Shown in pieces: positions 1-18,949 of a stretch of DNA of 18,949 nucleotides; positions within the stretch are counted from its first letter, which is position 1, and each line of letters starts with the position of its first letter. The stretch spans positions 1-18,949 of the forward strand of contig JAWXCN010000109.1 of the NCBI GenBank assembly GCA_034408725.1, written 5' to 3'. The position numbers and the translations under genes are program-made. Below the pieces are notes generated by a model. That model made no database searches, had not been told where the DNA came from, and saw nothing but the letters and a program-made list of their open reading frames with translations. This DNA comes from Candidatus Hydrogenedentota bacterium (GTDB taxonomy: Bacteria > Hydrogenedentota > Hydrogenedentia > Hydrogenedentales > SLHB01).

Positions 1-89
1 GCCGCAGTCCAAGGCGCTGCGCGCGGCCAATTGACGTCTAAAATCCGCGCGGAGCGCCTTGGAGTGCGGCAGCGGGTAGCTGCCGCTTT
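1..89. repeat. REP-like inverted repeat pair (REP doublet), left copy truncated by the window edge
   Basis: 1-26 and 45-70 are inverted repeats (24/26 match). The right arm continues into a perfect hairpin GCGGCAGC(66-73)-GGGTA-GCTGCCGC(79-86) followed by TTT. Intergenic location. Confidence 0.7.
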
Positions 90-157
90 CCATTTCCTGA
101 CCAAAGTCGCTTCGCAAATAAACGCGATTACCCTGAGCACACCCCACGTTCGGAACA

Positions 158-186
158 TTCAAATAGATTGTTGACTGTGGTAGACT
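158..186 (+). promoter_or_regulatory. Putative sigma70-type promoter for the 224-4120 operon
   Basis: TTCAAA (158-163), 17-nt spacer, extended -10 TG-n-TAGACT (178-186). SD AGGAG at 209-213 before ATG 224. Confidence 0.4.
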
Positions 187-223
187 CTTTACAAGTCGTT
201 CGCGACGCAGGAGCACGTCCGCG

Positions 224-2557
224 ATGTCCAGCGATTCCTATCAAAAGCCTTTGGATGACCCGTGGCCAGTGTCTGGTGACGCGCCTGCGGTTGTCATTCC
301 CGAGGATGAACCTCCAACTAACGTGAGCCCGGCTATGCTTGCCGCGTTGGCGGCCTTTGTTGGCGTGCTCGTATATTTGCTTTTCCACCTCGGGAACGGT
401 TTGGCGTTTGGCCCGTGGCAGGGGGCGTATCTGGATGCAGCGTTCCCCTATCGCGCGCCGTTAATTTCGCTTTGGACCGGGCGCGCGGTGGCGGCAATTC
501 CGTTTGGCGATGCGGCGCGGAGGTTGTCGTTTGCATCCGTGATGTTGGGGGCGCTTGCATGCGCGATGTTGGCGCTGATGGCGGCGCGCGCATTGGGTGC
601 CCGGCCCGGGGGGATTACGGCGGCGTGCGGGGGCGTGGGCGCGGGCTTGCTGTTTGCACTGACGCCGGCGTGGTCCAACGCGGTCGCGAGCAATTCGCCG
701 GCAATGGTAACGGTCCTGCTGTCGCTGATCGGCCTTGCATTTGTTCAGCACGCGATCGAAACACGTACCGCGGGCTGGCTTGCGTATGGAGGATTGGCAA
801 TCGGGTTCGCCACGGCGAATGATCCATCGTTCGCAATACTTTTTGTGATCGCGCTGTTGGCGGCGCTTGGGACGCTGGGCGAGCGTATATCGGTCGCGCG
901 CGTGTTTGCGCCTTTGCTGTGCGGTTTTGCGGCGCCGGTGCTTGTGCCGTTTGCGCGCTCGCTGGTGTTAGGCGAAGGGTTGGACGGTTTTCTAGCGCAC
1001 GCGATGGCGACGGCTTATCCCACGATTGGCGACGGCGTGCCCCGGCTGGGGTTTGGCCTGGAACTCCGCCCGCAATTTTCCTGGGTCATGCTTGGCGCTA
1101 CCCTTGCCGGCATGACGGCCTTGTTTACACCGGGCATGCGCGGCGCCGCAACTACGTGGGCATTGTTGTTCCTGGCGATGGGGCCTTTTTGGCCGATGCT
1201 TACGAACCAACGGAGTTCGGCATACGTCTTACGGGACACGGATGCAGCGACTTCGATTGCAAGCGCGGCGGTGTGCATTGGCGCGGTTTGGGGTTTGGCG
1301 TGGCTGGCGCGAGTTCTTGCGCGGCGGGACCGTGGCGCAACGATCACAGCGTTAATGGCGTGCGGCGTTGCCATTATGGTTGGCGTGCAATACGCCGCGC
1401 TACCCAAGCGGGACGCGGCTCGCGCGGATGCGCTTGCGCGGAGTATTTTTGCGGACTCCGGAACTAACGCGGTAATCGTTACGGGTGACGCGCGAACGAC
1501 TTCGCTGTTGCGGACTATCCAACTTGCGCGCGGCGTGCGACGTGACCTCGCCGTGGTTTCTGTTCATGCGCTCGAACAACCCGAATGGCGCGCTCGGCTC
1601 GCCGCAACGTACCGGGACGAACTGCGCGTCGTCACGGACTTCCCGCCGGACAACGCGTGGACGCGGTGGCCCGTGGAGCGCCCCAACGAGTTCGGTCTGC
1701 TCAACGCCACACTTCGGGACGGCGGGTTGCAGGAAGGCGATTTTCGCGATCTGCTGCTATGGGAATTCATGCGGGACAACTTTTCGGCGCGGCCAATCCT
1801 TTTCGCGGGCGTAACGTCGGCGTGGCTAACCGCGCGCGGCAAGCCCGTGGGGATGCTGTTGGCTTATCCGCGCGAGGGCGCTGGTGAGGGGAATGCGCTG
1901 GCGCTGGTGACAGCCGCTGGCGCGTTCGACACGGACCAGGAGATGGCCGCGACCAACCTGAGTCTGTTGCTACCCCTCGCGGAAGCGAGCAGACGGCAAA
2001 ACGATGTGCCCCAGGCGGAAAAGCTCGCCGCATTGGCGCGCGAAAATGGGCCAAATAACGCGGGCGCGTGGCTTTCCTCGGCACGAGCGGCGGCGCGGGG
2101 CGGCCGGCGCGAGCAGGCGGTGGCGTTTTCGGCGCGCTATCTTCGCATGGCGAACAATCCACGCGAAATGAAAGACTTCTTGGGGCTGATCGAGGAGGAC
2201 TTGCAGCGGAACGCCCTGGCGGTGGAATTCAGCACGGCGGCAATTCAAACCGAGGTGAACGATGCCACGCGCATGCGGCGCGACCAACTTGCGGAAATGC
2301 TTTGGGGACTGGACGAGTTGTCCGTGCTTGCCACGGGCTACGACGTGGCAATGCAAATTGGTCCTGGAGATTTTGAACTACTTTATGAGCGCGCGGCGGT
2401 AAACGCACAACTGGGCGAGCTGGACATCGCGCGCGCATTGGTTGGCGAAGCGGTGAAGGTAGACTTTCAGAAAGTGTGGTCTCGCATGCAATGGGACGGG
2501 CGTTTTTACCTTCTTGAAGTGAAGCGGCCCGAGTTTACTCCCGGGACGCGGGGGTAG
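224..2557 (+). CDS. DUF2723/TMEM260-like multi-pass membrane protein (GT-C-like) with C-terminal TPR-like helical region
   Basis: 777-aa ORF with SD. Many hydrophobic segments in aa ~35-390. 'IPFGDAARRLSFASVMLGALA', 'LLFALTPAWS' and 'NAVIVTGDARTTSLLRTIQLARGVRRDLAVVS' resemble DUF2723-family segments. Ala-rich helical repeats in the C-terminal third. Confidence 0.6.
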   Translation: MSSDSYQKPLDDPWPVSGDAPAVVIPEDEPPTNVSPAMLAALAAFVGVLVYLLFHLGNGLAFGPWQGAYLDAAFPYRAPLISLWTGRAVAAIPFGDAARRLSFASVMLGALACAMLALMAARALGARPGGITAACGGVGAGLLFALTPAWSNAVASNSPAMVTVLLSLIGLAFVQHAIETRTAGWLAYGGLAIGFATANDPSFAILFVIALLAALGTLGERISVARVFAPLLCGFAAPVLVPFARSLVLGEGLDGFLAHAMATAYPTIGDGVPRLGFGLELRPQFSWVMLGATLAGMTALFTPGMRGAATTWALLFLAMGPFWPMLTNQRSSAYVLRDTDAATSIASAAVCIGAVWGLAWLARVLARRDRGATITALMACGVAIMVGVQYAALPKRDAARADALARSIFADSGTNAVIVTGDARTTSLLRTIQLARGVRRDLAVVSVHALEQPEWRARLAATYRDELRVVTDFPPDNAWTRWPVERPNEFGLLNATLRDGGLQEGDFRDLLLWEFMRDNFSARPILFAGVTSAWLTARGKPVGMLLAYPREGAGEGNALALVTAAGAFDTDQEMAATNLSLLLPLAEASRRQNDVPQAEKLAALARENGPNNAGAWLSSARAAARGGRREQAVAFSARYLRMANNPREMKDFLGLIEEDLQRNALAVEFSTAAIQTEVNDATRMRRDQLAEMLWGLDELSVLATGYDVAMQIGPGDFELLYERAAVNAQLGELDIARALVGEAVKVDFQKVWSRMQWDGRFYLLEVKRPEFTPGTRG

Positions 2558-2581
2558 AGCAGCGCGCGCTGCACCGTAACC

Positions 2582-4120
2582 ATGCACGAAACCCACGACA
2601 CCACGGTGCGCGCGACGGTGCGGTATGTGGGCGCAGCGTTTGCCGGTTGGCAGGTTCAACCCGCCCAACGCACGGTGCAGGGCGTCATTGAATCCGCACT
2701 GGCCCGGATAGCGGGAAAACCTATACGCGTGCATGGCGCCGGACGCACGGACGCCGGCGTGCATGCCCTCGCGCAGGTCATGTCGTTTCACTGGGATGCC
2801 AGGACGGACCTGGACAAACTCGGCCGGTCGTTGTCCAAAATGCTCGCGCCGGATGTGCTGGTTTCTGAACTCGCGATTGCGCCGCGCGATTTTCATGCGC
2901 GCAAATCCGCGACTGGCAAGGTGTACGCATATACATTCTCGACTGCGCGCGATCCCGATCCGTTTACCGCGCCGTTCGCATGGACGGCCCCGAACGGCGT
3001 GGACCTGGAGCGGTTGCGGAGTTTGTGCGCGCAATTCGAGGGCAAGCTCGATTTCGCGGCGTTCCAGTGCGCGGGGGTCGAGAAAGAATCCACCGTCCGA
3101 ACACTATTTTCCGTCCAGGTGGCCCCCGGCGGCGTAATCGCGCCGTCCGACGCAGCGGGCCTATACCACATCACGTTTCACGGCGACGGATTCCTGTACA
3201 AAATGGTGCGCAACATTACCGGCACTCTCATTGACGTTGCCCGCGGCCATCTGCCCGAATCGCGCATCAATGAGATGCTCGCTTCGCCGGGTCCGTACCG
3301 GGGATTTACCGCCCCCGCGCTGGGTCTAGCGCTGGTGCGCGTCGAGTATGGGGCGCATGCGCCACCGCAGTATTCGCTTCAAAGCGTGCAGCGGTACGAA
3401 TGGGTTTTCGGAGAGAATTTTTTGAGTTCCAGCGGCGCGGACGTCGCCCGCGTTGGCGCTGCGATGTTAAAACTTGCTCCGGGACTGCGGGTGCTTGATG
3501 TTGGAAGCGGATTGGGCGGTGCGGCGTTCCACTTCGCGGAAGCCCACGGCGCGCATGTTACGGGTTTCGATGTGTTGGAAAGCATGACGGTAGAGGCGCG
3601 GGCGCGCGCGGACCGGCGATCATGCGCGCTGGTGGAATTCGAGACGGGCGATGTGCTGGCGGCGCCTATCGCGCCAAACTCGTTCGATGCCGTGTACAGC
3701 AAGGATTCATTTCTGCATATCGCGGACAAGCGCGCGTTGGCGGCGCGCTTGTTTCGAATCCTGAAACCGGGAGGCAGGTTGTTCTTCGCAGATTACCTTC
3801 GCGGGCCGCATACATCCTGCGCGGAATTTGAAGACTATGTTTCGGAATCGGGTTACCATTTGGCCACCGAAATGGAATACCGGGCGTTGCTCGAGGAAAC
3901 GGGGTTTGAAGAAGTCGCCCACGCGAATCTGACCACCGATCTGCGCGCGCTGTTGCTGGCGGATATTGCGCGCATCGAGTCACAGGAGGCCGGCGGGGTG
4001 ATCGGGGGCGCGGACCGGGAGTATCTCGCGGACCGGTGGCGCCTGAAAATCCGGTGTTGCGACGCCAACGCGATGCGGTGGGGTTGGTTCTCCGCGCACA
4101 AGCCAATGGCGGCGAGTTGA
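2582..4120 (+). CDS. truA: tRNA pseudouridine(38-40) synthase TruA fused to a C-terminal class I SAM methyltransferase (phosphoethanolamine N-methyltransferase-like)
   Basis: aa 1-256 carry TruA motifs FAGWQVQ, TVQG, GAGRTDAGVHA (catalytic Asp at 2750-2752), FHAR, GFLYKMVRNITG and TAPALGL..VEY. aa 263-512 carry QY...RYEWVFG, VLDVGSGLGG (SAM motif I), YSKDSFLHI and LKPGGRLFFADY. Confidence 0.9.
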   Translation: MHETHDTTVRATVRYVGAAFAGWQVQPAQRTVQGVIESALARIAGKPIRVHGAGRTDAGVHALAQVMSFHWDARTDLDKLGRSLSKMLAPDVLVSELAIAPRDFHARKSATGKVYAYTFSTARDPDPFTAPFAWTAPNGVDLERLRSLCAQFEGKLDFAAFQCAGVEKESTVRTLFSVQVAPGGVIAPSDAAGLYHITFHGDGFLYKMVRNITGTLIDVARGHLPESRINEMLASPGPYRGFTAPALGLALVRVEYGAHAPPQYSLQSVQRYEWVFGENFLSSSGADVARVGAAMLKLAPGLRVLDVGSGLGGAAFHFAEAHGAHVTGFDVLESMTVEARARADRRSCALVEFETGDVLAAPIAPNSFDAVYSKDSFLHIADKRALAARLFRILKPGGRLFFADYLRGPHTSCAEFEDYVSESGYHLATEMEYRALLEETGFEEVAHANLTTDLRALLLADIARIESQEAGGVIGGADREYLADRWRLKIRCCDANAMRWGWFSAHKPMAAS

Positions 4121-4241
4121 GACGGTGAATGGAGGCGAGGGGATGTACCCCGTGATCGATTGATTCCGGCCGCGGCACAATTTAGACTGGCCTGAATCAA
4201 TCCCCGGCCCCAACCGGCATTGCGCGATGCGCGGAGGACCC

Positions 4242-4790
4242 ATGAGCAAAGTACTTGTACCCCTTGCAGATGGCTTGGAAGAAATCGAAGCAATTACGAT
4301 CATCGATCTGCTACGGCGCGCGGAAATTGACGTCGTCACCGCATCCTTGACCGGTGACACCGTGAAAGGAAGTCACGGCATCGTCATTACCGCTGACACA
4401 ACCCTCGACGTCGCCTTGAATAGCGACTATGACATGGTCGTACTGCCCGGCGGCATGCCCGGCGCCGAGCACCTCGACCAGGACAAGCGCGTGCACGCGT
4501 TGCTGCACAAGATGGCCGACAGCGGGAAATTCACCGGCGCGATCTGTGCCGCGCCGAAAGTGCTCGCAAACGCCGGCCTCCTCAATGGCAAGAAGGCAAC
4601 GAGTTACCCCGGGTTTGTCGACAAAATGAACCTGCCCGGCGTGACTTACACCGGCGCTCCCGTGCAATGCGACGGTAAAATCATCACTGGACGCGGCCCT
4701 GGCGCGGCAATGGACTTTACCCTGTCATTGATCGAAGCGCTCGACGGCAAAGAAAAACGCAATAGCGTCGAGAAAGCCCTCATGCGATAG
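4242..4790 (+). CDS. yajL: DJ-1/PfpI family protein (YajL/ThiJ-type glyoxalase III/deglycase)
   Basis: Motifs LADGLEEIEA (catalytic Glu), VVLPGGMPGA, GAICAAP (nucleophile Cys) and ITGRGPG. Start moved to ATG 4242, which follows GGAGG at 4233-4237. Confidence 0.9.
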   Translation: MSKVLVPLADGLEEIEAITIIDLLRRAEIDVVTASLTGDTVKGSHGIVITADTTLDVALNSDYDMVVLPGGMPGAEHLDQDKRVHALLHKMADSGKFTGAICAAPKVLANAGLLNGKKATSYPGFVDKMNLPGVTYTGAPVQCDGKIITGRGPGAAMDFTLSLIEALDGKEKRNSVEKALMR

Positions 4791-4873
4791 CGGTTTCCGA
4801 ACCGGCTGCAAACGGGCAACAAGTTAAATTTGAGATTGAACGGAAACTCTTTGTTTGGCGAGGAAAAGCATTC

Positions 4874-5338
4874 ATGCCAAAATCAAAATCACACGTCCCC
4901 GACGGCTTCCAGGCTGTCGTCCCTTATTTTCACCTCGACGGCGCGGCCCGCTTCCTCGAATTTCTCACGAAAGCATTCGGCGCGGAGGAAACCTTTCGCT
5001 CGCTTACGCCAGACGGCAAGATCATGCACGCAACCGCCCGCATCGGCAACGCAGTCCTCGAAGTGTCTGACGCCACTGCCCAATGGCACGCGATGCCCTG
5101 CGCGATCCATCTCTATCTCCCGGACACGGATGCCGCATACAAAAACGCGCTGAGCGCCGGCGCAACCTCGCTCTACGAACCGACAGACATGTTTTACGGC
5201 GAACGCTCCGGCGGCATCACCGATCCCTTCGGCAACAAATGGTACATTGCCACGCACGTCGAAGACATTCCCGAAGAAGAGATGGAAGAGCGCGCGCAAG
5301 CATACGCAAAAAAACAATCACAGCAACAACAACAATGA
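4874..5338 (+). CDS. VOC (glyoxalase/bleomycin resistance) family protein, PhnB-like
   Basis: Motifs FLTKAFGAEE, DGKIMHA, DMFYGERSGGITDPFGNKWYIATH. Purine-rich SD-like GAGGAAAAG upstream. Confidence 0.9.
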   Translation: MPKSKSHVPDGFQAVVPYFHLDGAARFLEFLTKAFGAEETFRSLTPDGKIMHATARIGNAVLEVSDATAQWHAMPCAIHLYLPDTDAAYKNALSAGATSLYEPTDMFYGERSGGITDPFGNKWYIATHVEDIPEEEMEERAQAYAKKQSQQQQQ

Positions 5339-5400
5339 ACACGAGCACAGAATGTGCCTTTCATCGTTTCCGTGCTCGTCTGTGTTTGTCCGTGTTCATC
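5335..5400. repeat. Small intergenic palindromic element with 10-nt periodic units
   Basis: ATGAACACG (5335-5343) pairs with CGTGTTCAT (5391-5399). ACGAGCAC (5341-5348) pairs with GTGCTCGT (5372-5379). Three tandem decamers TCCGTGCTCG/TCTGTGTTTG/TCCGTGTTCA at 5369-5398. Confidence 0.55.
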
Positions 5401-5416
5401 CAGAAGAATTTATAAT
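5386..5416 (+). promoter_or_regulatory. Putative sigma70 promoter for the TIM-barrel gene
   Basis: Perfect TATAAT at 5411-5416. TTGTCC at 5386-5391 gives a suboptimal 19-nt spacer. SD AGGAG at 5432-5436. Confidence 0.35.
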
Positions 5417-5442
5417 CGCGCCCAAGTGCGCAGGAGACCATA

Positions 5443-6297
5443 ATGTTTTATTCAGGCATCTCCGACGAAGCTGGCAAATCCATCGACACCCAGATCGCCG
5501 CGCATCGCGACCTTGGATGGGACCAATTGGAACTGCGGCTCGTCAACGGCACGAACTTTACCTCCGTGTCCGATGAACTCTCTTGCGAAGTCTACGAAAA
5601 ACTTTCGTCCGAAGGCATGAAAGTTTCCTGCTTCGGCAGCGCGATCGCAAATTGGGCGCGCCCCATCACCTGCGACGCGAATATCGACATCGATGATCTC
5701 GCCCGCGCCATTCCACGTATGCACCGGTTCGGCACGCCATTCATCCGCGTGATGAGTTATCCAAACGATCCCAAGTCACCCATCTCCGAACCCGAATGGC
5801 GCGCTGAAGCCATCAAACGCATAAGAACGCTCGCCAAAATGGCCGAAGACGGCGGCATCATCCTCTGCCACGAGAACTGCAGCGGATGGGGCGGCCTTTC
5901 CGCGGACCACAGCAACATCCTCCTCGGAGAAGTCAACAGCCCCGCGCTTAAAGTAGTGTTCGACACCGGCAACCCGGTCACCTACGGACAAAACTCCTGG
6001 GACTACTATCAGAGCGTGTATAACGACATCGCTTACGTTCATATCAAGGACGCCAAAAAAATCAATGGCGAAGACCAGTACACCTATTGCGGCGAAGGTG
6101 ATGGCAACGTCCCCGAAATTGTGGCCGATCTACTTGCCAGGGGTTACGACGGCGGCTTCTCCATCGAACCCCATCTCGCCGCGATCATCCACACCGGTCA
6201 AAACGCGGACAGCGACGCCGCGCTCTACGATTCGTACACGGAATACGGGCGGCGCTTCATGAAAATCGTCGAGCAAGCGCAAGCGCATAGCGCATAA
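5443..6297 (+). CDS. Sugar phosphate isomerase/epimerase family protein (xylose isomerase-like/AP_endonuc_2 TIM barrel)
   Basis: Metal-ligand motifs CHENC, VFDTGN, VHIKD and SIEPH. N-terminal SGISDEA. Good SD. Confidence 0.88.
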   Translation: MFYSGISDEAGKSIDTQIAAHRDLGWDQLELRLVNGTNFTSVSDELSCEVYEKLSSEGMKVSCFGSAIANWARPITCDANIDIDDLARAIPRMHRFGTPFIRVMSYPNDPKSPISEPEWRAEAIKRIRTLAKMAEDGGIILCHENCSGWGGLSADHSNILLGEVNSPALKVVFDTGNPVTYGQNSWDYYQSVYNDIAYVHIKDAKKINGEDQYTYCGEGDGNVPEIVADLLARGYDGGFSIEPHLAAIIHTGQNADSDAALYDSYTEYGRRFMKIVEQAQAHSA

Positions 6298-6315
6298 AAA
6301 AAGGGAGGCGGCATT

Positions 6316-6489
6316 ATGGCAGTCATGCGATGGACCAAGATTCGCACGTTCTTCGGAGTAGTATTTGCTATCGTCGTACTCGTCGGGTTCGTGGCCATCG
6401 CCGCCGCGCTCTTTAACGTCCGACTTCCCATTCTCGGCGAGATCACCGACGCCGTGGCATCCGCCCGGGAGAATAATCCGATTGAATAA
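6316..6489 (+). CDS. Small (57 aa) single-pass membrane protein, not in the ORF track
   Basis: SD AAGGGAGG (6301-6308), ATG 6316, TAA 6487-6489. Translation MAVMRWTKIRTFFGVVFAIVVLVGFVAIAAALFNVRLPILGEITDAVASARENNPIE has a basic N-terminus and one ~22-aa hydrophobic helix. Lies 18 nt after the upstream stop. Confidence 0.65.
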   Translation: MAVMRWTKIRTFFGVVFAIVVLVGFVAIAAALFNVRLPILGEITDAVASARENNPIE

Positions 6490-6584
6490 GGAGAAGAAGG
6501 TCGACGAGCGCGCTTGTCGTTGTATCCCAAAACATCATTCCCGCGAGCGCCGAATAGCAGAATAGAAATAGTTAATTTTCCATC

Positions 6585-6941
6585 TCACTCTTTTTTGTCA
6601 TTCTTAATCGGCACGCGCAACAATGTGAACAAATTGATGTAGATGTTGGCGATCCACACCAGCGCAAACCCCGCTACCATGTACCCTGCCAATTGCGATA
6701 CAGCATCTGGAAAACGCGTAACAAACAGCACGAAGACCACGATATAGTGGCTAAAACAGTATGGGCATGTGAATAGGTAAAGAAACTTTCGCCCTACCAA
6801 GGTCCTCGCAGCCGCGCTTCGACGTTCGCACCACTCGCGGAACTCTTTGAACAGCTATTCATTCGTTACGGTCCAACTGACTGACGCAACCGGGACCGCC
6901 AAAATCAGCAGCCAACCAATCTGTGAACCGAGTGATAACAC
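6585..6941 (-). pseudogene. Interrupted small membrane protein with CxxC motif (FTCPYCFSHY; DUF1360-like), in-frame TAG at codon 29
   Basis: Frame from GTG 6941 reads MLSLGSQIGWLLILAVPVASVSWTVTNE*LFKEFREWCERRS...RKFLYLFTCPYCFSHY, continuous with the 6585..6800 ORF except for the TAG at 6855-6857. Start codon uncertain. Confidence 0.65.
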
Positions 6942-7030
6942 CTTGATACCGTGACCTAATATTCTGCAAGAAGTCGCCAGACAATGGACTGCCCGTCTGT
7001 CAGGCTATGGATGAATGACGGCCGCTCCGT

Positions 7031-7235
7031 TTAGCGCCTACGATACGCGGGCGGCCGTTTATCGAGGACTACTATTTTGAAATCCGTCTTGGACAGGGCT
7101 TAGGCAAGTAAAGCGCCTGTAATGCCACTGCCGATAATCACTATGTTGCACTGGATATCTTTGGTAAGTTTCCGATATTGGGGGGGGCACGTTTCCCATT
7201 TAGCCAAATAGACTCGCCGGAATGTAAATTTTCAC
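7031..7235 (-). pseudogene. Remnant N-terminus of an FAD-dependent oxidoreductase (DAO/PuuB-like Rossmann fold)
   Basis: Minus strand reads NLHSGESIWLNGKRAPP, then a frameshift in the G8 run (7180-7187), then YRKLTKDIQCNIVIIGSGITGALLA*ALSKTDFKIVVLDKR. GxGxxG at 7115-7132, in-frame TAA at 7100-7102, truncated near 7031. Confidence 0.75.
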
Positions 7236-7262
7236 TTGACAGATAGCTCGCTAAATCCCGGT

Positions 7263-8609
7263 TCAATTCGACGATCTCGTTTCTTCCGATGCCGCGGAAA
7301 AAGGTGCCGCGGTTGGCGCGACCAGGGTGAATCGAAAACCTTGGTCTGGAGCACTATCCAATTCGCTATAACCTCCCAGTAAGTGTAGACGCTCTTGCGT
7401 CGTAAATAGACCGAGCCCTCCCGTCTGATCAGTGGGTTTCAACGCAGGCGTGGTGGAAACGTCAAAGCCGATACCCTCATCTGAAACCATTATTCTAATT
7501 TCATTGCCGTGTTGGCCCACGTCAATTTTTGCGGTGTCTACGCCGGAATGCTTGACGACATTGAAGAGCAGTTCGCGAACACTTTGGAAAAGCAGAATGG
7601 TCAAGTCCTCACGGTACATTGAAATTTGCCCGTTTACGGAGAGTGACACGTCGAGTTTGTGTTTTTCCTTCATCCAGCGGCAAAGCCACTCCAATGCCGG
7701 AATGAGACCTCCTTTACGGAGTATCGGAGGGCTAATCTCGCCCGTAAGGGTCCGTGATATACCGATGCATTCGGAAATCAGACCTCGTACTTCTTCCGCC
7801 AACTCCGCTATCGGTTCGCCGGAGGCGCCCCTGAGCATTTCCGCGCGAAGTTTCGCGGCAACCAGCAATTGTTGCAAAGTATCGTGAAGCGTCAGCGCCA
7901 ACTTCTCGCGCTCCCGCTGCTCCGCCAGTGTAAGCTCTCCCGCAAGGCGTTGAACCTGTATCGTGCGCTCGCGCAGCCGGTTTTCCAGTTGCTCGCGATT
8001 CCGAATTTCTTCTTTTAACCGGTCAACCGTCTTGCTCAGCTCAATGGTGCGTTCGGTAACCCTGCCTTCCAGCGTGCTGTTGACGCGATGTAGCGCATCT
8101 TCGGCCTGCTTGCGCGCGGTGATGTCCGTAAAACACCACACCCGCCCGACGTTCTGGCCATTGACGTATTGGATTCGCGAGTATCGTTCTATGGTTCTTC
8201 CGTCCGTGAGTTCCATCAAATCATAGGTTTCTTCCGGCAAGGTTGCATGAATGGAATTCAGTTTGACTTTGTGATGTTCCGGCAACCCCAGCCGTTCGGT
8301 AATGGATTCCAGCAGCGCTGTATGCGAGATTGATTCCAATTCCTCTGCGCGGAATCCCCACATTTGAATGTAATTCTGGTTGTAACCCGTGACCTTCCAG
8401 TCCCGATTCGTCACCAGAATCGCATCCGTCGTAGACTCAAGCGTTGCGCGCACCATGGCGAGCGAATGATCCAATTCCTTCGTCTTTCGCTCGAGTTCAA
8501 CATTCGCCTGAAGGAGGTCCTCTTCCGCGCGCAGCCGCGCCTGAAGGATGCTGTTGGCGTTCTGCAATGCCGCGGAACGAAGAAGTTTCTCTTCATCTTC
8601 GATATTCAT
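7263..8609 (-). CDS. Cytoplasmic PAS-domain sensor histidine kinase (HisKA_3/NarX-like + HATPase_c)
   Basis: PAS/PAC (ATLESTTDAILV...GRVWCFTDITARKQAE), coiled coil, H-box EREKLALTLHDTLQQLL (His at 7884-7886), N-box ELLFNVVKHSG, G1 DEGIGFD, G2 GGLGL. No transmembrane segment. Confidence 0.92.
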   Translation of the reverse strand: MNIEDEEKLLRSAALQNANSILQARLRAEEDLLQANVELERKTKELDHSLAMVRATLESTTDAILVTNRDWKVTGYNQNYIQMWGFRAEELESISHTALLESITERLGLPEHHKVKLNSIHATLPEETYDLMELTDGRTIERYSRIQYVNGQNVGRVWCFTDITARKQAEDALHRVNSTLEGRVTERTIELSKTVDRLKEEIRNREQLENRLRERTIQVQRLAGELTLAEQREREKLALTLHDTLQQLLVAAKLRAEMLRGASGEPIAELAEEVRGLISECIGISRTLTGEISPPILRKGGLIPALEWLCRWMKEKHKLDVSLSVNGQISMYREDLTILLFQSVRELLFNVVKHSGVDTAKIDVGQHGNEIRIMVSDEGIGFDVSTTPALKPTDQTGGLGLFTTQERLHLLGGYSELDSAPDQGFRFTLVAPTAAPFSAASEETRSSN

Positions 8610-9671
8610 TCACGCGACTCCAAGCGCTTCTGACGCAAGCTCCGTACCGCGGACGCGCGCTCGAATTTTGCCAAAAGCAGTCTCTCGCGTGGTCGATGTA
8701 TCGTCGCAAAACGGAGAAAATCCGCAATCGTCGGTGGTGCCCAACTGATTGACCGGGATAAATTCTGCCGCTTCTAATGTCCTGTCCCGGATTTCCTCGG
8801 CCGTTTCCATCCTCGGATCAATTGGCGAGACCACCCCGACGTACACGCGTTGATACGGCTTTAGGTAGTCGCGAATAATCTTGAGGACGTGCCGCCGATC
8901 TTTCTCGCCCGCGAGGGCGACGTAAAAATTACCGACTTTCAACGCGAACAGACTCGGCAGGAGTTCGGAATAGTCCACTTCCGCGCTATGCGTAGAGTCG
9001 CGATCCCCGCCGGGGCACGTATGAACCCCGATGCGCTGGCGTTCCTGGTCAGAAAATTGCCCGAGGGCGAGATTGTTCAGGTCGATAAAACTATTCAGCA
9101 GCCGGCCCGACGGATCCAGTTTCACCGCCAAACGGCCTTCAGTAAAGTCGATCTGCACTTTGTGCGCGCCTTTATCAAGGCACCTCCTGATTTCCCCCAC
9201 ATGTTCGCCGAGTAAATCCTGAATGAATGCTTCACGCGGATACCCCGGGATTTCATGAGCCGGGTACATCAAACTTAAGGCTGAGGGAGAAATTACGGCC
9301 TGCTTCACGGGAACGCTGGCATACCGAAACGCAACGTCAAGATAACTGTCCGCATAGTTCTTGTACTGGAATGGGCCGGCGGTAAGCTGAGGCATTCGCC
9401 GGACGTGGCCGGCCGCGAATGGAATCTGGAATCCGTCCGGAGTGGTATTTGGCAGCCCTTCCACGCTATATGTCCAAAAATTGTGGTATTTTCGTTGTTC
9501 ACCGTCGGTGATCACGGGTGATCCCGTCGCTTCGAACTGCCCGATTGTGTCCCGAATCGCATCCTCAAACATGCTGTCGAGGTGCGCACCGACCCCGCCG
9601 CTCTCTTCGAGTGCGCGGATCAGCGCGAGGGGCCTTGGAATGCTTCCGATAGGTTCAGTTGGGATAGGCAT
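8610..9671 (-). CDS. Cobalamin-independent methionine synthase II (Meth_synt_2)-like single-barrel Zn-thiol protein
   Basis: Motifs PIGSIPRP, ITDGEQRK, VQIDF, Zn ligands GVHTCPG (9015-9023) and TTDDCGFSP (Cys 8724-8726), METAEEIRDR. About half the length of MetE and lacks the folate-binding barrel. Start is ATG 9671 or GTG 9686. Confidence 0.85.
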   Translation of the reverse strand: MPIPTEPIGSIPRPLALIRALEESGGVGAHLDSMFEDAIRDTIGQFEATGSPVITDGEQRKYHNFWTYSVEGLPNTTPDGFQIPFAAGHVRRMPQLTAGPFQYKNYADSYLDVAFRYASVPVKQAVISPSALSLMYPAHEIPGYPREAFIQDLLGEHVGEIRRCLDKGAHKVQIDFTEGRLAVKLDPSGRLLNSFIDLNNLALGQFSDQERQRIGVHTCPGGDRDSTHSAEVDYSELLPSLFALKVGNFYVALAGEKDRRHVLKIIRDYLKPYQRVYVGVVSPIDPRMETAEEIRDRTLEAAEFIPVNQLGTTDDCGFSPFCDDTSTTRETAFGKIRARVRGTELASEALGVA

Positions 9672-9942
9672 GGGAACGGAACTCACCTCTCACTAATCGC
9701 TCAACAAGCTACAACTAAAGAATATTGCCGGCGAAAAGGTGTAAAGCGCGCAGGATTTTGCAAGTGGAAAATTGATTGTGCCTAGCGAATCTTGCTGAAA
9801 TCAATCCCTCGCCGTTCCTACCTGTAAATACTCCGAATAGGCGCCGTACTCAGCCCAGCACTCCGTGAGAGTTCCACATTAAAGGCGGAATAAAACGTTC
9901 GATGGATGTCTTATATCATCATTCCATCTTAAGGAGTTTGCG

Positions 9943-12129
9943 ATGAAGAAGCTGCGCGGGAAGAAGATTGGGGTCAAGGCTGTCCCTGAAAGTGCGAAAA
10001 TCAAAGAACTTGAGGCCGACAAAGAGCTTGGTGACGGGCAGATATTGACTACAAACCATGGAGTGGGCATCAGCGATAACCAAAACTCCCTGAAGGCGCA
10101 TGAACGCGGTAGCACGCTGATGGAAGATTTTATCCTTCGGGAAAAGATCACCCATTTTGATCACGAGCGCATTCCAGAGCGAATCGTTCATGCTCGCGGG
10201 TCAGCCGCGCATGGATTTTTTCAGGTCTACGAATCCATGCAGAAATACACAAAGGCAAACTTTCTTCAGGACCCTTCCGTGAAGACACCTGTTTTTGTCC
10301 GGTTTTCGACCGTTGCTGGCTCCCGAGGCTCGACCGACCTCGCGCGCGACGTCCGGGGTTTTTCCGTGAAGTTTTACACCGCCGAAGGGAATTACGATTT
10401 CGTGGGAAATAACGTTCCGGTCTTTTTCATCCAGGATGCCATGAAATTTCCTGACTTCGTACATGCAGTGAAGCCTGAACCTCACAATGAAATGCCGCAG
10501 GCAGCGTCGGCCCATGACACTTTTTGGGATTTCATTTCCCTGGTTCCAGAATCCATGCACATGATTATGTGGGTCATGTCAGACCGTGCCATCCCGCGAA
10601 GCTACCGGATGATGGAAGGATTCGGCGTGCACACCTTCCGGTTAATTAACCAAAAAGGTAGTTCTCATTTCGTAAAATTCCATTGGAAGCCGTTGCTGGG
10701 TGTCCACTCTGTTCTATGGGACGAGGCGCTTAAGATTTCGGGTAAAGATCCTGACTTTCACCGGCGTGACTTGTGGGAAGCCATCGAGAATGGCGATTTT
10801 CCGGAATGGGAATTGGGCGTACAGATCGTGCGCGAGGAAGACGAGCATAAGTTTGAGTTCGACTTGCTCGACCCGACCAAAATCATTCCGGAAGAAGTAG
10901 TTCCTGTAAAGCGGATCGGGAAGATGACCCTCAATCGCAATCCCGACAATTTCTTCGCGGAAACGGAGCAGGTAGCTTTTCATCCGGGTCATTTAGTGCC
11001 GGGAATCGACTTTACGAACGATCCGCTGCTGCAAGGCAGGCTGTTTTCCTATACCGACACCCAACTGTCCCGGCTAGGCAGTCCTAACTTCCACGAAATC
11101 CCGATTAACCGGCCGGTATGCCCCGTTCACAACAATCAGCGCGACGGTCACATGCGCCAAACAATCAACCGAGGGCGCGTAAGCTACGAACCCAACACAC
11201 TGGGCGGTGGATGTCCCATGCAGTTGAGCGCGGAAAACGGGGGGTTTTCGAGCTTCCCCGAAAGAGTTGACGGTTCCAAAGTTCGTGACAGAAGCCGAAG
11301 TTTCTTTGACCATTTCAGCCAGGCCGCTCTATTTTATGACAGCCAGTCAGAACCCGAACAGATGCATATTATGAAGGCGCTTCGCTTTGAATTGGGTAAA
11401 GTTGAAACGCAATCCATTCAGGAGCGCATGTTGTTCCTGCTCTCCCGAATCGACAAAAGGCTTGCGGATGACGTCGGCGCCGGAATCGGAGTAAAAGTTC
11501 CTTCAAGCATTGCCGAGCCTCTTAATCAGAGTGTTCCCGCGGACATTCCTGTGAAGGATTACCAACCCTTACCAATACGGAAATCCAACCAAAAATCCGC
11601 GGCGCTAAGTATGGCGAATACAATCTTTAGCGCGAAGACACGCAAAATTGCTGTCCTCGTTGCTGATGGATTCGATGATGTCTCGCTGTCGGCAATGGTT
11701 AAAGCCCTCAAGTCAGAAGGCATTCAAACGAAGATTGTCGCTCCGCACGGCGGCTTCATTGAAGGCATGCGTGGCGGCAAAATCAGAGTGGATTTCAGCT
11801 TTGCAACGATTGGCTCAGTACTTTTTGACGGCGCCTGCATTCCCGGTGGTCAGAAAAGTGTTAAGACGCTTCTTAAATTACCGGAAGCGGTCCTGTTCGT
11901 GAACGAAACATATAAGCATTGCAAGGCCGTTGCCGCATTGGGTGATGGAGCGGAAATTATTCAAGGGGTGCCATGGGGAATCGGAAAGGACTTCGAAGGC
12001 AAAGACAAGGAAGACGGTGTCGTAATCAGCCGGAAAGGCAATGTGAAAACCGTGGCAAGCGGTTTCGTTGCTGCAATCGCGAAACACCGTCACTGGAAAA
12101 GAGAAGCGACCGATAACATTCCCGTGTAA
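9943..12129 (+). CDS. katE: Large-subunit monofunctional heme catalase HPII
   Basis: Distal His motif [32 protein letters not shown], proximal Tyr motif [12 protein letters not shown]-terminal DJ-1/GATase-like domain ([10 protein letters not shown]...YKHCKAV). SD AAGGAG at 9931-9936. Confidence 0.97.
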
Positions 12130-12446
12130 GCGAAAGCGTCCATGCTATTTCGCGCAATGATATTGGCTTGTAACCGGAATAGTTGTGTCACGCGGTATCT
12201 CGGATTATAGTTGACAAATCCAAGGTTAGTGAGTTTACCAGTTGCTTCTTCGCCTTCGTTTCCAACCCTTCGGCGCCCGGTCATACAGCGAACCGGCGCC
12301 AATCCATCTCAAAAGTCATCAATTCATCCGACTATTACGCGAACGTGCCCGGCCCGGGATAAAGGCCTATGTTGCAGGATGCGCCTGAGTCGGTTAGATT
12401 GATGGGTGGCTGGGCCTTAGACTGGCCCACGAGGTTATTGACACAC

Positions 12447-15400
12447 ATGACACTCAGAGTGCGTTTGATCGCCGGCCTTTTGACCGGGTTTGGTTTTGGC
12501 CAGGCTTCGGCTGACGACCCAATTTCTTATGACCGGCAAATCCGCCCCATCCTCAGCAAGAATTGTTTTGCGTGTCATGGGCCAGACGCGGAAGCACGCA
12601 AGGCGGACCTGCGGCTGGATGTACACGGCGCGGCTATTTCGGTTCATGACGGTCATGCCGCGATTGTTCCAGGAAAGCCGGATGAGAGCGATCTGGTCCA
12701 CCGGATAACAAGCGCCGATCCGGAAAATCGAATGCCACCGCCGGAATCCGAGAAGACCCTTTCGGAAGAGGAAATAACACTTGTCCGGGAATGGATTCTC
12801 CAGGGCGCCGAGTGGTCCAGCCATTGGGCATTTACGCCACCCCAACGCCCCGCAAAACCCCAAACACTGGGAACCGATTGGGCGAGAAATCCCATCGACG
12901 CATTTGTATTGAGCCGCCTCGAGAAAGAGGGCCTTCAGCCGTCCCTTCCGGCGGACCGCGAGACGCTGCTGCGGCGCGTGAGCCTGGACCTGACGGGGCT
13001 GTTGCCACCGCTGGAAGTAGTGGACGCTGTGCTTGCCGACCCCAGCGATCACTGGTATGAAAATCTCATCGACCGATTGCTTGCATCGCCGCACTATGGG
13101 GAACGGTGGGCGCGACATTGGATGGATGCCGCGCAGTATGCGGACTCGGATGGGTTCGAGAAAGATAAACCGCGCCAGGTGTGGGCATGGCGCGATTGGG
13201 TCATCAAAGCGTTCAACGAGGACCTGCCGTTTGATCAATTCATCGTCGAGCAGGTGGCCGGTGATATGCTGCCGGACGCGACGCAGGACCAGATTGTGGC
13301 GACCGGGTTCCTGCGCAACAGCATGATTAATGAAGAGGGTGGCATCGATCCCGAACAATTCCGGATGGAGGCATTGTTCAATCGCATGGAGATCGTCGGA
13401 CGCGCCGTATTGGGCGTGACCGTGCAATGCGCCCAATGTCACACGCACAAGTACGATCCCATAACCCATACCGATTACTTCCGGATGCTCGCGTTTCTCA
13501 ACAATTCGGCCGAGGCCTGCGACACGGTATATTCCCAGACCGAACAGGAACAACGCGCAAAAGTTGTCGCGCTAATTGATGAAATCGAAGCAGACGTTAA
13601 GAAGTCAGACCCGGATTGGCGCGAAGAAATGGCTGCATGGGAAGCCATAGCCCGGACTAGTACCGAGCCAGCATGGAAAACGGTGTCGCTCACGTTCGAC
13701 GATTCGTCGGTAGGCGGCCAAAAACACCTTCCGCGGGAAGACGGCTCGTATGTCGCGCAGGGATATGCGCCGACCCAGTTTCATCCGAAGATGACGGGCA
13801 AGACCGACCTTCAAAAAGTCACCGCGGTGCGGCTTGATTTGTTGTCCGATGCGAACCTTCCACGTGGCGGTCCCGGCCGGTCTATTTACGGCGCGTGCGC
13901 ACTTTCCGAATTCGAGATGCGGGTCGCGCCGGAAGGCACGTCCATCGCCGAGTATGACAAATGGACGCCGGTAAAGATCGCGTCCGCGATTGCCGACGTC
14001 AACCCGCGCGAGCGTACGCTGGGTTCGGAGTTTCCACTCAAGGAAGAACGCAAACGGGTGACCGGTTCGATTGAAATGGCGATTGACGGCAAGCACGAGA
14101 CGGCATGGACAACAGACATTGATCCCGCGCGCCGCAACCAGGCGCGCTACGCAATTTTCCGGCTCGCGGAACCCCTGACGATCGAACCGGGCACGGTGAT
14201 TGCCTTCCGGCTGTCGCAACTGCATGGCGGTTGGAACAGCGACGACAACCAGAACAATAATCTTGGCCGGTTCCGCATTTCGTTGACGGACGCCGACGCG
14301 CTTCCCGAAGTGGCAATTCCCGCGCCGGTCCGCGCGGCGTTGGCCCTTGACCAAGCGGCAAGAACAGAGCCTGACAACCGCACTCTGTTTTCTTACTGGC
14401 GCACAACGGAGCAATCGCTGGAAGAAGTGAGCGCGCGCATCGACGCGTTATGGCAAGCCGTTCCATCCGGCGCCACGCAACTTGTGCTGCACGAGCGCGA
14501 AACACCGCGCACAACGCATCGTCTTGACCGCGGTGATTTTCTGCATCCGGCGGAAGAAGTCCAGCCGGGAGTGCCCGCGTTCCTCAATCCACTCGTTGCG
14601 GAGGGAACACCTGACCGGCTCGATTTCGCGCGGTGGCTGGTGTCACGCGAATCGCCCACAACGGCGCGCGCATACGTGAACCGCGTGTGGCAACACTATT
14701 TCGGCGAAGGGCTGACAGCCACGACGTCGGATTTGGGAACACAGGGCGAACCGCCCAGCCATCCAGATTTGCTCGATTGGCTTTCCGTCGAGTTCATGGA
14801 TTCAGGCTGGAGCATCAAGCAACTGCACCGGCTCATTCTCACTTCGGCCACGTACAAACAGGCTTCGACGATTTCCGCCGATCTCTTGGAACGCGATCCT
14901 TACAACCGGATGCTTGCCAGGGCCACGCGCTATCGCGTGGAAGGCGAGACCGTGCGCGACATTGCGCTTGCGGCCAGCGGATTGCTGAACACCACCGTGG
15001 GTGGACCCAGCGTTTACCCGCCAGCGCCCGAATTTTTATTTCAGCCGCCGGCCAGTTATGGTCCCAAGATTTGGGCAACAGATCACGGCGCGAACCAATA
15101 CCGCCGTGGCCTATACACCTTCCGCTTTCGAAGCGTGCCGTATCCCGCCTTGCAAGCATTTGACGCGCCAGCGGGTGACGCGCCGTGTACGCGGCGGGTG
15201 CGCAGCAACACGCCGATCCAGGCGCTCACGCTGCTGAATGAACCCTTATTTTTTGATTGCGCGCGCGGCCTTGCCGAGACCGTGCTCGACGAGGGCGGGC
15301 AAACTGACCGGTCCCGCATCGAGTATGCGTTCCGCCGTTGCGCGACGCGCCGGCCCGTGGAAAGCGAAGTGGCCGTGTTGGAACAGTTCCTTGCGAAACA

Positions 15401-15548
15401 GCGTGCGCGGATCGCCGCCGGCGAACTTTCGCCCGATGCAATTCTTGGCGCCGAATCGGGTGGCGCGCGGGATCGCGGCGAGCTGGTCGCGTGGACGCTC
15501 GTTGCGCGGACACTCTTGAATCTGGACGAAACCATATCGCGGCAGTAA
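12447..15548 (+). CDS. Planctomycete cytochrome c (PSCyt1) + DUF1549 (PSCyt2) + DUF1553 (PSD1) domain protein, exported
   Basis: Signal peptide MTLRVRLIAGLL...ASA from ATG 12447 (GAGG upstream). Motifs IRPILSKNCFACHG (CxxCH 12564-12578), HWAF, NPIDAF, SPHYGERWARHW, QCAQCHTHKYDP (CxxCH 13428-13442), VNRVWQHYFG, PSHPDLLDWL, NTPIQALTLLN, LLNLDETI. Confidence 0.92.
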   Translation: MTLRVRLIAGLLTGFGFGQASADDPISYDRQIRPILSKNCFACHGPDAEARKADLRLDVHGAAISVHDGHAAIVPGKPDESDLVHRITSADPENRMPPPESEKTLSEEEITLVREWILQGAEWSSHWAFTPPQRPAKPQTLGTDWARNPIDAFVLSRLEKEGLQPSLPADRETLLRRVSLDLTGLLPPLEVVDAVLADPSDHWYENLIDRLLASPHYGERWARHWMDAAQYADSDGFEKDKPRQVWAWRDWVIKAFNEDLPFDQFIVEQVAGDMLPDATQDQIVATGFLRNSMINEEGGIDPEQFRMEALFNRMEIVGRAVLGVTVQCAQCHTHKYDPITHTDYFRMLAFLNNSAEACDTVYSQTEQEQRAKVVALIDEIEADVKKSDPDWREEMAAWEAIARTSTEPAWKTVSLTFDDSSVGGQKHLPREDGSYVAQGYAPTQFHPKMTGKTDLQKVTAVRLDLLSDANLPRGGPGRSIYGACALSEFEMRVAPEGTSIAEYDKWTPVKIASAIADVNPRERTLGSEFPLKEERKRVTGSIEMAIDGKHETAWTTDIDPARRNQARYAIFRLAEPLTIEPGTVIAFRLSQLHGGWNSDDNQNNNLGRFRISLTDADALPEVAIPAPVRAALALDQAARTEPDNRTLFSYWRTTEQSLEEVSARIDALWQAVPSGATQLVLHERETPRTTHRLDRGDFLHPAEEVQPGVPAFLNPLVAEGTPDRLDFARWLVSRESPTTARAYVNRVWQHYFGEGLTATTSDLGTQGEPPSHPDLLDWLSVEFMDSGWSIKQLHRLILTSATYKQASTISADLLERDPYNRMLARATRYRVEGETVRDIALAASGLLNTTVGGPSVYPPAPEFLFQPPASYGPKIWATDHGANQYRRGLYTFRFRSVPYPALQAFDAPAGDAPCTRRVRSNTPIQALTLLNEPLFFDCARGLAETVLDEGGQTDRSRIEYAFRRCATRRPVESEVAVLEQFLAKQRARIAAGELSPDAILGAESGGARDRGELVAWTLVARTLLNLDETISRQ

Positions 15549-15573
15549 GTGCCCACAAGGAGTTTTTTGCGCC

Positions 15574-17007
15574 ATGTGTAATGGGGAATACCCCACTGCG
15601 GGGCTGAGCGGCCCGGCCATTGCCCGCAGATGGTTTTTGCAACAGTGCGGCGTCGGCCTTGGCGCCGCCGCGCTGGGACATCTGTTGGGTGGCGCAAGCG
15701 TGGCGCGCGCTTCCGAACCGGTTGCGGCCAAGCTTACGCATTTCGCGCCGCGCGCGAAGCAGGTAATTTATTTGTTCATGGCAGGCGCGCCCAGCCAATT
15801 CGAATTGTTCGACTACAAACCCGAACTCACGAAATTTGATGGGACCCTTCCGCCGCCGGAGTTGCTCAAGAACTACCGGGCGGCGTTCATCGATCCCAAT
15901 TCCCGGTTACTCGGTTCGCGGTTTAACTTCGCGCAACACGGGAAAAGTGGCGCGTGGGTTTCGGAACTGTTGCCGCACTTCGCGAACATCGTCGATGATG
16001 TAACGATCATTAAGAGCATGTCTACCGACGCGTTCAACCATGCGCCGGCCCAGATTCTAATGAGCACGGGCTCACAGCAATTCGGAAGGCCAAGCGTTGG
16101 CTCGTGGCTTAGCTACGGTTTGGGCAGTGAAAACAAAGACCTTCCCGCGTTTGTGGTGTTCAGTTCCGGCCAGAAAGGGCCGAGCGGCGGGTCGGCAGTG
16201 TGGAGCAGCGGGTTCTTGCCAACGGTACATGATGGCGTAATGTTTCGCACGAGCGGCGACCCGGTGTTGTACCTGTCGAATCCAAGCGGTTTGGACGACA
16301 CCGTGCAACGCGACACTCTCGACACGCTAGGCGCATTGAACACGCAGCGTCTCGAAGCCACGGGCGATCCGGAGATTGCGACACGCATCAATTCGTTCGA
16401 GTTGGCGTTTCGCATGCAATCGAGCGCGCCCGAATTGATGGACCTTACAAACGAACCGAAGCACATCATGGAAATGTATGGCGCGGAACCCAACGTGCCG
16501 TCGTTTGCGAAGAACTGCGTGTTGGCGCGGCGCATGATCGAGCGCGGCGTCCGGTTCGTACAGTTGTTCCACGAGGCGTGGGACCAACACGGAAACCTCA
16601 GAAACGATCTCAAGAAAAATTGCGGAGACACCGACAAGGCCTGCGCCGCGCTTGTCCAGGATTTGAAAATGCGCGGCCTGCTCGATGAAACGATCGTGAT
16701 CTGGGGTGGCGAATTTGGCCGCACGCCGATGGTGCAGGGCGACGGCGACGACGGCCGCGATCATCATCCGAACGCGTTCACGGTGTGGGTCGCCGGCGGC
16801 GGATTCAAACCCGGTCTGTCCTACGGCGAAAGTGACGAACTGGGATTCAACGTCGGCCGCGACAAAGTGCACGTCCGCGATTTCCACGCAACTCTGCTGC
16901 ACCAACTCGGCTTTGATCATTCCCGGTTTACCTTTCGTACCCAGGGGCTTGATGCGAAGCTCACGGGCGTCGAACCCGCGCGCGTCGTTCGCGATCTTAT
17001 CGCGTAA
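15574..17007 (+). CDS. DUF1501 domain protein (sulfatase/alkaline-phosphatase-like) with Tat-like signal
   Basis: Twin-arginine motif RRWFL, then AKQVIYLFMAGAPSQ, FNHAPAQ, ARRMIERGVRFVQ, WDQHG, GGEFGRTP, GRDHHP. SD AAGGAG at 15557-15562. Starts 25 nt after the DUF1553 gene. Confidence 0.92.
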   Translation: MCNGEYPTAGLSGPAIARRWFLQQCGVGLGAAALGHLLGGASVARASEPVAAKLTHFAPRAKQVIYLFMAGAPSQFELFDYKPELTKFDGTLPPPELLKNYRAAFIDPNSRLLGSRFNFAQHGKSGAWVSELLPHFANIVDDVTIIKSMSTDAFNHAPAQILMSTGSQQFGRPSVGSWLSYGLGSENKDLPAFVVFSSGQKGPSGGSAVWSSGFLPTVHDGVMFRTSGDPVLYLSNPSGLDDTVQRDTLDTLGALNTQRLEATGDPEIATRINSFELAFRMQSSAPELMDLTNEPKHIMEMYGAEPNVPSFAKNCVLARRMIERGVRFVQLFHEAWDQHGNLRNDLKKNCGDTDKACAALVQDLKMRGLLDETIVIWGGEFGRTPMVQGDGDDGRDHHPNAFTVWVAGGGFKPGLSYGESDELGFNVGRDKVHVRDFHATLLHQLGFDHSRFTFRTQGLDAKLTGVEPARVVRDLIA

Positions 17008-17023
17008 CCTCGTAAAAGCTTTG

Positions 17024-17206
17024 TTATTGCCCTATCGGTTGAGCGCTGAATTCCGCGACACGGTTGCCTTCCACGTGATACGCGATCTGAATCGGGTTGC
17101 AACACACTTCGCAGTCTTCGATATATGACTGCGAATTCACGCTGAGATCCAGCAGCATGGAAACCCCTTGTGCACAGTACGGGCATTCAAAGAACATTTC
17201 TTCCAT
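17024..17206 (-). CDS. CPXCG motif-containing cysteine-rich (zinc-ribbon) small protein
   Basis: FECPYCAQ...QSYIEDCEVCCNPI pattern. Start is ATG 17206 or GTG 17218. Confidence 0.85.
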   Translation of the reverse strand: MEEMFFECPYCAQGVSMLLDLSVNSQSYIEDCEVCCNPIQIAYHVEGNRVAEFSAQPIGQ

Positions 17207-17243
17207 TGTTCTCGTCACGCCCCTACTGTGAATTCAAGATTTG

Positions 17244-18949
17244 TCACTGGACTTCCACCACAATCTCATGTTGATTCCCGTCATCCACGAGCCGGGCGCG
17301 TTTATCCGGCTGGTCTGCACCATCGACTTTAACCCGGACGACTTTTGTCCCGCTGCCGGATACGCGCATGGTGATGTGGTAAAACGTTTCCCGGAACCGG
17401 TAATGAATCTTGAACTCTGGCCAGTCCGCGGGAAGACATGGCGTGAACAAAAGTTGATCGGCTTCGAGTCGGATTCCGAACAACGATTCCGTCAAAAACC
17501 GGTACATCCAGCCCGCTGATCCTGTGTACCACGTCCAACCGCCCCGGCCAACATGCGGCGGCGCGCCGTACACGTCCGCGGCAATCACGTACGGTTCCAC
17601 GCGATAGACACCGATGTGCTCCGGCGAATTTCCGTGCATGATCGGATTCAACAACATCGCCAATTCCCAAGCGCGCTTGGCGTCGCCCATTTCCGCGAAT
17701 GCCATGGCAAGCCAGATTGCGCCGTGCGTGTATTGTCCGCCATTTTCCCGCACGCCGGGACTGTAGCCCTTGATGTATCCCGGATTCAGTTCGGACTTGT
17801 CGAACGGAGGACTGAACAATTGGATGAGCTGCGCGTCGCGCCGCACGAGTCTCTCATCCGCTCGGTCCATTGCGGAGCGTGACCGCCCCTGTTCGCCGGC
17901 GCCGGAAAGTATCGACCAGCTCTGTGGCAACGAATCGATCTGGCACTCAGCATTGTTCTTTGAGCCCAGAGGCTCGCCGTTGTCGAAGAACGCGCGCAAA
18001 TACCATTGACCGTCCCAAGCCGAATTCTCGATGCGGTGCCGGAGGCCTCCCGCTTCCGTCTGACACGTATCCGCGAAGGCGTGGTCCCCGTGGTTGTGGG
18101 CCAACGCAGAGAAGCGCGTCAGGACGTCGTAGAGGAAAAAAGCCAGCCAAACACTTTCGCCCTTGCCGTGTTCCCCCACGAGGTTCATGCCGTCGTTCCA
18201 ATCACCCGTGCCCATCAGCGGCAGACCGTGTGAGCCAAAGCGCAGTCCATTGTTAATGGCGCGCACGCAGTGATCGTATAACGTAGCGGATTCATGGGAC
18301 GCCATCGGCAGATCGTAGTAGCTTTCTTCATCCGGGCGCACGGGCCGGCCTTCCAGAAATTGCGCGCGTTCGTCGAGCACGCCGGTGTCGCCGGTCGTCT
18401 TTACATAACGGCAGACCGCGTACGGCAACCAGAGATAGTCGTCGGAGCAGCGCGTGCGCACGCCGCGGCCCGAGTGCGGATGCCACCAATGCTGCACGTC
18501 ACCTTCTATAAATTGGCGGGACGCGGCGCGAATCAGGTGCTCGCGCATGAGTTTTGGTTCGGCATGCACGAGCGCCATCGCGTCTTGCAATTGATCCCGG
18601 AACCCGAACGCGCCGCCGGACTGGTAAAAGCCTGTCCGCGCCCACATCCGGCACGCAAGCGTTTGGTAGGGCAACCAGCCATTCACAAGAAAATTGACCG
18701 CCTTGTCAGGAGATTCGACGTGCAACACGCCGAGCGTGCGGCTCCAATAGTGCCAAACCGATTCCAAAGCGCGATAAGCATTTCCAGAGACGCGCGTGGA
18801 TTGCACGAGCCGGCGGGCCTCCTCTTCGGAGTGCGCGGCGCCGAGTGTGAACACGATTTCTCTTTCGTGGCCGTTGTCCAGTTGGAAGGGCACCTGGATT
18901 GCCGCGCAGGGATCGAAACCAGCGCCGACGCGCCCGGACAGCCGTATCC
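17244..18949 (-). CDS. ndvB: GH94 glycoside phosphorylase domain of a cyclic beta-1,2-glucan synthase (Cgs/NdvB-like), 5'-truncated by the window
   Basis: Frame is open to the window edge (LSGRVGAGFDPCAAIQV precedes the called GTG at 18893). Motifs FYQSGGAFGFRDQLQD, EGDVQHWWHP, SDDYLWL, GTGDWNDG (catalytic Asp), PGVRENGGQYTH, GRGGWTWYTGSAGW. Confidence 0.85.
   Translation of the reverse strand, partial: IRLSGRVGAGFDPCAAIQVPFQLDNGHEREIVFTLGAAHSEEEARRLVQSTRVSGNAYRALESVWHYWSRTLGVLHVESPDKAVNFLVNGWLPYQTLACRMWARTGFYQSGGAFGFRDQLQDAMALVHAEPKLMREHLIRAASRQFIEGDVQHWWHPHSGRGVRTRCSDDYLWLPYAVCRYVKTTGDTGVLDERAQFLEGRPVRPDEESYYDLPMASHESATLYDHCVRAINNGLRFGSHGLPLMGTGDWNDGMNLVGEHGKGESVWLAFFLYDVLTRFSALAHNHGDHAFADTCQTEAGGLRHRIENSAWDGQWYLRAFFDNGEPLGSKNNAECQIDSLPQSWSILSGAGEQGRSRSAMDRADERLVRRDAQLIQLFSPPFDKSELNPGYIKGYSPGVRENGGQYTHGAIWLAMAFAEMGDAKRAWELAMLLNPIMHGNSPEHIGVYRVEPYVIAADVYGAPPHVGRGGWTWYTGSAGWMYRFLTESLFGIRLEADQLLFTPCLPADWPEFKIHYRFRETFYHITMRVSGSGTKVVRVKVDGADQPDKRARLVDDGNQHEIVVEVQ

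Follow-up and report, generated by a model that had tools for sequence, protein, structure and literature searches.

The window analyzed in this study, a stretch of 18,949 nucleotides from a bacterium of the little-known phylum Candidatus Hydrogenedentota (contig JAWXCN010000109.1), carries an uninterrupted open reading frame in which a complete tRNA pseudouridine synthase, TruA, continues through a short linker into a domain of the phosphobase N-methyltransferase (PMT) family (Table 1). The linker and the junction are devoid of a stop codon, and the first in-frame Met downstream is residue 295, which lies beyond the catalytic Tyr264 of the methyltransferase half. After the linker, the sequence reads QYSLQSVQRYEWVFGENFLSSSG..., followed by VLDVGSGLGG, YSKDSFLHI, FADY, EDYVSESGYHL, and WRLK. 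The first-pass annotation of this DNA had described a complete TruA running via GAHAPP into a PMT-like domain with no stop at the junction, and its reading of the frame and motifs proved exact. The domain architecture that it had suggested to look for was recovered by a Pfam search, in which the fusion matched both PseudoU_synth_1 (PF01416; two stretches, 114.4 bits) and Methyltransf_25/11/31 (64–70 bits). Neither Rfam nor tRNA matches were found in the window, and a promoter/terminator scan of the window was uninformative.

Table 1. Positions of the fused gene and its parts in the window.
Feature	Positions	Strand	Remarks
Fused TruA-PMT open reading frame	2582..4120	+	ATG start, 512 aa plus stop, uninterrupted
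TruA domain, residues 1–256	2582..3349	+	Ends ...LVRVEY at nt 3349
Six-residue linker GAHAPP	3350..3367	+	Between the TruA and methyltransferase domains
PMT-family class I SAM-dependent N-methyltransferase domain, residues 263–512	3368..4117	+	Pfam, PDB sequence matches, Foldseek
SAM-binding glycine-rich motif VLDVGSGLGG, residues 304–313	3491..3520	+	Within the Methyltransf_25 match (304–398); conserved in alignment A2
Ser423 codon at the position of Plasmodium PMT Arg179 ('RGY' to 'SGY')	3848..3850	+	Alignments

The fusion of TruA and the methyltransferase is real and inherited, and is not an assembly slip, because Logan contigs of two runs (X2 and X3) cross the junction with no indel and a congener (G003) bears the same fusion. 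The contigs of X2 (3166–3594) and X3 (3280–3700) both span positions 3340–3375, for which the first-pass annotation had called for a check of coverage, with no gap; the former showed no difference from the window and the latter a single other letter. A contig of the run X1, which may be the source sample, spans the junction as well, and X4 yielded no contig over 3312–3374. The protein of G003 (P0004; identical over 438 aa) possesses a different linker, DTPTPA, of the same six residues. Between the window's genome (G000) and G003, the TruA halves are 71% identical and the methyltransferase halves 59%, and no stops were found. According to the first-pass annotation, separate genes in the relatives combined with an error at the junction would speak against the fusion: relatives with two genes do exist (see below), and no junction error was seen.

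The TruA half scored above the cut-off of the TruA equivalog TIGR00071 (165.8 versus 142.85 bits) and matched E. coli TruA (2nqp/1dj0) with an E-value of 2.2e-28. In a Foldseek comparison, the predicted model of this half matched 1dj0_A with a TM (target) of 0.87 and an rmsd of 1.9 over 257 columns. Asp57 (nt 2750–2752), located in GRTDAGVHA, aligns to Asp60 of E. coli TruA 2nqp, which we take to be the catalytic residue, and this column is invariant over 35 aligned TruA sequences. As Asp57 aligns to Asp60 and the fused gene is the sole truA of its own genome (92% complete), the TruA half looks active and should, as predicted from the alignment, make pseudouridine at tRNA positions 38–40. The window TruA resembles the TruA of E. 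coli and Thermus (1dj0, 2nqp, and 1vs3) in its two PseudoU_synth_1 halves, the catalytic Asp in GRTDAGVH, the fold (TM (target) of 0.87–0.88), and the single genomic copy, but differs from them in lacking a C-terminal tail after ...VEY and in being followed directly by a second enzyme.

Residues 7–251 of the 256-residue query covering the methyltransferase half aligned to 11 solved PMT sequences with E-values of 2.7e-33 or lower, and the full-length matches included Arabidopsis PMT1 (1.5e-53), the P. vivax enzyme (1.3e-37), and C. elegans PMT-2 (7.6e-36). The predicted model of this half matched the Plasmodium PMTs in Foldseek with TM (target) values of 0.86–0.89 and rmsds of 2.2–2.4; the list includes the structure of a D128A mutant PMT. 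The catalytic set of PMT is kept, Tyr264, His379, and Asp375 corresponding to Tyr19, His132, and Asp128, respectively, the last of which presumably has a catalytic role. Likewise, Tyr272, Tyr405, Tyr419, Tyr425, and Lys489 retain the phosphobase pocket (Tyr27, Tyr160, Tyr175, Tyr181, and Lys247 in PMT). The roles of the Tyr19/His132 catalytic pair and of the pocket residues are as given in PMC6705855. Since the catalytic and pocket residues are kept and the predicted fold matches solved structures, the methyltransferase half also looks active. The assignment to the PMT family in the first-pass annotation, including the catalytic Tyr/Asp/His, is borne out by both the sequence matches and the residue table.

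Compared with the PMTs of Plasmodium (PfPMT, 3uj6–3ujd; PvPMT, 4mwz), the second domain of AtPMT1/2 (5wp4/5wp5), and nematode PMT-2 (4ine/4krh), the window domain shows homology over the full length (1.5e-53 to 2.7e-33), the same fold, the N-terminal lid motif QY...RYE.(V/I)FG, the SAM motif, Tyr19/His132, Asp128, the tyrosine cage, and Lys247. It differs from them in its bacterial host, the Ser in place of Arg179, the TruA located in front at a distance of 7 residues from the catalytic Tyr, and an own genome that yielded no kinase or CDP-choline pathway genes. The bacterial glycine/sarcosine/dimethylglycine N-methyltransferases are distant kin that are also class I and SAM-dependent and yield a trimethylammonium compound, but their PDB representative 2o57 matched with 2.6e-8, as against 1e-53 for the PMTs. 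The sarcosine/dimethylglycine N-methyltransferase model (NF041675) was rejected for the window domain (59.9 bits versus a cut-off of 550).

In the AlphaFold2 model of the whole fusion (mean pLDDT of 89.9, pTM of 0.66), two confident domains, with both folds intact, are connected by a low-confidence junction (pLDDT below 50 at residues 259–268). The pTM and the low-confidence junction suggest that the two domains have no fixed mutual orientation. In the full-length alignment A4, approximately 55 residues at the N-terminus of the rows with the methyltransferase alone were placed in the TruA half, and the low pLDDT at residues 259–281 may stem in part from this imperfection. A complex prediction for the TruA and methyltransferase halves, run with no controls, scored 0.00 and weighs neither way.

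The first-pass annotation had also remarked, by eye, that the Arg of the usual 'RGY' appears as 'SGY', and this change is real. In all five printed alignments to solved PMTs, which have 'RGY/RKY/RAY', the window has 'SGY' in place of the Arg shared by the five. Among the Hydrogenedentota orthologues, the position is occupied by Ser in the five closest (G000, G001, G002, G003, and G020), whereas G028 has Thr and G032 has Asn. In the residue table, Ser179 recurs in several other bacterial lineages and Arg is retained in three others. The phosphate has two charged ligands, of which Arg179 is one, and the loss of this Arg may mean a substrate other than free phosphoethanolamine.

The pair of truA and the methyltransferase is fused or translationally coupled in four of the five species of the genus. 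In two congeners (G001 and G002), the two genes are separate but overlap by 8 nt in different frames, and the methyltransferase starts with a leader of 10–12 residues. The two halves of these split pairs share 67%/50% (G001) and 60%/50% (G002) identity with the window. The split pairs and the fusion are alike in the orthology of both halves, the gene order, and Ser179, and differ in that the former encode two proteins, with the truA stop overlapping the methyltransferase ATG and the methyltransferase having a leader of its own. From the Tyr codon of TruA to the Gln-Tyr codons of the methyltransferase, there are 18 nt in both the window and G003, as against 34 nt in G001 and 28 nt in G002. Another congener (G004) has truA with no methyltransferase, and G020 has the methyltransferase elsewhere in the genome. 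In the methyltransferase tree, which was built from 20 of the 32 rows, G000 and G003 are sisters with an SH-aLRT of 97, and form a clade with G001, G002, and G020 with an SH-aLRT of 99.

Outside the genus, the association with truA was not recovered. The methyltransferase was detected in 11 of the 135 genomes of the phylum, being fused to truA in two and overlapping it in another two, and no truA was found in the fetched flanks of the remaining seven carriers. Among 41 relatives, truA is present in all and the methyltransferase in seven. A locus scan across phyla matched at least 599 stretches, from which 80 loci were retained; truA lay within 6 kb in one of the 24 full-length loci listed, which was that of G003, and in none of the 23 from other phyla. 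No other protein with both halves was found among 120 matches listed, apart from P0004 and the frame-broken P0005, or among a further 150 matches listed. An all-against-all BLAST of the flanks of eight Hydrogenedentota loci detected no shared neighbor, truA within the genus excepted, and no conserved neighbor of the canonical-type methyltransferase was found in a flank BLAST of 27 loci across phyla. The immediate neighbors are mixed, comprising an FG-GAP protein, GH95, EAL, an acyl-ACP desaturase, a ceramidase-like protein, a PMT_2 glycosyltransferase, FtsY, and RmlD. Two proteins of the window were considered as recurring neighbors and rejected, namely the 777-aa TPR/PMT_2-like protein upstream, which is unlike the PMT_2 protein adjoining the methyltransferase copy of G103 (best E = 7), and the xylose-isomerase-like protein, which has little similarity to its namesake next to L027 (22% identity, E = 0.018).

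Altogether, we regard it as fairly probable that two translationally coupled genes became fused in this lineage, that the two enzyme activities are independent of each other, and that the PMT half acts on a phosphoethanolamine-like substrate. The most likely cause, judged from the comparison of the loci, is the loss of a stop codon between overlapping genes rather than joint work of the two enzymes. The ancestor of the genus would have carried truA and the methyltransferase head to tail with an 8-nt overlap (...TAT GCN TGA/TAA read as ATG...). A deletion of a length of 1 modulo 3 (a net 10 or 16 nt in comparison with the present split genes) would then have taken out the stop together with the short leader of the methyltransferase and brought both genes into one frame, and selection would have kept both halves afterwards. 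The linker stands where the split genes have the stop/start overlap and the leader. The 'chance fusion' listed in the first-pass annotation fits the comparative data, but needs to be refined to the collapse of an 8-nt overlap as seen in G001 and G002. As such a collapse is an ordinary event, the fusion alone should not be taken as a sign of a functional link in this case.

The substrate of the methyltransferase half is probably phosphoethanolamine-like, as predicted from the conserved pocket. The enzyme would methylate the amino group of such a compound, the likeliest conversion being that of phosphoethanolamine to phosphocholine, by means of the Tyr264/His379 pair and the tyrosine/lysine pocket. 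We consider it unlikely that, given the same origin and independent halves, the substrate is instead another amine, the candidates being 2-aminoethylphosphonate and the ethanolamine phosphodiesters (glycerophosphoethanolamine, CDP-ethanolamine, and lipids or glycans decorated with phosphoethanolamine). With Ser in place of the bulky, charged Arg179, the pocket would be suited to a head group that is bulkier or carries less charge, and Ser, Thr, or Asn occupies this position in all seven tabulated Hydrogenedentota orthologues, with Arg in three other bacterial lineages. The pathway context is also consistent with this alternative, as the kinase supplying phosphoethanolamine was not found in the own genome: choline/ethanolamine kinase was above the cut-off in none of the 41 relatives, including the own genome (92% complete). 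The latter yielded five CDP-alcohol phosphatidyltransferase genes but no match to LicD, BetA, or BCCT, and nothing that would supply phosphoethanolamine or make use of phosphocholine was identified in it. On the other hand, a choline/ethanolamine kinase (PF01633, 90.9 bits) lies directly upstream of, and overlaps, a Ser179-type orthologue in a member of Desulfohalobiaceae (L023), and such a kinase makes a phosphomonoester; this neighbor was found at that one locus only.

The case for the phosphonate comes from a sister PMT-like subfamily. Bacterial PMT-like enzymes include the Ser179 type, once found beside the choline/ethanolamine kinase, and a second type found within 2-aminoethylphosphonate biosynthesis clusters and bearing the signature Ser27/Tyr132/Phe160. 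Similarity clusters of the neighbors of the latter contain a TPP-enzyme-like gene (L029, L030, L034, L036, and L041), an aminotransferase-like gene (L029, L030, and L036), and a PEP-mutase-like gene (L030, L034, and L036), the single annotated representatives of which are a TPP decarboxylase-like enzyme, a class-V aminotransferase, and a PEP mutase fused to a nucleotidyltransferase, respectively. In addition, P0131 joins a PMT-like domain to an HD domain, the latter being named 'phosphonate degradation associated' by JGI. Nevertheless, the window domain does not belong to the phosphonate-linked subfamily, as it has the canonical Tyr/His/Tyr at positions 27, 132, and 160. A true PEP mutase is absent from the own genome, in which the best match reached 148.9 bits (cut-off, 319.55); matches of comparable sub-threshold strength also occur in genomes with no methyltransferase.

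Some functional or stoichiometric benefit of the coupling is possible, since the pair stays coupled or fused in four of the five species of the genus. Equal synthesis of the two enzymes, or a methyltransferase level tied to the growth rate, might have been selected with no shared substrate; we regard this as distinctly unlikely. Already in G001 and G002, the overlap of the two genes implies that their translation is coupled, and the fusion has been kept through approximately 30–40% amino-acid divergence. Neutral retention, however, explains the same data equally well, and G004 manages without the methyltransferase while that of G020 is located elsewhere in the genome.

The first-pass annotation had offered a coupled modification of the anticodon arm, or a link between tRNA modification and phosphocholine/betaine synthesis; neither found support, as truA and the methyltransferase are associated in a single genus, the domain is acidic, and the pocket is retained. 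It seems very improbable that the tethered methyltransferase adds a methyl group to the pseudouridine that TruA produces or to a nearby nucleotide of the anticodon arm. The sole support is the gene order and fusion within the genus together with the short tether, which leaves 7 residues from the end of the TruA fold to Tyr264. The orthologues in seven other genomes of the phylum and at 23 loci of other phyla do not adjoin truA, which is present in all 41 relatives while the methyltransferase is in just seven. Furthermore, the residues of a small-molecule pocket are conserved, the methyltransferase half has an acidic isoelectric point of 5.6, unlike the basic, RNA-binding TruA half (8.9), and the AlphaFold2 model, albeit with an imperfect alignment at the junction, gives no fixed domain orientation. 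A two-step machine, in which the PMT-like domain was recruited to tRNA and methylates pseudouridine 38–40 or an adjacent base, and in which the split pairs of the congeners form a non-covalent complex, would thus be a long shot; if true, it would represent the first class I, phosphobase-derived pseudouridine/tRNA methyltransferase. Finally, an indel in sequencing or assembly that merged two overlapping genes is extremely improbable and largely refuted: the window is part of a metagenome-assembled genome split into 280 contigs, and a single-base error could merge genes overlapping in different frames, as P0005 appears to have been broken, but the contigs of X2 and X3 are concordant, G003 is fused at only 59–71% identity with a linker of equal length, and the leader of the split methyltransferases is missing from the fused genes, which no point error can produce.

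We therefore return to the fusion of a coupled gene pair as the preferred reading, under which the gene would be a clean and datable case of an overlapping stop/start pair becoming a bifunctional gene. In the abstract of PMC4805780 and in PMC4357015, the PMT family is described as confined to plants, nematodes, and Plasmodium. We detected full-length bacterial relatives of PMT, belonging to at least seven phyla, in which the catalytic residues are intact. The literature searched contained no paper on a bacterial PMT, a TruA-methyltransferase fusion, or a PMT-type aminoethylphosphonate methyltransferase. If active, these enzymes would provide bacteria with a route to phosphocholine by phosphobase methylation and possibly one to N-methyl-aminophosphonate, both undescribed in that literature.

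ORF translation and domain searches bore out, at their coordinates, all of the elements listed in the first-pass annotation (see the table below). PseudoU_synth_1 was found in two stretches of the fusion protein (Pfam, 114.4 bits), and TIGR00071, whose cut-off is 142.85, scored 165.8 bits. The TruA half matched E. coli TruA at 2.2e-28, with Asp57 aligned with Asp60 in GRTDAGVH, and is the sole truA detected in the 5.17-Mb genome (92% complete). In the AlphaFold2 model of the whole protein (mean pLDDT 89.9, pTM 0.66), superposition gave a TM by target of 0.87 (rmsd 1.9) for the TruA half with E. coli TruA and of 0.86-0.89 for the methyltransferase half with Plasmodium PMTs. Values of pLDDT under 50 were limited to residues 259-268 and 278-281, namely the junction and the first part of the methyltransferase, where the alignment supplied to AlphaFold2 was partly misaligned. 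Both halves retain their folds and key residues.

Features of the fused gene, its surroundings in the window, and the phosphonate-linked loci (locus coordinates for the last)
Feature	Position	Strand	Remarks
Fused ORF	2582..4120	+	ATG start, uninterrupted, 512 aa
TruA domain	residues 1-256, ...LVRVEY ending at nt 3349	+	complete TruA
Linker GAHAPP	six residues directly after ...LVRVEY	+	precedes class I methyltransferase domain
Membrane/TPR protein, 777 aa	224-2557		upstream, 24 nt before fusion start; weak PMT_2 and TPR matches only
DJ-1/PfpI gene	4227-4790		just downstream of fusion
Glyoxalase-fold protein; xylose-isomerase-like TIM barrel; PAS histidine kinase; MetE-like protein			downstream genes
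Large-subunit catalase	9943-12129		downstream; C-terminal DJ-1/PfpI-like domain
PSCyt1/PSCyt2/PSD1 protein with DUF1501 partner; GH94 enzyme			downstream genes
Subfamily-linked methyltransferases	about 6001-6750 in each of L029, L030, L034, L036, L041		
Neighbour cluster of L030, L034, L036			representative: PEP mutase fused to nucleotidyltransferase
Neighbour cluster of L029, L030, L034, L036, L041			representative: TPP decarboxylase-like enzyme
Neighbour cluster of L029, L030, L036			representative: class-V aminotransferase

The methyltransferase half matched solved PMTs from end to end, the second domain of Arabidopsis PMT1 at 1.5e-53, followed by the PMTs of P. vivax (1.3e-37), C. elegans (PMT-2, 7.6e-36) and P. 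falciparum (1.9e-34). MitM, the best non-PMT structure (2.8e-19), covered the domain only in part. A D128A mutant structure was among the structural matches. In the alignment with P. vivax PMT, which sets the numbering, the fusion keeps Tyr19 (Tyr264), Tyr27 (Tyr272), Asp128 (Asp375), His132 (His379), Tyr160 (Tyr405), Tyr175 (Tyr419), Tyr181 (Tyr425) and Lys247 (Lys489); the catalytic Tyr, Asp and His named in the first pass are present as Tyr264, Asp375 and His379. The roles of the pocket and catalytic residues other than Asp128 follow PMC6705855. The proposed change of 'RGY' to 'SGY' also held, as the position of Arg179 is occupied by Ser423 in the fusion, whereas Arg is found in all five solved PMTs printed. 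Among Hydrogenedentota, this position is Ser in the genome under study (G000), its congeners G001, G002 and G003, and G020, Thr in G028 and Asn in G032. Ser179 also occurs in Desulfohalobiaceae, one Desulfobacterales genome and two Myxococcota loci, while Anaerolineales, Poribacteria and one gammaproteobacterial locus bear Arg179. The replacement is not peculiar to the fusion.

We infer independent activities of the two halves, with the methyltransferase acting as an N-methyltransferase on a small molecule resembling phosphoethanolamine. The change of Arg179 to Ser underlies the alternative that an amine other than free phosphoethanolamine is the substrate, which we consider unlikely. The one positive context clue for enzymes of the Ser179 type comes from a Desulfohalobiaceae locus (L023), in which a choline/ethanolamine kinase gene (5082-5984; PF01633, 90.9 bits) ends within the start of the PMT-like gene (5950-6789). 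No choline/ethanolamine kinase scored above the cut-off in the own genome or its relatives (0 of 41), and a search of the own genome for LicD, BetA and BCCT found none. Genes of the MtmB family (monomethylamine methyltransferase-like) lie a few kb upstream in L023 (979-2535) and in L031 (2140-3522). In G120, a neutral/alkaline ceramidase-like gene (L119:5736-7319) adjoins the PMT-like gene, and phosphoethanolamine might come, among other sources, from the breakdown of sphingolipids. We give little credence to the idea that the fusion brings a purely stoichiometric benefit. Methylation of tRNA or pseudouridine by the methyltransferase half is very improbable in our estimate; this half has a pI of 5.6 (26 K+R versus 34 D+E) and the TruA half a pI of 8.9.

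The junction itself was examined with the Logan contigs of sequencing runs. Contigs of three runs (X1-X3) span 3340-3375 with no inserted or missing letter; X1 is possibly the source sample, the X2 contig (3166-3594) is identical to the window, and the X3 contig (3280-3700) differs by one letter. No contig of X4 crossed the junction. All four runs are microbial-mat metagenomes from one year and therefore possibly stem from one campaign. Independent evidence comes from comparison: the gene of G003 is also fused, free of stops and cut solely by a contig end, and its missing N-terminus is provided by P0004 (JGI, 506 aa), which equals the G003 protein across all 438 residues. The proteins of G000 and G003 share only 71% identity over TruA and 59% over the methyltransferase, yet both linkers comprise six residues (GAHAPP and DTPTPA), an agreement that no assembly slip would produce. 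The fusion is genuine and inherited, and an artefact is exceedingly improbable as its explanation. Of the two signs of error named in the first-pass annotation, separate genes do exist in relatives (G001 and G002), and a junction error was seen in none of X1-X3.

In G001 and G002, truA and the methyltransferase gene stand in the fused order, yet as separate genes. In both, the end of truA (...VLYA-stop) contains the ATG of the methyltransferase gene (...T ATG CGT GA and ...T ATG CCT AA, respectively), so that the two genes overlap by 8 nt in different frames; the NCBI model of the G001 methyltransferase (P0126) starts at the ATG in the overlap. The distance between the final Tyr codon of TruA and the Gln-Tyr that begins the methyltransferase fold is 34 nt in G001, 28 nt in G002 and 18 nt in G000 and G003. 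As we read this codon spacing, loss of a net 16 or 10 nt (each 1 modulo 3) would have removed the stop and a leader of 10-12 residues and joined the frames. A maximum-likelihood tree built on the methyltransferase domain placed the fused sequences of G000 and G003 as sisters with an SH-aLRT of 97, nested in a clade with G001, G002 and G020 with an SH-aLRT of 99. This tree comprises 20 of the 32 tabulated rows (16 canonical-type and 4 outgroup), omitting 12 divergent or partial ones (L026, L026b, L034, L037, L039, L041, L044, L049, L053, L055, L067 and L070). Most simply read, the fusion arose once, in an ancestor shared by G000 and G003. In the fifth species (G004), ftsY comes after a truA that is 71% identical, and the vicinity shows no sign of the methyltransferase. 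The fusion derives from an overlapping gene pair.

The nearest stand-alone methyltransferases, P0123 and P0126, are named Candidatus Hydrogenedentota/Hydrogenedentes at NCBI. The methyltransferase was detected in 11 of 135 Hydrogenedentota genomes (E <= 1e-30), being fused in two (G000 and G003) and overlapping truA in two (G001 and G002). No truA was found in the fetched flanks (0.8 kb to about 6 kb, some ended by contig ends) of the nine copies in the other seven (G020, G028, G032, G051, G102, G103 and G120). Two species of one genus carry two PMT-like copies each, G102 on C106 and C386 and G103 on C276 and C70. A pattern scan across phyla, with one genome per species, found at least 527 relatives; 80 loci were kept, 24 of which matched over more than 225 of 256 residues, and truA lay within 6 kb in only one of these 24, namely G003 itself. 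Among the 120 of 546 matches listed in the search with the whole fusion, both halves were spanned only by P0004 and P0005. The latter (359 aa, from an ENA contig of 3990 bases) joins TruA through 11 linker residues to a methyltransferase whose start drifts between frames. It could represent either a third relative with the fusion or a split pair whose assembly is rich in indels, and owing to this ambiguity was left out of the fusion count. In a library of 1.84 billion representatives, none of the best 150 of 45,131 matches had a score or length fitting TruA plus methyltransferase, the top one being a double methyltransferase (P0243, 264.9 bits); the query's own cluster was missing among these 150, so the library may not contain it, which weakens this negative. 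The fusion is confined to one genus.

None of the neighbouring genes in the window bears on TruA or methyltransferase activity; the catalase and DJ-1/PfpI genes are ordinary oxidative-stress genes. There was no Rfam or tRNA match across the window. About 730 bases (6530-7263) are devoid of ORFs reaching 80 aa, in the region where GC is lowest in the window (0.495 over 6501-7500).

Altogether, we regard it as fairly probable that this is a genuine, inherited, one-genus fusion derived from an overlapping pair, with independent activities and N-methylation of a phosphoethanolamine-like molecule; the main uncertainty is the substrate of the methyltransferase.

A second bacterial PMT-like subfamily (L026, L029, L030, L034, L036, L037 and L038) carries Ser27, Tyr132, Phe160 and Cys, Thr, Ser or Ala at 179. 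The methyltransferase of L041 is more divergent than those of L029, L030, L034 and L036 (Ser27/Tyr132/Phe160 rather than Tyr/His/Tyr). Genes beside several of these loci fell into three similarity clusters, of which one representative each was annotated, and the three constitute the 2-aminoethylphosphonate pathway. The methyltransferases of L029, L030, L034, L036 and L041 are candidate N-methyltransferases of 2-aminoethylphosphonate. The domain in the window was rejected as a member of this phosphonate-linked subfamily, as the Ser27/Tyr132/Phe160 signature is absent. Its genome has no true PEP mutase, the best match scoring 148.9 bits where the cut-off is 319.55. Only one of the 41 relatives, G032, has a true PEP mutase (G032:C361:2154-2984, 393.6 bits), which lies 41 kb off the PMT-like gene of locus L017 on the same contig; at L017, an acyl-ACP desaturase gene (6980-8005) ends one base ahead of the PMT-like gene (8006-8833). 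In P0131 (434 aa), an Arg179 PMT-like domain is fused behind an HD domain, to which JGI gives the name 'phosphonate degradation associated HDIG domain protein', and the methyltransferase is placed likewise in P0318 (434 aa). A Streptomyces locus (L026) bears tandem PMT-like genes (5059-5808 and 6001-6735) with differing pocket residues, an arrangement reminiscent of how PMT-1 and PMT-2 of nematodes share out the methylation steps.

The architecture of the fusion is that of two known families joined by an ordinary mechanism. Our search of open-access papers and preprints (main texts) retrieved none that treats a fusion of TruA with a methyltransferase or PMT-type enzymes of bacteria. The part deserving pursuit is the wider occurrence of PMT-family enzymes across bacteria.

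Follow-up and report, generated by a model that had tools for sequence, protein, structure and literature searches.

Genes at the locus

Why does a gene with the fold and the zinc motif of a methionine synthase abut, on the same strand, a gene for a soluble histidine kinase? The question is raised by positions 7263-9671 of the 18,949-nucleotide stretch of Candidatus Hydrogenedentota DNA that was analysed (termed the window; contig JAWXCN010000109.1, here C109). The two genes and their immediate surroundings comprise the following features.

7263..8609, minus strand: soluble histidine kinase, 448 aa (arm, PAS, HisKA_3, HATPase_c); stop codon 7263-7265
7311..7595, minus strand: HATPase_c catalytic domain, residues 339-433 (Pfam, 44.7 bits)
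7725..7913, minus strand: HisKA_3 dimerisation and phospho-acceptor domain, residues 233-295 (Pfam, 29.6 bits)
8100..8456, minus strand: PAS domain, residues 52-170 (Pfam PAS_7 and PAS)
8493..8600, minus strand: conserved N-terminal arm, kinase residues 4-39 (EDEEKLLRSAALQNANSILQARLRAEEDL...), with predicted docking function (alignment, profile, co-fold)
8610..9671, minus strand: barrel gene, single (beta/alpha)8 Meth_synt_2-like zinc protein, 353 aa; stop codon 8610-8612
8618..8621, minus strand: GGAG ribosome-binding site of the kinase, within the barrel gene and 8 nt ahead of the ATG (read from the sequence)
9672..9942, no strand assigned: intergenic region of 271 bp upstream of the barrel gene, shared with a divergent catalase gene; presumed promoter region

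The stop codon of the barrel gene (TGA, 8612-8610) is followed directly by the start codon of the kinase gene (ATG, 8609-8607), leaving a gap of zero (junction ...cttGGAGtcgcgTGAATGaat). A preliminary description of the locus had reported this zero gap and the GGAG inside the upstream gene (8621-8618), and both were found as described. In the ORF listing the barrel gene extends over 8610..9686 with a GTG start; translation from the ATG at 9671 yields a protein of 353 aa (MPIPTEPIGSIPRP...), which is identical to database protein P0003.

A simple sigma-70 consensus scan returned no promoter-like site in 9672..9942, so that the promoter of the two-gene operon is assigned to this region from position only. 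A simple promoter/terminator scan of the operon stayed at background level. The eight sequencing runs associated with the stretch are DNA from microbial-mat metagenomes. No Rfam family, including the SAM and B12 riboswitches, was detected in 6200-10000 at E <= 0.1, and no convincing repeats that might mark mobile-element borders were seen on either side of the operon. Its neighbours in the window are a large catalase gene, divergent from the operon, and genes for DJ-1/PfpI, glyoxalase, and TIM-barrel proteins. Among the nine large window ORFs scanned, there were no met, folate, or cobalamin genes, as had been stated previously, and no DUF1852 (MesX) gene.

Family, fold, and active-site residues of the barrel protein

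The only Pfam match of the barrel protein is Meth_synt_2 (PF01717; 24.8 bits against a cut-off of 21, residues 39-323), which is also the precomputed assignment of most of its relatives. Together with the length of 353 aa, this agrees with the single-barrel Meth_synt_2-like gene of the preliminary description. Source databases label the protein methionine synthase, and the ESM Atlas gave the same family name and nothing further. The AlphaFold model (mean pLDDT 92.6) resembles MesD (3rpd) and the C-terminal barrels of Thermotoga maritima and Neurospora crassa MetE with TM values of 0.72-0.77, at only 14-23% sequence identity to these solved structural relatives. MetE as defined by TIGR01371 consists of two tandem barrels (~750 aa), the N-terminal one folate-binding, whereas this protein is one barrel, and TIGR01371 gave no match to it at E <= 0.01. 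Curated NCBIfam methionine synthase cut-offs were missed by a wide range: 48.1 versus 313 bits for PRK06520, 47.6 versus 406 for PRK04326, 34.2 versus 576 for PRK06233, and 30.3 versus 392 for PRK09121. The genome also carries a full-length MetH-like gene (756.9 bits, below the cut-off of 1010.85 bits) and two other paralogues resembling core MetE, which indicates that the barrel is not needed as a housekeeping methionine synthase.

The residues and the surface of the barrel that are considered below are encoded as follows.

8724..8726, minus strand: Cys316 (in TTDDCGFSP), C-terminal zinc ligand, at the position of CGF in 1ypx and 3rpd by alignment
9015..9023, minus strand: His217-Thr-Cys219, HxC zinc-ligand motif at the start of the invariant stretch HTCPGGDRDSTHS, aligned to the HxC of PDB 1ypx
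9069..9431, minus strand: barrel residues 81-201, containing the predicted arm-binding surface (81-82, 133-138, 146-154, 182-201; co-fold interface list)

His217, Cys219, and Cys316 align with the MetE zinc ligands His641, Cys643, and Cys726 and are invariant in all 76 aligned relatives; the His-x-Cys...Cys motif noted previously is thus retained throughout this set. The fourth zinc ligand is Glu665 in MetE and Asp in MesB, according to Price et al. (2021; PMC7857596). The position aligned with Glu665 is Ala252 in 76/76 barrels that are linked to an arm, and Q, E, Q, and A in four relatives that lack one; the zinc site of the barrel may therefore differ from that of MetE. Four residues past Ala252 stands Glu256, which, like Asp223, Asp225, and His228, is invariant in the arm-linked barrels. 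Homocysteine is bound in MetE by Ser433, Glu484, and Asp599 (PMC7857596). Their equivalents, Ser10 (GSIPRP), Glu58 (DGEQ), and Asp175 (QIDFTE), align with the motifs of T. maritima MetE and are invariant in the 76 arm-linked barrels as well as in the four arm-less relatives. Judged from the alignment, this full retention of catalytic residues would be expected of a functional enzyme no less than of a sensor.

The kinase and its N-terminal arm

The Pfam domains and the absence of a membrane segment (highest Kyte-Doolittle mean over 19 residues, 0.96) support the earlier designation of the kinase as a membrane-less PAS-HisKA_3 kinase. Weak NCBIfam matches of its core include NahK. In the structural model, residues 3-59 form a single helix that runs into the PAS fold (63-162) without a flexible linker, which agrees with the helical arm ahead of the PAS domain that had been proposed before.

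The arm has the consensus DDEExLLRSVALQNAxSILLARQRAExEL, with a mean column identity of 76% in an alignment of 76 sequences. No Pfam family covers kinase residues 1-45, either in the window kinase or in the partner kinases scanned. A search with residues 1-45 as a single sequence returned only five matches, because this query is too short for the database used. The arm profile matched at least 1869 proteins at E <= 0.001 among 8000 candidates scored. Nearly all of the 120 arm matches listed are PAS kinases or fragments of these, and one is an HWE/HisKA_2 kinase. Within the genome of the window the sole match of the profile is the kinase described here (57.3 bits).

Conserved pairing across genomes

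The best 80 of 524 confirmed barrel relatives, from at least nine phyla, were used as a sample of loci. The arm motif begins 16-57 nt (median 29) past the barrel stop codon in all 80 loci, an adjacency far beyond chance. The co-occurrence of the arm with IPTEPIGSIPRP-type proteins, which the preliminary description had suggested, was confirmed in 80 of 80 loci among these best relatives. In the 78 loci with a callable downstream ORF, the start codon of that ORF overlaps the barrel stop by 1 nt in 39 cases and by 4 nt in 21; when zero-gap abutment is counted with these overlaps, 63 loci are covered.

Complete partner proteins (n = 71) are otherwise varied in architecture: 66 have HATPase_c, 60 HisKA, 8 HisKA_3, 52 a receiver domain, and 27 GAF. 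Histidine kinases account for 66 of the 71, and the arm is the sole part common to the partners. Conserved adjacency to kinases, on which the preliminary description had made its proposal depend, is therefore present, with the arm after the barrel in 80/80 loci and kinases as 66/71 partners. The same description had noted that there is no response regulator. This is correct for the window, since C109 carries none of the 68 receiver-domain matches in the genome, but it does not hold generally, given that 52 of the 71 partner kinases carry a receiver of their own.

No other neighbour family was conserved in more than three loci when 787 neighbouring ORFs from the 80 loci were clustered, apart from an artefact of antisense ORFs. 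The catalase, DJ-1, glyoxalase, and TIM-barrel proteins of the window had no match in any of the 80 loci (tblastn, 1e-5), and the local stress-gene context can thus not be generalised.

Genome-by-genome searches, which follow the check by arm profile that had been suggested earlier, gave the same linkage. Barrel and arm occur together in 4 of 286 sampled genomes, and the other 282 have neither. In the sample from the phylum of the window, arm and barrel were each found in 1 of 135 genomes, in both cases the window's own. The arm was found in 3 of 151 genomes from the Acidobacteriota, and all three encode a barrel of 74-77% identity directly upstream. Five large genomes encode five barrels, each followed by an arm, and two more arm-bearing kinases are encoded elsewhere in them. 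Arm-bearing kinases belong to three DHp types (HisKA, HisKA_3, and HWE/HisKA_2).

Fused barrel-kinase forms were also searched for. Nine long matches from a representative search, among them one with a receiver domain and one with a Crinkler domain, proved to be fragments, gene-call artefacts, or unrelated fusions, and none was convincing.

Conservation and descent of the barrel

Arm-linked barrels have a median amino-acid identity of 79% across phyla. Four-fold degenerate sites in the barrel genes are saturated (0.33 observed for window pairs versus 0.31 expected from composition), and recent horizontal spread is therefore rejected as the source of this high identity. An identity of ~79% with saturated synonymous sites is unusual for a protein without a housekeeping role and calls for explanation. 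The arm-less relatives (53-60% identity) are only 48-58% identical among themselves. The barrel tree is poorly resolved (10 of 73 inner branches starred) and requires 18 phylum changes, compared to a minimum of 8 and a mean of 34.4 after shuffling. It shows neither clean vertical descent nor proof of transfer.

Predicted interface between barrel and arm

Co-folding of the barrel with zinc and the arm gave ipSAE values of 0.85, 0.86, and 0.82, versus 0.01 for the best of three controls. The runs share at least 95% of their contacts, with a partner pLDDT of at least 84. In calibration, the mark was reached by 58 of 80 solved complexes and by 2 of 110 mismatched pairs; this calibration is only rough here since the co-folds were run with custom alignments and with a riding zinc. 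The values are model confidence and support binding between barrel and arm as a prediction. The arm is placed on a conserved surface of the barrel, the contacts on the arm side are predicted for arm columns 3-25, and the placement of the arm relative to the zinc site was taken from secondary-structure order only. The proposal that the barrel docks on the kinase arm as an input subunit is thereby strengthened for the docking part, at the level of predicted structure (0.85 versus 0.01), whereas its functional part is a matter of interpretation.

Sequence comparison is in line with the modelled surface. Phe81 and Leu201 are fixed in the arm-linked barrels, and in the arm-less relatives they are replaced by V/A/I/L and K/E/Q/K, respectively. 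All four arm-less relatives are less similar to the arm-linked consensus at the interface (identity 0.43-0.52) than elsewhere (0.53-0.65), while all of them keep all catalytic residues. Covariation between barrel and arm is weak, with a mean normalised MI of 0.209 for interface columns versus 0.180 for others, values that relatedness confounds; such an analysis draws no information from most of the contact columns, since these do not vary.

Proposed mechanism and alternative explanations

The conserved gene pair suggests a previously undescribed wiring of a metabolic enzyme into bacterial signalling. We somewhat favour the reading that an enzyme-derived barrel, binding its ligand at a zinc-thiolate site, docks on the N-terminal helix of the kinase and passes a signal on to it; that the two bind physically, what the ligand is, and that information flows from barrel to kinase are what we infer. 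The two genes would form a self-contained, translationally coupled signalling module, with a barrel derived from an enzyme of the MetE/core methionine synthase fold. Zinc would be held by His217, Cys219, and Cys316, and additional ligands could come from Glu256 or from the Asp223/Asp225/His228 loop. Ser10, Glu58, and Asp175 would hold the amino-acid part of the ligand, as they do for homocysteine in MetE. Going by these residues, a homocysteine-like amino-acid thiol is the probable ligand, which the barrel would bind and perhaps alkylate. The first ~30 residues of the kinase would pack as a helix against a hydrophobic patch of the barrel's catalytic face, contributed by residues 133-154, which follow the substrate loop, and by the helices (182-201) that come after the Asp175 strand. 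As the arm is predicted to open a single long helix leading into the PAS domain, a ligand-dependent movement at the barrel face could be relayed along this helix to the PAS and DHp domains, with altered autophosphorylation as the result.

The wiring might also run in the reverse direction, which we regard as unlikely. The kinase would then control a working barrel enzyme, the PAS and GAF domains would sense something else, and the arm would act as a lid, pseudo-substrate, or tether at the catalytic face, so that enzyme activity follows the signalling state. The invariance of all catalytic and substrate-binding residues is compatible with this. So is the predicted arm site on the catalytic face, where the methyl-donor partner of core methionine synthases is expected to dock (a docking point that is itself deduced), and the presence of several differently built arm-bearing kinases in one genome versus a single barrel. 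However, the N-terminal end of histidine kinases is usually the input end, and the arm is located at the extreme N-terminus, continuous with the helix into the PAS domain. In addition, 66 of 71 partners keep kinase-type outputs, which a mere enzyme regulator would not need.

Zinc-thiolate sites are known as redox switches and MetE is sensitive to oxidation. The Zn-Cys2His site itself could be the sensor of oxidants or electrophiles: modification of Cys219 and Cys316 with loss of zinc would change the grip on the arm, and an amino-acid ligand would not be involved. The divergent catalase gene and the nearby DJ-1/PfpI and glyoxalase genes point in this direction, as does an arm-less relative in Streptomyces plasmids that adjoins a gene of the carboxymuconolactone decarboxylase (AhpD-like) family. 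The window's catalase, DJ-1, glyoxalase, and TIM-barrel proteins are unmatched in the 80 related loci, though, where clustering retrieved no conserved neighbour either, and the invariant Ser10/Glu58/Asp175 triad suggests that an amino acid is bound; we consider such a switch improbable. Plain co-transcription would be the simplest arrangement, with the barrel an ordinary methionine synthase or another thiol methyltransferase and the kinase merely sharing its operon, for example as a regulator, with no contact between them. The name given by the sources agrees with this, as do fold and residues. It is nevertheless hard to reconcile with a best curated methionine synthase score of 48.1 bits against a cut-off of 313, with a genome that has a MetH-like gene and a locus with no SAM or B12 riboswitch, with a 30-residue kinase motif confined to this barrel clade in the genomes sampled (135 + 151), with translational coupling in 80/80 loci, and with a co-fold value of 0.85 versus 0.01. 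We thus consider it very improbable.

Returning to the barrel as an input subunit, a wider generalisation is put forward tentatively, with slightly less than even confidence. It may represent an unrecognised class of cytoplasmic receptor, in which a near-frozen clade of core methionine synthases acts as a dedicated sensor of a homocysteine-like thiol, a methyl donor, or the alkylation state. Such a barrel would plug into any soluble histidine kinase that has the portable N-terminal docking helix of ~30 residues; one barrel could serve several kinases per cell, and the two-gene unit would have spread over nine or more bacterial phyla. For most soluble PAS histidine kinases no signal is known, and here one recognisable input device would be common to no fewer than 1869 kinase proteins and over 8000 barrel clusters. 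If the barrel is a sensor, one biochemical study might suffice to give an input to many orphan kinases of soil and mat bacteria across phyla, and an enzyme of the MetE fold would count among the few cytoplasmic proteins that act as stand-alone sensors for kinases. In the design of synthetic sensors, the short docking helix would offer a compact adaptor that can be transferred.

Comparison with known systems

In the literature searched, no description of the barrel-kinase pairing was found. The statistical co-distribution of phytochromes with methionine synthase in PMC1552090 is unrelated to it.

With MetE and MesA-MesD (PMC7857596), the barrel shares the (beta/alpha)8 fold, the HxC...C motif, and the equivalents of Ser433/Glu484/Asp599. 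It differs by the Ala at the Glu665-aligned position, by its low identity to the solved relatives (14-23%), and by invariant stretches specific to its clade (GEQRKYHNFWTY and HTCPGGDRDSTHS). In place of a folate domain, a corrinoid protein, or MesX, it has a kinase helix as its putative partner, and methionine-pathway genes are absent from its surroundings in the window. While the gene for a MesD-type synthase adjoins a MesX (DUF1852) gene, the conserved neighbour here is the kinase gene.

Stand-alone cytoplasmic sensors encoded beside soluble histidine kinases are represented by H-NOX/HnoK and NosP/NahK. As in these pairs, a small sensor gene is located immediately upstream of a soluble kinase gene in one operon, and the sensor would be expected to modulate the autophosphorylation of the kinase by binding to it. 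H-NOX and NosP are haem sensors, whereas here the candidate sensor is a zinc barrel with an enzyme fold, and recognition is predicted to involve a dedicated, portable N-terminal helix of 30 residues that occurs with three DHp types. There is also a likeness to trigger enzymes and to co-sensing partners of kinases such as DctA/DcuB with DcuS, in that a protein of metabolic ancestry with an active site would report the state of its substrate by contact. The known cases are transporters, or enzymes that have retained a housekeeping role; here, by contrast, a separate, ultra-conserved barrel clade appears to be dedicated to kinases, while kinase-less enzyme relatives exist elsewhere. The trigger-enzyme concept is the subject of a review (PMC6978683).

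The window kinase shares PAS, HisKA_3, and HATPase_c domains with NarL-type (HisKA_3) PAS sensor kinases. It differs from these in having no cognate response regulator nearby (none on C109) and in carrying an arm that lies outside Pfam. Among the partners of the barrel, HisKA_3 is the minority form (8 of 71).

The barrel-kinase gene pair

On its minus strand, the window carries a gene for a single-barrel Meth_synt_2-like protein (the barrel), directly followed by one for a soluble PAS-HisKA_3 kinase. The following features were annotated.

224-2557, plus strand: 777-aa ORF without Pfam family at E <= 0.001 (Pfam scan)
2582-4120, plus strand: 512-aa TruA-methyltransferase fusion, with a TruA-type pseudouridine synthase domain and a class I SAM methyltransferase domain (domain scan)
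4227-6297: DJ-1/PfpI, glyoxalase and sugar-isomerase-type TIM barrel genes
6316-6489, plus strand: small hydrophobic ORF, 57 aa, membrane-peptide-like
6585-6800, minus strand: small hydrophobic ORF, 71 aa, membrane-peptide-like
7263-8609, minus strand: kinase ORF, 448 aa (ORF reading), with PAS/PAS_7 at residues 52-170, HisKA_3 at 233-295 and HATPase_c at 339-433 (Pfam)
8610-9671, minus strand: barrel ORF, 353 aa, starting MPIPTEPIGSIPRP, ATG at 9671 (ORF reading)
9943-12129: large catalase with a DJ-1-like C-terminal domain, divergent from the barrel-kinase operon
Among the other large ORFs: planctomycete-type PSCyt/PSD1 and DUF1501 genes and a GH94 enzyme

The barrel TGA (8612-8610) abuts the kinase ATG (8609-8607) and a GGAG lies within the barrel gene, 8 nt 5' of this ATG, which agrees with the zero-gap junction and internal SD of the preliminary description. 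No membrane segment was found in the kinase, and its Pfam domains are those of a PAS-HisKA_3 protein. There is no methionine, folate or cobalamin gene among the other large window ORFs, and none of the 68 receiver-domain matches of the genome is on the window's contig, so that the reported lack of such genes and of a response regulator also holds. A riboswitch search found none. The ORFs, junction, domains, neighbours, receiver and riboswitch results thus show the initial observation to be right in every detail.

The large protein collection contains more than 8000 barrel relatives (a lower bound), the best 120 having 351-366 aa and 74-80% identity. In a scan limited to one genome per species, 524 relatives were confirmed; the best 80 of these, analysed as loci, are 74-79% identical and belong to Acidobacteriota, Pseudomonadota, Planctomycetota, Verrucomicrobiota, Myxococcota, Gemmatimonadota, Actinomycetota, Sumerlaeota and Eisenbacteria. 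In 78 of the 80 loci, a same-strand ORF begins no more than a few bases from the barrel stop, the contig end being too near for an ORF call in the remaining two. Stop and start codons overlap by 1 nt in 39 of the 78 and by 4 nt in 21. The motif LLRSVALQNA...ARQRAE..EL starts 16-57 nt (median 29) past the barrel stop in all 80. Complete partner proteins number 71, from 70 loci and the window itself; they range from 164 to 1221 aa and carry HATPase_c (66), HisKA (60), HisKA_3 (8), receiver (52), PAS (63) and GAF (27) domains; their common feature is the first ~30 residues, a conserved helix (the arm) that no Pfam family covers. When 787 neighbouring ORFs were clustered, no family besides the pair occurred in more than three loci, an antisense artefact over the barrel excepted.

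Distribution of arm and barrel

The only match of the arm profile in the window's genome is the kinase. Among 135 genomes sampled from its phylum, arm and barrel (E <= 1e-20) each occur in one, the window's own; its four congeners have neither. Three of 151 sampled Acidobacteriota genomes have the arm, each with a 74-77% identical barrel ending 28-58 nt upstream, and three others have 58-65% identical barrels and no arm. In five large genomes, all five barrels are followed by an arm. Two further arms, scoring 63.6 and 39.8 bits, form the N-termini of hybrid PAS kinases encoded at other sites in these genomes:

L088 (locus in genome G135), 2034-4022: second arm-bearing hybrid PAS kinase without adjacent barrel, 15 kb from the genome's barrel
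L089 (locus in genome G138), 2032-4533: second arm-bearing hybrid PAS kinase without adjacent barrel; the genome has one barrel elsewhere

Because these genomes have one barrel, a single barrel may serve several kinases in a cell. A longer arm profile matched 1869 of 8000 scored proteins at E <= 0.001; the 120 listed are nearly all PAS kinases or fragments, with one HWE/HisKA_2 kinase. Protein P0214 (1185 aa), in which a Crinkler domain comes after a barrel-like N-terminus, resembles a eukaryotic gene model, and protein P0379 (240 aa), which combines PF01717 with an arm match, may result from read-through or a gene-call artefact, or be a rare fusion.

Fold and active site of the barrel

The barrel has only a weak Pfam match (Meth_synt_2, 24.8 bits, cut-off 21). 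Its AlphaFold model (mean pLDDT 92.6, pTM 0.92) best matches the core methionine synthase MesD of Shewanella (3rpd, TM 0.72-0.75) and the C-terminal barrels of MetE from T. maritima, N. crassa and plants (TM 0.74-0.77), and sequence identity to the structural matches is 14-23%. When the barrel is aligned by sequence and by profile with 1ypx, 3rpd and T. maritima MetE, the zinc-ligand positions fall on His217-x-Cys219 and Cys316, and Ser10, Glu58 and Asp175 correspond to Ser433, Glu484 and Asp599, named as homocysteine-binding residues of MetE by Price et al. (PMC7857596). All six are invariant in the 76 arm-linked barrels. Ala252 is aligned with the zinc ligand Glu665; Glu256, Asp223, Asp225 and His228 are invariant and are candidates to complete the zinc site. 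The barrel scores far below every curated methionine synthase model and the genome also has a MetH-like gene of full length and two further core-MetE-like paralogues. We thus consider it unlikely that the barrel is the housekeeping methionine synthase.

Predicted docking of the arm

The barrel alignment, a zinc ion and a 36-residue arm alignment were co-folded, with ipSAE values of 0.85, 0.86 and 0.82 (best control 0.01), at least 95% of contacts shared among the three runs and a partner pLDDT of at least 84. The score mark, for which the tool's calibration gives 58 of 80 solved complexes and 2 of 110 mismatched pairs, is only a rough guide here owing to the custom alignments and the riding ligand. 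The models support, rather than demonstrate, binding of the arm to the barrel. The structure matches and alignments included no solved structure of the barrel family with a kinase peptide; intramolecular contacts of full-length MetE may have influenced the model.

On the barrel, the predicted contacts lie at residues 81-82, 133-138, 146-154 and 182-201; on the arm they fall in columns 3-25 (kinase residues 6-28), with the invariant Asn17 and Ile21 in the middle. In the barrel sequence, these segments come after two strands, that of the substrate loop (ISPS, 127-130) and that of Asp175, and barrel topology would place them at the catalytic face. Four arm-less relatives are 0.43-0.52 identical to the arm-linked consensus at the predicted interface versus 0.53-0.65 elsewhere; Phe81 (76/76 arm-linked barrels) is replaced by V/A/I/L and Leu201 (72/76) by K/E/Q/K. 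Such divergence would be expected of a surface gained together with its partner. A model of kinase residues 1-185 has one helix (3-59) entering the PAS fold (63-162), with a dip in confidence at 41-60.

The most economical reading of barrel and kinase is a two-protein sensor. The zinc site would bind a homocysteine-like amino-acid thiol, perhaps with transfer of an alkyl group; the docked arm would read the state of the catalytic face, and the signal would reach the PAS and DHp domains through the continuous helix. In the main rival reading the direction is the opposite, and the kinases would gate the barrel enzyme via the arm. A second one keeps the docking and takes the zinc-thiolate site as a redox or electrophile switch, which fits the catalase neighbour in the window, but this neighbour is not conserved. 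Plain co-transcription without barrel-kinase contact is unlikely. Control of a kinase by a stand-alone sensor protein or a trigger enzyme is, in general, a known principle. No account of a MetE-like protein paired with a histidine kinase came up in full-text searches. A MetE-like fold in the sensor role, a docking helix that is portable, and the module's scale and conservation appear to be new.

Evolution of the module

Relatives lacking the arm, at 53-60% identity, are carried by plasmids of Streptomyces, Trichlorobacter lovleyi and Pseudoalteromonas and by an acidobacterial chromosome. They retain every catalytic residue, are only 48-58% identical to each other, have neither arm nor kinase beside them, and adjoin metabolic genes that differ case by case. 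L090 (on a Streptomyces parvus plasmid) and L091 (on Trichlorobacter lovleyi pGLOV01) are 58-60% identical; one is next to genes of the carboxymuconolactone decarboxylase family and for FAD-binding and PEP-binding proteins, and the other to NrtS and a 2-oxoacid:ferredoxin oxidoreductase.

Median identity in the arm-linked clade is 79% across phyla, with saturated four-fold degenerate sites (window pairs, 0.33 observed against 0.31 expected from composition), which points to an old divergence with unusually strong constraint and not to recent spread. The tree of 76 barrels is poorly resolved and follows phyla only in part. The window barrel has a long end branch (0.48, median 0.15), its nearest rows being, with weak support, Burkholderiales and Longimicrobium, not Planctomycetota. 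The tree and the patchy distribution jointly suggest, but do not prove, some transfer.

Surroundings of the operon

The stress-type genes around the operon (4227-6297, 9943-12129) form a context that the other 80 loci did not show. A block of lower G+C (6001-12300; 0.50-0.54 versus 0.56-0.64 on either side) spans the catalase gene, the operon and an adjoining gene-poor stretch. The block is a possible acquired island, and neither flanking repeats nor mobility genes turned up for it. The ~960 bp 3' of the kinase (6300-7262) have no Rfam match and no ORF above 101 aa. The combination of TruA and SAM methyltransferase in a single ORF (2582-4120, plus strand) is an unusual fusion.
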